NCBI RefSeq assembly: GCF_003018255.1
Contig: NZ_CP027440.1
Source: Escherichia coli
GTDB taxonomy: Bacteria; Pseudomonadota; Gammaproteobacteria; Enterobacterales; Enterobacteriaceae
DNA length: 64,000 nucleotides
Strand: one strand, 5' to 3'
In this document: piece after piece, positions 1 through 64,000 of the stretch
Layout of the letters: every line of letters begins with the position of its first letter
How positions within the stretch are numbered: the first letter of the stretch is position 1
The notes under the pieces: model-generated
Databases searched by the model: none
The model's input: the letters and a program-made list of their open reading frames with translations, nothing else
Told to the model about the DNA's origin: nothing
Made by a program: the position numbers and the translations under genes

Positions 1-1512
1 CATTCGTTTCGCTCGCTGTGATTGTATTGACGGCACACTTTGCGAACATGTCGTACTGGCTGTGCAGGCCTTCGTCGAGGCCAAAACTCAGCAAGCGGAA
101 TTTACTCATTTAATCTGGCAGATGCGCAGCGAACACGTCACATCATCTGACGATCCGTTTGCCAGCGAAGAGGGCAACGCGTGTCGTCAATATGTTCAGC
201 AATTAAGTCAGGCATTATGGCTGGGCGGCATCAGCCAGCCGCCAATCCATTACGAGGCCGCTTTCAGCCGCGCACAGCAGGCGGCGGAACGCTGCAACTG
301 GCGATGGGTGAGTGAATCGCTACGGCAACTGCGCGCCAGCGTTGATGCCTTCCACGCCCGCGCCAGCCACTATCATGCCGGAAAATGCTTGTGCCAGCTT
401 GCGGCGTTAACCAGTCGCTTGAACAGTGCACAAGAGATAGCGCGACGTGACAGTGTCGGTGAAGTACCGCCCATGCCGTGGCGCACGGTCGTTGGCTCTG
501 GCATTGCCGGAGAAGCAAAGCTTGATCATCTGCGGCTGGTGTCTTTAGGTATGCGTTGCTGGCAGGATATTGAGCATTATGGTTTACCGATCCCGACACC
601 GGCAGTATTTTGCATCTTTCGCGTAGTTGGCCGAGAAGCGAACAGGAAAACTCACCGGCAGCGACGCGTCGGCTGTTTAGTTTTCAGGCTGGCGCACTGG
701 CGGGCGGGCAAATTGTTTCACAAGCAGCAAAACGCAGTGCCGATGGCGAGCTGCTGTTAGCTACCCGCAACCGCTTAAGCAGCGTTGTGCCGCTGTCGCC
801 TGATGCCTGGCAAATGTTGAGCGCGCCGTTACGCCAGCCGGGCATTGTGGCTTTGCGGGAATATTTACGCCAGCGTCCCCCCGCCTGCATACGGCCTCTT
901 AATCAGGTCGATAACTTATTTATTCTGCCGGTCGCTGAGTGTATTTCGCTCGGTTGGGATAGCAGCCGCCAGACGCTGGATGCGCAGGTAATCAGCGGCG
1001 AAGGTGAAGATAATCTGCTGACGTTATCACTGCCAGCCTCAGCCAGCGCGCCTTATGCCGTTGAACGCATGGCGGCGCTTTTGCAACAAACAGACGACCC
1101 CGTGTGTCTGGTTTCTGGCTTTGTCAGCTTTGTAGAGGGGCAATTGACACTGGAACCACAGGTAATGATGACAAAGACTCGTGCCTGGGCGCTGGACGCA
1201 GAAACTGCGCCTGTGGTGGCATCACTACCTTCTGCCAGCGTTCTGCCTGTGCCGTCTACTGCTCATCAGTTGCTGATGCGCTGCCAGGCGTTACTTATTC
1301 AACTGCTCCATAACGGCTGGCGCTATCAGGAACATAGTGCTATTGGTCAGGCAGAGTTGCTGGCGAATGACCTCACCGCGGTGGGTTTTTATCGGCTGGC
1401 ACATGTGTTGGGACAATTTCGTAATACAGAAAGCGAGGCACGGGTAGAAGCAATGAATAACGGTGTTTTGCTGTGCGAACAATTATTCCCCATGCTTCAG
1501 CAACAAGGATGA
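1..1512 (+). pseudogene. yehQ: SWIM zinc-finger protein YehQ, C-terminal ~500 codons, split across two overlapping same-strand reading frames (frame open from window start to 760; second frame open 574..1512)
   Basis: SWIM-like CxCx5CxH motif (CDCIDGTLCEH) translated from bases 17-49; two long overlapping ORFs in different frames imply a frameshift near 580-760; position upstream of yehR. Confidence 0.55.
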
Positions 1513-1636
1513 AATAGTGCTTTTTACTAAGAGTTCTACTCCAGTTCCGGACTGCTCACGCCACGGTATTAGGCATATCCTATATAGCCCCTGGTGAGAG
1601 TCACCAGTTCCTTGATTAAATAAAATGGAGTTTTAC

Positions 1637-2098
1637 ATGAAGGCTTTCAATAAGCTGTTTTCCCTCGTTGTTGCATCTGTTCTGGTTTTCTCTCTTGCTG
1701 GCTGCGGTGACAAAGAAGAATCGAAAAAATTCAGCGCCAATCTGAACGGTACTGAAATTGCCATTACCTATGTCTACAAAGGTGACAAGGTGCTTAAGCA
1801 ATCTTCTGAAACCAAAATTCAATTTGCCTCCATTGGTGCAACCACCAAAGAAGACGCTGCCAGGACACTTGAGCCGTTAAGCGCCAAATACAAAAACATC
1901 GCGGGTGTTGAAGAAAAATTAACCTATACCGATACCTACGCGCAGGAAAACGTGACTATCGATATGGAAAAAGTGGATTTTAAAGCCCTGCAGGGTATTT
2001 CAGGAATCAACGTTTCTGCTGAAGATGCCAAAAAAGGTATCACTATGGCGCAAATGGAACTGGTGATGAAAGCCGCTGGTTTTAAAGAAGTGAAATAA
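1637..2098 (+). CDS. yehR: lipoprotein YehR (DUF1307)
   Basis: 153-aa ORF with signal peptide and lipobox (LAGC); GGAG RBS 6 nt upstream of ATG 1637; track ORF 1625 start rejected. Confidence 0.9.
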   Translation: MKAFNKLFSLVVASVLVFSLAGCGDKEESKKFSANLNGTEIAITYVYKGDKVLKQSSETKIQFASIGATTKEDAARTLEPLSAKYKNIAGVEEKLTYTDTYAQENVTIDMEKVDFKALQGISGINVSAEDAKKGITMAQMELVMKAAGFKEVK

Positions 2099-2104
2099 TC
2101 TGTC

Positions 2105-2130
2105 GGCGGCCATGTTTTTGCATGGCCGCC
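2105..2130. terminator. bidirectional hairpin between convergent yehR and yehS
   Basis: GGCGGCCATG-tttttg-CATGGCCGCC, perfect 10-bp stem. Confidence 0.55.
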
Positions 2131-2139
2131 ATACCCGTC

Positions 2140-2610
2140 TTAGCTTTTCTTCACATGCTGGCGCGCTGCCAGTCCACGCAGAAAATAACGTAAAAATTGA
2201 TCGCCGCATTCGCGGAAGTTTTTATGATCCGGTGCACGCATCATCGCCGTAATTTCCGGCATCGAAACACGGAACTGCTGTTCGGTAAGGATCGCCAGAA
2301 TGTCATCGGTTTTCAGCGAAAACGTGATGCGTAATTTTTTCAGCACGATGTTGTTATTAATGCGACGTTCCGGCTCCATTGCCGGAGCAGACTCATCCTT
2401 GCCACGTTTTTCATAAATCAGGCCATTGAGGAAGGAAGACAAAACAATGTCCGGACAACGCTGAAAACCCTCTTCGTCTTCTTTACGTAGCCAGACGGCG
2501 ATCTGTTCCGCGGTGGCTTCGACATTACCCAGCGCCAGAATACGCACCAGGTCATTATTATTGGCTTTCAAAATGTAGCGCACGCTGCGCAGAATATCGT
2601 TACTTAGCAT
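2140..2610 (-). CDS. yehS: DUF1456 family protein YehS
   Basis: 156-aa ORF starting MLSNDILRSV with GAAGG RBS; conserved position next to btsR. Confidence 0.85.
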   Translation of the reverse strand: MLSNDILRSVRYILKANNNDLVRILALGNVEATAEQIAVWLRKEDEEGFQRCPDIVLSSFLNGLIYEKRGKDESAPAMEPERRINNNIVLKKLRITFSLKTDDILAILTEQQFRVSMPEITAMMRAPDHKNFRECGDQFLRYFLRGLAARQHVKKS

Positions 2611-2656
2611 GAGGCCTTCAGGTGTTGATGAGGCAAAAAGCCATTTTAGCAGTCTT

Positions 2657-3376
2657 TTACAGGCCAATCGCCTCTTTTAAGCTTTTCAGATAACGACGGC
2701 TGACCGGCACGGTTAAGCCATTACGCAAAATCAACTCGGCCTGGCCGTTATCTTCCAGACGAATCTCCTGTAAATGCGCGAGGTTAACCAGATACTGACG
2801 ATGGCAGCGTAGTAGTGGTGTACGACTCTCCAGGGTACGTAATGTCAGTTCGGTAAAGCCCTCTTTCCCTTCGTGACTGGTAACGTAGACACCGCTCATC
2901 CGACTGCTGACAAATGCCACATCTTTCATTTGCAGCAAATAAATCCGACTATGCCCCGTACAAGGGATAAATTTCAGCGCCTGTTGATTTTCCGGTAACA
3001 ACGAAACATCCTGCTTGCTGCGCTCCAGACGCAATCGCGCCAGCGTTTTCTCCAGTCGCGCTTCATCAATTGGCTTCAGCAGATAATCAAAGGCATGTTC
3101 TTCAAAGGCTTTAATGGCGTATTCATCAAACGCGGTGAGAAAAACAATATACGGACGATGTTCCGGGTCGAGCATCCCCACCATTTCCAGACCACTGATG
3201 CGCGGCATCTGGATATCGAGGAACAGCACATCCGGGCGCAGTTTATGCACCGCGCCGATCCCTTCCACGGCGTTTGAACACTCACCAACGATTTCAATAT
3301 CGCTCTGCTCCTGCAAAAATACGCGCAGGTTCTCCCGTGCTAACGGTTCATCATCGACAATTAAGACTTTAATCAT
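2657..3376 (-). CDS. btsR: LytTR-family response regulator BtsR (YehT)
   Basis: receiver domain ([16 protein letters not shown]) plus C-terminal LytTR domain; ATGA start/stop overlap with btsS. Confidence 0.92.
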
Positions 3377-5058
3377 GCCTCGTCCCTCCATGGTAGTCGT
3401 AACGTTATTCGGGTGTAACAATCAGGCTCACAGGCGACGCTTATCCCATAGTCATCGCCAAACCGTTCACGTAAACGCTTATCCACCAGATTCATCCCCA
3501 GCCCACTGGCATTGGTTACCGGTTGATACAAACCGGCATTGTCTTCGATCTCCAGCATCAAATGTTGCCCCTCACGTCGGGCGCTGATTGCCACTCGCCC
3601 TGTATCCAGCAGTTGTGATGTCCCATGTTTAATGGCGTTTTCCACTATCGGTTGCAGGGTAAACGCGGGCAATTGCTGCTGGGATAATTCTTGCGGAATA
3701 GCAATGTTGACCTGCAACCGCGACTGGAAGCGCGCCTTTTCAATTTGCAGATAAGCGTTCACATGTTCAATTTCGTCTGCGAGAGTAACAAACTCCGAAG
3801 GCCGCTTTAAGTTTTTGCGGAAAAAAGTGGAAAGATACTGGACCAGCTGGCTGGCCTGTTCGCTGTCGCGGCGGATCACCGCTTTAATGGTGTTAAGCGC
3901 ATTAAACAAAAAATGGGGGTTCACCTGGGCGTGAAGCAGTTTGATCTCTGACTGGGTGAGCATCGCTTTTTGCCGCTCATATTGCCCGGCGAGGATCTGC
4001 GCCGAAAGCAGTTGCGCAATCCCCTCGCCCAGCGTGCGGTTGATTGAACTGAATAAACGGTTTTTGGCTTCATACAATTTGATGGTGCCCATCACCCGCT
4101 GATTTTCGCCACGCAACGGAATGACCAGCGTCGACCCCAGTTTGCATTGCGGATGCAAAGAGCAACGATAAGGTACTTCGTTGCCATCAGCGTAGACCAC
4201 TTCACCGGTTTCAATCGCTTTTAAGGTGTAAGTCGAAGAAATCGGTTTGCCGGGTAAATGGTGGTCGTCACCAATTCCGGTAAAGGCCAGCAATTTCTCT
4301 CGATCGGTAATCGCGACTGCACCAATATCCAGCTCCTGATACAGCACCTGTGCCACTTTCATGCTGTTCACTTCGTTAAACCCCTGGCGCAAAATGCCTT
4401 CCGTCGAGGCAGCCACTTTTAGCGCAGTGGCAGAAAAAGCCGAAGTGTATTTTTCAAACATCGCGCGTTTATCGAGCAATATACGCATAAACAGCGCCGC
4501 GCCGACGGTATTGGTAACCATCATTGGCGCAGCAATATTACTCACCAGACGCACCGCATCTTCATAAGGTCGGGCGATCGCCAGGATGATCAACATTTGC
4601 ACCATTTCAGCGACGAACGTGACGGCACCGGCGGTAATGGGGTTAAAGACTTTATCAGTGCGCCCGCGACGGATCAGGATGCTGTGTACCAGGCCGCCGA
4701 GCAACCCTTCAACGATGGTCGAGATCATGCAACTTAGCGCGGTCATGCCCCCCATCGAATATCGATGTAACCCGCCGGTCAGACCAACCAGCCCACCGAC
4801 GACCGGACCGCCGAGTAAGCCGCCCATTACCGCGCCTATCGCACGGGTATTGGCAATAGAATCGTCAATGTGCAACCCAAACCAGGTGCCCATGATGCAG
4901 AAGATGGAAAAAACGATGTAGCAGAGAAATTTATGCGGCAGACGAACCGTGACCTGCATTAACGGTATGAATAATGGCGTTTTACTCATTAACCACGCAA
5001 TGACTAAAAAAACGCACATCTGCTGAAGCAGCAGCAACACCAGATTAAAATCGTACAT
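3373..5058 (-). CDS. btsS: LytS-type sensor histidine kinase BtsS (YehU)
   Basis: 561-aa ORF, N-terminal multi-TM 5TMR-LYT region, GAF and His-kinase domains; start ATG 5058 (MYDFNLV), track GTG 5073 rejected. Confidence 0.92.
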
Positions 5059-5279
5059 ACTCGCAAACCACACTTCCCTTTAAAACGCGTAACATACATT
5101 GCTTGCGTTTAACTTTCTTTGAACTCTTGCAGAAAAATGAGAATTCGTGAGTACGATCACTCAAAATCGCCTGGCAAAAATAAAATCACCCTATAGATGC
5201 ACAAAAAACGGGCAAAACTACCTGGTTCGCAAAACTGCGTCTAAAGTTAAACCGGGACCTCGCGAGCAAGGGTGAGACG

Positions 5280-6011
5280 ATGGCGCTTTACACAATTGGT
5301 GAAGTGGCGTTGCTTTGTGATATTAACCCTGTCACGTTACGCGCGTGGCAGAGGCGTTACGGATTGCTGAAACCGCAACGGACAGACGGCGGTCATCGGC
5401 TGTTCAATGATGCCGATATTGACCGGATCCGCGAGATCAAACGCTGGATCGACAACGGCGTGCAGGTCAGCAAAGTTAAAATGCTGCTCAGTAATGAAAA
5501 TGTTGATGTGCAGAACGGCTGGCGCGATCAGCAAGAAACATTACTAACTTACCTGCAAAGCGGCAATCTGCATAGCCTGCGAACGTGGATCAAAGAGCGC
5601 GGTCAGGATTACCCCGCCCAGACACTCACCACGCACCTGTTTATTCCTCTGCGCCGACGACTTCAGTGCCAACAACCGACTCTCCAGGCGCTGCTGGCGA
5701 TCCTCGACGGCGTACTGATCAACTACATCGCCATTTGTCTGGCTTCGGCACGTAAAAAACAGGGTAAAGATGCGCTGGTGGTTGGCTGGAATATTCACGA
5801 TACCACCCGTCTGTGGCTGGAGGGCTGGATTGCCAGTCAACAAGGATGGCGCATTGATGTCCTCGCCCACTCGCTCAATCAACTACGCCCTGAACTGTTC
5901 GAAGGCCGTACATTGCTGGTGTGGTGCGGTGAAAATCGAACCTCCGCCCAACAGCAGCAACTCACCAGTTGGCAGGAACAAGGCCATGATATTTTCCCAC
6001 TCGGCATTTAA
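5280..6011 (+). CDS. mlrA: MerR-family transcriptional regulator MlrA
   Basis: 243-aa ORF with N-terminal MerR HTH (YTIGEVALLCDINPVTLRAWQRRYGL). Confidence 0.92.
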   Translation: MALYTIGEVALLCDINPVTLRAWQRRYGLLKPQRTDGGHRLFNDADIDRIREIKRWIDNGVQVSKVKMLLSNENVDVQNGWRDQQETLLTYLQSGNLHSLRTWIKERGQDYPAQTLTTHLFIPLRRRLQCQQPTLQALLAILDGVLINYIAICLASARKKQGKDALVVGWNIHDTTRLWLEGWIASQQGWRIDVLAHSLNQLRPELFEGRTLLVWCGENRTSAQQQQLTSWQEQGHDIFPLGI

Positions 6012-6070
6012 TCATTCGTTAACAAATGCGCTTTACTGTACAATCCTTTCGTTAACATAAGGAGTGCATT

Positions 6071-6178
6071 ATGCGCATAGCTAAAATTGGGGTCATCGCC
6101 CTGTTCCTGTTTATGGCGTTAGGCGGAATTGGTGGCGTCATGCTCGCAGGTTATACCTTTATTTTGCGTGCTGGCTGA
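6071..6178 (+). CDS. yohO: small membrane protein YohO (35 aa)
   Basis: ATG 6071, translation [35 protein letters not shown], single TM helix; GGAG RBS at 6061-6064; 3-prime end overlaps yehW stop region convergently. Confidence 0.7.
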
Positions 6179-6890
6179 ACGCCTGCACCAGCCTTTCAAA
6201 CAGGCGGTCTGCGATGATCGCCGCCAGTGCCACCAGTAACGCTCCCTGGATCACATACGCGGTATTAAATCCGCTAAGTCCGATGATGATGGGCGTACCC
6301 AGCGTGTTGGCCCCTACCGTTGAGGCGATCGTCGCCGTGCCAATGTTGATAATCACCGAAGTTCGTACACCCGCCAGAATCACCGGAGCTGCCAGCGGTA
6401 GCTCGACCTTACGCAGTCGCTGACTACAGCTCATTCCCATGCCTTTGGCAACTTCGGTCACGCTGGCATCAATCGATCCCAGCCCGGCAAGTGTCGCCTG
6501 CAGGACGGGCAGCACACCGTAAAGGATCAAGGCGATAATCGCCGGTTGCTGACCAAAGCCGATCACCGGAACGGCAATCGCCAGCACTGCAACGGGCGGA
6601 AAAGTCTGTCCAACGGCGGCAATAGTTTCCACCAGTGGACGAAATTCCGCGCCCCAAGGGCGAGTGACAGCAATTCCGGCACCAGTACCAATGATCACCG
6701 CAAACAAACTCGAAATTCCCACCAGCCAGAAATGAGCCAGTGCCAGAGCTGCAAAGCTTTCCTGCTGATAAACGGGTCGTGGCAGTTGTGGGAACAAGGC
6801 AGCAAACAGCGGCTGGCTGTAAGGCAGCCAGAAAATCAGCGCCACAAACAGAGCAATCAGCCAGAACAGCGGATCGCGCAACATCTTCAT
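6159..6890 (-). CDS. yehW: ABC transporter permease YehW (osmoprotectant uptake system)
   Basis: 243-aa polytopic membrane protein; first gene position in yehZYXW-type operon. Confidence 0.9.
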
Positions 6891-6894
6891 ACGA

Positions 6895-7821
6895 TTACGC
6901 CTCCTCCAGCAGATCCTGAAAATGCAGCGTGCCGCAAGGCTCGCCCTGCGTGTTCACCACCGGCAGCACCTCGCATCCCCGCGCGACAAACAGAGAAAGC
7001 GCATCGCGTAGCGTCATCTCTTCTGCCAGCGCCTCACCTTCTGCCCGTTCTTCGCGACGCACGTAATCCGCCACGCTACGTAACGAAAGCAGGCGGACAC
7101 CCAGTTCACTATGCCCAAAAAACTGGCGGACAAAATCATTCGTCGGACGAGTCAGCATCGTCAGCGGATTGCCCTGCTGCACCACTTCACCGTGATCCAT
7201 CAACACCAGATGTTCTGCCAGTCGTAGCGCCTCATCAATATCATGAGTGACCAGCACAATGGTACGCCCCAGCAAACGGTGTATGCGCGTCATCTCTTGT
7301 TGCAACGCGCCGCGCGTTACCGGGTCCAGCGCGCCAAAAGGTTCATCCATCAGTAAGACTTGCGGATCGGCAGCCAGCGCGCGGGCCACTCCCACACGTT
7401 GCTGCTGACCACCGGAAAGCTGATGCGGATAACGCTCACGCAAATTTGGCTCCAGCCCCAGTAGCGCCATTAATTCGTCGATACGATCGTCGATCCGCGC
7501 CCGTGACCATTTTTGTAATTGCGGCACGGTGGCAATATTTTGCGCCACGCTCCAGTGGGGAAACAGGCCAATAGATTGAATGGCATAGCCCATCCGGCGG
7601 CGCAACTCCAGCACTGGCAGCGAGCGAATTTCTTCTCCGGCAAAGCGGATCACGCCACTGTCATGCTCCACCAGGCGGTTAATCATTTTCAGAGTGGTGG
7701 ATTTACCGGAACCCGACGTGCCAATCAGTACCGAAAAACTCCCTTCCTGAAAATTGAGATTGAGATCGTTAACGGCTTTTTGTGCGCCGAACAGTTTGCT
7801 GACATGGCTAAATTCAATCAT
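6895..7821 (-). CDS. yehX: ABC transporter ATP-binding protein YehX
   Basis: Walker [13 protein letters not shown] signature LSGGQQQR, Walker B LLLMDEP, C-terminal CBS-like region. Confidence 0.93.
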
Positions 7822-8971
7822 TACGTTTCACCTTCAGCAGTGCGATAAGCAAATCGAACAGCGCGTCGGTAAGCACCGCCAGAACAATTACCGGGATCAC
7901 CCCCAGCAACACTAAATCAATGGCACTGCTTAGCAGCCCCTGGAAAACCAGCGCACCAAAACCGCCTGCGCCGATTAACGCCGCAATCACCGCCATGCCA
8001 ACGGTTTGTACCATCACCACCCGCAGGCTGCGCAGAAATACCGGTAACGCCAGCGGTAACTGAACATGCAGGAAACGCTGCACCCCGCTCATCCCCATCG
8101 CTCTGGCGCTCTCCAGCACATCGCGCGGGATCTGGTTCAAGCCGACTACTACGCCGCGCACCAGCGGCAGCAAGGCATAGAGCACCAGCGCAATCAGTGC
8201 GGGTGTCATTCCGGTTCCTGCTATGCCGAGCGTTCCCAGCCACGGAAAGGCCGTAACCAGCGCGGCAAGCGGCGCAATCAGCAGGCCAAAGAGCGCTACC
8301 GAAGGCACGGTCTGAATGACATTCAGCAGAGAAAAAATCGCCCCCTGCCGCGCGGTGGAAAAGTAGCACCAGATGCCCAACGGCACACCAATCACTAACG
8401 CAGGCAGCACCGCACCAAACAGCAACGTCAGATGTTGTGCCAGCGCGTCGTCAAACACATCCTGACGGTTGGCGTATTCTTTCATTAACGAGAGATCGTT
8501 AAGCGTGCCGGAGTACAGCAACCACAGCGGAACAATGGCAATCTGCATATGCAACAACCAGCGCCACAGCGGATGCGTGGAGATTCGGCGGATGGCATCG
8601 CTACAGGCCAGCAGTGCCAGCGCCGCAGCCAGCCAGAAACCACTTCCGAGGCTGGTACGCGCCAGCGCACTGCCATTTTGCGCCAGTTGTGTCGCCGCCT
8701 TTCCAGCTCCCCACACCAGCAATACGAAGACGAATTGCGCCAGAATGAGTGCAAAAATGCTGCCTTTTTTAGCGGGAATAAAACAGGCTGTCAGCCAGGC
8801 GCAACCAACGCCCACCAGCATCCAGAGAGTTTGCGGCCACAGCTGCCAGAGATGACGCCCCTCACCCGAAACTAAACGATTAGGTGCGTAACTGATAAAC
8901 GGCAGCGCCGCTGCGATTGCCGTCAGCAACAGCAGCAGCGCCAGAACAGGATTAATACGGAAATAAGTCAC
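7814..8971 (-). CDS. yehY: ABC transporter permease YehY
   Basis: 385-aa polytopic membrane protein; GTG start; 8-bp overlap with yehX. Confidence 0.9.
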
Positions 8972-8977
8972 GGGAAA

Positions 8978-9895
8978 TTACTTCGTCCACCCTTTTTGTT
9001 TCAGGTAGTCGGCTGCCACTTTTTTGGCATCCAGTCCTTCCACTGCAATGCTGGCATTCAGCTGCTGCAATGTTTTTTCATCGAGGCTGGCGAAGACTGG
9101 CTGTAGCCACTGTGCTATTTGCGGATACTCTTTCAGCACCGACTCACGCACCACTGGCGCAGGCGCGTAGATAGGTTGCACGCCTTGCGGATCGCTTAAA
9201 GTTTGCAGCCCCAGCGCCGCGACCGGGCCGTCAGTGCCGTAAGCCATCGCCGCATTAACGCCAGAGGTTTGCTGGGCAGCGGCTTTGATCGTCACCGCCG
9301 TGTCACCACCGGCCAGTGACAGCAACTGATCCTGACTGAGCTTAAAGCCATAGGCTTTTTCAAACGCGGGTAAGGCATCGGCGCGTTCGATAAACTCTGC
9401 CGAGGCTGCCAGTTTAAAGGTGCCGCCCTCTTTCAGATAACGACTCAGGTCGGCAAGCGAAGTGAGTTTGTTTTTCTCTGCCACATCCTGACGCACGGCG
9501 ATGGTCCAGGTGTTATTTGCAGGCGCGGGCGTCAGCCAGATTAACTTGTTTTGCTCTGCATCGAGTTTTTTGACTTTCTCATAGCCTTGCTGCGCGTTTT
9601 TCCATGCCGTATCGTTTTCATCTTTAAAGAAAAACGCGCCATTGCCAGTATATTCCGGATAGATATCCAGCTCGCCAGAAGTGATCGCCCCGCGCACTAC
9701 GGGAGTCGTTCCCAGCTGCACTTTATTTACCGTAGGAACGCCGTGACTTTCCAGCACCTGCAAAATGATATTGCCGAGCAGCGCGCCTTCCGTATCGATT
9801 TTTGAACCAACCTTAACGGGGGAAGCCGCCTGTAGCGGCAGGCTCACGGCTGCCAACAAAACCAGTGAACCTGCCCAGACCTTTGAGAGTGGCAT
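8978..9895 (-). CDS. osmF: periplasmic glycine-betaine-type substrate-binding protein OsmF (YehZ)
   Basis: 305-aa ORF with signal peptide (LVLLAAVSLPLQA); operon context. Confidence 0.9.
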   Translation of the reverse strand: MPLSKVWAGSLVLLAAVSLPLQAASPVKVGSKIDTEGALLGNIILQVLESHGVPTVNKVQLGTTPVVRGAITSGELDIYPEYTGNGAFFFKDENDTAWKNAQQGYEKVKKLDAEQNKLIWLTPAPANNTWTIAVRQDVAEKNKLTSLADLSRYLKEGGTFKLAASAEFIERADALPAFEKAYGFKLSQDQLLSLAGGDTAVTIKAAAQQTSGVNAAMAYGTDGPVAALGLQTLSDPQGVQPIYAPAPVVRESVLKEYPQIAQWLQPVFASLDEKTLQQLNASIAVEGLDAKKVAADYLKQKGWTK

Positions 9896-10038
9896 GATGC
9901 TTTCCTCATTCTTTTACTGTTGTTTTCAGCGAATTAAGAGAAAAGCATAGTTGATAATGGCGGAGTTAGCCTGAGCGGACGGATTCAGTTGCAGAATCAG
10001 ATAAATACTTAAAAGGCATATTTTGCCCGGCGTTTCTT

Positions 10039-10072
<34 letters not shown>

Positions 10073-10084
10073 AAACATCGAAAA

Positions 10085-12382
10085 TTACAGCAACTCAAAC
10101 TCGCCTTTCTTAACGCGTGCGGAATCAGTGCCGATGAAGACATTGAACTTGCCAGGCTCGGCGTCATATTTCATCTGTTGATTCCAGAACTTCAGCGCCT
10201 CAATATCGATTGGGAAGCTGACGGTCTGAGTTTCGCCCGGTTTCAGGGTGATTTTCTCAAAGCCTTTCAGCTGCTTCACCGGGCGACTCATGGAAGCCGT
10301 CACATCCTGCAAGTACATCTGTACTACCGTGGCCCCTTCGCGTTTACCGGTGTTCGTCACCTGCACGCTGGCCGTCACTTTGCCGTCACGCTTCATGGTC
10401 GGCGCAGAAAGTTTCACATCAGAGACGGTGAAAGTGGTGTAGCTCAGACCATAGCCGAACGGATAAAGCGCCCCGTTAGCTTCATCAAAATAACGCGAAG
10501 TGTATTTGTTCGGCTTGTCGGCATTATACGGACGCCCGGTATTCAGATGGCTGTAGTACACCGGGATCTGCCCGACAGAACGCGGGAAGGACATCGGTAG
10601 CTTACCGGACGGGTTGTAATCGCCAAACAATACATCGGCAATCGCATTCCCCCCTTCCGTACCCGCAAACCAGGTTTCCAGAATCGCATCAGCCTGCTGA
10701 TCTTCTTTCACCAGCGCCAGCGGACGCCCGTTCATCAGCACCAGCACCAGCGGTTTACCGGTGGCTTTCAGCGCCGCAATCAAGTCACGTTGGCTTTGCG
10801 GAATAGTAATATCGGTACGGCTGGAGGCCTCGTGCGCCATCCCCTGTGCTTCACCGACCACAGCCACCACCACATCAGATTGTTTCGCGGTCTGCACCGC
10901 TTCATCAATCATCTCTTGCGGCGAACGCGGATCGACTTTGACCGCTTCTTCATACTGATTCAGGAAATCGATAATGCCTTTGTCACTGGTAACGTTCGCC
11001 CCTTTGGCATACAGCACTTTACCGTTTTCACCGACGGCATTTTTAATCCCGGTTAGCACAGTAACAGATTGATCGGCGACACCTGCCGCCGACCAGCTTC
11101 CCATCACGTCACGCTTGCTGTCTGCCAGCGGGCCAACCACCGCAATGATTGCAGATTTTTTCAGCGGCAGCGTTTCGAGACGATTTTTCAGCAACACCAG
11201 GCTTTCGCGCGCCACTTCACGCGCTTCTTTGCGGTGCAGGCGGCTTTCGGCATTGGTATCCACCGGGTCAGACTCTTTCGGACCGAGATGGCTGTACGGG
11301 TCGTTAAACAACCCCATATCATATTTCACGTTCAGTACATGACGGGCAGCGTCATCCAGCTCTTCCATCGTCACTTTGCCGGATTTGATCAACCCAGGCA
11401 GATACTTCGAGTAATACTCATCGCTCATACTCATGTTGATGCCGGATTTCAGTGCCACGCGCACCGCATCTTCCGGGTCTGCCGCCGTGCCATGTTTAAT
11501 CAGCTCTTTGATTGCGCCATGATCGGAAACGGTAATGCCTTTAAAGCCCCACTGATCGCGCAGCACATCTTTCAGCAGCCAGGAGTCGGAAGTTGCTGGC
11601 GTGCCATTCAGCGAGTTCAGCGCCACCATTACCGCGCCGCTGCCTGCGTCCAGCCCCGCTTTGTACGGCGGCATATAGTCGTTAAACAGGCGCTGCGGAC
11701 TCATATCAACGGTGTTGTACTCTTTACCGCCTTCTACCGCGCCGTATGCGGCAAAGTGTTTGACGCTGGTCATCACCGAGTAACGATCTGCCGGGCTTTT
11801 ACCCTGCATCGCTTCCACCATGGTTTTGCCCATTATTGAGGTGAGATACGTATCTTCGCCAAAACCTTCGGAAGCACGTCCCCAGCGCGGATCGCGCGAG
11901 ACATCGACCATCGGTGCCCAGGTCATATTCAGGCCATCATCTGCCGCTTCATAAGCAGAGACACGCCCGACTGTTTTCACCGCATCGAGGTTAAAAGACG
12001 AAGCCAGACCGAGACTAATCGGGAACACCGTGCGCTGACCGTGCAGCACGTCGTAAGCAAAGAAAAGAGGAATTTTCAGGCGGCTTAATTCCATCACCTG
12101 ATCCTGCATGGCGCGGATATCCTGACGGGTTACAGTGTTGAAAATCGCCCCAACCTGACCGTCTTTGATCATCTCGCGGATCGCCTCTTTCGGGTTATCC
12201 GGGCCGACGCTGATTAAGCGCAGCTGACCAATTTTCTCATCAACTGTCATTTTCTTAAGCAGTTCGGTGACGAACGCATCCCGCGCTTCGGGCGTTAATG
12301 GATGGTTGCCGAATAAATCATCCGCCAGTGCTGGCTGCAGGGCCAGACTCACCGCGATTCCTACTGAACATAGCCATTTCAT
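10085..12382 (-). CDS. bglX: periplasmic beta-glucosidase BglX (GH3)
   Basis: 765-aa ORF from ATG 12382 (MKWLCSVGIAVSLALQPALA signal peptide); GH3 domains. Confidence 0.93.
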   Translation of the reverse strand: MKWLCSVGIAVSLALQPALADDLFGNHPLTPEARDAFVTELLKKMTVDEKIGQLRLISVGPDNPKEAIREMIKDGQVGAIFNTVTRQDIRAMQDQVMELSRLKIPLFFAYDVLHGQRTVFPISLGLASSFNLDAVKTVGRVSAYEAADDGLNMTWAPMVDVSRDPRWGRASEGFGEDTYLTSIMGKTMVEAMQGKSPADRYSVMTSVKHFAAYGAVEGGKEYNTVDMSPQRLFNDYMPPYKAGLDAGSGAVMVALNSLNGTPATSDSWLLKDVLRDQWGFKGITVSDHGAIKELIKHGTAADPEDAVRVALKSGINMSMSDEYYSKYLPGLIKSGKVTMEELDDAARHVLNVKYDMGLFNDPYSHLGPKESDPVDTNAESRLHRKEAREVARESLVLLKNRLETLPLKKSAIIAVVGPLADSKRDVMGSWSAAGVADQSVTVLTGIKNAVGENGKVLYAKGANVTSDKGIIDFLNQYEEAVKVDPRSPQEMIDEAVQTAKQSDVVVAVVGEAQGMAHEASSRTDITIPQSQRDLIAALKATGKPLVLVLMNGRPLALVKEDQQADAILETWFAGTEGGNAIADVLFGDYNPSGKLPMSFPRSVGQIPVYYSHLNTGRPYNADKPNKYTSRYFDEANGALYPFGYGLSYTTFTVSDVKLSAPTMKRDGKVTASVQVTNTGKREGATVVQMYLQDVTASMSRPVKQLKGFEKITLKPGETQTVSFPIDIEALKFWNQQMKYDAEPGKFNVFIGTDSARVKKGEFELL

Positions 12383-12577
12383 ATGGATTTTTCTTCCTTT
12401 GTTGCCCGACGTGGCAGCGAAAATGGTGCAAAAACCGTAGTTTGCCATAAGCATGATGGAGAGAGAAAAAGAATGCTCAGTTTATTGTCTGAATTTTCAA
12501 AATATTCACTCGCTGAATTGTCATACAAGGCGCTATTCTAGTTTGTGATATTTTTTCGCCACCACAAGGAGTGGAAA

Positions 12578-14293
12578 ATGTCTTCCATGACAACAACTGA
12601 TAATAAAGCCTTTTTGAATGAACTTGCCCGTCTGGTCGGTCATTCACACCTGCTCACCGATTCCGCAAAAACGGCCCGCTATCGCAAGGGCTTCCGTTCT
12701 GGTCAGGGCGACGCGCTGGCTGTCGTTTTCCCTGGCTCACTACTGGAATTGTGGCGGGTGCTGAAAGCCTGCGTCACCGCCGACAAAATTATTCTGATGC
12801 AGGCTGCCAATACAGGCCTGACCGAAGGATCGACGCCAAACGGTAACGATTATGATCGCGATATCGTGATCATCAGCACCCTGCGTCTCGACAAGCTGCA
12901 CGTTCTTGGCAAGGGCGAACAGGTGCTGGCCTATCCGGGCACCACGCTCTATTCGCTGGAAAAAGCCCTCAAACCGCTGGGACGCGAACCGCACTCGGTG
13001 ATTGGATCATCGTGTATAGGCGCATCGGTCATCGGCGGTATTTGTAACAACTCCGGCGGCTCGCTGGTGCAACGTGGCCCGGCGTATACCGAAATGTCGT
13101 TATTCGCGCGTATAAATGAAGACGGCAAACTGACGCTGGTGAACCATCTGGGGATTGATCTGGGCGAAACGCCGGAGCAGATCCTTAGCAAGCTGGATGA
13201 CGATCGCATCAAAGATGACGATGTGCGCCACGATGGTCGTCACGCCCACGATTATGACTATGTCCACCGCGTTCGTGATATTGAAGCCGACACGCCCGCA
13301 CGTTATAACGCCGATCCGGATCGGTTATTTGAATCTTCTGGTTGCGCCGGGAAGCTGGCCGTCTTTGCGGTACGTCTTGATACCTTCGAAGCGGAAAAAA
13401 ATCAGCAGGTGTTTTATATCGGCACCAACCAGCCGGAAGTACTGACCGAAATCCGCCGTCATATTCTGGCTAATTTCGAAAATCTGCCGGTTGCCGGGGA
13501 ATATATGCACCGGGATATCTACGATATAGCGGAAAAATACGGCAAAGACACCTTCCTGATGATTGATAAGTTAGGCACCGACAAGATGCCGTTCTTCTTT
13601 AATCTCAAGGGGCGCACCGATGCGATGCTGGAGAAAGTGAAATTCTTCCGTCCGCATTTTACCGACCGTGCGATGCAAAAATTCGGTCACCTGTTCCCCA
13701 GCCATTTACCGCCGCGCATGAAAAACTGGCGCGATAAATACGAACATCATCTGCTGTTAAAAATGGCGGGCGATGGCGTCGGTGAAGCCAAATCGTGGCT
13801 GGTGGATTATTTCAAACAGGCCGAAGGCGATTTCTTTGTCTGTACGCCGGAGGAAGGCAGCAAAGCGTTTTTACACCGTTTCGCCGCTGCGGGCGCAGCA
13901 ATTCGTTATCAGGCGGTGCATTCCGATGAAGTCGAAGACATTCTGGCACTGGATATCGCTCTGCGGCGTAACGACACCGAGTGGTATGAGCATTTACCGC
14001 CGGAGATCGACAGCCAGCTGGTGCACAAGCTCTATTACGGCCATTTTATGTGCTATGTCTTCCATCAGGATTACATCGTTAAAAAAGGCGTGGATGTGCA
14101 TGCGTTGAAAGAACAGATGCTGGAACTGCTACAGCAGCGCGGCGCGCAATACCCTGCCGAGCATAACGTCGGTCATTTGTATAAAGCACCGGAAACGTTG
14201 CAGAAGTTTTATCGCGAGAACGATCCGACCAACAGTATGAATCCGGGGGTTGGTAAAACCAGTAAGCGGAAAAACTGGCAGGAAGTGGAGTAA
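12578..14293 (+). CDS. dld: FAD-dependent D-lactate dehydrogenase Dld
   Basis: 571-aa ORF from ATG 12578 (MSSMTTTDNKAF) with AAGGAG RBS; track start 12545 rejected. Confidence 0.93.
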   Translation: MSSMTTTDNKAFLNELARLVGHSHLLTDSAKTARYRKGFRSGQGDALAVVFPGSLLELWRVLKACVTADKIILMQAANTGLTEGSTPNGNDYDRDIVIISTLRLDKLHVLGKGEQVLAYPGTTLYSLEKALKPLGREPHSVIGSSCIGASVIGGICNNSGGSLVQRGPAYTEMSLFARINEDGKLTLVNHLGIDLGETPEQILSKLDDDRIKDDDVRHDGRHAHDYDYVHRVRDIEADTPARYNADPDRLFESSGCAGKLAVFAVRLDTFEAEKNQQVFYIGTNQPEVLTEIRRHILANFENLPVAGEYMHRDIYDIAEKYGKDTFLMIDKLGTDKMPFFFNLKGRTDAMLEKVKFFRPHFTDRAMQKFGHLFPSHLPPRMKNWRDKYEHHLLLKMAGDGVGEAKSWLVDYFKQAEGDFFVCTPEEGSKAFLHRFAAAGAAIRYQAVHSDEVEDILALDIALRRNDTEWYEHLPPEIDSQLVHKLYYGHFMCYVFHQDYIVKKGVDVHALKEQMLELLQQRGAQYPAEHNVGHLYKAPETLQKFYRENDPTNSMNPGVGKTSKRKNWQEVE

Positions 14294-14298
14294 AAATT

Positions 14299-14324
14299 AC
14301 GGATGGCAGAGTATCGCCATCCGT
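14299..14324. terminator. bidirectional hairpin between convergent dld and pbpG
   Basis: ACGGATGGC-agagtatc-GCCATCCGT, 9-bp stem. Confidence 0.55.
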
Positions 14325-14331
14325 CATTCAT

Positions 14332-15264
14332 TTAATCGTTCTGTGCCGTCTGCCCCGCCGCCGCCATTTGGGCGGCTTTTTGTTTTTTATAGCTCAACGC
14401 TGCTGCCGGAACAGGCATCACTTTACCGGTCTCAATCCAGGTACGCAGGCGGCTGGCATCGGCAAAATGGGTATATTTGCCAAACGCGTCCATCACTACC
14501 AGCGCCACCGGTTTATTATTGATAACCGTACGCATCACCAGACAATGGCCCGCCGCATTGGTAAAGCCCGTTTTGGTTAACTGAATATTCCAGTTATCGC
14601 GATACACCAGATGGTTAGTATTGCGGAACGGCAGCGTATACGTCGGGTTAGAGAAGGTTGCCATATCTTCCCTGGTAGTACTTAACTGACCAATCAACGG
14701 ATATTGTTTGCTGGCAATGAGCAGTTTGGTTAAGTCACGGGCAGTTGAAACGTTATGCACCGACAATCCGGTCGGTTCAACAAAGCGCGTGTTGTTCATT
14801 CCGAGCGATTTCGCTTTCGCATTCATCGCCTTAATAAAGGCTTTGTAACCACCGGGATAATGGTGCGCAAGGCTTGCCGCCGCGCGGTTTTCTGAAGACA
14901 TCAGCGCCAGCAACAGCATATCTTTACGGCTGATTTCGCTGTTCAGTCGTACGCGCGAATAGACCCCTTTCATCTCCGGCGTCTGGCTGATATCCACTTT
15001 TAGTTTTTCATCCAGCGGCAGTCGTGCATCCAGCACAACCATCGCGGTCATTAATTTGCTGATAGACGCAATCGGACGCACCAGATCCGGGTGGTTCGAA
15101 TAGATCACTTTGTTGGTATTCAGATCAACAATCATCGCGCTACCGGAGGCAATTTCCGGTTGTGAAGCGGTGGTAGCGGCTGCCGTTTTCGCAACGGCCT
15201 GCGGTGCCAAAGGCACAGCCAGCATCAGGGCCAGGCTAAATAAAGAAACTCGAAATTTCGGCAT
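14332..15264 (-). CDS. pbpG: D-alanyl-D-alanine endopeptidase PBP7 (PbpG)
   Basis: 310-aa ORF, signal peptide, SxxK active-site motif (SISKLMT). Confidence 0.9.
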
Positions 15265-15437
15265 GATGAGCATTCAGATAGTGGTTCACGCGCACGGGTT
15301 GCGCACCGCCGGAGTAAGGATTTACTGAGGCTAGCGACGCCATCATAACGAGCAAAAAGTGCGATCGTCAAAGAAGAATCGTGAGGAAATGCTGCATTGC
15401 TGACATTTACGCCAGCAATGCAGCGCAAAAGAACTTT

Positions 15438-16025
15438 CTAGAACAAACGATAACCGTAGCCCCATAGTATAACGGTAAGGGCGAGCAGCACTTCCAGCAC
15501 CAGCACGCCTATCGCCAGTGTCGAACTGGAGAAGCTAAGTCCTTCCTCTTTGTTGATATTCAGGAAGCTCGGAATACCGAGATACAGCAGGTAGCCGGTG
15601 TAAAACAGCGCCACCGTGCCGACCAGCGCACACAACCAGACCAGCGGGTAAAGCGCCACCAGACCGCTTAAAAACAGCGGAGTTGCAACGTAGCCCGCGA
15701 AGACCATGCAGTGCGCAAGTGACGGACGCTGCGGATAATTACGCGCCATCCACCAGATGACCCGCCCCATCACCGCAACCCCAGCCAGCATAACGCCGTA
15801 AAACAAGACAGCCAGCGCCAGTCCGGTAAACCAGGATAACTTCAGGATAGTGCCATCGCCAAAATTCCAGCCAATCTGTGTAGTGCCAATGAAGGCGCAA
15901 ATCACCGGAATCGCCGCCATCAGCAAAACGTGGTGGGTGTAATGGTGAGAAATCGTTTCGTTTTCGCGATTAATCACCTGCATTTCACGATCGGGATGGG
16001 AAAACAGTCCCCAGACATGGCTCAT
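15438..16025 (-). CDS. yohC: inner membrane protein YohC (Yip1 family)
   Basis: 195-aa multi-TM ORF from ATG 16025 with GGGGG RBS. Confidence 0.85.
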   Translation of the reverse strand: MSHVWGLFSHPDREMQVINRENETISHHYTHHVLLMAAIPVICAFIGTTQIGWNFGDGTILKLSWFTGLALAVLFYGVMLAGVAVMGRVIWWMARNYPQRPSLAHCMVFAGYVATPLFLSGLVALYPLVWLCALVGTVALFYTGYLLYLGIPSFLNINKEEGLSFSSSTLAIGVLVLEVLLALTVILWGYGYRLF

Positions 16026-16194
16026 ACCGCCCCCTTGTTGTGAGTTCATGAACCTGACAGTTCAAGTATAAGTCAGCTTGTGATTATTTTTTGTTCGCTC
16101 ATGTAATTTGCACCGTCTGATGTACGTCCTTTTTCAGCGTGAACTATTCACAGGGTGTATGCTTACAGGCAAGCAAAGGGAGACAGACTGGCCT

Positions 16195-16773
16195 ATGGAT
16201 CTCAATACACTCATCTCACAATATGGTTATGCCGCGCTGGTGATCGGTAGCCTGGCGGAAGGTGAAACCGTGACTTTGCTGGGAGGCGTTGCGGCACATC
16301 AGGGGCTATTAAAGTTCCCGCTGGTGGTACTTTCTGTGGCGCTTGGCGGCATGATTGGCGACCAGGTGCTTTATCTGTGCGGGCGGCGCTTTGGCGGCAA
16401 GCTATTACGCCGTTTCTCGAAACATCAGGATAAAATTGAGCGGGCGCAGAAACTTATCCAACGCCATCCGTATCTGTTTGTCATTGGTACGCGTTTTATG
16501 TATGGCTTTAGGGTGATTGGCCCGACGCTGATTGGTGCCAGCCAGCTGCCGCCGAAAATCTTTCTGCCGCTGAATATTCTCGGCGCATTTGCCTGGGCGT
16601 TGATTTTTACCACTATCGGTTATGCTGGTGGTCAGGTGATTGCGCCGTGGTTGCACAATCTCGACCAGCATTTGAAGCACTGGGTCTGGTTGATTCTGGC
16701 CGTGGTTCTGGTGGTAGGCGTGCGCTGGTGGCTGAAACGACGCGGGAAGAAAAAGCCGGATAATCAGGCGTAA
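16195..16773 (+). CDS. yohD: DedA-family inner membrane protein YohD
   Basis: 192-aa ORF from ATG 16195 (MDLNTLISQYGY), AAGGGAG RBS. Confidence 0.88.
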   Translation: MDLNTLISQYGYAALVIGSLAEGETVTLLGGVAAHQGLLKFPLVVLSVALGGMIGDQVLYLCGRRFGGKLLRRFSKHQDKIERAQKLIQRHPYLFVIGTRFMYGFRVIGPTLIGASQLPPKIFLPLNILGAFAWALIFTTIGYAGGQVIAPWLHNLDQHLKHWVWLILAVVLVVGVRWWLKRRGKKKPDNQA

Positions 16774-16825
16774 AGCAGTTGCCACAGATAAGCATTCACG
16801 CCACATCCGGCACCGGATGTTCCAT

Positions 16826-16862
16826 GCCTGATGCGACGCTGGCGTGTCTTATCTGGCCTAAC
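16826..16862. repeat. REP element (Y-type) downstream of yohD/yohF
   Basis: GCCTGATGCGACGCTGGCGTGTCTTATCTGGCCTAAC. Confidence 0.65.
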
Positions 16863-16891
16863 CCATTGAAATAACCACGCACCTCACTGCG

Positions 16892-17653
16892 CTATTCTGG
16901 GTTGAACTGCGGATTCGCCAACATAAAGCCGCCATCCACTATCAACGACTGCCCGGTGGTGTAATTTGCGCCCTCCGAACAAAGCCATACCACCAGGCTG
17001 GCAATCTCATGCGTTGTGCCAAAACGTCGCAAGGGAATCGAAGGCTCCGCGTCGGGCCTCACATCGCTATCATCCATGCCGTTCATTGGCGTGGCGATCG
17101 CCCCAGGTGCGACTGCGTTCACCAAAATTTTATGCCTGACCAACTCCAGCGCCATTGCTTTGGTTAACCCGCCGAGCGCATGTTTAGCTGCTGTGTAAGC
17201 GCTGGCATCCGGCAGCGGCGTATGTTCATGCACCGACGTAATGTTGATGATGCGACCGCCCTGCCCTTGTTTCACCATCTGACGAGCCGCAATTTGCGAG
17301 CATAAGAATGCACCGTCGACATCAACGGTAAAAATCTTGCGCCACTCATCAAAAGCCATATCAAGAAACGGCGCTTTGGTCATTGCACCCGCATTATTCA
17401 CCAGCACATCGATGCGCCCCAGTCGTTGAATGAGTTTCTCCAGCGCCTGCGCACCTTCTGACAGTTTACCGAGATCCAGCTGCACGATCTCCGCACGTGC
17501 GCCGTGGCTAACCACCTCACGCGCAGTATCTTTTGCCCCTTCTTCATCAGAGTGCCAGGTAATGCCAATATCAAACCCCTGCTGCGCCAGTAATAACGCG
17601 CACTCTTTGCCGATCCCCGAATCGGAGGCGGTAATTATCGCGACCTGTGCCAT
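16892..17653 (-). CDS. yohF: short-chain dehydrogenase/reductase YohF
   Basis: 253-aa ORF, Rossmann motif TASDSGIG, SDR catalytic YxxxK region. Confidence 0.9.
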   Translation of the reverse strand: MAQVAIITASDSGIGKECALLLAQQGFDIGITWHSDEEGAKDTAREVVSHGARAEIVQLDLGKLSEGAQALEKLIQRLGRIDVLVNNAGAMTKAPFLDMAFDEWRKIFTVDVDGAFLCSQIAARQMVKQGQGGRIINITSVHEHTPLPDASAYTAAKHALGGLTKAMALELVRHKILVNAVAPGAIATPMNGMDDSDVRPDAEPSIPLRRFGTTHEIASLVVWLCSEGANYTTGQSLIVDGGFMLANPQFNPE

Positions 17654-17705
17654 CGAGTTCTCCACTTAACGCTGAATAAATGTTAAGTATAGAAGGCGCA
17701 TATCA

Positions 17706-19142
17706 TCAGCGTTTGTAACCTCCGCCCAGCGCACCGGTGAGTTGAATGGAGGCATCCAGCCACTGCCCTTGCAATAACAGGCCATTGGCCCGCTCACGCA
17801 GCGCGGGGATTCTGGCTTCGCTGACGCGGGAACCAGCAATGATGCCCGCGTTAAAGCGCGCCTGCGCAAGACCTACCACACGCAAGGCATCGTGCTCAAT
17901 TTGCGCCTGATGCTGGTTTTTCTCCGCCAGTGTCTGAACCTGGCTGGCCGCCCGCGCCACGTCATTTACCGCTTCAACCACCGCTTTGTTGTAGCTGGCG
18001 ATAGACAAGTTGCTTTCGGCTTTTGCGATATCGAGATTGGCGTTAAGACGACCACTATCGAAAATGGGTAGCGTCAGGCCTGCCGTAACGCCCATTTGCT
18101 GCGCGGAATGACGGAACAGATCGCTTAAGTGCAACGCATCCTGTTGCAGAAAGGCCATCAGGTTGATGTCAGGATAAAATGCCGCTTTTGCCGCATCAAT
18201 AGTGCTTAACGATGACTCAACGTACCAGTGCGCCGCCTGCAAATCTGCCCGCCGGGCCAGTAAGGAGTACCCGAGTTCATCAGGAAGCTGACTTGCCACT
18301 TTCGGCAACGCGACCGGTTTAAGCTTCAATGACTTTGTCTGGTGGTTGGTGAGCGCACTTAACCGTGCCTCAATAATTTTCATTTTCCCCGCGACATCGT
18401 TGAGCTGCTGCCGGGTTTTGCTGGCATTAATATCGGTTTCCACACCTTCAACTGAAGAAGTAATCCCGTTCTGATATAGCTGGCGATCGGTCGCGATAAT
18501 GGTGTTCTGCTCTTTTTCGATTTGCTGCAAGACCGTGTTTAACGCCGCCTGGGTTTGCCACTCCCAGTACAGGCGGGCTACGCTGCCAGCCAGCAATTGG
18601 CAGGTTTGCTCGCGTTCCGCCGCCCGTGCTTTAACCGTACCGAGGCGAGCAGTAACCTCCGCCCGATTCTTTCCCCAGATATCGAGATGCCAGCCCGCCG
18701 TTAAGCCAAAAGTACCGTTGGTGTACCACGGACCGGTCGTACCTGCGGCAGGATCGTTCAGAGCAAACGGCCCCATTAACCCTTCTGCAGACATTTTTTG
18801 CCGCTCCATATCCGCAGAAAAGTCGATCTGCGGACCATCCTGAGTGGCAACTGCCTTCGCCTGGGCTTCAGCCAGCTGAATGCGCTGTTCAGCCACCTGC
18901 ATATCCGGTGCGTTCTGTAGTGCGTTATTAATTAAGGAAGTGAGTTGATTATCGTGATACTCCAGCCACCATTGGCTGTCTGGCCAACCATTTTTCAGCG
19001 CCGTGGGTAATACGGTGTCAACTTGTGCAGCGGGCGTTTGCTGGCTTAACGCCTGGCGGGTTTCATGCATAGGTGCACACCCGGCCAGCATCAGTAACAG
19101 CGGAAAACAGGCGATGGCGGGATAAAAGGAATCACGATTCAT
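17706..19142 (-). CDS. mdtQ: outer-membrane efflux lipoprotein MdtQ (OprM/TolC family), reading frame apparently intact
   Basis: uninterrupted 478-codon ORF from ATG 19142 (MNRDSFYPAIACFPLLLMLAGC lipobox); track ORF extends to TTG 19232. Confidence 0.8.
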   Translation of the reverse strand: MNRDSFYPAIACFPLLLMLAGCAPMHETRQALSQQTPAAQVDTVLPTALKNGWPDSQWWLEYHDNQLTSLINNALQNAPDMQVAEQRIQLAEAQAKAVATQDGPQIDFSADMERQKMSAEGLMGPFALNDPAAGTTGPWYTNGTFGLTAGWHLDIWGKNRAEVTARLGTVKARAAEREQTCQLLAGSVARLYWEWQTQAALNTVLQQIEKEQNTIIATDRQLYQNGITSSVEGVETDINASKTRQQLNDVAGKMKIIEARLSALTNHQTKSLKLKPVALPKVASQLPDELGYSLLARRADLQAAHWYVESSLSTIDAAKAAFYPDINLMAFLQQDALHLSDLFRHSAQQMGVTAGLTLPIFDSGRLNANLDIAKAESNLSIASYNKAVVEAVNDVARAASQVQTLAEKNQHQAQIEHDALRVVGLAQARFNAGIIAGSRVSEARIPALRERANGLLLQGQWLDASIQLTGALGGGYKR

Positions 19143-19365
19143 GGGGGAATAATCAGGTAAGAAAAGGTGCGCGGAGATTACCGTGTGTTGCGATATATTT
19201 TTTAGTTTCGCGTGGCAATACATCAGTAGCAATAAAACGACATATCCAGAAAAATATACACTAAGTGAATGATATCTTCCTATTTATCTTAATCGTTTAT
19301 GGATAGCGGCAAAGGGCTTCGTTTTTTCCTATACTTATTCAGCACTCACAAATAAAGGAACGCCA

Positions 19366-19449
19366 ATGAAAATTATACTCTGGGCTGTATTGATTATTTT
19401 CCTGATTGGGCTACTGGTGGTGACTGGCGTATTTAAGATGATATTTTAA
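19366..19449 (+). CDS. yohP: small membrane protein YohP (27 aa)
   Basis: ATG 19366, translation MKIILWAVLIIFLIGLLVVTGVFKMIF, AAGGAA RBS 7 nt upstream. Confidence 0.65.
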   Translation: MKIILWAVLIIFLIGLLVVTGVFKMIF

Positions 19450-19544
19450 AATTAATTAATGTCATCAGATCCGAAAATAACGAGAATATTTCAGTCTCTC
19501 ATCCTGTTGCGCTCCTGTCATGTGCATTGCTTCATATAATCACT

Positions 19545-19760
19545 GGCGCAAGGAGCGCGCAGGGGGCGGCCAATCGCCGCCGCCCCCTGCACCCCCGGGC
19601 TCTGGCGAACAAAATCGCCGCTGCGCGGTGCCCTCGGCTTATCCCTTACGGCTACCGGGTCGGGCGCGAGGTAACATCCCTGTAAAACGCGCCCTCAGCC
19701 CACATCCATGTGGGCTGCCCCGGCCTTCAGGGAACGCCTCGGCGATTTTGACGCCACCAA
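19545..19760. repeat. GC-rich intergenic element made of several perfect hairpins (possible boxC/BIME-like repeat or structured RNA)
   Basis: perfect 10-bp stem AGGGGGCGGC/GCCGCCCCCT (about 19561-19588), perfect 10-bp stem CAGCCCACAT/ATGTGGGCTG (about 19696-19717), plus GGCGA..TCGCC and GGCG..CGCC mini-hairpins; lies between yohP and dusC. Confidence 0.4.
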
Positions 19761-19821
19761 ACAACCGTGCGGCCTATTGATAAAGAGCTAACACATTGTC
19801 AAAAAACATCACTATGGTTTC

Positions 19822-20769
19822 TTAGAGTTTCTCGATATCAATTGCCTGAATAGCCCTTGCAATATCAGGGGAATTATTCAACACCCGAACATGCTGAAAT
19901 AATTCCGTTGCTTCATCGTATTCTTTACGCAAATAACTCAACCACTGTTTAATCCGCGCAACGTGATATAACCCGGTATCGCCCTGCTTTTCCAGACGGG
20001 TATATTTTTGCAGCAAAGCAACTACCTCCGGCCACGGCATTCGCGGTTCGTTATATTTTACCACCCGGCTCAGGTTGGGAATATTGAGCGCCCCGCGACC
20101 AATCATCACTGCGTCGCATCCGCTGATCGTCATGCATTGTTGCGCACTCTGCCAGTCCCAGATTTCACCGTTGGCAATCACAGGAATATTCAACCGCTGG
20201 CGAATCTCGCCAATCGCCTGCCAGTCAATATGCTCCGCGCGGTAACCCTGCTCTTTTGTCCGCCCATGTACTACCAGCTCCGTAGCGCCAGCCTGTTGCA
20301 CCGCATCGGCGATTTCAAATTTCTTCTCACCGCTGTCCCAGCCCAGACGCACTTTTACGCTGACGGGCAAATGCGCCGGTACAGCTTCGCGCATCGCTTT
20401 TGCACCCTGATAGATGAGTTCAGGATCTTTGAGTAACGTCGCCCCACCGCCGCTACCGTTAACCGTTTTCGACGGGCAGCCGCAATTGAGATCCACGCCC
20501 CAGGAACCTAACTCGACCGCACGGGCGGCATTCTCTGCCAGCCATTGTGGGAACTGACCTAACAACTGCACGCGCACCAGCGTACCGGCTGGTGTCCGGC
20601 TGGCGTTTTGTAGCTCAGGGCAAATGCGATGAAAGACTTTTACCGGCAGCAGTTGATCCACCACGCGGACAAACTCGGTGATGCACAGATCGTAGTCGTT
20701 AACTTCGGTCAGCAATTCACGCACCAGAGAGTCGAGTACACCCTCCATCGGTGCCAGTAACACACGCAT
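19822..20769 (-). CDS. dusC: tRNA-dihydrouridine synthase C
   Basis: 315-aa ORF, Dus family TIM-barrel motifs (LAPMEGV, conserved Cys in NCGCP). Confidence 0.93.
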
Positions 20770-20781
20770 ATCATCACCCGC

Positions 20782-20809
20782 AAAAAAATGAGGCGCTATG
20801 TTAGCGCCT
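20782..20809 (-). terminator. rho-independent terminator downstream of the aromatic catabolic operon, 12 nt upstream of dusC start
   Basis: minus-strand hairpin AGGCGCUA-aca-UAGCGCCU followed by U7 run. Confidence 0.6.
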
Positions 20810-20830
20810 ATGGTCAGCGGATTAAAGTAC

Positions 20831-22024
20831 TCAGCGTGGTTGCAAACAGTTATCTTCTTTCCAGCCGTACAGCCACTCCATGCCGCGGTAAAACTCTGCC
20901 TGCGATTTCCCTTTCCACAACAGGTTACGTACCTGGCGCTCTACTCCTGCGGCATGATAAACCCGCCCCATTTCACGGGTCGACCAGACGATGCGCGCGG
21001 TGCGCGGAATACGTACCGACTCATACAGCGCAAAGGCTTGTGCCGCATCACCCTCACACTGCGCCAGCGCCTTACCCAGTGTTACCGCGTCTTCCAGCGC
21101 CATACAGGCACCCTGCGCCATATACTGCGCCACCGGATGGGCCGCATCGCCCACCAGCGTAATGCGCTTCGTTCCCCACTTCGCTACCGGTTCACGGTCG
21201 GCGGTTGACCAGCGTCGCCAGGAGGTCGGTTTATCCAGCATCTGGCGCGGACGGGGGTGAATCCCTTCAAAGTAAGAGAGCACTTCCTCTTTACTGCCAT
21301 CCTTCACGCCCCACTCTTCCTGCTGGCGGCTGTGGAATGTCACCACCAGGTTATACTGCTTGCCGCCACGTAAAGGGTAATGCACCAAGTGACAGCACGG
21401 CCCCGCCCACAGTACTGGTGCGTTAATGCGCAAATCTTCCGGCATATCGGCACAATCGATAACCGCACGGTAGACCACATGCCCGGTGACACGCGGCGCA
21501 TCGCCCAATAAGCTCTGGCGCACCACTGACTTCACGCCGTCACAGCCAATCAGAATATCGCCGATCCAACTATTGCCGCGATCGTCGAAAACGGTGACAT
21601 CGTCTTCTGTCTCGCGAATATCCACGACGTTGGTGGAGGTGTGATATTCCACGTCCGGATGCGTCAGTACCGCTTCCCACACCGAGGCATGAATATCAAC
21701 CCGGTGGATCACCGCGTAAGGGCCGCCGAAATGATCGCGAAAGGCCTGACCGGTTTCAATGCGCACCACTTCTTCGGCGTTTACCGCATCCATCATGGTG
21801 ATGTGATCGGTGAATACCGCGCGCTGGCGGGCGATTTCACCGACGCCGAGGCTATCCAACGCCGAAAACGCATTTGGCCCCAACTGGATACCTGCGCCAA
21901 TCTCACCGATCTCATGCGCCTTTTCCAGCAGCACCACTTTGATCCCCTGGCGGGCCAGTGACAACGCAGTTGCCGCACCGCCGATCCCGCCTCCCACAAT
22001 TACTGCGCGTGTCACTTTAGTCAT
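20831..22024 (-). CDS. FAD-dependent aromatic monooxygenase, 3-hydroxybenzoate 6-hydroxylase-like (MhbM-like)
   Basis: 397-aa ORF, N-terminal GxGxxG FAD fold ([17 protein letters not shown]), DG motif (CDGVKSVVR) and GD motif ([15 protein letters not shown]); AGGAG RBS. Confidence 0.88.
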
Positions 22025-22038
22025 TATGGTTCTCCTGG

Positions 22039-22683
22039 TCAGGCTGAAATTTTATCTTGTTGATTTTCTGGCGCTGCGGCAATGAACGCTGGCAGCTGCG
22101 TGCAGGCGTCGTACACCGCTTTGCAGCGCGGATACCCGCTCAGATCGCAGTTCATACGTAGCGCGTTCGCCCACTGTGGAACAAGGCAGCAATCTGCCAG
22201 CGTCGGCGTCTCGCCCACACAAAATTGCCCCGACTGGCTCTGGCGCAGTAGCTGTTCCACCGCGCTTAACCCTTGCTGGATCCAGTGCGCATACCAGCGT
22301 TTTTTATCTTCTTCACTGACGTTCAGCTCTTCGGTCAGGTAGCGCAGCACGCGTAGGTTATTCAATGGATGAATATCGCAGGCGATGGCATAGACAATTT
22401 CCAGCACCTTGTTGCGGGCCGGTTCTTCCTGCGGCATCAGCGGAACTTGCGGGTAGTGACTCTCCAGCCAGTCAATAATCGCCAGCGATTGTCCGAGTGA
22501 TTCGCCCTCGTCGGTCAGCAGCGTCGGCACCAGCCCGACCGGATTCATCCGCCGGTAGGCCAGTTCGTTTTGCTGACCAATGCGGATATTCACCCCTTCG
22601 GTCTGGTAATCGATACCCTTCAGCGCCAGCGCAATGCGCACCCGGTAAGACGCTGAACTATTAAAAAAACTGTACAGCTTCAT
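22039..22683 (-). CDS. glutathione-dependent maleylpyruvate isomerase (zeta-class GST, MhbI-like)
   Basis: 214-aa ORF from ATG 22683 (MKLYSFFNSSASYRVRIALALKG) with GAGG RBS; zeta-GST N-terminal motif; track TTG 22698 rejected. Confidence 0.85.
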   Translation of the reverse strand: MKLYSFFNSSASYRVRIALALKGIDYQTEGVNIRIGQQNELAYRRMNPVGLVPTLLTDEGESLGQSLAIIDWLESHYPQVPLMPQEEPARNKVLEIVYAIACDIHPLNNLRVLRYLTEELNVSEEDKKRWYAHWIQQGLSAVEQLLRQSQSGQFCVGETPTLADCCLVPQWANALRMNCDLSGYPRCKAVYDACTQLPAFIAAAPENQQDKISA

Positions 22684-22690
22684 CATCACC

Positions 22691-23392
22691 TCAGACAATC
22701 TTCACCGCGATAGGCGTTAAGCCCTCGACGTTGCCCGTGATCACATCACCTTTGACTACTGAGCCAACCCCTTCCGGCGTACCGGTAAAGATTAGATCGC
22801 CCGGTTGCAGTTCAAAGAAGCCTGACAGGTAGCTGATGGTTTCATTCACTGACCAGATGAGATGACGAATATCGCTGCGCTGATGATCTTCGCCGTTAAC
22901 CTGTAACCAGATAGGTGCGTTATCAATACCGCCAGTTTCGCTGGCTTTGTGCAGCGGCGCGATGGGGGCCGAGAGATCGAACGCTTTGCCGATTTCCCAC
23001 GGGCGGCCCATCTGGCGCATTTCCATTTGACGGTCACGGCGAGTCATATCAAGACCCGTGGCATAACCCCAGACATATTCATGGGCGTTTTCCAGCGGGA
23101 TATCACTGCCTTTTTTACCAATCGCCACCACCAGTTCAATTTCATAATGGTAGTTATCGGTCTGCGCCGGATACGGCAGCGCCAGCGTTTCGCCAGCGGC
23201 AACCGGAACAATGGCATCCGCCGGTTTGCAGAAGAAGAATGGCGGTTCACGATCCGGATCAAAGCCCATTTCGCGGGCGTGGGCGGCATAGTTACGTCCG
23301 ACGCAGTAAACGCGGCGTACGGGGAATTGTTCATCACTGCCAACAACCGGTACGGTAACGGGCGCTTGTGGTTCGAATACGTATTGAGTCAT
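22691..23392 (-). CDS. fumarylpyruvate hydrolase (FAH family, MhbH-like)
   Basis: 233-aa ORF with fumarylacetoacetate-hydrolase family features; GGGAGAG RBS; operon position. Confidence 0.85.
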
Positions 23393-23407
23393 TTTCTCTC
23401 TCCCAAA

Positions 23408-24436
23408 TTAATAACGTGCTTCGCGGAACAGCCCCAGGGCTTCTTGTACCGGTCTGTCCGAAAAACTAAATAAAACGGTATCTTGCGTGGTCTGGAACGA
23501 CACGCCGTGCCAGGTCGGCACCACGAAGATATCTTTTGCACTAAAGCTGAAGGTTTCATTGCCGATAGTGACCTGCCCGCTACCTTCCACCACATGGTAG
23601 ATGGTGCTGTCAGTGGTACGCGCCACGCGTGAGGCAAACCCTTTCGGCAGCAGTTGCAGAAAAGCGCCCATCGACGGCATCGGATAGCCACCGGTGACCG
23701 GGTTGACGTAGCGCATTTTGTAGCCATCCCACTCATCGGCATCGCCCAGGCGGGTTAAATCGTGTAGCACTTCGCGGCTACGGTCATAACGGTAGTTAAA
23801 GATGGGCGAGGAGTTCCCGGTCTGATGGCGCAACGGCAACATATTGGCAGCGTAACGCGGCAGGTAATCGCCCTCTTTACGCGTTACTGGTTGTTGCTCC
23901 TCCGGGTAATCTTCGGCAAAACCGCAGCCCAGAGTGTTCACTAATGGCAGATCCAGCCCATCGAGCCAGATAACCGGTTCGTCGCCAGGGTTACCGTGAT
24001 CGTGCCAGCGCCACTGCGGGGTCAGGATAAAATCGCCCTCATTCATTGACGTGCGTTCGCCATCAACGGCGGTGAATGCCCCTTTACCTTCAACAATAAA
24101 ACGCAGCGCCGACTGGTTATGGCGATGACTCGGTGCCACTTCGCCCGGCATGATCAGTTGCAAACCGGCATATAAAGTCGCGGTGATGGAAGACTGCCCG
24201 CGCAGCGCCGGGTTTTCCAGCACCAGCACGCGGCGCACGGCTTCTTTCGCGCCAATCAGGCTGCCGCTCTCCAGCAGCAACGGGCGGATCTCCTGATAAT
24301 TCCAGTACGCTGGCGCACAGTTAGCGTTGGGCGTTTTTGGCACCAGATGGTGCAGTGACTCCCACAGCGGGGTCAGGTTTTGCCCGGAAATATGCTGATA
24401 AAATTGCTCGCGGCTATTTTGATTGTTATCAGTCAT
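23408..24436 (-). CDS. gentisate 1,2-dioxygenase (bicupin, MhbD-like)
   Basis: 342-aa ORF, two cupin halves with His-rich metal sites; AGGAG RBS. Confidence 0.88.
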
Positions 24437-24447
24437 TGGGATGCTCC

Positions 24448-25806
24448 TTATTCGTTCACAACACCTGCGTGAGGCAGTGAGTCAGGGACAGAGGTCGACT
24501 GGCGAACCACGGTGATCAGCTGGGTTAACATCACCGCACTGATCGCCGCGGGCACAGCGATAATGAAAAACAGGGTGTCGAAAGAGAAATTCATCGCCAT
24601 CATAACGCCGCCAGACAGCGAGCCAACAATCGCGCCGCAGCGGCCCACGGCGTTTGACCAGCTCACGCCCGTGGCGCGACTTTGTGTTGGATAAAGTGTT
24701 GCGGTCAGCGCATTCAGCCCCACCTGCGATCCGCTGATGCCAATGCCGGTGCCGAAAATCGCCAGCGCCATTAGCCATAATCCGTCCTGGCTTAAGCCAA
24801 TCATCACGATGCATACAGCGCCTATGGCATAGCTCAGCGCCAGTACGCGGAAAGGATTGAACTTATCCATAAGCACGCCCAGCGCCAGCGCGCCCAACGT
24901 ACCGCCAATCTGGAACGCGGCGGTAACCCAGGAGGCATGTTGCAGGTCGATGCCGCGATGGTTGAGCTGCGTTGGCATCCAGCTTGAGAGCAGGTAAATA
25001 ATCAGCAAGCTCATAAAGAACACCACCCACAGCATCAACGTGATGGGTAACTGACGCCCCATAAACAGTTGACGAATGCTGCCTTTTGTAACGGAGGCTG
25101 ATTCAATGAGATAAAAGTGGGTATCGACATAACGCTCGCGGATGATGGCGCTGACGGTTTTCGCAATCACCGCCTGGGGTAGCTGGCGGCGCACCTGCCA
25201 GCGTGGCGATTCCGGCAGAACCACCAGCAGTGCAACAAACAGCATCAGCGGTAATACGCCACCCAACACCAGGATCCCGTGCCAGCCAATCACCGGCACC
25301 AGCTGCGCGCTGACAATCCCGCCAAACGCCGAACCCAGGGTAAAGCCGCAAAACATCAGCGTCACCAGCGCGCCGCGGCGGCGGGCAGGCAGATATTCCG
25401 AGGTCATGGTAATTGTATTTGGCATCGCGCCACCCAGCCCAAGGCCGGTGAGGAAACGCAGGAATACCAGCGTTTGCAGATCCGGTGAGAAAGCCGAGGC
25501 GAGGCTTAACGCGCCAAACAAAAAGACGCACAGCTCAATCACCCGTTTGCGGCCAAAGCGATCGGACAACGGACCACAAAGCAGTGCGCCTGCGGTTAAC
25601 CCCAGCAGACCCGCGCCAAAAAGCGGGGCGAGATCGCCTGCGGTGAGTTGCCAGTGAGTGCGAATATCAGGGGCGATAAAGCCGATAGCCGCGGTGTCAA
25701 AACCATCGAGCATTACCACCAGAAAACAGCAGATGATAACGCGCCACTGCATCTTGCCGACCGGAGCAGCATCGATCAGTGCTTGTAAATCACGTCGTTG
25801 AGTCAT
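24448..25806 (-). CDS. MFS aromatic acid:H+ symporter (3-hydroxybenzoate transporter-like, MhbT-like)
   Basis: 452-aa ORF, 12 predicted TM segments, MFS signature ([11 protein letters not shown]). Confidence 0.88.
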
Positions 25807-25884
25807 AGTAAATGCCTCAGTGCAGGTAAGGTAGATGTTTCATTTGTTTTATGTATGTTGCGATATTGTGATTAAAGAGATGAA

Positions 25885-26841
25885 ATGTACAATGGCATTT
25901 CGGACAGAGAGATAACCTGGAGGTTATGGCAAATGGCAAACTGGGCGCAGAAACTAAAGCTTCATCACCTGCAAATGCTGGTGGCGCTGGGTGAACAGGG
26001 CAATCTGACCCATGTCGCGCGGATGATGAATATCACCCAGCCTGCGCTGTCGAAATGGTTGTCACAACTCGAAGATGAGATCGGCCTCACACTCTTTGAG
26101 CGGCACAGCAAAGGACTTCGTCCTACTGAAGGCGGCAAATTGTTATTGCAACATGCCCAACGGTTAATCAATGACATGGAGCGCTCGCAACATGAACTGG
26201 CCCGTTTTAAACAAGGTGGACTGGTCGGCAGTCTGAAAATTGGCTGTTCTCCCGTCGCCACTGACTGCGTATCCCAGGCGATTTTGCATTTGCTCAAGGA
26301 GATGCCAACTCTACACCTGAATATCGAAGAGAAGGTGATGACCCCATTGCTGCAAGATCTGTTGGCAGGTTCTGTCGATGTGGTGGTTGGGCGAATTGGC
26401 GGTCGCGCGTTGCAGCTGCCGCTGAATTATCGCGTGCTCTACACCGAGCCGGTGTGTTTTGTCGCCCGTCCTGAGCATCCACTGGCGAAATACGCCACCC
26501 TCAGCTGGAATGATCTTGCTAACTGGCGGTGGATAGTCTGGCCGACAGGTACCCCCATCCGCATCAGCATTGATAATGCGCTGGTAGACCACGGCGTGAT
26601 GCTGCCAGAAAACACGATTGAGTCGGCGTCGATGAACGTCAGTACCAACCTGTTACAAAGCAGCGATATGATCTCTATTTTGTCATTACGCCTGGCGCAA
26701 CGTTATGCCAGCCAGGGACAACTGGTGATTCTCAACCTGCCAAAGATAGAACAGAAAGGCAGCGTCGGTGTGTTCTGGCGCAATAACGAAACGCCTTCTT
26801 ATGCTTTAAGTCAGTTTCTGCACTTTTTACAGCAGAATTAG
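25885..26841 (+). CDS. LysR-type transcriptional regulator, divergent from the catabolic operon (MhbR-like); alternative start ATG 25933
   Basis: N-terminal HTH (LHHLQMLVALGEQGNLTHVARMMNITQPALSKWLSQLE) and LysR substrate-binding domain; GGAGG RBS precedes the 25933 ATG. Confidence 0.85.
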   Translation: MYNGISDREITWRLWQMANWAQKLKLHHLQMLVALGEQGNLTHVARMMNITQPALSKWLSQLEDEIGLTLFERHSKGLRPTEGGKLLLQHAQRLINDMERSQHELARFKQGGLVGSLKIGCSPVATDCVSQAILHLLKEMPTLHLNIEEKVMTPLLQDLLAGSVDVVVGRIGGRALQLPLNYRVLYTEPVCFVARPEHPLAKYATLSWNDLANWRWIVWPTGTPIRISIDNALVDHGVMLPENTIESASMNVSTNLLQSSDMISILSLRLAQRYASQGQLVILNLPKIEQKGSVGVFWRNNETPSYALSQFLHFLQQN

Positions 26842-26935
26842 TGTGCTGAACTGGGCGCTCGCCCGAGGTTACGTCCCTAAAATTCAACTATGCTGAGATT
26901 TCTTAATGTGATCGGTAGCACGTTTTACGAATTAA

Positions 26936-28062
<1,127 letters not shown>

Positions 28063-28066
28063 AATT

Positions 28067-28082
28067 TGCGATGCGTCGCGCA
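28067..28082 (+). promoter_or_regulatory. CRP-like site (distal) in cdd promoter
   Basis: TGCGA-N6-GCGCA imperfect palindrome about 50 bp upstream of the proximal site, as in the tandem CRP/CytR arrangement at cdd. Confidence 0.4.
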
Positions 28083-28116
28083 TTTTTGATGTAAGTTTCA
28101 CGCGTTGCATAATTAA

Positions 28117-28132
28117 TGAGATTCAGATCACA
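28117..28132 (+). promoter_or_regulatory. CRP site (proximal) in cdd promoter
   Basis: TGAGA-TTCAGA-TCACA, near-consensus CRP box about 60-75 bp upstream of cdd ATG. Confidence 0.55.
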
Positions 28133-28191
28133 TATAAAGCCATAACGGGTTCGTAAACTGTTATCCCATTACATGATTATGAGGCAACGCC

Positions 28192-30187
<1,996 letters not shown>

Positions 30188-30238
30188 TATTTTCTCTTTT
30201 CTGTTAATTATTGAGAATAATTATTACTTCACTCAATA

Positions 30239-30276
30239 AGCTGCGGATATAACATTCTGAACCGCAGCTATTTGTG
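30239..30276 (+). terminator. hairpin terminator candidate after yeiS
   Basis: 8-bp stem AGCTGCGG/CCGCAGCT followed by T-rich tract. Confidence 0.45.
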
Positions 30277-30335
30277 AATCCTTTCACAGTTTAAATTTCC
30301 CCACGCGCATAGCCTTAATATCAGCACGCAATATT

Positions 30336-30462
30336 TATACTCTAAATAATTCGAGTTGCAGGAAGGCGACAAGTGAGTGAGTCCCCAGGAGCTTACATAA
30401 GTAAGTGACTGGGGTGAGCGAACGCAGACGCAGCACATGCAACTTGAAGTATGACGAGTATA
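30336..30462. repeat. ERIC (IRU) element
   Basis: contains AAGTAAGTGACTGGGGTGAGCG (the ERIC2 primer sequence) and GTGAGTCCCCAGGAGCTTACAT (1 mismatch to the ERIC1R complement); flanking imperfect palindrome TATACTC...GAGTATA. Confidence 0.75.
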
Positions 30463-30505
30463 TTTAGCGTTCGCCTTAATTACTCATAGCATTAAGGAAG
30501 ATCAC

Positions 30506-31744
30506 ATGCCGCAACAAAATTATCTGGATGAACTCACTCCGGCTTTTACACCGTTACTGGCGATTAAAGAAGCCTCTCGCTGTTTATTATGCCATGACGC
30601 CCCCTGTAGTCAGGCTTGCCCGGCACAGACCGATCCGGGGAAATTTATTCGCTCAATCTACTTTCGTAATTTTAAAGGCGCTGCCGAGACAATTCGTGAA
30701 AATAATGCCCTCGGTGCCGTTTGTGCCAGAGTGTGCCCGACGGAGAAATTATGCCAAAGCGGTTGTACCCGTGCCGGTGTTGATACTCCCATTGATATCG
30801 GTCGCTTACAGCGTTTTGTTACTGATTTTGAACAACAAACTGGGATGGAAATTTATCAGCCCGGTACTAAAACGCTCGGCAAAGTCGCCATTATTGGCGC
30901 GGGTCCTGCCGGATTGCAGGCCAGTGTGACACTGACAAACCAGGGTTATGACGTCACGATCTATGAGAAAGAAGCACAACCCGGTGGCTGGTTGCGTAAC
31001 GGCATTCCGCAATTCCGGTTACCGCAATCAGTACTGGATGCAGAAATCGCCCGTATTGAAAAAATGGGCGTGACCATTAAATGCAATAACGAAATCGGTA
31101 ACACACTCACCCTGGAGCAGCTGAAAGCGGAAAACCGCGCGGTACTGGTCACTGTGGGGTTATCGAGCGGTTCGGGGCTACCACTGTTTGAGCATAGCGA
31201 TGTTGAGATTGCCGTCGACTTCTTGCAACGTGCACGACAGGCGCAAGGCGATATCAGCATTCCACAAAGCGCATTAATTATCGGCGGCGGTGATGTCGCG
31301 ATGGACGTAGCCAGCACGCTGAAAGTTCTCGGCTGTCAGGCAGTAACTTGCGTAGCGCGTGAAGAGTTAGATGAGTTTCCGGCAAGCGAAAAAGAGTTTG
31401 CCAGCGCCCGGGAGCTGGGCGTTTCGATCATCGATGGATTCACGCCAGTAGCTGTGGAAGGCAATAAAGTCACGTTTAAGCATGTACGGTTACCGGGCGA
31501 ACTGACGATGGCGGCAGATAAAATTATTCTCGCCGTCGGTCAGCATGCCAGACTGGATGCCTTTGCGGAGTTAGAGCCGCAGCGTAACACCATCAAAACA
31601 CAAAATTACCAGACCCGCGACCCGCAAGTCTTTGCTGCTGGCGATATTGTTGAGGGTGACAAAACCGTGGTTTATGCCGTGAAAACCGGGAAAGAAGCCG
31701 CTGAGGCGATTCATCACTATTTAGAGGGAGCTTGCTCATGTTAA
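30506..31744 (+). CDS. preT: NAD-dependent dihydropyrimidine dehydrogenase subunit PreT
   Basis: 412-aa ORF, N-terminal Cys cluster and FAD/NAD(P) fold ([11 protein letters not shown]). Confidence 0.92.
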
Positions 31745-32973
31745 CGAAAGATCTTTCGATTACCTTTTGTGGTGTGAAGTTTCCCAACCCGTTCTGCCTC
31801 TCTTCTTCGCCTGTAGGCAACTGCTATGAGATGTGTGCCAAAGCCTACGACACAGGCTGGGGTGGCGTGGTGTTTAAAACGATCGGTTTTTTTATCGCCA
31901 ACGAAGTCTCGCCGCGTTTTGATCATCTGGTGAAAGAAGATACCGGTTTTATCGGCTTCAAAAATATGGAGCAGATTGCTGAACATCCGTTGGAAGATAA
32001 TCTGGCCGCACTGCGTCGGCTGAAAGAAGATTACCCGGACAAAGTATTGATCGCTTCAATCATGGGCGAAAATGAGCAGCAATGGGAAGAGCTGGCGCGT
32101 CTGGTGCAAGAAGCTGGCGCGGATATGATCGAGTGTAACTTCTCCTGTCCGCAAATGACTTCTCATGCGATGGGTAGCGATGTCGGGCAAAGCCCGGAGC
32201 TGGTAGAAAAATATTGTCGGGCAGTAAAACGTGGTTCCACGCTGCCAATGCTGGCGAAGATGACGCCGAATATCGGTGATATGTGCGAAGTGGCGCTGGC
32301 GGCGAAGCGCGGCGGCGCAGATGGCATTGCGGCGATTAACACCGTTAAATCCATCACCAATATCGATCTTAATCAGAAAATCGGTATGCCGATCGTTAAC
32401 GGTAAATCGAGTATTTCCGGATATTCCGGTAAAGCGGTAAAACCGATCGCCCTGCGCTTCATTCAGCAAATGCGTACCCATCCAGAACTGCGCGATTTCC
32501 CGATCAGCGGTATCGGCGGCATTGAAACCTGGGAAGATGCGGCGGAGTTTTTATTGCTCGGTGCAGCGACGTTGCAGGTGACCACCGGCATTATGCAGTA
32601 CGGGTATCGGATAGTGGAAGATATGGCAAGCGGGTTGTCGCATTATCTCGCCGATCAAGGGTTTGATTCGTTGCAGGAGATGGTAGGTCTGGCGAATAAC
32701 AATATTGTCCCGGCGGAAGATTTAGACCGCAGTTATATTGTCTATCCCCATATCAATCTCGATAAATGTGTTGGCTGTGGACGCTGTTATATTTCCTGTT
32801 ACGACGGCGGTCACCAGGCGATGGAATGGAGCGAGAAAACCCGTACACCGCATTGTAATACCGAGAAATGTGTTGGTTGCCTGCTTTGTGGTCACGTCTG
32901 CCCGGTGGGTTGTATTGATCTCGGAGAAGTGAAGTTTAAGAAGGGAGAGAAAGAACACCCGGTAACGTTGTAA
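31738..32973 (+). CDS. preA: NAD-dependent dihydropyrimidine dehydrogenase subunit PreA
   Basis: 411-aa ORF from ATG 31738 (MLTKDL); DHOD-like TIM barrel plus C-terminal 2x[4Fe-4S] ferredoxin motifs ([23 protein letters not shown]); 7-bp overlap with preT. Confidence 0.92.
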
Positions 32974-32982
32974 AACCAGAGA

Positions 32983-33030
32983 CGCATCCGGCATTTGGCA
33001 CCGATTGCCGGATGCGGCGCATCCGGCAAT
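32983..33030. repeat. REP-like palindromes between preA and mglC
   Basis: CGCATCCGGCA...TGCCGGATGCGGCGCATCCGGCAA. Confidence 0.55.
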
Positions 33031-33043
33031 ACCCACATTCACA

Positions 33044-34054
33044 TCATTTCTTACGCGCGTATTTCAGTGAATCCAGCGCCACGGCGAAGATAATAATCGC
33101 CCCTTTGATGATGTACTGCCAGTATGGGTTTACGCCGATGTACGTCAGGCCATAGTTGATGACGGTAAAAATAATCACCCCGGTCACCACGCCAATCACC
33201 GTCCCTACACCACCGCTGAACGATACACCACCCACCACACATGCCGCGATAGCATCCAACTCATACATAAAGCCGAGGTTGTTGGTGGCAGAGCCGATAC
33301 GTCCGGCTTCTAACATCCCGCCGAAGGCATAGAACACGCCAGACAACGCGTAGATCATCAGCAGGTTCAGGCCGACGTTGACACCAGATACTTTCGCCGC
33401 TTCCGGGTTACCGCCAATGGCAAAAATGTTCTTACCGAAGCGGGTTTTGTTCCACAACACCCAGACGAACGCCACCGCAATCAACGCGTAGAAGGTGATG
33501 TAAGAGAGACGGAAACTCCCCAGCGCGACAAAGCCCTGAGCAAAGGTAGAGAAGCCACTGTCGAAACCAGAAATCGGCGACGCCCCGACAAAGTCGTAAT
33601 AGAGCGAGTTGATGCCATAGACGATGATCATCGTGCCGAGCGTGGTAATGAACGGCGTCACGTTGAGATAGGCGATAATCAGACCGTTGATCAAACCGAT
33701 CACCGCACCAATGGCACAGACAATCAGAATAACCAGCGCAATCGGCATCGTCGCCATTTCCGGGAACACTTTGTTGGCGTTATCCATGGACTGCAATAAC
33801 GTCGCCGCTACTACTGCCGCCAGCCCCACCTGGCGACCTGCAGAAAGGTCGGTCCCCTGGGTGACAATTAACCCTGCCACACCGAGCGCGATAATAATAC
33901 GCACCGATGACTGGGTGAGAATATTACTTAAGTTCAACAGACTTAAAAATGTTGGGTCCTGGAAAATAATAATTGCCAGCAAAACTAAAAGAACGACGTA
34001 AATACCGCCCTCTTTCAGGTAAGTAAGAAAACTTTTCTTATTTAACGCACTCAT
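33044..34054 (-). CDS. mglC: galactose/methyl-galactoside ABC transporter permease MglC
   Basis: 336-aa polytopic ORF; operon context. Confidence 0.95.
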   Translation of the reverse strand: MSALNKKSFLTYLKEGGIYVVLLVLLAIIIFQDPTFLSLLNLSNILTQSSVRIIIALGVAGLIVTQGTDLSAGRQVGLAAVVAATLLQSMDNANKVFPEMATMPIALVILIVCAIGAVIGLINGLIIAYLNVTPFITTLGTMIIVYGINSLYYDFVGASPISGFDSGFSTFAQGFVALGSFRLSYITFYALIAVAFVWVLWNKTRFGKNIFAIGGNPEAAKVSGVNVGLNLLMIYALSGVFYAFGGMLEAGRIGSATNNLGFMYELDAIAACVVGGVSFSGGVGTVIGVVTGVIIFTVINYGLTYIGVNPYWQYIIKGAIIIFAVALDSLKYARKK

Positions 34055-34069
34055 GGGAAGCCCCTAATC

Positions 34070-35590
34070 TTAAAGGTGCAAAGACGCAAGACGCAGAATT
34101 TCGTTTTGCGTTGTTGTTTTTGTATCGACAATTCCGGAAACGAGACCATTGCTCATGACCAGAATACGGTCTGTTATCCCTAACAACTCAGGCATTTCAG
34201 AGGAGATAATAATAATCCCTTTGCCTTTCTTCGCCAGTTCGGCAATTAACTGATAGATCTCAAACTTCGCTCCGACATCAATACCGCGCGTCGGTTCATC
34301 GAGCATTAATATTTCTGGTTGCGTTAGTAGCCAGCGACCAATAATCACCTTTTGCTGATTACCGCCGGAGAGCGAACCAATTTGCGTCCGATGCCCCGGT
34401 GTTTTTACCCGCATCGAATCAATCACCCACTGGGTATCGCTTTTCATCCGCGAGTTATCCAGTAAACCAACTTTATTTTTGTAGTTGCGAATATTGGAAA
34501 TTAACGAGTTAAAACCGATATCCAGATAGGCATAAATTCCCGTTGAGCGGCGCTCTTCAGTTACCAGTGCAAATCCGTGGTTTATGGCTTCGTTGGCATT
34601 ATGGTTATTGATCTTTTTGCCGTGCAACGTAATGGTGCCAGCCGATTTCTCGCGAATACCAAATAACGTCTCAACAATATCGGTACGTTTCGCTCCCACC
34701 AGACCGGCTATACCGAGAATCTCCCCTTTATGCAGATCAAACGAGACATCGCGAATCGACGGCTGGCGCAGCGACGTCAGGTTACGCACTTCAAGAATCA
34801 CTTCGCCCGGCTTGTTTTCTTTGTCAGGGAAACGCTGGTTAAGAGAACGCCCAACCATCATGGCGATGATCTTGTCCATCGTCAGTCCTGCCAGCGGTTC
34901 AGTGGCGATCCACTGACCGTCGCGCAATACGGTAACTTCATCACATAACTGGAAGATTTCTTCCATTTTATGTGAGATATAAACAATACCGCAGCCGCGC
35001 TCTTTTAATTTACGAATAATAGTGAACAGATGATTGACCTCTTTTTCGGTTAACGAAGAAGTCGGTTCATCCATAATCACAATTTTCGCGTTATAGGAAA
35101 ACGCTTTGGCGATTTCGATCATCTGCATTTGCGAAACGGATAATGTGCCGACGCGCGCACGCGGATCGATATCAATATCCAGTTCATCAAAAATCGCTTT
35201 GGTTTCGCGGTACATTTTGTCCTGATCGACAAACATGCCTTTGGTGGGATATCGCCCCAGCCACATGTTGTCCATCACCGAACGTTGTAATACCAGGTTT
35301 AACTCCTGGTGTACCATCGAAATACCATTTTCCAGCGCTTCTTTGGCAGAATGGAAATCGATCTCTTTACCCTGGAATAAAATGGTGCCGGAGTCTTTTT
35401 GATAAATACCAAACAGGCATTTTAATAATGTTGATTTTCCTGCGCCGTTTTCCCCCATTAATGCATGGATAGAATGTGGCCGGACTTTTAAATTAACGTT
35501 ATCAAGTGCCTTAACACCTGGAAAAGACTTGTTGATACCGCTCATTTCCAACAAGTATTCCCCGGAAGACGGAGTCGTTGAGCTGACCAT
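34070..35590 (-). CDS. mglA: galactose/methyl-galactoside ABC transporter ATP-binding protein MglA
   Basis: 506-aa ORF with duplicated ABC cassettes (GENGAGKST; LSGGNQQK). Confidence 0.95.
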
Positions 35591-35650
35591 ATAATTTTAC
35601 CTTGTTGGCCATACAATAAGGGCGCAGTAAACGACTGCGCCCAATCAGTC

Positions 35651-36649
35651 TTATTTCTTGCTGAATTCAGCCAGGTTGTCTTTATCTACGCCAACATAAG
35701 GTACGCGGACCACTTTGTTGTCGATTTTCCAGTTGGTGCCATCAGCCGCACCTTTGCCATCGGCCAGGTTTTTCGCCAGATCAAAGGTCGCTTTCGCCTG
35801 GTTGTTAGCATCGTTCAGTACGGTGCCCGCCAGTGCACCGGATTTCACCAGCGCCAGCGCTTCTGGCAGCGCATCGACGCCAAACACCGGAATGCTGGAC
35901 TTGTTGTGTGCTTTCAGTGCTTCTACCGCGCCCATTGCCATCGCATCGTTGTTGGCGATAACCACTTCGATTTTGTTGGCGTTCGGGCCAGACAGCCAGG
36001 CGTCCATCTTATCTTTCGCCTGAGCGGTATCCCACATAGCGGTATCTAACTGTAACTGTTCAGTTTTGATGCCTTTGTCGTTCAATTCTTTAATCACGTA
36101 AGTGGTACGTGCTTCTGCATCCGGATGGCCCGGCTCACCTTTCAGCAGTACGAACTGAATCTGACCGTCTTTGTTCAGATCCCAACCCTGATTCGCCGCC
36201 CAGTGTTTAGCAATCAAATCGCCCTGAATAATGCCGGACTCTTTGGAGTCAGTGCCAACGTAGTAGGCTTTGTCGTAGCTATCCAGCGCCTTACGAGACG
36301 GTTCTTTGTTGAAGAAAACCACCGGCACGTTTTGCCCACGCGCTTTCTCAATCACCGTACCCGCAGCTGCCGGGTCAACCAGGTTGATTGCCAGTGCCTT
36401 CACCCCTTTCGCCAGCAATACGTCGATCTGATCGTTCTGCTTGGACTGGTCATTCTGAGAATCATTCATCAGCAGCTGAACATCTGGCGCGGCTTTCGCA
36501 TCTTGCTCAATAGCCTTGCGCACCACAGACATAAAGTTATCGTCGTACTTATAGATTGTTACACCAATGCGAGTATCAGCAGCGTGTGCAGCGGCACCGA
36601 ATAACATGCTGGCCATCACAGCAGACAGGGTTAACACCTTCTTATTCAT
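35651..36649 (-). CDS. mglB: periplasmic D-galactose/D-glucose-binding protein MglB
   Basis: 332-aa ORF with signal peptide ([12 protein letters not shown]). Confidence 0.95.
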
Positions 36650-36900
36650 GGTATCTCCGGTTTTTCTTATGCAGGGTAGTGCTTGAGATAAATGCTCGGC
36701 GGGGCAGTAGAGTTAATGAAGTGTTACTGAACGCCGAAGCTCACTTTTTAAAATTCGTTCTTCCATGCCCGGTAACGCTCCAGAAAACGGCTTTAATTGT
36801 TGTTATGACGCTATTACCTCGGTGAAAGTGATTATTCACTGTTACATACGGGTTACAACGTTAAAACGGTGCAATCATAGCTATCACATTGTTAAGATAC

Positions 36901-36916
36901 TGTGAAATCACTCACA
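36901..36916. promoter_or_regulatory. consensus CRP box upstream of mglB
   Basis: TGTGA-AATCAC-TCACA, perfect TGTGA-N6-TCACA, about 250 bp upstream of mglB ATG. Confidence 0.5.
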
Positions 36917-36918
36917 GA

Positions 36919-36934
36919 TTGAAAGCGGTTACAT
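36919..36934. promoter_or_regulatory. GalR/GalS-type operator-like sequence adjacent to CRP box, overlapping galS stop codon
   Basis: TTGAAAGCGGTTACAT matches the gal operator pattern (GTGnAAnCGnTTnCAC) at about 13 of 16 positions. Confidence 0.4.
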
Positions 36935-37969
36935 CGCCAGATTTGTTGAGTTAGTGATCGCCGCCGCATTCTGGCGCGTTGCGACAGAATGGCGACGCAC
37001 TAACGTCGGCATAAAACAGTGGCTGGCACGCGGATCAATATTGCCTGCTGCCCCCTGCAAGGCCAGTTCGGTGGCTAATTTAGCCATTGAAGCAATGGGA
37101 TAACGCACAGTCGTTAATTGCGGGTCGGTGTAACGGGCGATGGGAATATCATCGAAACCGATGATGGAGAGATGTAACGGAATCGCAATGCCATTATCTT
37201 TTAATGCTGTCAGTGCGCCAGCGGCCATATTGTCGTTATAAGCAAATACAGCGGTAAGTTGTAGATTGCGCCCCAGCAGTTCAACCATCGCCGCCTCACC
37301 GCCCGGCATGTCCGGCGTACCTGTGCCAATCCAGCTTTCCGGCGGAATAATATCCTGCTCTTTCAACGCACTCATCCAGCCTGCTTTACGCATGGCGTCA
37401 TCTTCAATGCCGTGACTGGAAGAAAGATAACCAATACGTTGATGACCGTTATTCAGCAACATGCGCGTCGCCATTCGGGCACCGCTGAGATTATCCAGGC
37501 AAACGCAACGATGGGCGTACCCCGGCACAACGCGGTTGATTAACACCATACCAGGAATGTTATCCATAAATTGTGCCAGTTCATCATCACTCAATGCTTT
37601 TGAGTGAACAATCAACGCATTACACCGCTGGCGAATTAACACCTCAATGGCGTGACGCTCTTTTTCCGCTTCATGATAGCTATTGCCTATTAGCACGTAT
37701 TTCTGATGCTGCTGGGCGACCAAATCCACCGCTTTTACCAGCGCACCAAAAAACGCATCAGAAACGTCCATCACCACCACGCCAATGGTATCGCTAACCT
37801 GAGTTGCCAGCGCCTGGGCATTGGCGTTTGGCCGATAATCCAGCTCACTCACGGCTTTCATTACTGCTTCACGCGTGTCGGCACTGACCAGCGTGCTGTT
37901 ATTGAGCACCCGGGAAACCGTTGCCACAGAGACGCCAGCCTGACGCGCTACATCACGAATGGTGATCAT
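36929..37969 (-). CDS. galS: LacI-family repressor GalS
   Basis: 346-aa ORF from ATG 37969 ([27 protein letters not shown]); track GTG 37975 rejected. Confidence 0.92.
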
Positions 37970-38045
37970 ATTCACTACCTGTTATGAGATTGCAGTAAAT
38001 GACTGCTTGCTGGCGGCTATTTTGTCAGCACTGAATACAGGACTT

Positions 38046-38061
38046 CGTGAATCGAGTCACA
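38046..38061 (-). promoter_or_regulatory. CRP-like site in galS promoter
   Basis: minus strand reads TGTGA-CTCGAT-TCACG. Confidence 0.45.
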
Positions 38062-38064
38062 GCA

Positions 38065-38080
38065 ATGGAAACGGTTACAG
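38065..38080 (-). promoter_or_regulatory. GalR/GalS operator-like site in galS promoter
   Basis: minus strand reads CTGTAACCGTTTCCAT, about 12 of 16 matches to GTGTAAACGATTCCAC. Confidence 0.5.
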
Positions 38081-38110
38081 CCGTTTTGTTAACGAATGTG
38101 ATCCAGATCG

Positions 38111-39268
38111 TTATCTTGATGTTTTAGATCTTGCCGGCCCAGCTGCACGCAAAGTTAACTGACGCCAGAGCCATTCCACCGGCCCCTGGCGGAAGTAACG
38201 CAGCCAGATAACAGAGAAGAGGATATTCGCCAGCCATACCGGAATAACAAACGCCAGCAGCTCCAGGCGGTCAAAATGCATAAACAAACCGAGGTGGTAA
38301 AAAAGCGTGGTACAAATCAGCGTTTGCAATAGATAGTTGGTCAGCGCCATCCGTCCGACGCAGGCGATCGCAAGCACCAGCTTAAAGCGGCTCAATTGCG
38401 GCCAGAAGCCATAAAACAGCGACGCATAGCCAATCGCCTGAAACGGCGCACTCAGTTCCCGCGGCATCTGAAGTAAAAAGGCACACCAGCGATACGCCCA
38501 GTCCAGCTGCCATTGCAGGGCGATGGCAGGAAGGTTAATGGTCACCCCAATCGCCACCAGCACAAAACCAGTACGACGATAGTGACGTAAGCTGAACTGC
38601 CCTTTCAGCCAGCCGCTGCGCATCAGCGCCGCACCAATGAGCATCATCCCTGCCAGTTGCCAGCCATACTGTGCGCCCAGTGCCAGTAAACTGTTGCCAA
38701 CACCATCGGCACGATTACTGATCGCTTCAACACCACCGTGAAGTTTCCAGTACTTTTCATACAAAATAGCCGATGCATCAGGTGTCCAGGCGCGGCTGGT
38801 CTGGCTATCGGAAATCAACCCCAATAACAGCAAAACGCCAAGCCCCACCAGATAAAGCATGACGCCGGTATTAAACAGGCTTTTTACCGATGGCGCATCG
38901 CGCACCAGCCGCCAGCAGATTAAGCCCACCAGCCCGTAAGCCAGCAGAATATCGCCGTCCCAGAACAATAAACCGTGAATAAAGCCCAGCAAGACTAACA
39001 GCGTTAACCGCGACTGGATCCAGCGTCTGCCACGGGGCAGCAACATTTGCAGGCCAGCACCAAACAGCAGCGCAAAAAGCGTGAGGAATTTCACCTGGCC
39101 GATGAGATCGAGAAATGCCCAGGTCCATGCATCCTGCGGCGTAATAGCGCCGTACCAGGCGGGATTAAGATAAGCCGCCTTTGGTAGCCCAAAGGCGCTG
39201 ATGTTTAATAGCAGGATCCCCAGAATGGCGACGCCGCGAACAAAATCGAGCGTGACGTTGCGCCCCAT
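38111..39268 (-). CDS. yeiB: DUF418 inner membrane protein YeiB
   Basis: 385-aa polytopic ORF downstream of folE. Confidence 0.85.
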   Translation of the reverse strand: MGRNVTLDFVRGVAILGILLLNISAFGLPKAAYLNPAWYGAITPQDAWTWAFLDLIGQVKFLTLFALLFGAGLQMLLPRGRRWIQSRLTLLVLLGFIHGLLFWDGDILLAYGLVGLICWRLVRDAPSVKSLFNTGVMLYLVGLGVLLLLGLISDSQTSRAWTPDASAILYEKYWKLHGGVEAISNRADGVGNSLLALGAQYGWQLAGMMLIGAALMRSGWLKGQFSLRHYRRTGFVLVAIGVTINLPAIALQWQLDWAYRWCAFLLQMPRELSAPFQAIGYASLFYGFWPQLSRFKLVLAIACVGRMALTNYLLQTLICTTLFYHLGLFMHFDRLELLAFVIPVWLANILFSVIWLRYFRQGPVEWLWRQLTLRAAGPARSKTSR

Positions 39269-39284
39269 GGTTCCTGCCTTTTAA

Positions 39285-39953
39285 TCAGTTGTGATGACGC
39301 ACAGCGCGCAGAAATTCGTGGCGCGTATTCTGACTGGATTTGAACAATCCACCAAGAGAGGTCGTTGTTGTGGCACTGGTTGCGTCGCGGATGCCACGCG
39401 CTTTCACGCAGTAATGCACCGCGTCGATAGAGACAGCCACGTTATTGGTGCCCAGCAGCGTTTGTAGCGCAATGAGAATTTGCTGGGTCAGACGTTCCTG
39501 TACCTGTGGGCGCTGGGCAAAGAACTGCACGATGCGGTTAATTTTTGACAGACCGATCACCGAATCTTTCGGGATATAAGCCACCGTCGCTTTGCCATCG
39601 ATGGTAACAAAATGGTGTTCACAGGTGCTGGTCAGGGTGATATCGCGCACGGTGACCATTTCATCGACCTTCATTTTGTTTTCAATGAGGGTGATTTTCG
39701 GGAAATTGGCGTAATCCAGACCGGAGAAAATTTCATCGACATACATTTTAGCGATGCGATGCGGCGTTTCCATCAAACTGTCATCAGCCAGGTCGAGATT
39801 CAGCAGCTGCATGATTTCGGTCATATGACCAGCAATAAGGCTTTTGCGCGTTTCGTTATCCATTTCATGCACGGGCGGGCGCAGCGGTGTTTCCAGTCCT
39901 CGCGCAACTAACGCTTCATGAACCAGGGCCGCTTCTTTACTGAGTGATGGCAT
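39285..39953 (-). CDS. folE: GTP cyclohydrolase I
   Basis: 222-aa ORF with conserved FolE motifs (CEHH, HRQ region). Confidence 0.95.
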
Positions 39954-40177
39954 TTATGATTTCTCCTGCAGGTGTGACGCCTCCGCCCTGCGTGGGGGCA
40001 AAGTTATTAAGCTGATTTACAGCCTGATTATTGTGCGTGAGGCGGCGCACATAATCCAGTATTCACAGCGATAATTATTGTAATTGCCGCTGCCTTTCAT
40101 CAGCAGATGTTAAAACATCGTTATGCAAATACGGAAGTGAAAGTTACTCACAGCACATTGAATAAACGGTATGATGA

Positions 40178-41047
<870 letters not shown>

Positions 41048-41053
41048 AAGTCC

Positions 41054-41069
41054 GCCCGGTTCGCCGGGC
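41054..41069. terminator. short GC hairpin between convergent yeiG and cirA (candidate bidirectional terminator)
   Basis: GCCCGG-ttcg-CCGGGC. Confidence 0.4.
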
Positions 41070-41078
41070 ATCTTCTCA

Positions 41079-43058
41079 TCAGAAGCGATAATCCACTGCC
41101 ATAAAGTAACGACGTCCGTCTTCGTTATAGCTGTAGTCGTCACGACTGAGATCCTTGTCGCCAAGGTTCAGCACGCCTGCGCGCAGTTTGACGTCTTTAG
41201 TCACCTGCCAGGCCGCACCGGTATTCCAGATGGTATAACCGCCCGGTGTTTTAGCCGTCGCGCTGTCGGCGCGTTTCTGCCCGGTATAGTGTCCGGAAAC
41301 ATAGAATGACCAGTCTTCCAGCGCCAGCGGTTTCCAGTCCAGCGTACCGTTAGCGGTATGGAACGGCAGATCGGATAAAGGTTTATTTTCGCCGTTGCTG
41401 ACATCACGACCATCGTTGTAGGTGTAGTTGAGTGACAGTTTCCATTCATCGTTGAACGGAATTTTCAGCTCGGTTTCCACGCCCTGAATACGTGCTTTGT
41501 TAACGTTGTAGTAGCTAAATACCGGCACACCGTTCGCTGTAAAACCAACAAAGTTTTGGTAGCCTGGTGCAGCATTGACGTCAGACGTACGGCTGATGCT
41601 GATACGATCTTTCACATCGTTACGGAAAACGGTAACGCTGGATTCAACCCCTTCCAGCCAGCCTTCTTCGCCCATGTAGTAAAGCCCCAGCTCCCAACTT
41701 TCGCTGGTTTCTGGTTTCAGATCCGGGCTACCCACAATCTTACATGCGCCACGGCAGGAATTGCTCGTCCAGTCAGGGCTAAGTTGCAACAGAGAAGGTG
41801 CTTTAAATGCCGTCGCCCAGCCCCCTTTCACCGTTACGGTGTCGGTGGCGTTATAAACCAGGTAGGCACGCGGACTCCAGTGTTCACCGTAGGTTTCATG
41901 ATCGTCCATACGTACGCCGGTCGTCAGCGCCAGCGGCTCGAAGATCCGCCATTCATCTTCAACAAATAGCGCGTACTGGCTGGCAGATGTTTTGGAGCTG
42001 GTTCCCCCAGTCAGGTTCACCGCATCGCTAAGTTTGTCGTGACGCCATTCACCGCCAACCGTGAGAAACTGATTAATCGCCGTCAGCGGCAACGTGTATT
42101 TGCCGTCGACCGTATTGCTTTCGGAAGTTATCGGGCTGCTGTTGCCAGGGTTTTTGTTCTCGACTTTCTCACCGTAGTATTTCAGTTCGCTGGTGCCGTA
42201 ATCCCAACGCCCATTATGGCTGACGGAGTAGTTCTGGCGTTCCAGGCGGTTTTTGTCCAGCGAGTCGGAATCACGATCCTGACGGTCGAAACCGTATCCG
42301 GCAGTAAAATCGTGATTTTGATTCGGTGTCCAGGCAAATTCGACATTGCCGTCGCGGCTGGAGAATCCTTCAATACGCGGCGTTTCTCCGGTATCGGTGG
42401 TCGTTGAGTTTTGCGGGTCATCCTTTTCACGTTTTGCCAGGCTGCCGTAAGCTTTCATTCCCAGCACGCCGTCAATTAATGGTCCGCTGGTAAAGAATTG
42501 ACCGTTATAGGTATCACCGCGATCGCGATGTTCCTGAACGGTGGTATCGACGGTAACGGTGCCCGACCATTTCTGACCGATTTTTTTGGTGATGATATTC
42601 ACTACACCGCCGAGCGCATCGGAACCGTACAGCGACGACATCGGGCCACGGACCACTTCAATACGTTCGATGGAATCGACCGGGATCCAGTTCAGATCGA
42701 AATCATTGTGGCGGAAGACGGCATTGCGGGAGTTAACGCGTTTACCGTCGACGAGAATCAGGGTGTAGCTGCTGTCCAGACCACGAATACTAACGCCCTT
42801 ACGGTTATCCCCTTCGTTCGTCAGTTGTACGCCAGGCACTTCTTTGAGGACATCCTTCAGATTCTGTACCGGTTTTCGCTGCAGGTCTTCCTGGGTAATG
42901 ACGCTGATACTGGCAGGTGCATCTTTAAGGTTTTGCTCAACGGAAGATGCAGTGACAACCATCGTTTCGCCATCATCATCGACCGCTAACACAGGCCATG
43001 CACAAGAAATAGCGGACAAACACAGCCCGACCCGTACGAAAGGGTTCAACCTAAACAT
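41079..43058 (-). CDS. cirA: TonB-dependent catecholate siderophore receptor / colicin I receptor CirA
   Basis: 659-aa ORF with signal peptide, TonB box (ETMVVTA), plug and 22-strand barrel, C-terminal aromatic residue. Confidence 0.95.
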
Positions 43059-43227
43059 TCCATATCTCCATGAGGTAACTACGAAAATAAAATGGGTTAT
43101 CGCTCACATCTTCTTCACGTCCCCTTGCGTACGGCAGCATCGCGGTGGACTTATTTGTATGCAGGTGATCATCCCAGAAAGCCGGAACAGCCTCTGATTT
43201 GTCAGCCTTTTTTGATTGCGGCGTAAC

Positions 43228-43252
43228 GATAATGCAAACGATAACAATTATC
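43228..43252 (-). promoter_or_regulatory. Fur box in cirA promoter
   Basis: GATAATGCAAACGATAACAATTATC (minus strand GATAATTGTTATCGTTTGCATTATC) resembles GATAATGATAATCATTATC; about 170-195 bp upstream of cirA ATG. Confidence 0.6.
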
Positions 43253-43303
43253 AATCCAAATGTTAAATTTTATATCCGCATGATTTGTCAGGGAAATGGA
43301 ATT

Positions 43304-43329
43304 GAAAAAGCCCTCTCGGTTGAGAGGGC
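43304..43329 (-). terminator. rho-independent terminator downstream of lysP
   Basis: minus-strand hairpin GCCCTCTC-aacc-GAGAGGGC followed by U5 run, about 20 nt after lysP stop. Confidence 0.7.
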
Positions 43330-43350
43330 TTAGCAAGGAAGCGAGGAAAC

Positions 43351-44820
43351 TTATTTCTTATCGTTCTGCGGGAACTTCATTTCGCTGTAGCGTACGAAGT
43401 GAGTTCCTTTAATCAGCTTGTAGCCGAACCAAATAATCAGGAACAGCGGGATACCAATATACGTTGCCGCTACGCCGCCCCAGTCAATGGTATCTTTCAG
43501 GAACGCTTCGTAGTTCTGGCCCAAAGTGATAATCAGACACAGAATGAATGCGAAGATCGGCCCCAGTGGGAAGAAACCTGAACGGTACGGCAGATCGTTA
43601 ATGTCGTGTCCCTGCAATACGTAACCGCGACGGAAGCGATAGTGGCTAATGGCAATCCCCAGCCAGGCGATAAAACCCGTCATCCCGGAGGTGTTCAGCA
43701 GCCACAGGTATACCGTCTGGTTGCCAAACATGGAGGTCAGGAAGCACAAACCGGCAATCACCGTCGTCGCATACAGCGCATTACGCGGCACGCCACCACG
43801 CGACAGTTTAGCGAAAATGCGCGGCGCTTTACCGTCACACGCCAGGGTATACAGCATACGAGTAGACGCATACATACCGGAGTTACCTGCTGACAGCACC
43901 GCCGTCAGAATAACTGCGTTCATCACCGCCGCCGCAGAGAGCAGACCCGCGTGCTGGAACACCAGGGTGAACGGACTGACGCTGATGTCTTTAACATCGT
44001 TACGCAGCAGGCTCGGATCGGTATACGGAATAATCAGGCTGATAATCAGGATCGCGAACACATAGAACAACAGGATTCGCCAGAATACCTGACGTACCGC
44101 GCGTGGAATGTTTTTCGCCGGATCTTCGGACTCGCCTGCAGCAATACCGATCAGCTCGGTTCCCTGGAAAGAGAAGCCGACAATCATAGCTACGCCGATC
44201 ATCGCCGCAAAACCACCAGCAAACGGCGCTTCGCCGATTGTCCAGTTGCTCCAGCCCGCAGGCTGCGCGCCTTTGAAGATACCGATAATCATCAGCACGC
44301 CAACGATGATAAAGACAATAACTGTCGTGACTTTGATCAGTGAGAACCAGTATTCCGCTTCACCAAAGCCACGAACTGAGATGTAGTTCAGCAGGAAGAT
44401 AACGCCGAGGAACAGCGCACTCCAGATCCAGCCCGGTGTATCCGGGAACCACCAGCTCATGACCAGCTGAGCTGCAACCAGGTCAACGGCGATAGTCACC
44501 GCCCAGTTGTACCAGTAGTTCCAGCCCAGCGCGAAGCCAAAGCCTTCTTCAACATAGTTCTGACCGTAAGTGGCAAACGAACCGGAAACCGGCATATATG
44601 CAGCCAGTTCACCGAGACTGGTCATCAGGAAGTAAACCATCAGGCCAATCAACATATACGAGAGCAATGCCCCGCCCGGACCTGCCTGAGAAATCGTTGC
44701 GCCAGAGGCAACAAAAAGACCTGTACCGATGGAACCGCCAATGGCAATCATCGTCAGGTGACGCGCCTTTAATTCACGGCGTAAGCCCGGCGCTTCTGTG
44801 GTTTTAGTTTCGGAAACCAT
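43351..44820 (-). CDS. lysP: lysine-specific permease LysP (APC family)
   Basis: 489-aa ORF with 12 TM segments, amino acid permease signature. Confidence 0.95.
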   Translation of the reverse strand: MVSETKTTEAPGLRRELKARHLTMIAIGGSIGTGLFVASGATISQAGPGGALLSYMLIGLMVYFLMTSLGELAAYMPVSGSFATYGQNYVEEGFGFALGWNYWYNWAVTIAVDLVAAQLVMSWWFPDTPGWIWSALFLGVIFLLNYISVRGFGEAEYWFSLIKVTTVIVFIIVGVLMIIGIFKGAQPAGWSNWTIGEAPFAGGFAAMIGVAMIVGFSFQGTELIGIAAGESEDPAKNIPRAVRQVFWRILLFYVFAILIISLIIPYTDPSLLRNDVKDISVSPFTLVFQHAGLLSAAAVMNAVILTAVLSAGNSGMYASTRMLYTLACDGKAPRIFAKLSRGGVPRNALYATTVIAGLCFLTSMFGNQTVYLWLLNTSGMTGFIAWLGIAISHYRFRRGYVLQGHDINDLPYRSGFFPLGPIFAFILCLIITLGQNYEAFLKDTIDWGGVAATYIGIPLFLIIWFGYKLIKGTHFVRYSEMKFPQNDKK

Positions 44821-45024
44821 ACAAAAATGCTATCCATCTTAAAAATGAGGCGCGATTGTAGCAGACGATTGGCAATCCTTCCGGCAGAAATACACGGTTA
44901 TAAGACACCTTCATGATCGCCCAGGGATTATAAGTAAAGCAGCCAATCTCTTTTCTGGCGAATGCATGCTGAGGGCGCTGCGTCACGAAATCGACACAGC
45001 ACCAGCATGTTCTTGTACAGCAAC

Positions 45025-45906
45025 TTAACGCGGTACATTCGCGGGATCGCAATAGTCCAGAAAGCGCCGTAGCGCGTTGGAAAGGTGTTTTTGCCGATGA
45101 TGTATACGCCACAACGTACGCATCAGGCGCGGCAGAGGGACCGCAACTTCACTTAATGTGCCTGCCTGCAATTGATCTTCAATCACCCGTCGCGACAGGC
45201 AACTAATTCCCAACCCATGACGCACCGCATGTTTGATTGCCTCGGAGTTACCTAATTCCATCGCCATCTCAAACTTCGGTAAATGTGACAGCAACAGATA
45301 ATCGACAATCTCCCGCGTGCCGGAGCCGCGTTCACGCAGGATCCACGGCGCAGCGGCCAGCTGTTCTAAGGTGACCGGACCACGAGCCAATGGCGAAGTC
45401 GGCGCGGCGAAAACCACCAGCTCGTCTTCCAGCCACGGTTCAGAAATGATTTCAGTGCTGTGGCACGGTCCTTCAATAAAGCCAATATCAACGCGGAAAT
45501 CCAGCACCGCTTGCATCACGTCCTGGCTGTTCCCAACGCTAAGTTCAATCGGCAACTGCGGATAATCATGGCGATAACGGGCAATGACTGCAGGCAGAAT
45601 GTAGTTACCGATAGTACTACTGGCATAGATACGAATCGCGCCGTTGTCTTCGCGAAACAGTTGTTCGATTTCAACCGCCTGTTCAAGCAGTGCCAACGCG
45701 CGCGGATAGAGCAGCCGCCCGTGTTCATTAACAACCAGTCTTTTCCCCACGCGATCAAACAGTTGCACGCCAAGCTGCCCTTCCAGGTCGGTCAAGGCTG
45801 CGCTCACTGCTGATTGCGACAACGCCAGCATCACCGACGCCTGGGTGGTTGATCCACTTTTCAATACTTCTGCAAAAACTTCCAACTGCCGGAGGGTGAT
45901 GTGCAT
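45025..45906 (-). CDS. yeiE: LysR-type transcriptional regulator YeiE
   Basis: 293-aa ORF with N-terminal LysR HTH; divergent from yeiH. Confidence 0.9.
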
Positions 45907-46004
45907 AGTCGCTTACCACTTATAAAGATTAATTATAAATATATAATCAATTTTATTTTTAAACCAGTTAGTCGTAACCTTATGCCCGGTTAAAGGAGAG
46001 GGTT

Positions 46005-47054
46005 ATGACGAATATCACCTTACAGAAACAACATCGTACACTGTGGCATTTTATTCCGGGGTTAGCCCTGAGTGCAGTTATCACCGGGGTCGCCCTGTGG
46101 GGTGGTTCCATTCCCGCGGTTGCGGGTGCCGGGTTTAGTGCCCTCACCCTCGCAATCTTGTTGGGGATGGTTTTAGGCAACACCATTTACCCGCACATCT
46201 GGAAAAGCTGTGACGGTGGTGTGCTGTTTGCCAAGCAATATTTATTACGTCTGGGTATCATTCTTTATGGCTTCCGTCTGACGTTCTCGCAAATTGCCGA
46301 TGTCGGTATCAGTGGGATCATCATTGACGTGTTGACGCTGTCCAGTACCTTCCTGCTGGCTTGCTTCCTGGGGCAGAAAGTGTTTGGTCTGGATAAGCAC
46401 ACCAGCTGGTTGATCGGTGCCGGTAGCAGTATCTGTGGTGCTGCCGCGGTACTGGCGACTGAGCCGGTAGTAAAAGCAGAAGCCAGTAAAGTAACCGTGG
46501 CTGTTGCAACCGTTGTTATCTTCGGGACCGTGGCGATTTTCCTCTACCCGGCGATATATCCGCTGATGTCTCAATGGTTTAGTCCGGAAACTTTCGGTAT
46601 CTACATTGGTTCTACTGTGCACGAAGTGGCGCAGGTGGTGGCGGCAGGTCATGCCATCAGCCCGGATGCAGAAAACGCAGCAGTTATTTCCAAAATGCTG
46701 CGCGTGATGATGCTGGCTCCGTTCCTCATCCTGCTGGCGGCGCGTGTTAAACAGCTGTCTGGGGCGAACAGCGGCGAGAAAAGCAAAATCACTATTCCGT
46801 GGTTTGCCATCTTGTTCATCGTCGTTGCCATCTTTAACTCGTTCCACCTGTTACCGCAGAGCGTGGTGAACATGCTGGTAACGCTGGATACCTTCCTGCT
46901 GGCAATGGCGATGGCGGCGCTGGGTCTGACCACTCACGTCAGCGCGCTGAAAAAAGCCGGGGCGAAACCTCTGCTGATGGCACTGGTACTGTTTGCCTGG
47001 CTGATTGTTGGTGGTGGTGCGATTAACTATGTGATTCAAAGCGTCATCGCATAA
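46005..47054 (+). CDS. yeiH: UPF0324 inner membrane protein YeiH
   Basis: 349-aa polytopic ORF with AAAGGAGAGGG RBS. Confidence 0.85.
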
Positions 47055-47127
47055 ACCACTACATCTTGCTCCTGTTAACCCGCTATCATTACCGTTTTCC
47101 TCCAGCGGGTTTAACAGGAGTCCTCGC

Positions 47128-47985
47128 ATGAAATACATTGGAGCGCACGTTAGTGCTGCTGGCGGTCTGGCAAATGCCGCAATTCGCGCCGCCGAAATCG
47201 ACGCAACCGCGTTTGCCTTGTTCACCAAAAACCAACGTCAGTGGCGTGCCGCACCGCTCACGACGCAAACCATCGATGAATTCAAAGCCGCCTGTGAAAA
47301 ATATCACTACACATCGGCGCAAATTCTTCCCCACGACAGTTATCTGATTAACCTCGGACATCCGGTTGCTGAAGCTCTGGAAAAATCGCGCGATGCCTTT
47401 ATAGATGAAATGCAGCGTTGCGAACAGCTGGGGCTTTCTTTGCTCAACTTCCACCCTGGCAGCCATCTGATGCAGATTTCAGAAGAGGATTGCCTTGCGC
47501 GTATTGCCGAATCCATCAACATTGCGCTGGATAAAACTCAAGGTGTCACCGCGGTGATTGAAAACACCGCCGGTCAGGGCAGTAACTTAGGGTTTAAATT
47601 CGAACATCTCGCAGCGATTATCGACGGCGTGGAAGATAAATCCCGCGTCGGCGTCTGCATTGATACCTGCCATGCTTTCGCTGCCGGGTATGATTTGCGT
47701 ACTCCTGCCGAATGCGAGAAAACGTTCGCTGATTTTGCCCGTATTGTAGGCTTTAAGTATCTGCGCGGGATGCACCTCAACGATGCGAAAAGCACCTTTG
47801 GCAGCCGCGTTGACCGTCATCATAGCCTCGGCGAAGGCAATATCGGTCATGATGCGTTCCGCTGGATCATGCAAGACGACCGTTTCGACGGCATTCCGCT
47901 GATCCTTGAAACCATCAACCCGGATATCTGGGCAGAAGAGATCGCCTGGCTGAAAGCGCAACAAACTGAAAAAGCGGTGGCCTGA
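47128..47985 (+). CDS. nfo: endonuclease IV (AP endonuclease)
   Basis: 285-aa ORF, xylose-isomerase-like TIM barrel with conserved His/Asp/Glu metal ligands. Confidence 0.95.
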
Positions 47986-47988
47986 TCG

Positions 47989-49077
47989 ATGAACGACAGG
48001 GAAAAGCAGATTCTTAAAATTTTACGGCGTAACCCGCTGATTCAACAGAACGAAATTGCGGATATGCTGCAAATCAGCCGTTCGCGCGTTGCGGCGCATA
48101 TTATGGATTTAATGCGCAAAGGCCGGATTAAAGGCAAAGGTTACATTCTCACCGAGCAGGAATACTGCGTAGTGGTGGGGACAATCAATATGGATATTCG
48201 CGGGATGGCGGATATCCGTTACCCGCAAGCGGCTTCTCATCCCGGTACCATTCATTGCTCGGCAGGCGGCGTTGGACGCAATATCGCCCACAATCTGGCG
48301 CTGTTAGGCCGCGACGTCCATTTGCTTTCAGTGATTGGCGATGACTTTTATGGCGAAATGCTCCTGGAAGAAACGCGCCGCGCCGGCGTGAATGTCTCCG
48401 GCTGCGTTCGTTTACATGGCCAAAGCACATCGACGTATCTGGCAATTGCCAATCGAGACGATCAAACCGTGCTGGCGATTAACGATACCCATCTGCTGGA
48501 TCAGTTGACACCGCAACTACTGAACGGGTCGCGCGATTTACTTCGTCATGCGGGCGTGGTACTTGCTGATTGTAACCTGACAGCCGAGGCGCTGGAATGG
48601 GTCTTTACCCTCGCTGATGAAATCCCGGTGTTTGTCGATACCGTTTCAGAATTCAAAGCGGGCAAAATCAAACACTGGCTGGCGCATATTCACACCCTGA
48701 AACCCACTTTACCGGAGCTGGAAATTTTATGGGGACAGGCGATCACCAGCGATGCTGACCGTAATGCCGCAGTGAATGCGTTGCATCAGCAAGGCGTTCA
48801 GCAACTGTTTGTTTATTTGCCCGATGAGTCAGTTTATTGCAGCGAAAAGGATGGAGAGCAATTTTTGCTGACAGCGCCAGCGCATACGACAGTAGACAGT
48901 TTTGGTGCTGACGATGGTTTTATGGCGGGCCTGGTATATAGCTTTCTGGAGGGAAACAATTTCCGTGACAGCGCCCGTTTTGCGATGGCCTGCGCGGCAA
49001 TTTCACGCGCCAGCGGCAGCTTAAACAACCCTACCCTGTCTGCCGATAACGCGCTTTCATTAGTGCCGATGGTGTAA
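47989..49077 (+). CDS. yeiI: PfkB-family sugar/nucleoside kinase with N-terminal winged-helix domain, YeiI
   Basis: 362-aa ORF; N-terminal HTH (ILKILRRNPLIQQNEIADMLQISRSRV) fused to ribokinase-like fold (GGVGRNIA); paralog of psuK. Confidence 0.85.
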   Translation: MNDREKQILKILRRNPLIQQNEIADMLQISRSRVAAHIMDLMRKGRIKGKGYILTEQEYCVVVGTINMDIRGMADIRYPQAASHPGTIHCSAGGVGRNIAHNLALLGRDVHLLSVIGDDFYGEMLLEETRRAGVNVSGCVRLHGQSTSTYLAIANRDDQTVLAINDTHLLDQLTPQLLNGSRDLLRHAGVVLADCNLTAEALEWVFTLADEIPVFVDTVSEFKAGKIKHWLAHIHTLKPTLPELEILWGQAITSDADRNAAVNALHQQGVQQLFVYLPDESVYCSEKDGEQFLLTAPAHTTVDSFGADDGFMAGLVYSFLEGNNFRDSARFAMACAAISRASGSLNNPTLSADNALSLVPMV

Positions 49078-49082
49078 CAATG

Positions 49083-49118
49083 TTGCCGGATTCGACGCTT
49101 GACTACATCTTATCCGGC
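49083..49118. repeat. degenerate REP-like palindrome between yeiI and nupX
   Basis: TTGCCGGAT...ATCCGGCTC inverted repeat. Confidence 0.4.
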
Positions 49119-49132
49119 TCATAACTCGCGCA

Positions 49133-50383
49133 CTACGCTAAGCCAATAAAGAATCCTGCAATGGTTGCACTCATCAGGTTAGAAAGTGTCGCCGCCGCCA
49201 GCGCGCGTAAACCAAGCTGGGCGATTTCCGGTGCACGGTGTGGCGCAACCGCAGAAAACGCCCCCACCACCACCCCGATAGAACCAAAGTTAGCGAAACC
49301 GCACAACGCGAAGGAAATAATCGCCACGGTTTTAGCATCCAGAGTGCCAGCCGTTTGCAGATAGGGTGAGAAATTGAGGTAAGCGACAAATTCATTTATT
49401 GCCAGTTTCTGTCCAATCAAACTCCCGGCAAGATTCGCATCACTCCAGTCAACACCCATTACCCACGCCAGTGGGGCCAGCAGGTAACCTAAAATGGACT
49501 CCAGCGAGGCATGTTCAAAGCCAAACCAGCCGCCAACGCCGCCGATAATACCGTTAATTAACGCAATGATGGCGACAAATGCCATCACTACTGTCGCCAC
49601 ACCTGCGGCGATTTTCAGCCCGGTCATTGCCCCTGTCGCAGCGGCTTCAATAATGCTTTTTGGCGGTGTTTCGGTGAAAGAGAGGTTATTAAAGGAAACC
49701 TGCGAAGATTCTGTTGCCGGGCTTAACAGGCGGGCAAACAAGATCCCGCCGGGGATCGCCATTAACGATGCCGCCAGCAGATATTCCACAGGCACGCCCA
49801 GTGCGGCGTAACCAATCATTGTCGAACCAGCAATCGAGGCCATCCCGCTACAAATCGCTGTAAATAATTCATTGCGATTCAGACGATTGATAAAGGGTTT
49901 GACGATTGCCGGAATTTCGTTTTGCCCGAGGAAAATGGTAGTGACCGCGACGAATGACTCGATCTTGCTGATATTCAATGCTTTCTGGAAGATACCGCCG
50001 AGAATGCGAATTAAGATCCCCATCACACCGATGTAGTAGAGAATACTCACCAGTGCTGTAACGAAGATAATTGCCGGTAATACCCTGAAACCAAAGATAA
50101 ATCCTGCGCCATCAAATAAGGTATCCATTTTTGGTCCGACCAGAGAACCAAAGATAAATGCGCTACCTGCATCGCTGTACGCCATCACTTTATGCACGCC
50201 AAAAGCGACTTTTTCTGCGACCCAACGCCCTGGTGGTAACCAAAGCATAATGCCGCCAATCACGACCTGTAACACTAACGCCGCGCCAACGGTACGCAGG
50301 CTGATCTTCTTCTTGTTTACTGACAGCAAAAACGCAATTGCCAGCAATACCACCATTCCCAGAACACTTCTCATGACATCCAT
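49133..50383 (-). CDS. nupX: NupC-family nucleoside permease NupX
   Basis: 416-aa polytopic ORF; close paralog of the psuT ORF in this window. Confidence 0.9.
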   Translation of the reverse strand: MDVMRSVLGMVVLLAIAFLLSVNKKKISLRTVGAALVLQVVIGGIMLWLPPGRWVAEKVAFGVHKVMAYSDAGSAFIFGSLVGPKMDTLFDGAGFIFGFRVLPAIIFVTALVSILYYIGVMGILIRILGGIFQKALNISKIESFVAVTTIFLGQNEIPAIVKPFINRLNRNELFTAICSGMASIAGSTMIGYAALGVPVEYLLAASLMAIPGGILFARLLSPATESSQVSFNNLSFTETPPKSIIEAAATGAMTGLKIAAGVATVVMAFVAIIALINGIIGGVGGWFGFEHASLESILGYLLAPLAWVMGVDWSDANLAGSLIGQKLAINEFVAYLNFSPYLQTAGTLDAKTVAIISFALCGFANFGSIGVVVGAFSAVAPHRAPEIAQLGLRALAAATLSNLMSATIAGFFIGLA

Positions 50384-50408
50384 AGTTATTATCTCTTCAT
50401 GTCATTTT

Positions 50409-50436
50409 GGGCGACGGCTTTCTGCCCATCAGAAAT
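50409..50436 (-). promoter_or_regulatory. conserved leader hairpin motif upstream of nupX (copy 1)
   Basis: plus-strand GGGCGACGGCTTTCTGCCCATCAGAAAT shared 27 of 28 with the psuT leader; mRNA stem GAUGG/CCGUC. Confidence 0.35.
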
Positions 50437-50482
50437 AGCCGGGCCTGCATCTTGCGATACTGTCCCGGCTTGTTATCAACAC

Positions 50483-51424
50483 TTAATGGGTTTTGATGTA
50501 GCCGCGCACGCACTCTTCGACTAATCCCCAGAACCAGTCGGTATCAATAGTGATGCCGACTTTGGTATTGGCGGGCTTGCCAAGAACGCCCAGCTCGTCG
50601 CAGACCGTACGCCCGTAGCAAGGGCCGCTGTTAACGTCCACTTCGACGTACATCTCCTGGGTTTTAATGCCATCAGGGTTAATCAGATAACCGATGCAGG
50701 TGGCGTCATGCACCGGGCCGCCAGCCAGGCCGTAGTTTTCGAACTGCGTTTTTAGAGTGAAATTCATGATGTCGCTGAACAGCTCTCCGGCGGGGCCGCC
50801 TACCCTTTCCATCCGAGCAATCACGTCCGGGGTGCAAACAGTCTGGTTGGTGAGATCGAGGCCCATCATCACCAACGGAACGCCGGAGGTGAACACCACG
50901 CGTGCGGCTTCCGGGTCAGCAAAGATGTTGAACTCGGCAGATGGGGTGAAGTTGCCAGTACCGTAAGCGCCGCCCATCAGCACAATTTCACGGATTTTCG
51001 GCAGGATCGCGGGTTGCATACGCATTGCCACCGCGATATTTGAAAGTGGGCCAACCGGCACCAGAGTGATATCGCCATCGCTTGCCATCAGGGTATCGAT
51101 GATATATTTCACCGCATGAGTGCTTTCTGCCTGGCGGGTCAGCGGCTCGAATACCGGGCCATCCAGTCCGGTTTCACCGTGAATATTATCGGCAACGATT
51201 TGTTGACGCATAATGGGCTGTGGCATCCCCGCATAAACCGGAACATTAATCTCCAGTTTCTGGCAAACATTCAGGCCATTAATTAATGTTTTATCAAGCG
51301 TCTGATTACCCGCCACAATGGTGATACCTAATAAATCTATTGCCGGATGTTTCGCTGCCATCATTATGGCAATAGCATCATCATGACCCGGATCACAATC
51401 CAGAATAATTTTTCTCTTTTCCAT
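50483..51424 (-). CDS. rihB: pyrimidine-specific ribonucleoside hydrolase RihB
   Basis: 313-aa ORF with IU-nucleoside hydrolase DxDxxxDD motif (DCDPGHDDA). Confidence 0.93.
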
Positions 51425-51592
51425 TGTTTATTTCCTCTGTTTCCAGTTGCGTTATTTTTTCTACAGCAAAGAAAATTCGACCGGGCCGATGATTGAATCT
51501 TAACAACAGCGTAAGTATGCTAAATATGAGAAATCTCATAGCGGATAAACATCGTGAAAGAAATCCACAATAATGACCTTAAGCAGCAATTG

Positions 51593-52252
51593 ATGAGTGA
51601 ATCTGCGTTTAAGGATTGCTTTTCAACGGATGTTTCAGCCGATACGCGGCTGTTTCATTTTTTAGCGCGTGACTACATTGTGCAGGAAGGGCAACAGCCG
51701 TCATGGCTGTTTTATCTGACGCGAGGCCGTGCCAGGCTTTACGCCACGCTTGCTAATGGTCGCGTGTCGCTGATCGATTTCTTTGCCGCTCCCTGTTTTA
51801 TTGGCGAGATTGAGTTAATCGACAAAGACCATGAACCGCGTGCGGTGCAGGCTATTGAAGAGTGTTGGTGCCTTGCGCTCCCTATGAAACATTACCGCCC
51901 GCTGTTATTAAACGACACGCTATTTTTACGAAAACTCTGCGTCACCTTAAGTCATAAAAATTATCGTAATATTGTTTCTTTAACTCAGAATCAATCATTT
52001 CCGTTAGTGAATCGCCTGGCAGCTTTTATATTACTCTCGCAGGAAGGTGATCTTTATCACGAAAAGCATACGCAAGCGGCAGAGTATTTAGGTGTTTCTT
52101 ATCGACATCTTTTATATGTTCTCGCGCAATTCATTCACGACGGTTTATTAATTAAAAGCAAGAAAGGGTATCTCATTAAAAACAGAAAGCAGTTGTCAGG
52201 ACTGGCACTGGAGATGGACCCGGAAAATAAATTCTCAGGGATGATGCAGTAA
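51593..52252 (+). CDS. yeiL: CRP/FNR-family transcriptional regulator YeiL
   Basis: 219-aa ORF from ATG 51593 (MSESAFKD); cNMP-binding-like fold and C-terminal HTH; track GTG 51554 rejected. Confidence 0.85.
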
Positions 52253-52273
52253 AAATTATTTGCAATAGAGCGA

Positions 52274-52313
52274 TTGCCGGATGTGACGCTTAATAAGCGC
52301 GTACATCCGGCAA
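52274..52313. repeat. REP-like palindrome between yeiL and psuT
   Basis: TTGCCGGATGTGACGCTTAATAAGCGCGTACATCCGGCAA. Confidence 0.45.
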
Positions 52314-52319
52314 TGACAC

Positions 52320-53570
52320 TCAAGCTAAACCAATAAAGAACCCGGCAATGGTCGCGCTCATCAGGTTGGAAAGCGTTGCTGCTGCCAGCGCCCGTAAACC
52401 AAGCTGGGCGATTTCCGGTGCGCGTTTTGGCGAAATAGCCGAAAATGCCCCAACGACAACACCGATAGAACCAAAGTTAGCAAAACCACAAAGCGCAAAG
52501 GAGATAATCGCAATGGTTTTCACTTCCAGCGTGCCGCCCGTTTGCAGGTATGGGGAGAAACTCAGGTAAGCGACGAATTCGTTAATCGCCAGTTTCTGCC
52601 CAATCAGGCTACCCGCAAGATTGGCATCACTCCAGTCCACACCCATGATCCACGCCAGCGGTGCCAGCACATAGCCAAAAATACTTTCCAGAGAGGCATT
52701 GGCGAAACCAAACCAGCCGCCAATTCCGCCGATAATGCCGTTGATCAGCGCAATAATTGCGACAAACGCCATTACAACCGTCGCCACACCAGCGGCGATT
52801 TTCAGCCCGGTCATCGCACCGCTCGCCGCCGCTTCGATAAAGCTTTTTGGCGGCGTTTCGCTGAACGACAGATTTTCAAATGTCACCTGCGAAGGCTCGG
52901 TGGCTGGGCTAAGAATACGTGCAAACAAAATACCACCAGGGATCGCCATCAGCGATGCCGCTAACAGGTAGTCAATTGGTACGCCCATTCCGGCATAACC
53001 AATCATCATCGAACCAGCAATGGACGCCATCCCGCTACAAATTGCGGTAAACAACTCGTTGCGATTCATGCGATCGATAAACGGTTTAACGATCGCCGGG
53101 ATCTCATTTTGCCCGAGGAAAATAGTGGTAACCGCAACAAAAGATTCGATTTTGCTGATGTTGAGGGCTTTCTGGAAAATGCTGCCAAGGATGCGAATCA
53201 GCAGCCCCATCACGCCAATGTAGTACAGCAGACTGATGAGCGCAGTGACGAAGATAATCGCCGGAAGTACGCGAAAGGCGAAGATAAAACCCGCACCGTC
53301 AAAGAGGACATCCATTTTCGGCCCGACCAGCGAACCAAAAATGAAGGCGCTACCGGCATCACTGTAAGACATCACTTTATGAACGCCTAATGCCGCCTGT
53401 TCTACCGCCCATTTTCCTGGTGGAAAATAGAGCATGATTCCGCCAATGGCGATTTGTAGCAGCAACGCGGCTCCAACCGTGCGCAAACTGATGCTCTTTT
53501 TATTCACTGACAACAGAAATGCTATTGCCAGTAACACCACCATCCCCACAACACTTCTCATTATATCCAT
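52320..53570 (-). CDS. psuT: NupC-family pseudouridine/nucleoside transporter PsuT (YeiM)
   Basis: 416-aa polytopic ORF; close paralog of nupX. Confidence 0.9.
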   Translation of the reverse strand: MDIMRSVVGMVVLLAIAFLLSVNKKSISLRTVGAALLLQIAIGGIMLYFPPGKWAVEQAALGVHKVMSYSDAGSAFIFGSLVGPKMDVLFDGAGFIFAFRVLPAIIFVTALISLLYYIGVMGLLIRILGSIFQKALNISKIESFVAVTTIFLGQNEIPAIVKPFIDRMNRNELFTAICSGMASIAGSMMIGYAGMGVPIDYLLAASLMAIPGGILFARILSPATEPSQVTFENLSFSETPPKSFIEAAASGAMTGLKIAAGVATVVMAFVAIIALINGIIGGIGGWFGFANASLESIFGYVLAPLAWIMGVDWSDANLAGSLIGQKLAINEFVAYLSFSPYLQTGGTLEVKTIAIISFALCGFANFGSIGVVVGAFSAISPKRAPEIAQLGLRALAAATLSNLMSATIAGFFIGLA

Positions 53571-53636
53571 ATTGATTTTCCCTTCATGCCAGTAAACCCG
53601 GCGTCAGCGCCAGGTTTTGGTATGCTTGATGAGTAC

Positions 53637-53664
53637 GGGCGACGGCTTTCTGCCCGTCAGAAAT
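53637..53664 (-). promoter_or_regulatory. conserved leader hairpin motif upstream of psuT (copy 2), overlapping psuG stop
   Basis: plus-strand GGGCGACGGCTTTCTGCCCGTCAGAAAT; mRNA stem GACGG/CCGUC. Confidence 0.35.
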
Positions 53665-54602
53665 TAACCCGCGAGACGCTGGTATTCTTTGGCTATTTCA
53701 CTCGCCAGGATGGCGTTGTTGAACACCAGCTGGATGTTGGATTTCAGGCTGTCACCGCCGGTCAACTCAGCAACGCGCGCCAGCAGGAATGGCGTACTTT
53801 CTTTACCAATAACACCCTGCGCTTCAGCTTCAGCTACCGCCTGATCGATCGCCGCATTGATAGTGTGTTCCGGCATAGCAAACTGTTCCGGAATCGGGTT
53901 CGCTACCACGAGGCCACCGTTCAGCCCGCTTTGCCATTTCACCGCCATTGCACGGGCAATTTCGCTGGCGCTGTCGAGACGAATGCTCACGTCAAACGGG
54001 CTGGTGCGGCAGAAAAACGCAGGCAGCGCTTTGGTCTGATAGCCAATTAGCGGTACACCGAAAGTTTCTAAATATTCGGTAGTTAAGCCTAAATCGAGAA
54101 TAGATTTCGCCCCGGCACAAACGACGGTGACATTGGTGTGCGCCAGTTCTTGCAAATCGGCAGAAATATCGAAGGTATGTTCCGCCCCGCGATGCACACC
54201 ACCAATTCCCCCGGTGGCAAATACTTTAATTCCGGCAAGCGCCGCAATAATCATCGTTGAAGCAACGGTGGTTGCACCATTTTTTCCGGCGGCAACAACA
54301 AAAGGTAAATCGCGACGACTAACTTTGGTCACGTTATGCCCTTCACGACCCAGCAATTCAATTTCTTCTTTGCTTAAACCCACTTTCATCACGCCGCCAA
54401 TAATGGCGATAGTGGCAGGTACAGCGCCCTGTTTACGAATAGTTTCTTCAACTTCAATTGCGGTCTGGGCATTTTGTGGGAACGGCATCCCGTGAGAAAT
54501 AATGGTCGATTCCAGCGCCACAACCGGTTTTTTGTTTTTTAAAGCGTCCTGCACTTCCGGGGAAATTTGTAATAATTCAGGGGAAATTTTTAATTCAGAC
54601 AT
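53664..54602 (-). CDS. psuG: pseudouridine-5-prime-phosphate glycosidase PsuG (YeiN)
   Basis: 312-aa ORF, IndA/PsuG family; overlaps psuK stop. Confidence 0.92.
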   Translation of the reverse strand: MSELKISPELLQISPEVQDALKNKKPVVALESTIISHGMPFPQNAQTAIEVEETIRKQGAVPATIAIIGGVMKVGLSKEEIELLGREGHNVTKVSRRDLPFVVAAGKNGATTVASTMIIAALAGIKVFATGGIGGVHRGAEHTFDISADLQELAHTNVTVVCAGAKSILDLGLTTEYLETFGVPLIGYQTKALPAFFCRTSPFDVSIRLDSASEIARAMAVKWQSGLNGGLVVANPIPEQFAMPEHTINAAIDQAVAEAEAQGVIGKESTPFLLARVAELTGGDSLKSNIQLVFNNAILASEIAKEYQRLAG

Positions 54603-55531
54603 TCTGCGTTCTCCACTAACGATATAACGTTGGCAATCGATAAATCGGGGTTATTGGTGTATTCACAGGAGAGCGCCATTGACGAACATCCCTGTGCGAA
54701 ACGAACAGATTCGGCAAACGGCATTCCGTCTACCCAACACGAAGCAAGTCCCGCCATCATGGCATCGCCCGCTCCGGTAACATTAATGACATTGGTTTTG
54801 ATCGGCGCAGACCAACCACTTTCACCGCTGATATCACTGTAATAAACGCCGTCGCCGCCCATGCTCAATACCAGTCGGTTCAGGCCATGTTGATGGAACC
54901 AGGCAGCAACTTTTGCCACATCTTCACGCCCTGACAAAGCAATCCCACTCAGGGTTTCCGCTTCAAGGCGGTTTGGCTTGAGAGTGTGGATTTGATTTAG
55001 ACGGTCGCGCACTTTGACACATTTCCACGCGGAAACAGGATCGACAAATACGGGTACGTTGGCGGCATTATCCAGAATCCATGCCAGTGCCTCTTCACTG
55101 ATATTACAGTCCGCGACAATGACCTTTGCCCTCTGAATAAATTCACCGTGCTGTGCGAGATATTCAGCTGTAATAGCGTTGCTAATATTCATGTCATTTA
55201 TAGCAACCAGCATTTCACCGGTATTATCGAGTAATGATAAATAGCTCGACGTATTTTCTCCCGGCACAATCAGGCATTTATCGACATAAACACCAGATTG
55301 ATTGGTTTGCGTTAGCAGCGATTGACCATAAAAATCACTGCCTACGGCGCTCAGTAGCCAGGCTTTATTCCCCAGCAACGCCAGGTTTTGTGCAATATTG
55401 CGCCCTACTCCACCAGGCGTAAACTTTATTTTACCTGGATTTGAATCCGCATAATTTAATGATTCATGTGAATATCCGGCGACATCAATATTCGCCGAAC
55501 CTATAATTACGACATAATCCTTTTCGCGCAT
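54590..55531 (-). CDS. psuK: pseudouridine kinase PsuK (YeiC), PfkB family
   Basis: 313-aa ORF with ribokinase-like motifs (GGVGRNIAQN, GAGDAMMAG). Confidence 0.9.
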   Translation of the reverse strand: MREKDYVVIIGSANIDVAGYSHESLNYADSNPGKIKFTPGGVGRNIAQNLALLGNKAWLLSAVGSDFYGQSLLTQTNQSGVYVDKCLIVPGENTSSYLSLLDNTGEMLVAINDMNISNAITAEYLAQHGEFIQRAKVIVADCNISEEALAWILDNAANVPVFVDPVSAWKCVKVRDRLNQIHTLKPNRLEAETLSGIALSGREDVAKVAAWFHQHGLNRLVLSMGGDGVYYSDISGESGWSAPIKTNVINVTGAGDAMMAGLASCWVDGMPFAESVRFAQGCSSMALSCEYTNNPDLSIANVISLVENAECLN

Positions 55532-55598
55532 AGCACGTCCTCTGGTAAAAAATTACCAACCCTGTCAATCCACAAGAATATAGATACTGCAAAGACGG

Positions 55599-55634
55599 TT
55601 TAAACATGTGTTCATATTTAAACATGTGCTCATA
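55599..55634. promoter_or_regulatory. tandem 18-bp direct repeat upstream of psuK (candidate regulator-binding site)
   Basis: TTTAAACATGTGTTCATA immediately followed by TTTAAACATGTGCTCATA, then an inverted partial copy (GCATGTTTTAC); 70-100 bp upstream of psuK ATG. Confidence 0.35.
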
Positions 55635-55771
55635 GTATGCATGTTTTACGTAAAGTAAATTACCGCCAGAGATGCAAAATGGGCAGATTTGAGCAGGCTC
55701 ACAAAACGCGATTAAATGCCTGAATTATAAAAACGGGGAATTTGTGACGGAATGCACAGAACAGGAACACT

Positions 55772-55797
55772 AAAAAAGGGCAGAAATTAATCTGCCC
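55772..55797 (-). terminator. rho-independent terminator about 160 nt downstream of fruA
   Basis: minus-strand hairpin GGGCAG-N8-CUGCCC followed by U6 run. Confidence 0.6.
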
Positions 55798-55916
55798 TTG
55801 AGGAAATAACCTTAGTGTTTGATGAAAGTTTCAGGTTTCCACTAAAAGATAAAACCATTTAAATTCATAAAATTACATTCACAAACCGGTCATTCTCTTT
55901 GCGCGCATCAAATGTT

Positions 55917-55941
55917 CCAGGGCAGGAAATTTCTGCCCTGG
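55917..55941 (-). terminator. hairpin immediately downstream of fruA stop (weak terminator or RNA stability element)
   Basis: 9-bp stem CCAGGGCAG/CTGCCCTGG with 7-nt loop; only a short U tract follows on the minus strand. Confidence 0.4.
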
Positions 55942-55954
55942 AACACACCTTTTA

Positions 55955-57646
55955 TTACGCTGCTTTTGCTACTGCGTCCACTTCCGGACGTTTCAGGAAG
56001 GCATAGGCCAGACCCGCCACCAGCGTACCGGCAATAATGGCTACCAGGTAACCCAGTACCGGCGTAATAGCGCCAGGGATCAGCAGAACAAACAGACCAC
56101 CGTGCGGTGCCATCAGTTTCGCACCAATCGCCATTGAGATTGCGCCAGTCAGCGCCCCACCAACGATACAACACGGCAGCACACGCATCGGATCACGAGC
56201 AGCAAACGGAATTGCACCTTCCGAAATAAAGCACAGACCAAGAACCAGAGCGGCTTTGCCACCTTCCTGCTGCGCTTTGTCGAATTTGCGACGCGCCACC
56301 ATTGTTGCCAGACCCATTGCCAGCGGTGGCACCATACCTGCCGCCATAATCGCCGCCATCGGGCCATAGGTTTGAGTACTCAGCAGACCCACACCGAATG
56401 CGTACGCTGCTTTATTTACCGGACCGCCCATGTCAGTACACATCATGCCACCGAGGATCGCCCCCAGCAGAACCGCATTCGCAGTCCCCATGGTCTGCAG
56501 CCAGTGAGTCAACCCTTCGAGAATGCCAGCAACCGGTTTACCGATCAGGTAGATCATCGCCAGACCGACCACCAGACTGGAAATTAGCGGAATGATCAGG
56601 ATCGGTTTCAGCGCCTCCATACTCTGTGGCAGTTTCAGTTGCGTACTGATTAACTTCGCAATGTAACCAGCCAGGAAGCCCGCAATAATACCCCCAATGA
56701 AGCCAGAACCGGTGCTGACCGCCAGCATACCCCCAATCAGACCCGGCGTGAGACCCGGACGATCGGCAATGGAGAAGGCAATGTAACCTGCCAGTACCGG
56801 CACCATCAGCGCAAAGGCTGAACCACCACCAATCTGCATCAGCGCCGCTGCCAACGTACCCGGCTCTTTAAACGCTTCGATACCAAAAGCAAAAGAAAGC
56901 GCGATACACAGACCACCTGCAACGACCATCGGCAGCATGTAAGAGACGCCCGTCAGCAAGTGACGGTAAGCGCCTGCACCCTCTTTCTTACCTTCAGTGG
57001 TCGCTGTTTGAGCTTTGCCCGCCGGTTCATACGGCGTTGCTTCAGCAACCGCTTTATCCAGTTCCTGCGCGGTTTTCTTCAGCGCCAGACCGGTAGAGGT
57101 GCGATACATCGGTTTACCAGCAAATTTCGCCAGATCCACTTCGATATCTGCCGCCACAATCACCAGATCCGCTGCGGCTACTTCTTCAGGGGTGATCGCA
57201 TTACCCGCGCCAACAGAACCACGGGTTTCAACTTTCACCCACCAGCCACGTTTTTTCGCTTCGGTTTCAATGGCTTCAGCCGCCATAAATGTGTGTGCTA
57301 CGCCAGTCGGGCAAGCTGTCACCGCAACTACGCGTTTCGGACCGCTGGTGGCAACTGGTGCTGTCGCAGCGACCGGTGCAGTGTAAGGTTTCGCATGGCC
57401 TTTGGCTTCACTCAGGAACAGCTCAGGGTGCGCAACTGCCCGGGAAATATCGCCCAGCCAGACATTTTTACCGTTCAGCGCGCTGTCGTTCGGGATGGAA
57501 TCACCGAGAACAATCGCCATTTCAGCGTCGTTCGGATTGTCGATGATTTCCAGTTTTGCTTTTCGCGCCGCCGCGCCCAGCAGGGTCTTCGCCATATAGG
57601 CGCGTGCCTGACCGAGATTAGCGTCAATAATCAGCAGCGTTTTCAT
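55955..57646 (-). CDS. fruA: PTS fructose-specific EIIB-prime-BC component FruA
   Basis: 563-aa ORF with duplicated IIB domain (VTACPTGVAHT) and IIC membrane domain. Confidence 0.95.
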   Translation of the reverse strand: MKTLLIIDANLGQARAYMAKTLLGAAARKAKLEIIDNPNDAEMAIVLGDSIPNDSALNGKNVWLGDISRAVAHPELFLSEAKGHAKPYTAPVAATAPVATSGPKRVVAVTACPTGVAHTFMAAEAIETEAKKRGWWVKVETRGSVGAGNAITPEEVAAADLVIVAADIEVDLAKFAGKPMYRTSTGLALKKTAQELDKAVAEATPYEPAGKAQTATTEGKKEGAGAYRHLLTGVSYMLPMVVAGGLCIALSFAFGIEAFKEPGTLAAALMQIGGGSAFALMVPVLAGYIAFSIADRPGLTPGLIGGMLAVSTGSGFIGGIIAGFLAGYIAKLISTQLKLPQSMEALKPILIIPLISSLVVGLAMIYLIGKPVAGILEGLTHWLQTMGTANAVLLGAILGGMMCTDMGGPVNKAAYAFGVGLLSTQTYGPMAAIMAAGMVPPLAMGLATMVARRKFDKAQQEGGKAALVLGLCFISEGAIPFAARDPMRVLPCCIVGGALTGAISMAIGAKLMAPHGGLFVLLIPGAITPVLGYLVAIIAGTLVAGLAYAFLKRPEVDAVAKAA

Positions 57647-57662
57647 TATGCCTCTCCTGCTG

Positions 57663-58601
57663 TCAGTTAAAAGGTTGTAAGTCGACGCGCGCCATCATTG
57701 CGGCCAACTGCGGACGATCGGTAATACCCACATTGCTTTGACTTACCGCCAGGGCTGCAACAGCTGTCGCCAGACGCAGTGTGTGTTCACTGGATTCACG
57801 CATCAGCAAGCCATAAATCAGGCCACCAACCATAGAATCCCCTGCGCCAACGGTGCTTACGACATCGACTGACGGTGGTTTGGCGATCCATTCGCCGGAG
57901 GCATTAACCCAAAGCGCGCCTTCGGCACCCAGTGAAATAACGACATGCGCGATACCTTGTTCACGCAGCGCATGCGCAGCTTCAATCACATCTTTCATTT
58001 CAGGCAGTTTACGGCCTGCCCAGATTTCCAGCTCGCGGCGGTTAGGTTTCACCAGCCACGGTGCCGCTTTCAAACCTGCTACTAACGCTTCACGGCTACT
58101 ATCAAAGATAATGCAAGGACACTGACTACGCAGGCGAGTCATCCAGTCGGTGAACGCTTCCGGGCTGACGCCTGACGGTAAGCTTCCGCTGACACAGACC
58201 ATATCGAACTGACCGAGCCAGCTCAGAGAATCAGTCACAAAGCGTTCCCAGTCGGCGGGGGTAACGTCAAAACCCGAGAAGTTGAAGTCGGTCACTTCGC
58301 CGTCTTTTTCCGTCAGCTTAACGTTAATTCGGGTGCGCCCCTGTACAACCTGGAAACGGTTGGCAATGCCCAGCTCGCTGAACAGTTGCTGAAAACCATC
58401 CTGATTGTCTTTACCGAGGAAGCCACCAACGGTGACATCAATTCCCAGGTCTTTTAATACTTTGGCCACGTTGATGCCTTTACCCGCCGCATGCAGACCG
58501 GTGGTTTTCACCAGGTTCACTTCGCCGCGTTCAATTTCCGGGCAGAAACCAACAAGGTCATAAGCCGGATTAAGGGTGATAGTAGCAACACGTCTGCTCA
58601 T
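57663..58601 (-). CDS. fruK: 1-phosphofructokinase FruK
   Basis: 312-aa PfkB-family ORF (GAGDSMVGG motif). Confidence 0.95.
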   Translation of the reverse strand: MSRRVATITLNPAYDLVGFCPEIERGEVNLVKTTGLHAAGKGINVAKVLKDLGIDVTVGGFLGKDNQDGFQQLFSELGIANRFQVVQGRTRINVKLTEKDGEVTDFNFSGFDVTPADWERFVTDSLSWLGQFDMVCVSGSLPSGVSPEAFTDWMTRLRSQCPCIIFDSSREALVAGLKAAPWLVKPNRRELEIWAGRKLPEMKDVIEAAHALREQGIAHVVISLGAEGALWVNASGEWIAKPPSVDVVSTVGAGDSMVGGLIYGLLMRESSEHTLRLATAVAALAVSQSNVGITDRPQLAAMMARVDLQPFN

Positions 58602-59731
58602 TATGCGCCCTCCCCAAGACCAGCAGCGATAGCGTCGCCGATTGCTTTCAGCGCCTGTTCAGCATCTGCACCCTGGGCGGTAAAGCGTAGGCGATGACCT
58701 TTCTTAACGCCAAGTGCCACAACTTTCATCAGACTACGTCCGTTTGCCGGTTTGCCGGTACCATCAAGGTTTGTCACGGTAATATCACTGTTAAATTGTT
58801 TAATGGTATTGACCAGCATGGTACCTGGACGAGCATGCAGGCCGTGTTCATTGCGCACCACAAACTCCGCGCTTAACACGTCGTCGGTCGGCGCATCATC
58901 GCTGGTCAGCAGCGCCAGCAACGTTGCCGCATCCGCTTTCAGCAAGCGGTCAGCTTTATTGTCGAGTAACAAATCAGCGAGACGCTTAAGAACCGCAATG
59001 GGCTGATCGTCATTCATCGCCACACTCACCAGCATGGCTGCCGTTTCGCCGTCCACATCAAAAGCATTTGCCGCACGGCTTACCGCAATCGCGCTACGCA
59101 GATTGCCTTCGGCGCTATCGCTCAGCCAGATACCCTGCCCGAGGTTCAGCGGTTGTTCATTGATGGCTTTGGTGACGAAAGTGGCGTCAACTGCCCCCGC
59201 TTCTTTCAGACGCGCAGCGTTCAGCGCCTGAAGAGTCAGCAGATCGCTGGCGACGATATCCAGCGTCAGCATTTCGTTGTCGAGCTTCAGCTGCTCACTC
59301 TGCTTTTCGCCCATCAGCAATGCGCGAAGTTCTTCTGCTGTTGTTGCTGACTTCAGTTGTTCAGCAACGGAATCATCGCTCAGTACGTGGGTCAGCTGGC
59401 GTAGCAGGCCCAGATGTTCATCCGAGCTGGCAGCAATACCGATCGCCACGTACGCTACCTGGCCGTCACCCCAGGTGACGCCTTCCGGGAACTGAAATAC
59501 CTGAACGCCGGTTTTCAGCACCTGATCGCGGGTGTCGGTAGTGCCGTGTGGAATAGCAATACCATTGCCGAGGAACGTTGAGGTTTGCTGTTCGCGCGCC
59601 AGCATGCCATTGACGTAGCCTTCAGCTACATTACCGGCCTGCACCAGCGCCGCAGCGACCTGGCGAATCGCCTCTTCTTTGTCTCCGGCCTTTTCGCCCG
59701 GATGGATGTCCTGTACGGATAACTGGAACAT
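58601..59731 (-). CDS. fruB: PTS fructose-specific EIIA/FPr fusion protein FruB
   Basis: 376-aa ORF with N-terminal IIA(Fru) and C-terminal HPr-like domain (GLHARPG); 1-bp overlap with fruK. Confidence 0.95.
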
Positions 59732-59745
59732 AGTTCTCCTCTCTT

Positions 59746-59766
59746 GCTGAATTGAAACGATTCAGC
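59746..59766. promoter_or_regulatory. Cra (FruR) operator-like palindrome in fruB leader
   Basis: GCTGAATTGAAACGATTCAGC, 15-35 bp upstream of fruB ATG. Confidence 0.55.
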
Positions 59767-59817
59767 TTCTATGAGAAAAAAAGCGCCAACCTGGCTTAGG
59801 GTTAAAGACAAGATCGC

Positions 59818-59833
59818 GCTGAAACGTTTCAAG
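59818..59833. promoter_or_regulatory. Cra (FruR) operator-like site in fruBKA promoter
   Basis: GCTGAAACGTTTCAAG matches the Cra half-site pattern TGAAAC/GTTTCA. Confidence 0.6.
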
Positions 59834-59925
59834 AGAGCATAATACTTTTGTTTCAGCACGCAAGGAAAGCCGTAAAGTTATGAGCAAAAGTTTGATGTGC
59901 TGCACAATTTTTTGTCATTTTTCCT

Positions 59926-59958
59926 AATTGCTGATGGGAAAATCCGTTATCAGCAATT
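59926..59958. promoter_or_regulatory. 10-bp perfect inverted repeat in fruB/setB divergent intergenic region
   Basis: AATTGCTGAT-N13-ATCAGCAATT; no adjacent T-run, so more likely a protein-binding site than a terminator. Confidence 0.3.
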
Positions 59959-60098
59959 TCATTTCAGCAGCGTCAGCAGCCAATCAGCAACAGTGAAATG
60001 GCATTTTGATTATTCGTGGCGCTTTTGATTTCGCTGTCTGTTTATTTTCTGACAAGCAGCGTAAACTCCGCGTCTTCCTCTTCCAGTGATCGACCAGC

Positions 60099-61280
60099 AT
60101 GCATAACTCCCCCGCAGTCACCAGCGCGAAATCGTTTGACCTGACCTCGACGGCGTTTTTAATCGTTGCCTTTCTCACCGGTATTGCGGGCGCTCTGCAA
60201 ACCCCGACACTCAGTATTTTTCTTACCGATGAAGTACATGCCCGTCCGGCGATGGTGGGATTCTTCTTTACCGGCAGCGCTGTCATTGGGATTCTGGTGA
60301 GTCAGTTTCTCGCCGGGCGCTCTGATAAGCGCGGCGATCGCAAATCGCTGATTGTCTTTTGCTGCCTGTTAGGCGTGCTGGCCTGCACCCTTTTTGCCTG
60401 GAATCGCAACTACTTTGTTTTGCTATTCGTTGGCGTCTTTCTTAGCAGCTTTGGCTCGACCGCTAACCCGCAAATGTTTGCCCTTGCCCGTGAACATGCC
60501 GACAAAACCGGACGTGAGGCGGTGATGTTCAGCTCTTTTTTACGCGCTCAGGTTTCACTGGCATGGGTCATTGGCCCACCGCTGGCTTATGCCTTAGCGA
60601 TGGGTTTCAGCTTTACGGTAATGTATCTGAGCGCAGCGGTAGCGTTTATTGTTTGCGGCGTGACGGTGTGGCTGTTTTTACCGTCAATGCAAAAAGAACT
60701 TCCGCTGGCGACCGGCACGGTTGAAGCGCCGCGCCGTAACCGTCGCGATACGCTGCTGCTGTTTGTCATTTGTACATTGATGTGGGGCTCGAACAGCCTG
60801 TACATCATCAACATGCCGCTATTTATTATCAACGAACTGCATCTTCCCGAGAAACTGGCCGGTGTGATGATGGGGACCGCCGCCGGGCTGGAAATCCCGA
60901 CCATGTTGATTGCCGGATATTTCGCCAAACGTCTGGGTAAGCGTTTCTTAATGCGCGTTGCTGCCGTGGGTGGCGTCTGTTTTTACGCAGGAATGCTGAT
61001 GGCGCATTCACCTGTCATTCTGTTGGGCTTGCAGCTGCTAAATGCTATTTTTATTGGCATTCTGGGTGGCATCGGGATGCTCTATTTTCAGGATTTGATG
61101 CCCGGTCAGGCAGGTTCAGCCACCACGCTCTATACCAATACGTCGCGCGTGGGCTGGATCATCGCAGGATCAGTGGCGGGCATCGTCGCCGAGATCTGGA
61201 ATTATCACGCTGTGTTCTGGTTTGCGATGGTGATGATTATCGCCACTCTGTTTTGCTTACTGCGGATTAAAGATGTTTAA
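60099..61280 (+). CDS. setB: MFS sugar efflux transporter SetB
   Basis: 393-aa ORF with 12 TM segments; divergent from fruB. Confidence 0.9.
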
Positions 61281-61531
61281 GGCGCGGTCAGCATTTCCAG
61301 ATCGATAAGCCAGGTCATTGCCTGCTGACGCGAGTTACCGCACATTTCAGCGCTGGCTTGTAAGCCTGCACAGACTTTCGGCCGCAGTGGCGAGGTGAAA
61401 ATTTTACAGCGTTGCTGTTCATCAAGCTGAATGCAGGGCGTATTGGCGGGCTTGCCATCTGGCATACCGGGAATAGGGCTGGAAATCGAAGGGGCAGTGC
61501 AACACGCCCCGCAACCCGGACGGCATTCCAT
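61277..61531 (-). CDS. yeiW: cysteine-cluster protein YeiW (UPF0153, 84 aa)
   Basis: ATG 61531 ([22 protein letters not shown]); CxxC-rich; 4-bp convergent overlap with setB; longer 128-codon track ORF rejected. Confidence 0.7.
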
Positions 61532-61685
61532 ACGTTGTTCTCTTAAGGTTAACCACCGGATTGATGAGCGCGCACAGTACCACCTTTTTTGCACCAGCAA
61601 AAGTGCGAATACCACTTGCCCGAAAGGCCCGTCGCGAGTACTTTGTCGCGATATTTTTGACATTTTCGACTACAGGAATTTTTCG

Positions 61686-62258
61686 ATGCCAAGAGCGAAC
61701 GAAATTAAAAAAGGTATGGTACTGAATTACAACGGCAAACTGCTGCTGGTTAAGGACATTGATATTCAGTCGCCCACTGCCCGCGGTGCCGCTACGCTGT
61801 ACAAAATGCGTTTTTCTGATGTCCGTACCGGGCTGAAAGTAGAAGAGCGTTTCAAAGGAGATGATATCGTTGACACCGTGACGCTGACCCGCCGTTACGT
61901 TGACTTCTCCTATGTCGATGGCAACGAATATGTCTTTATGGATAAAGAAGACTATACCCCGTATACCTTCACCAAAGATCAGATTGAAGAAGAGTTGCTG
62001 TTTATGCCAGAGGGCGGCATGCCGGACATGCAGGTGCTGACCTGGGACGGTCAACTGCTGGCGCTTGAGTTGCCGCAGACCGTTGATCTGGAAATCGTTG
62101 AAACCGCACCAGGCATCAAAGGGGCATCTGCCAGCGCCCGTAACAAACCGGCGACATTGAGCACTGGTCTGGTGATTCAGGTACCAGAATACTTAAGCCC
62201 GGGCGAAAAAATTCGTATCCATATCGAAGAACGCCGTTATATGGGGCGTGCTGACTAA
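61686..62258 (+). CDS. yeiP: elongation factor P-like protein YeiP (EfpL)
   Basis: 190-aa ORF from ATG 61686 ([12 protein letters not shown]), EF-P KOW/OB folds; track ORF from 61431 rejected. Confidence 0.9.
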
Positions 62259-62278
62259 CTTCAGCCGCATGCAGAAAA

Positions 62279-62304
62279 GGGATAGCTCAGGCTGTCCCTT
62301 TTTT
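62279..62304 (+). terminator. rho-independent terminator after yeiP
   Basis: hairpin GGGATAGC-tcag-GCTGTCCC followed by T6 run, about 20 nt after yeiP stop. Confidence 0.75.
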
Positions 62305-62480
62305 AATTTATTATACCAATCTTCTATTTTGCGCTTCCTGAACACCTTACACCCGCAATATTCACTCGTTGATTGATCGCCCTCACACTTCATCGCATTA
62401 ACAATCCAGACCAATTTCAATTGCTGTCATATAACTTTACACTGTCATTGTTAATTAATCGTTACTAAGACGTGACTCCT

Positions 62481-63947
62481 ATGAATACAATCGCCTCCGT
62501 TACGCTCCCGCATCATGTACACGCTCCACGCTACGATCGCCAGCAGTTGCAATCACGTATCGTTCATTTTGGCTTTGGAGCCTTTCACCGCGCTCATCAG
62601 GCGTTACTGACCGATCGTGTGCTGAATGCCCAGGGCGGCGACTGGGGGATCTGTGAAATCAGCTTGTTCAGCGGTGATCAACTGATGAGCCAGCTCCGCG
62701 CACAGAACCATTTATATACCGTGCTGGAGAAAGGGGCGGACGGCAATCAGGCGATAATTGTCGGTGCCGTTCACGAATGCCTTAATGCAAAACTGGATTC
62801 CTTAGCGGCAATTATTGAGAAATTTTGCGAGCCACAGGTGGCAATTGTTTCCCTGACGATTACCGAAAAAGGCTATTGTATTGACCCAGCCACCGGTGCA
62901 CTCGACACCAGCAATCCGCGGATTATTCACGATCTTCAAAATCCTGAAGAACCTCACTCCGCGCCGGGTATTCTCGTCGAAGCACTGAAACGACGCCGTG
63001 AACGCGGCCTTGCACCGTTTACCGTACTCTCCTGCGACAATATTCCCGACAATGGCCATGTGGTGAAAAACGCGGTGCTGGGGATGGCGGAAAAACGTTC
63101 ACCAGAACTCGCCGGGTGGATAAAAGAACACGTCAGTTTTCCGGGAACCATGGTCGACCGTATTGTTCCGGCAGCAACCGACGAATCACTGGCGGAAATC
63201 AGCCAGCATCTGGGGGTGAATGATCCCTGTGCGATTAGCTGCGAACCGTTTATCCAGTGGGTGGTGGAAGATAACTTCGTCGCTGGGCGTCCTGCCTGGG
63301 AAGTCGCAGGTGTACAAATGGTGAATGATGTCCTGCCATGGGAAGAGATGAAACTGCGTATGCTTAATGGCAGCCACTCTTTTCTCGCTTATCTGGGTTA
63401 CCTCTCAGGATTCGCGCACATCAGTGATTGCATGCAGGATCGCGCATTTCGCCATGCCGCCAGAACATTAATGCTGGATGAGCAAGCGCCAACACTGCGA
63501 ATTAAAGATGTCGATTTAACACAATATGCGGATAAGTTAATTGCACGTTTTGCTAACCCGGCGCTGAAACATAAGACCTGGCAAATCGCGATGGATGGCA
63601 GCCAGAAATTACCGCAACGTATGCTGGCAGGTATTCGCATACATCTGGCGCGCGAAACAGACTGGTCGTTGCTGGCATTAGGCGTTGCAGGCTGGATGCG
63701 TTACGTCAGCGGCGTTGATGATGCCGGAAATGCCATTGATGTTCGCGATCCGCTTAGCGATAAAATTTGCGAACTTGTTGCGGGCAGTAGCAGTGAACAA
63801 CGCGTCACCGCCCTGCTTTCCCTGCGTGAAGTTTTCGGTGATGATCTGCCAGATAACCCGCATTTTGTGCAGGCCATCGAACAAGCCTGGCAACAAATCG
63901 CACAATTCGGCGCGCATCAGGCGCTATTAAACACCCTCAAAATTTAA
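62481..63947 (+). CDS. yeiQ: mannitol-dehydrogenase-family oxidoreductase YeiQ
   Basis: 488-aa ORF from ATG 62481 (MNTIASV); N-terminal Rossmann (HFGFGAFHRAH) typical of long-chain mannitol/fructuronate dehydrogenases. Confidence 0.9.
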   Translation: MNTIASVTLPHHVHAPRYDRQQLQSRIVHFGFGAFHRAHQALLTDRVLNAQGGDWGICEISLFSGDQLMSQLRAQNHLYTVLEKGADGNQAIIVGAVHECLNAKLDSLAAIIEKFCEPQVAIVSLTITEKGYCIDPATGALDTSNPRIIHDLQNPEEPHSAPGILVEALKRRRERGLAPFTVLSCDNIPDNGHVVKNAVLGMAEKRSPELAGWIKEHVSFPGTMVDRIVPAATDESLAEISQHLGVNDPCAISCEPFIQWVVEDNFVAGRPAWEVAGVQMVNDVLPWEEMKLRMLNGSHSFLAYLGYLSGFAHISDCMQDRAFRHAARTLMLDEQAPTLRIKDVDLTQYADKLIARFANPALKHKTWQIAMDGSQKLPQRMLAGIRIHLARETDWSLLALGVAGWMRYVSGVDDAGNAIDVRDPLSDKICELVAGSSSEQRVTALLSLREVFGDDLPDNPHFVQAIEQAWQQIAQFGAHQALLNTLKI

Positions 63948-64000
63948 CGATTTCTGCGGTTAAAGCGGATGAAGCTCGCCTTCGTCCGCTCTCCCCTTCT

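Follow-up and report, generated by a model that had tools for sequence, protein, structure and literature searches.

What is the perfect 10-bp inverted repeat that lies between fruB and setB, and which protein, if any, reads it? The window analysed here, the whole 64-kb stretch of DNA, comes from Escherichia coli: of 5426 complete E. coli genomes, 5413 match its positions 59700-60130, where this stretch is flanked by annotated fruB and setB genes. In the list of open reading frames fruB is found on the minus strand (58601-59731, start codon 59731-59729) and setB on the plus strand (60099-61280); fruB carries this annotation in the 5413 E. coli genomes and in K-12, and setB is likewise annotated in E. 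coli genomes and K-12. The two genes are divergent and are separated by a spacer of 367 bp. Since K-12 MG1655 differs from the window at only 5 positions of this spacer, none of them inside the inverted repeat, which is identical in K-12, knowledge gained with K-12 is applicable to the window. For comparison, the fruB locus was taken from 80 Enterobacteriaceae species, in 72 of which setB is the divergent neighbour, with a nearly constant spacer length. Offsets were counted over 73 sequences, which take in the 72 other Enterobacteriaceae species with setB as neighbour, and a larger set of 81 sequences also includes species in which setB is missing or truncated. The genome scan for the fruB locus yielded Enterobacteriaceae only, and the protein search Escherichia and Salmonella only.

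The initial annotation of this DNA had placed two near-palindromic Cra-type sites in the spacer and had linked them to the known repression of fruBKA. Both sites are real and are the published operators fruBdistal and fruBproximal, compared here through the K-12 allele (PMC11157272). The distal operator, O1 (TGCTGAATTGAAACGATTCAGC, 59745-59766, the minus strand reading GCTGAATCGTTTCAATTCAGCA), is conserved in 72 species, and the proximal operator, O2 (GCTGAAACGTTTCAAG, 59818-59833), shows at least 95% identity at every position across species. With a weighted consensus score of 12/13 each, they fit the Cra consensus better than any other sequence of the 64-kb window. The literature describes the Cra sites of fruB as lying downstream of the transcription start, in the 5' UTR, and O2 overlaps the start predicted here. 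While a promoter scan found no consensus promoter at fruB, we infer from a CTTGC conserved across species in the alignment, and from spacing, a core promoter on the minus strand at 59836-59863, with a -35 element TTGCGT (59863-59858), a 16-bp spacer, a -10 element TATGCT (59841-59836) and a start near 59829. Between these two elements the minus strand (59857-59850) also carries a perfect left half of a Cra site, GCTGAAAC, which is 50-70% conserved across species. Further upstream, the CRP site TTTGA-TGTGCT-GCACA (59891-59906) is centred at about -70 from the predicted fruB start, and both of its half-sites are conserved in all species; O1, O2 and the CRP half-sites are near-invariant in the species alignment. 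Genomic SELEX and reporter work indicated that a single CRP site in the fruB-setB spacer activates both fruB and setB (PMC3105977). A GATC (Dam) site at 59812-59815 (GATCGCGCTGAAACG) lies 2 bp from O2, and therefore Cra occupancy might affect its methylation.

The inverted repeat itself is present as described in the initial annotation, AATTGCTGAT-N13-ATCAGCAATT, its arms (59926-59935 and 59949-59958) being complementary at 10/10 positions around a 13-nt spacer, GGGAAAATCCGTT (59936-59948). The accompanying remark that no T-run follows it was also borne out: the next bases are TCATTTCAGC, a terminator scan of 59650-60200 was empty, and an intrinsic terminator was rejected. Because the repeat spans about -97 to -129 from the predicted fruB start, it lies in DNA that would be transcribed from neither predicted promoter. 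A search of the window for perfect inverted repeats with arms of 10 bp or more and loops no longer than 20 nt yields 22 overlapping matches at about 10 loci, versus 1.9 +/- 1.4 in dinucleotide shuffles, and at this shuffle rate one such repeat is expected about 0.01 times in a given 367-bp spacer. The repeat is unexpected in the spacer, yet on its own it is neither decisive nor overwhelming evidence. The other perfect repeats of this length in the window are found at 15391-15426, 19559-19590, 32983-33030, 52274-52313, 55913-55945, 2105-2130 and 43308-43331; one of them is a 12-bp repeat, GCTGCATTGCTG-N10-CAGCAATGCAGC, that also contains TTGCTGA, and the rest are a G+C-rich CAGGGGGCGGC stem, two REP-like GCCGGATG palindromes, a stem-loop directly after fruA and two short G+C-rich stem-loops.

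Stronger evidence than the repeat is provided by the pentamer GCTGA, or TCAGC on the opposite strand, of which the spacer has 9 copies where about 1.75 would be expected. Five of these copies fall within 55 bp (59930-59988) and form the densest cluster in the window; a scan of the rest of the window and of 103 kb of additional K-12 DNA found no comparable GCTGA cluster. The fruB reading frame (58601-59731, minus strand) also holds 17 sense-strand GCTGA, which at 15 per kb is the highest value among the 40 reading frames of the window and about twice the 8.1 expected from permutation of synonymous codons, and in other genera these pentamers are kept at synonymous positions with a frequency of 0.80, versus 0.31 for other 5-mers. 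This excess was not used as evidence because the orthologues of fruK, fruA and setB show a similar one, with observed/expected ratios of 1.4-2.6 in both orientations, and much of it seems to reflect a general bias of sequence context.

Within E. coli the repeat is widespread. The 55-mer at 59912-59966 occurs exactly in 2730 E. coli genomes, and its K-12 allele, which differs at 59915 only, outside the repeat, occurs in another 2527; the repeat is intact in at least 5257 of the 5426 complete genomes (at least 96.9%). One site per genome was found in 5345 E. coli genomes, and the pattern with up to 2 mismatches occurs once in the window; a repeated palindrome of the REP/BIME type was rejected on the basis of this single place per genome. 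The 12-mer ATTGCTGATGGG occurs twice, at 59927-59938 on the plus strand, where it covers most of the left arm and the start of the repeat spacer, and at 59310-59321 on the minus strand, where it forms the fruB codons Leu-Leu-Met-Gly; this second copy may be a coincidence.

Across the Enterobacteriaceae, what is conserved is a series of short boxes, of which the two arms of the repeat are the first two. Box A, the left arm (59926-59935, plus strand, core GCTGA at 59930-59934), has its TTGCTGA conserved at 70-100%; GCTGA lies 23-25 nt past the CRP site in 61 of the 73 sequences, and the first GCTGA is found at this offset in 64 of the 81-sequence set, to which species without setB or with a truncated setB are added. 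Box B, the right arm (59949-59958, minus strand, TCAGC at 59950-59954), is represented by a TCAGC at +42 to +46 from the CRP site in 35/73 sequences, from genera that include Citrobacter, Salmonella, Kosakonia, Pluralibacter and Atlantibacter. Box C (TTCAGCAG, 59963-59970, reading CTGCTGAA on the minus strand) has its TTCAGC conserved at 95% or more, with TCAGC at +55 to +58 in 66 of 73 sequences. Box D (GTCAGCAG, 59972-59979, reading CTGCTGAC on the minus strand) follows 9-11 bp after box C, with TCAGC conserved at 90-100% and found at +65 to +68 in 59/73 sequences. A fifth copy, box E (ATCAGCAA, 59983-59990, minus strand), occurs at this offset mainly in Escherichia and a few other species. 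All five E. coli boxes contain GCTGA, box A pointing one way and boxes B to E the opposite way, and an array comprises 3-5 copies. Counted from the predicted fruB start, box A is centred at about -103, box B at about -123, box C at about -137, box D at about -146 and box E at about -157. When the copies are oriented alike the consensus is tTGCTGA[A/C]Gc. The DNA between the boxes varies freely: the GCTGA/TCAGC pentamers are conserved at 90-95% or more at fixed offsets from CRP, whereas their flanks are 10-50% identical to E. coli, and the spacer of the repeat is not conserved, with 0-70% identity to E. coli per position.

The initial annotation had made its proposal depend on conservation of the inverted repeat in this family. 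Outside Escherichia the perfect repeat fails in this respect, but its core persists, box A being near-universal and box B present in about half of the species. The right arm and the repeat spacer align poorly outside Escherichia, and the left-arm core TTGCTGA is kept almost everywhere. The perfect 10-bp symmetry, with the AATT extension and a full-match box B, is limited to E. coli, E. albertii and one Escherichia sp., while only TGCTGA...TCAG(C/T)A is present in E. whittamii and Escherichia sp. E1V33. Other palindromes are formed by boxes A and B elsewhere, such as GCTGACGC-N7-GCGTCAGC in Citrobacter and TTGCTGAA-N11-TTCAGCAA in Kosakonia. In E. coli the pair makes a perfect 10-mer because the two facing copies agree in the base that follows and both have the consensus flank (ATT). 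On the evidence of this alignment, the repeat does not appear as a free-standing unit and is best described as boxes A and B of a box array.

About 80 of the 5426 complete E. coli genomes have a divergent haplotype without a 55-mer of the K-12 type. In one example, E. coli SCPM-O-B-8794 (L003), box A reads GTTGA instead of GCTGA, and the segment is about 40% divergent over about 50 bp between near-identical flanks and resembles E. whittamii and Escherichia sp. E1V33. The equivalent of 59912-59966 in this and two further genomes (L004 and L005) looks like a stretch that is recombined or hypervariable. Deletions that shorten the distance from the CRP site to box A measure 11 bp in Lelliottia and Yokenella (L044, L045, L055), close to a whole helical turn, and about 20 bp in Klebsiella, Raoultella and an Enterobacter-labelled isolate (L031, L035, L039, L047), near whole helical turns. 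These deletions hint at a face-of-helix constraint relative to CRP, a hint that is suggestive only, and the helical periodicity of the box positions was not significant (Monte Carlo p of about 0.2), a result that, like the GTTGA haplotype, weighs against binding at the boxes. Spacers of the Klebsiella type end in an everted pair, TCAGC-tttt-GCTGA.

In seven species, belonging to Phytobacter and its relatives, Siccibacter and one "Enterobacter" species, setB has been replaced by unrelated genes or truncated (loci L053, L056, L058, L075, L079, L067 and L073). In L053 a gene resembling short-chain dehydrogenases now adjoins fruB, in L056, L075 and L079 the new neighbour is a gene that begins MNFALLH..., and in L073 setB is truncated. 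All seven species have the CRP site and boxes A, C and D at the usual offsets, with diverged sequence between the boxes. Because the array is kept where setB was replaced, it belongs with fruB and not with setB. The initial annotation had suggested that the repeat may bind a different regulator controlling setB or fruB; a protein site is still the most sensible kind of element, but it is not specific to setB, as the array is kept without that gene. The setB side has three strongly conserved blocks. The first, TGAAATGGCATTTTGATTATTCGTG, lies at 59994-60018, and its TGAAAT part is also kept in most species without setB. The blocks CTGTTTATTTTCTGA and AGCGTAAACTCCGCGTCT, proximal to setB on the plus strand (60037-60076), are lost where setB is lost, and they may contain a setB promoter, with a possible -10 element TAAACT at 60062-60067, within AGCGTAAACTCCGCGTCT. 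Located between the two predicted divergent promoters, the array is not expected to be transcribed.

Could the repeat instead be a functional hairpin, formed either by the DNA as a cruciform or by a leader or small RNA as a stem-loop? As a single strand of DNA it folds at -8.9 kcal/mol, with a z-score of -4.2 against shuffles, and in some genera the A-B pair extends inward rather than outward, as in the Citrobacter palindrome; the stem in the window is A+T-rich at its base and closes a loop of 13 nt. However, RNAalifold on 28 species retained only an invariant 5-bp pairing between boxes A and C, which has a covariation term of -0.07 and shows no compensatory change, the box flank positions showed no covariation except one that follows phylogeny, and Rfam returned chance matches only (E above 2). 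Moreover, box B is absent from half of the species, no T-run is present, and the stretch lies upstream of both predicted promoters. This reading is already largely refuted and we regard it as very improbable. A small open reading frame running across the boxes was rejected because the box spacing varies by 1-2 bp between species. Neither RNA-type nor terminator features are found at the array. It would be less far-fetched, but still improbable, that the perfect 10-bp palindrome arose in the Escherichia lineage by neutral accident and does nothing by itself, and that any conserved function resides only in boxes A, C and D. The restriction of the AATT extension and of a full-match box B to E. 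coli, E. albertii and one Escherichia sp. would fit such an accident, as would the unconserved repeat spacer and the expectation of one or two perfect 10-bp repeats by chance per 64 kb. Against it, the repeat is intact in at least 96.9% of the 5426 E. coli genomes, box B is found again, at an unchanged offset, in several distant genera, and both arms fit the general box consensus, flanks included, which is the expected product of selection on two boxes. The repeat is probably a previously undescribed, putative protein-binding part of the fructose-operon switch rather than a hairpin or an accident, and that the candidate array as a whole acts as a protein-binding element at the DNA level we consider likely.

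Several known sites were compared with the repeat and set aside. A CRP site (TGTGA-N6-TCACA) was rejected as its identity since half-site and spacing differ, the real CRP site being that at 59891-59906. Elements of sigma-70, -54, -28, -E and -32, as well as sites for a second CRP, FNR, IHF, Fis, MlrA, PurR, CytR and YpdB, were compared by eye with their consensus sequences, and none fits in a conserved manner.

If a protein binds the array, the choice between Cra, in a half-operator or looping mode, and another regulator is roughly even. The initial annotation had called the repeat not Cra-like. This holds for the geometry, which is un-Cra-like, but not for the sequence: both arms contain GCTGA, and this pentamer is the outer part of the Cra half-site GCTGAAWC. 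The box pentamer is the outer half-site part of the published Cra consensus, gcTGAAtCGaTTCAgc, the genuine Cra operator of epd has a left half identical to the box consensus GCTGAAGC, and O1 begins with a full box, TTGCTGAA. The perfect left half-site GCTGAAAC in the predicted fruB promoter likewise speaks for Cra. Furthermore, the array travels with fruB, which counts in favour of Cra as the binder, and the fruB operon was the first operon known to be repressed by Cra. Atomic force microscopy (AFM) of Cra and FruK on fruB DNA revealed higher-order complexes and raised the possibility of FruK-bridged looping between operators; Cra itself behaved as a dimer, which counts against a Cra reading (PMC11157272). 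No full Cra operator, a 16-bp near-palindrome GCTGAAWCGWTTCAGC with a central CG, was found in the array in the 73 sequences, the best weighted score being 10/13 compared with 12 for O1 and O2; in the window array the best match is 8/13 weighted, box A giving GCTGATGGGAAAATCC. The boxes have no central CG, no right half and no partner half-site 6 bp away. The in-vivo Cra motif, ctgaAtCGaTtcag, carries most of its information in the centre, and this centre is absent from the boxes, which keep the outer GCTGA and may have either A or C as the following base. Nine other Cra-controlled K-12 regions (pykF, ppsA, pfkA, tpiA, aceB, pck, ptsH, epd and icd) have no box cluster, so that such a cluster was rejected as a general property of Cra promoters, and the literature found on fruB describes two Cra operators only. 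The missing Cra centre, the A/C base, the lack of boxes at the other Cra promoters and this two-operator literature together make a separate regulator about equally likely.

Under that alternative the boxes would be the operator array of a different regulator acting beside CRP on fruBKA and perhaps on setB, with the E. coli palindrome as its best pair of sites, an arrangement that would resemble MalT boxes or CytR half-sites around CRP sites. We consider this a serious possibility, if still short of probable. The boxes have an 8-10 bp consensus of their own, tTGCTGA[A/C]Gc, with G at +2 in 78% of the copies of A and D, which departs from the Cra profile; their mixed orientations and distances, 32 bp from A to C and 42 bp from A to D, are unsuited to a dimer of the LacI type, and other Cra promoters are without such arrays. 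In addition, further proteins bind the fruB-setB spacer in in-vitro screens. The strongest gSELEX peak of FlhDC lies at this spacer (intensity 82, against 54 for fliE) and the mRNAs of fruBKA and setB fall in an flhD mutant, while fruBKA is among the listed targets of PlaR. We know of no E. coli regulator motif, and found none in the literature, that matches TGCTGAMG. The FlhDC consensus (AAYGSSNNAAATAGCG-N10-12-inverted) misfits the boxes by inspection, and a FlhD4C2 box, with two 16-bp arms AAYGSSNNAAATAGCG 10-12 bp apart and conserved A1, A2, G4 and A9-A13, was rejected by eye: the repeat arms share only AAT.GC.GA with it, the AAATA core is absent and the distance between the arms is about 10 bp too short. 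Moreover, the boxes persist in Klebsiella and Raoultella, which are not known to be flagellated. The FlhDC box listed in the gSELEX work for the fruB/setB peak (GGCGTTTTTAATCGTTGCCTTT CTCACCGGTATTGCGGGCGCT) maps inside the setB coding sequence, at 60152-60194 of the window, which is at odds with the genome position printed beside it; with coordinates converted here, the centre of the peak is near 59866. The PlaR box (ATnTGAAACnnnGTTCAnTT) resembles the Cra operators and not the repeat, and was rejected. As neither the window nor 103 kb of other K-12 DNA holds a second box cluster, the regulon of a separate regulator would be tiny.

Our preferred reading, which we hold tentatively and somewhat short of even, is that Cra is the binder of a protein-binding element linked to fruB. 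Three to five copies of the tTGCTGA[A/C]Gc box would act in double-stranded DNA just beyond the CRP site of fruBKA, as a control element kept by selection throughout the Enterobacteriaceae. Cra would read the boxes non-canonically, as good left half-sites without a partner, that is, as pseudo-operators like lac O3, and they would be occupied only while a Cra dimer is held nearby. The holding contact could be Cra on O2 or O1, either direct or bridged by FruK. This would produce a loop with the CRP site and the promoter inside it, and repression would become tighter when fructose-1-phosphate is lacking. While the boxes, their conservation and their linkage to fruB are observed, we infer protein binding, the identity of the binder and looping from them. 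Our confidence refers to the statement as a whole, and it includes some of the weight given to an accidental palindrome, a reading that disputes the palindrome only and not the array.

A broader proposal, which we regard as rather doubtful, is that every enterobacterial fructose operon carries a phased TGCTGA array, read either by an unassigned regulator or by Cra in a half-site mode, perhaps with FruK as the bridge. If it is true, the textbook view of Cra control by two operators is incomplete at its founding target. fruBKA is the operon that defined Cra (FruR) and still serves as the reference for the biochemistry of Cra, FruK and fructose-1-phosphate. It is among the best-studied operons, and no description of the array was found for it; the kind of object, a cluster of transcription-factor sites, is ordinary. 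Reporter constructs and in-vitro fragments that end at the CRP site would omit part of the switch. If Cra reads the array, it would supply the upstream operator for the looping model raised by the FruK work, and if another protein does, fructose uptake would have a second specific input.

The boxes can be compared with several known systems. The Cra operators of fruBKA are the closest, being in the same spacer and operon and sharing the outer pentamer GCTGA(A), O1 even starting with a full box. Real Cra operators, however, are 16-bp near-palindromes with a central CG and half-sites 6 bp apart, situated in the 5' UTR, whereas the boxes are single half-sites that stand 9-34 bp from one another, in mixed orientation and upstream of the promoter. 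The auxiliary pseudo-operators of lac, O3 upstream and O2 downstream, with looping by LacI, offer a likeness to the logic proposed here: in a system of the LacI/GalR family, a weak site of which one half is good lies beyond the CRP site, some 100 bp upstream of the main operator. They differ in that LacI is a stable tetramer while Cra was dimeric in AFM, and in that O3 is a recognisable full-length operator, which the boxes are not. CytR, described by Pedersen and Valentin-Hansen in 1997 in nucleoprotein complexes with CRP, reportedly reads direct or inverted half-sites of variable spacing next to CRP, so that a LacI-family protein on short half-sites beside CRP has a parallel there, but its half-site is GTTGCATT (core TGCAA) and not TGCTGA, and it sits between two CRP sites where only one is present here. 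In the malE-malK divergent region, MalT boxes (GGGGAKGAGG) are combined with CRP sites, and MalT is an activator with a known regulon. We know of no arrangement of this MalT type for fructose. The likeness lies in several short asymmetric boxes in both orientations, together with CRP, in a divergent control region for sugar transport, and the difference in the sequence of the MalT box, GGGGAKGAGG, compared with that of the TGCTGA box.

Follow-up and report, generated by a model that had tools for sequence, protein, structure and literature searches.

The EF-P-like translation factor EfpL, the product of yeiP (efpL), rescues ribosomes stalled at XP(P)X motifs, as demonstrated experimentally with a protein identical to the one encoded at the locus described here (PMC11611912). 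The loop arginine of EfpL is reported to be unmodified, the protein is active in vitro without partners, and its levels track those of ribosomal proteins (PMC11611912). The yeiP mRNA has been characterised in its own right as a 0.65-kb transcript whose 5' end is copied, except for U2G and A3U changes, by the model oligonucleotides used to study it, and which is targeted by a 10-23 DNAzyme named DZyeiP69 (PMC6061855); the transcript is classed as A-initiated (PMC8565310). The two genes upstream of yeiP, setB and yeiW, are known for a different reason, in that they belong to the 165 core convergent excludons found in at least 50% of 58 MG1655 transcriptomes, while the yeiW-yeiP pair is not among the 16 divergent excludons of the same study (PMC12288877). 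In MG1655, setB (b2170), yeiW (b4502) and yeiP/efpL (b2171) occupy positions 2263863-2266022 of NC_000913.3, with annotated lengths of 393, 84 and 190 aa, a 4-bp overlap between the stop codons of setB and yeiW, and a 154-bp spacer between the starts of yeiW and yeiP.

The same junction is examined here in a window of 64,000 nucleotides of Escherichia coli DNA (contig NZ_CP027440.1, assembly GCF_003018255.1), the window being the whole stretch that was analysed. A 1.4-kb stretch of the window around the junction shows 99.8% identity to E. coli RefSeq chromosomes, and is present as a single copy in 5,413 of 5,426 complete E. coli genomes. Gene coordinates were taken from the list of open reading frames and from RefSeq annotation transferred from NZ_AP045067.1 and MG1655, all of which are in agreement (Table 1). 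At the protein level, YeiW and YeiP are 100% identical to their MG1655 counterparts, and SetB is 99% identical. The original prediction, made from the sequence alone, had described overlapping stop codons of setB and yeiW on opposite strands and starts of yeiW and yeiP some 150 bp apart, and it was accurate on both points: the two stops share the four bases TTAA, and the divergent ATG codons of yeiW and yeiP are separated by 154 bp (61532-61685), with position 61685 immediately preceding the yeiP ATG. The longer alternative frames that it had pointed out, of 128 codons for yeiW and 275 codons for yeiP, are also present in the list of open reading frames. The setB-yeiW-yeiP arrangement is real, already known and annotated, and ordinary. 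Taken as a whole, the junction is very probably the standard, vertically inherited arrangement of E. coli and the Enterobacteriaceae, in which fruBKA is followed by setB, by yeiW in the convergent orientation, and by yeiP (efpL) reading away from yeiW. Searches against Rfam, with an E-value threshold for positions 59500-64000 and with gathering thresholds for the whole window, returned no RNA families in or near the region.

Table 1. Positions, in window coordinates, of genes, signals and open frames at the setB-yeiW-yeiP junction
Feature	Position	Strand	Remarks
setB CDS	60099-61280	+	393 aa; MFS sugar efflux transporter; stop TAA 61278-61280
TTAA, 4-bp overlap of two convergent stop codons	61277-61280		read from the sequence
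yeiW CDS	61277-61531	-	84 aa; YkgJ-family CxxCxxCC cysteine-cluster protein; stop TAA read 61279-61277; ATG 61531
85-codon extension of the yeiP frame, non-coding	61431-61685	+	ATG 61431; gives the 275-codon ORF
yeiW Shine-Dalgarno-like AAGAG	61540-61544	-	8 nt 5' of ATG; duplex dG -2.9 kcal/mol
44-codon extension of the yeiW frame, non-coding	61532-61663	-	ATG 61663; gives the 128-codon ORF; crosses the spacer and lies inside the DNA of the yeiP 5' UTR
yeiW promoter (predicted), extended -10 TGgTACTGT	61574-61582	-	expected transcription start near 61565-61569
yeiP promoter	61616-61644	+	-35 TTGCCC 61616-61621; 17-bp spacer; -10 TACTTT 61639-61644; then GC-rich discriminator GTCGCG
yeiP mRNA 5' end (A61651) and 35-nt 5' UTR	61651-61685	+	decoded from published reagents (PMC6061855)
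yeiP Shine-Dalgarno CAGGA	61673-61677	+	8 nt 5' of ATG; duplex dG -4.3 kcal/mol
yeiP/efpL CDS	61686-62258	+	190 aa; EF-P-like translation factor; ATG 61686
yeiP intrinsic terminator	62273-62304	+	14-pair stem, then T run; terminator scan
yeiQ	from 62481	+	transferred RefSeq/MG1655 annotation

The identities of the three gene products, as named in the original prediction, were upheld by profile searches. SetB scores 872.6 bits against the NF011587 SetB equivalog model (cut-off 693) and 652.6 bits against the TIGR00899 subfamily model (cut-off 522.3), and has the MFS_1 fold (Pfam PF07690, E=1.6e-43). YeiP scores 340.7 bits against the TIGR02178 equivalog (cut-off 264.05) and 305 bits against NF003392 (cut-off 216), placing it in the EfpL family, and shows the three-domain architecture of EF-P, consisting of PF08207 (KOW-like EFP_N), PF01132 (OB EFP) and PF09285 (Elong-fact-P_C), with all three domains above gathering score and inside the annotated 190 aa. 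In addition, the YeiP translation contains the extended loop SPTARGAAT with an arginine at its tip, as described for EfpL (PMC11611912). In the case of YeiW, the match is to PF03692 (31.9 bits against a gathering cut-off of 23), which makes it a member of the YkgJ/CxxCxxCC family; the match spans residues 2-60 and includes the N-terminal motif C-RPG-C-GA-CC. A search of YeiW against the NCBIfam models gave zero matches, and a sequence search of solved structures found no relative of the protein. A sigma-28 SELEX peak listed between fruB, setB and yeiW (PMC5493296) maps within setB.

The presence of longer open frames for both yeiW and yeiP raises the issue of which start codons are used, and conservation of the extensions in orthologues, which had been proposed as a check, was followed by scanning one genome per species. 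This yielded 80 loci, all from Enterobacteriaceae, with YeiP at 92-100% identity, and starts were compared in the 79 loci where yeiW and yeiP both align from residue 1. The annotated start codons of both genes are ATG in 79/79 loci. The frames upstream of them are not conserved for either gene. Upstream of yeiW, the frame stays open for a median of 12 codons, and a stop is met within 16 codons in 46/79 loci; upstream of yeiP, the median is 33 codons, with a stop within 15 codons in 35/79 loci. The spacer itself measures 133-169 bp in most loci, and in 42/79 loci it differs from that of E. coli by a number of nucleotides that is not a multiple of 3. Among close relatives, E. albertii, E. whittamii and two cryptic Escherichia genomes carry a stop 15-16 codons upstream of yeiW that has arisen in two different ways, and E. 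albertii and E. whittamii have no ATG at codon -85 of yeiP; in many Citrobacter the stop is only 4 codons upstream of yeiW. Thus, the extensions are not found open, in frame and start-bearing in orthologues.

Within E. coli, the extensions are almost always intact, as 5316/5412 genomes carry the 61-nt segment of the window unchanged, and the interrupted yeiW extension seen in one orthologous locus deposited as E. coli is absent from the 5,426 complete E. coli genomes. The evidence for disruption therefore comes from comparisons between species, and is weaker than polymorphism within the species would be. The length of the open stretches is within what chance allows. Composition-preserving shuffles of the local sequence give P=0.02 for a run of 85 open codons and P=0.065 for one of 46, such that dozens of open stretches of this kind are expected in a genome of ~4,300 genes. 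Moreover, 101 nt of the 255-nt yeiP extension are antisense to the yeiW coding sequence, the remainder being spacer, and because that coding sequence is conserved, this first part of the frame is itself under constraint.

Signals for translation initiation clearly favour the annotated starts. A Shine-Dalgarno sequence precedes the annotated ATG of yeiP, and a Shine-Dalgarno-like sequence that of yeiW (Table 1); pairing with the 3' end of 16S rRNA is modest to moderate at both. Both are conserved: in an alignment of 70 distinct spacers, ACAGGA at the yeiP site is invariant or nearly so across genera, and an AAGAG or AGAGA motif holds the same position 5' of yeiW across genera. No Shine-Dalgarno pairing with the 16S 3' end is found at the two long starts, where the duplex dG values are +0.1 and +0.9 kcal/mol. 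The original prediction had chosen the short starts by homology while regarding their ribosome-binding sites as lacking strong confirmation; the choice is supported by the results above, and the reservation was fair in so far as the pairing is moderate, but slightly pessimistic given that the pairing is present, conserved, and absent from the long starts.

The protein evidence points the same way. In Pfam searches with the long translations, the CxxCxxCC match begins at residue 46 of 128 and EFP_N at residue 89 of 275, the extensions of both ORFs matching nothing. The YeiP/EfpL equivalog profiles begin at residues 2-3 of the 190-aa protein, and the EfpL structure (PDB 8S8U) aligns to residues 87-275 of the 275-codon ORF. 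Among the matches listed from a set of 5.8 billion proteins, nearly all YeiW homologues are 84 aa in length, forms of 128-155 aa are confined to a few gene calls identical to E. coli, and no homologue from outside E. coli covers the yeiW extension. Direct N-terminal proteomic or start-site ribosome-profiling evidence for YeiW or YeiP was not found in the literature.

For yeiP, the position of the transcript provides a further argument. The native 5' sequence inferred from the published oligonucleotides is AUAUUUUU, and its DNA form, ATATTTTT, has a unique match in the window, at 61651-61658. The two arms of DZyeiP69 are complementary to 61709-61718 and 61720-61730, and G61719, between them, is the purine at the cleavage site; if the name is read to mean that 61719 is nucleotide 69 of the transcript, the 5' end falls at 61651, in agreement with the AUAUUUUU match. 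An mRNA that begins at 61651 and includes the whole T run of the intrinsic terminator downstream of yeiP would measure ~0.65 kb, which is the published size of the transcript. Relative to this mapped 5' end, the annotated ATG is 35 nt downstream and the long yeiP ATG 220 nt upstream, and since the 35-nt leader contains no in-frame start, the ATG at 61686 is the sole possible start on the 0.65-kb mRNA. The yeiP 5' end thus excludes the long start on this transcript.

A hexamer scan identified a promoter at a position consistent with the mapped 5' end (Table 1), and CTTGCC, the yeiP -10 hexamer and CGCGATA around the start are invariant or nearly so in the alignment of 70 distinct spacers. A consensus promoter scan gave no site at threshold in the region, and both this promoter and that of yeiW are weak matches to the consensus; they were located by means of the published yeiP 5' end and conservation. 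In the favoured reading, this sigma-70-type promoter fires at A61651 and gives a monocistronic mRNA of ~0.65 kb, translated from ATG 61686 by way of CAGGA and ending at the hairpin of the intrinsic terminator. Promoters under growth-rate or stringent control typically carry a GC-rich discriminator such as the one that follows the yeiP -10. Control of this kind may apply to yeiP, which would fit the tracking of ribosomal proteins by EfpL (PMC11611912).

The inverted repeat GTCGCGA...TCGCGAT (61631-61652) was considered as a terminator for read-through from setB and set aside, because in most genera the stem is conserved over no more than 4 bp (CGCG) and conservation of the sequence is not accompanied by covariation; it is instead read as promoter, discriminator and transcription start site.

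The transcript of yeiW is less directly placed. The region upstream of the gene drives vanillin-inducible GFP (PMC5291986), and no transcription start site data for yeiW were found in the literature. Of the promoter-like sites in the window upstream of yeiW, the extended -10 TGgTACTGT scores highest, and it is the best and only positionally conserved candidate, occurring in homologous alignment columns, inside a conserved block, in 13 other genera sampled. Most likely, to judge from the sequence, yeiW is driven from this site with a leader of ~35 nt, AAGAG, and the annotated ATG at 61531. If so, the long start at ATG 61663 would lie ~95 nt upstream of the yeiW transcript. In this arrangement, the 154-bp spacer would hold a back-to-back pair of sigma-70-type promoters, the yeiW one being predicted, from which yeiW and yeiP are transcribed in opposite directions. 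A MarA/SoxS/Rob box in the spacer was considered in light of the vanillin induction and rejected by eye, the spacing from GCAC to the AAA tract being wrong.

These observations can be weighed against three other readings of the locus. It could be supposed that extended isoforms are made, namely a 128-aa YeiW from ATG 61663 and/or a 275-aa YeiP from ATG 61431, on minor upstream transcripts and perhaps under special conditions, given that the ORFs are open, begin with ATG and are uninterrupted in almost every E. coli genome, and that a few automatic gene calls adopt the long YeiW. That possibility is extremely unlikely in view of the stops and frameshifts that break the extensions elsewhere in Escherichia and across most other genera, the lack of a Shine-Dalgarno sequence at either long start, the position of the long yeiP ATG upstream of an mRNA of just 0.65 kb, the family profiles that start at the annotated N-termini with no Pfam domain in the extensions, and the 190-aa length of the functional EfpL that was crystallised (8S8U; PMC11611912). 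Neither long start lies on a transcript with a ribosome-binding site, with the yeiW half of this statement depending on the predicted promoter. The short annotated starts of yeiW and yeiP are correct, and the ORFs of 128 and 275 codons are open by chance, do not code for protein, and are artefacts of taking the longest frame.

Nor does the divergent orientation of yeiW and yeiP, which is shared with epmB-efp, a known divergent pair (PMC12288877), provide much reason to suspect a functional link between the products, for instance one in which the EF-P-like factor is a target or partner of YeiW, much as efp-epmB links EF-P to its modifier. The pair is kept across the Enterobacteriaceae, Erwinia and Tatumella with a spacer of ~130-190 bp, even where setB has been lost or no longer overlaps, and GC-rich discriminators appear to follow both promoters, all of which would suit such a link. 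Against it, a locus with EfpL at 81% identity has the gene directly beside fruB with yeiW absent, and yeiW is not adjacent in two loci with EfpL at 60% identity, one of which has an unrelated neighbour; tblastn found no yeiW remnant at any of these three EfpL loci. A locus with EfpL at 46% identity lies on a contig too short for comparison of synteny and was left out. The loop arginine reported as unmodified and the activity of EfpL in vitro without partners also speak against such a link, and the study that reported them makes no mention of yeiW (PMC11611912). A functional link between yeiW and efpL is possible but unsupported, and we consider it highly improbable. The overlap of setB and yeiW invites a third reading, that of a functional excludon in which transcribing either gene would reduce the output of its partner, whether by transcriptional interference or because RNase III cuts the sense/antisense duplex, and in which the overlap has been selected. 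The structural basis is present: the stops overlap at the palindrome TTAA, and a terminator scan of both strands returned no intrinsic terminator-like site at the junction, so that transcription of either gene must continue antisense into its neighbour, as expected of convergent genes whose transcripts overlap. The pair is on the core list of convergent excludons, vanillin induces yeiW (PMC5291986), and the 4-bp overlap, as TTAA or TTAG, is retained in 57/63 Enterobacteriaceae loci with an adjacent complete setB. The exceptions mostly have a gap of 19-32 bp (25-32 bp in Klebsiella-titled loci and one Enterobacter-titled locus), with a 41-bp overlap at one locus, and outside this set the gap is 48 nt in Erwinia, while setB is absent in Tatumella and several other loci; the overlap has therefore been lost without apparent consequence in some lineages. 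Furthermore, transcript overlap was scored by a coverage rule only, no data on reciprocal expression of this pair were found in the literature consulted, and conservation of the overlap is equally explained by constraint on both C-termini together with vertical descent. A functional excludon is accordingly unlikely, though it deserves some weight, and C-terminal constraint on both genes with vertical descent explains the conservation of the overlap. The more elaborate combination, in which stress induction of yeiW by vanillin and other aromatic aldehydes silences the SetB exporter by antisense transcription and, at the same time, YeiW serves as a cofactor or as a redox or metal sensor on the EF-P-like factor, is improbable when both parts are taken jointly.

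With the ordinary, vertically inherited arrangement preferred, the significance of the locus is mostly one of annotation quality, in that yeiW and yeiP/efpL are confirmed to start where RefSeq and the K-12 annotation place them, and the experimentally known 5' end of the yeiP mRNA and its conserved promoter are now placed on window coordinates. Such placement is useful because efpL encodes a characterised translation factor and the yeiP mRNA is a standard substrate of RppH studies.

Compared with the systems described previously, the locus departs in few respects. The known EfpL (PDB 8S8U; Sieber et al. 2024, PMC11611912) is a 190-aa chain whose residues 2-190 equal annotated YeiP residue for residue, residue 1 being left out of the alignment; there are no differences at the protein level, and the known protein does not include the 85 codons of the upstream ORF. 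YeiW shares the domain of the YkgJ/UPF0153 CxxCxxCC family (PF03692), which is putatively zinc- or iron-chelating, and its RefSeq name is YkgJ family cysteine cluster protein. With the MG1655 convergent excludons identified by ExcludonFinder (PMC12288877), setB-yeiW shares an intergenic distance of zero and no intervening terminator, but the coding sequences overlap by only 4 bp, and mutual repression is putative for this pair. The yeiP mRNA, whose 5'-end-dependent decay depends on RppH, DapF and Cmk (PMC6061855, PMC8565310), corresponds to the transcript placed here, as its 5' sequence, the target of the DNAzyme at nucleotide 69 and the Northern probe each match the window uniquely, with no differences found. 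Lastly, the MG1655 setB-yeiW-yeiP locus is reproduced in the window with identical gene order, strands and 4-bp overlap of stops, strain-level SNPs being the sole differences between the two.

The -10 element of the yeiP (efpL) promoter is flanked by two copies of the heptamer GTCGCGA, spaced 14 bp apart, each of which contains the palindrome TCGCGA, with the last base of the second copy being the transcription start site. The sequence CGCGAGTA...CGCGATA shows no variation among 70 distinct enterobacterial yeiW-yeiP spacers. The region of the pair is read here as the -10 element, discriminator and transcription start site of yeiP; alternatively, it may represent the site of a regulator. A terminator scan additionally picks out a hairpin here, with a weak terminator-like score.

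Between the divergent promoters of yeiP and, as predicted, of yeiW lies an inverted repeat, TTTTGC-ACCA-GCAAAA. In the spacer alignment, its T-tract and A-tract are retained in most genera, with a spacing between the tracts that is not constant, and the repeat is missing from the genera with short spacers. The repeat could correspond to UP-element-like A/T tracts, or to a binding site. The sole Rfam match across the 64-kb window is full-length, to the cis-regulatory motif RF03039 'Peptidase-S11 RNA' (72.8 bits, gathering score 34.8).

Coordinates of the features discussed
Feature	Source	Coordinates	Strand
GTCGCGA, first copy	window	61631-61637	
GTCGCGA, second copy	window	61645-61651	
Inverted repeat	window	61587-61602	
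Stop-creating G-to-T	window	61577	
setB start region (ATG 60099)	window	60079-60101	
yeiQ start region (GTG 62472, ATG 62481)	window	62472-62483	
RF03039	window	15269-15349	-
yeiW-yeiP spacer haplotype	L004	2862-2922	
setB-yeiW, partial matches	L044	1402-2773	
setB/yeiW overlap region	L048	2450-2745	
fruB-efpL spacer, setB and yeiW absent	L086	2026-2500	

Start codon assignment is also ambiguous for yeiQ, where a GTG codon opens the longest ORF and the RefSeq start is an ATG, with weak Shine-Dalgarno pairing at both (+1.2 and -1.3 kcal/mol, respectively). This ambiguity is of the same kind as the choice of starts for yeiW and yeiP. For the setB ATG, Shine-Dalgarno pairing is practically nil (dG -0.3 kcal/mol).

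The arrangement of the locus differs among the genomes compared. In one Enterobacterales genome (L086; EfpL 81% identity), neither setB nor yeiW is present at the locus; fruB directly adjoins efpL across a 475-bp spacer, and a cobW/yeiR-like gene follows 3 nucleotides after efpL. In the case of Leclercia adecarboxylata NCTC13032 (L044), the tblastn matches to setB and yeiW are only partial (residues 1-230 and 22-84, respectively), which may mean that the genes are frameshifted or pseudogenes, or that the assembly is in error. An extended convergent overlap of setB and yeiW, 41 bp in length and accompanied by a YeiW of 87 amino acids, is found in Intestinirhabdus alba (L048) alone among the compared loci.

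The spacer haplotype of SCPM-O-B-8794 (L004), a genome deposited as E. coli, is carried by none of 5,426 complete E. coli genomes. It differs from the window at three positions, two of which, including the stop-creating change, are common to Escherichia sp. E1V33 and E. whittamii. The genome is probably a member of a cryptic clade of Escherichia.
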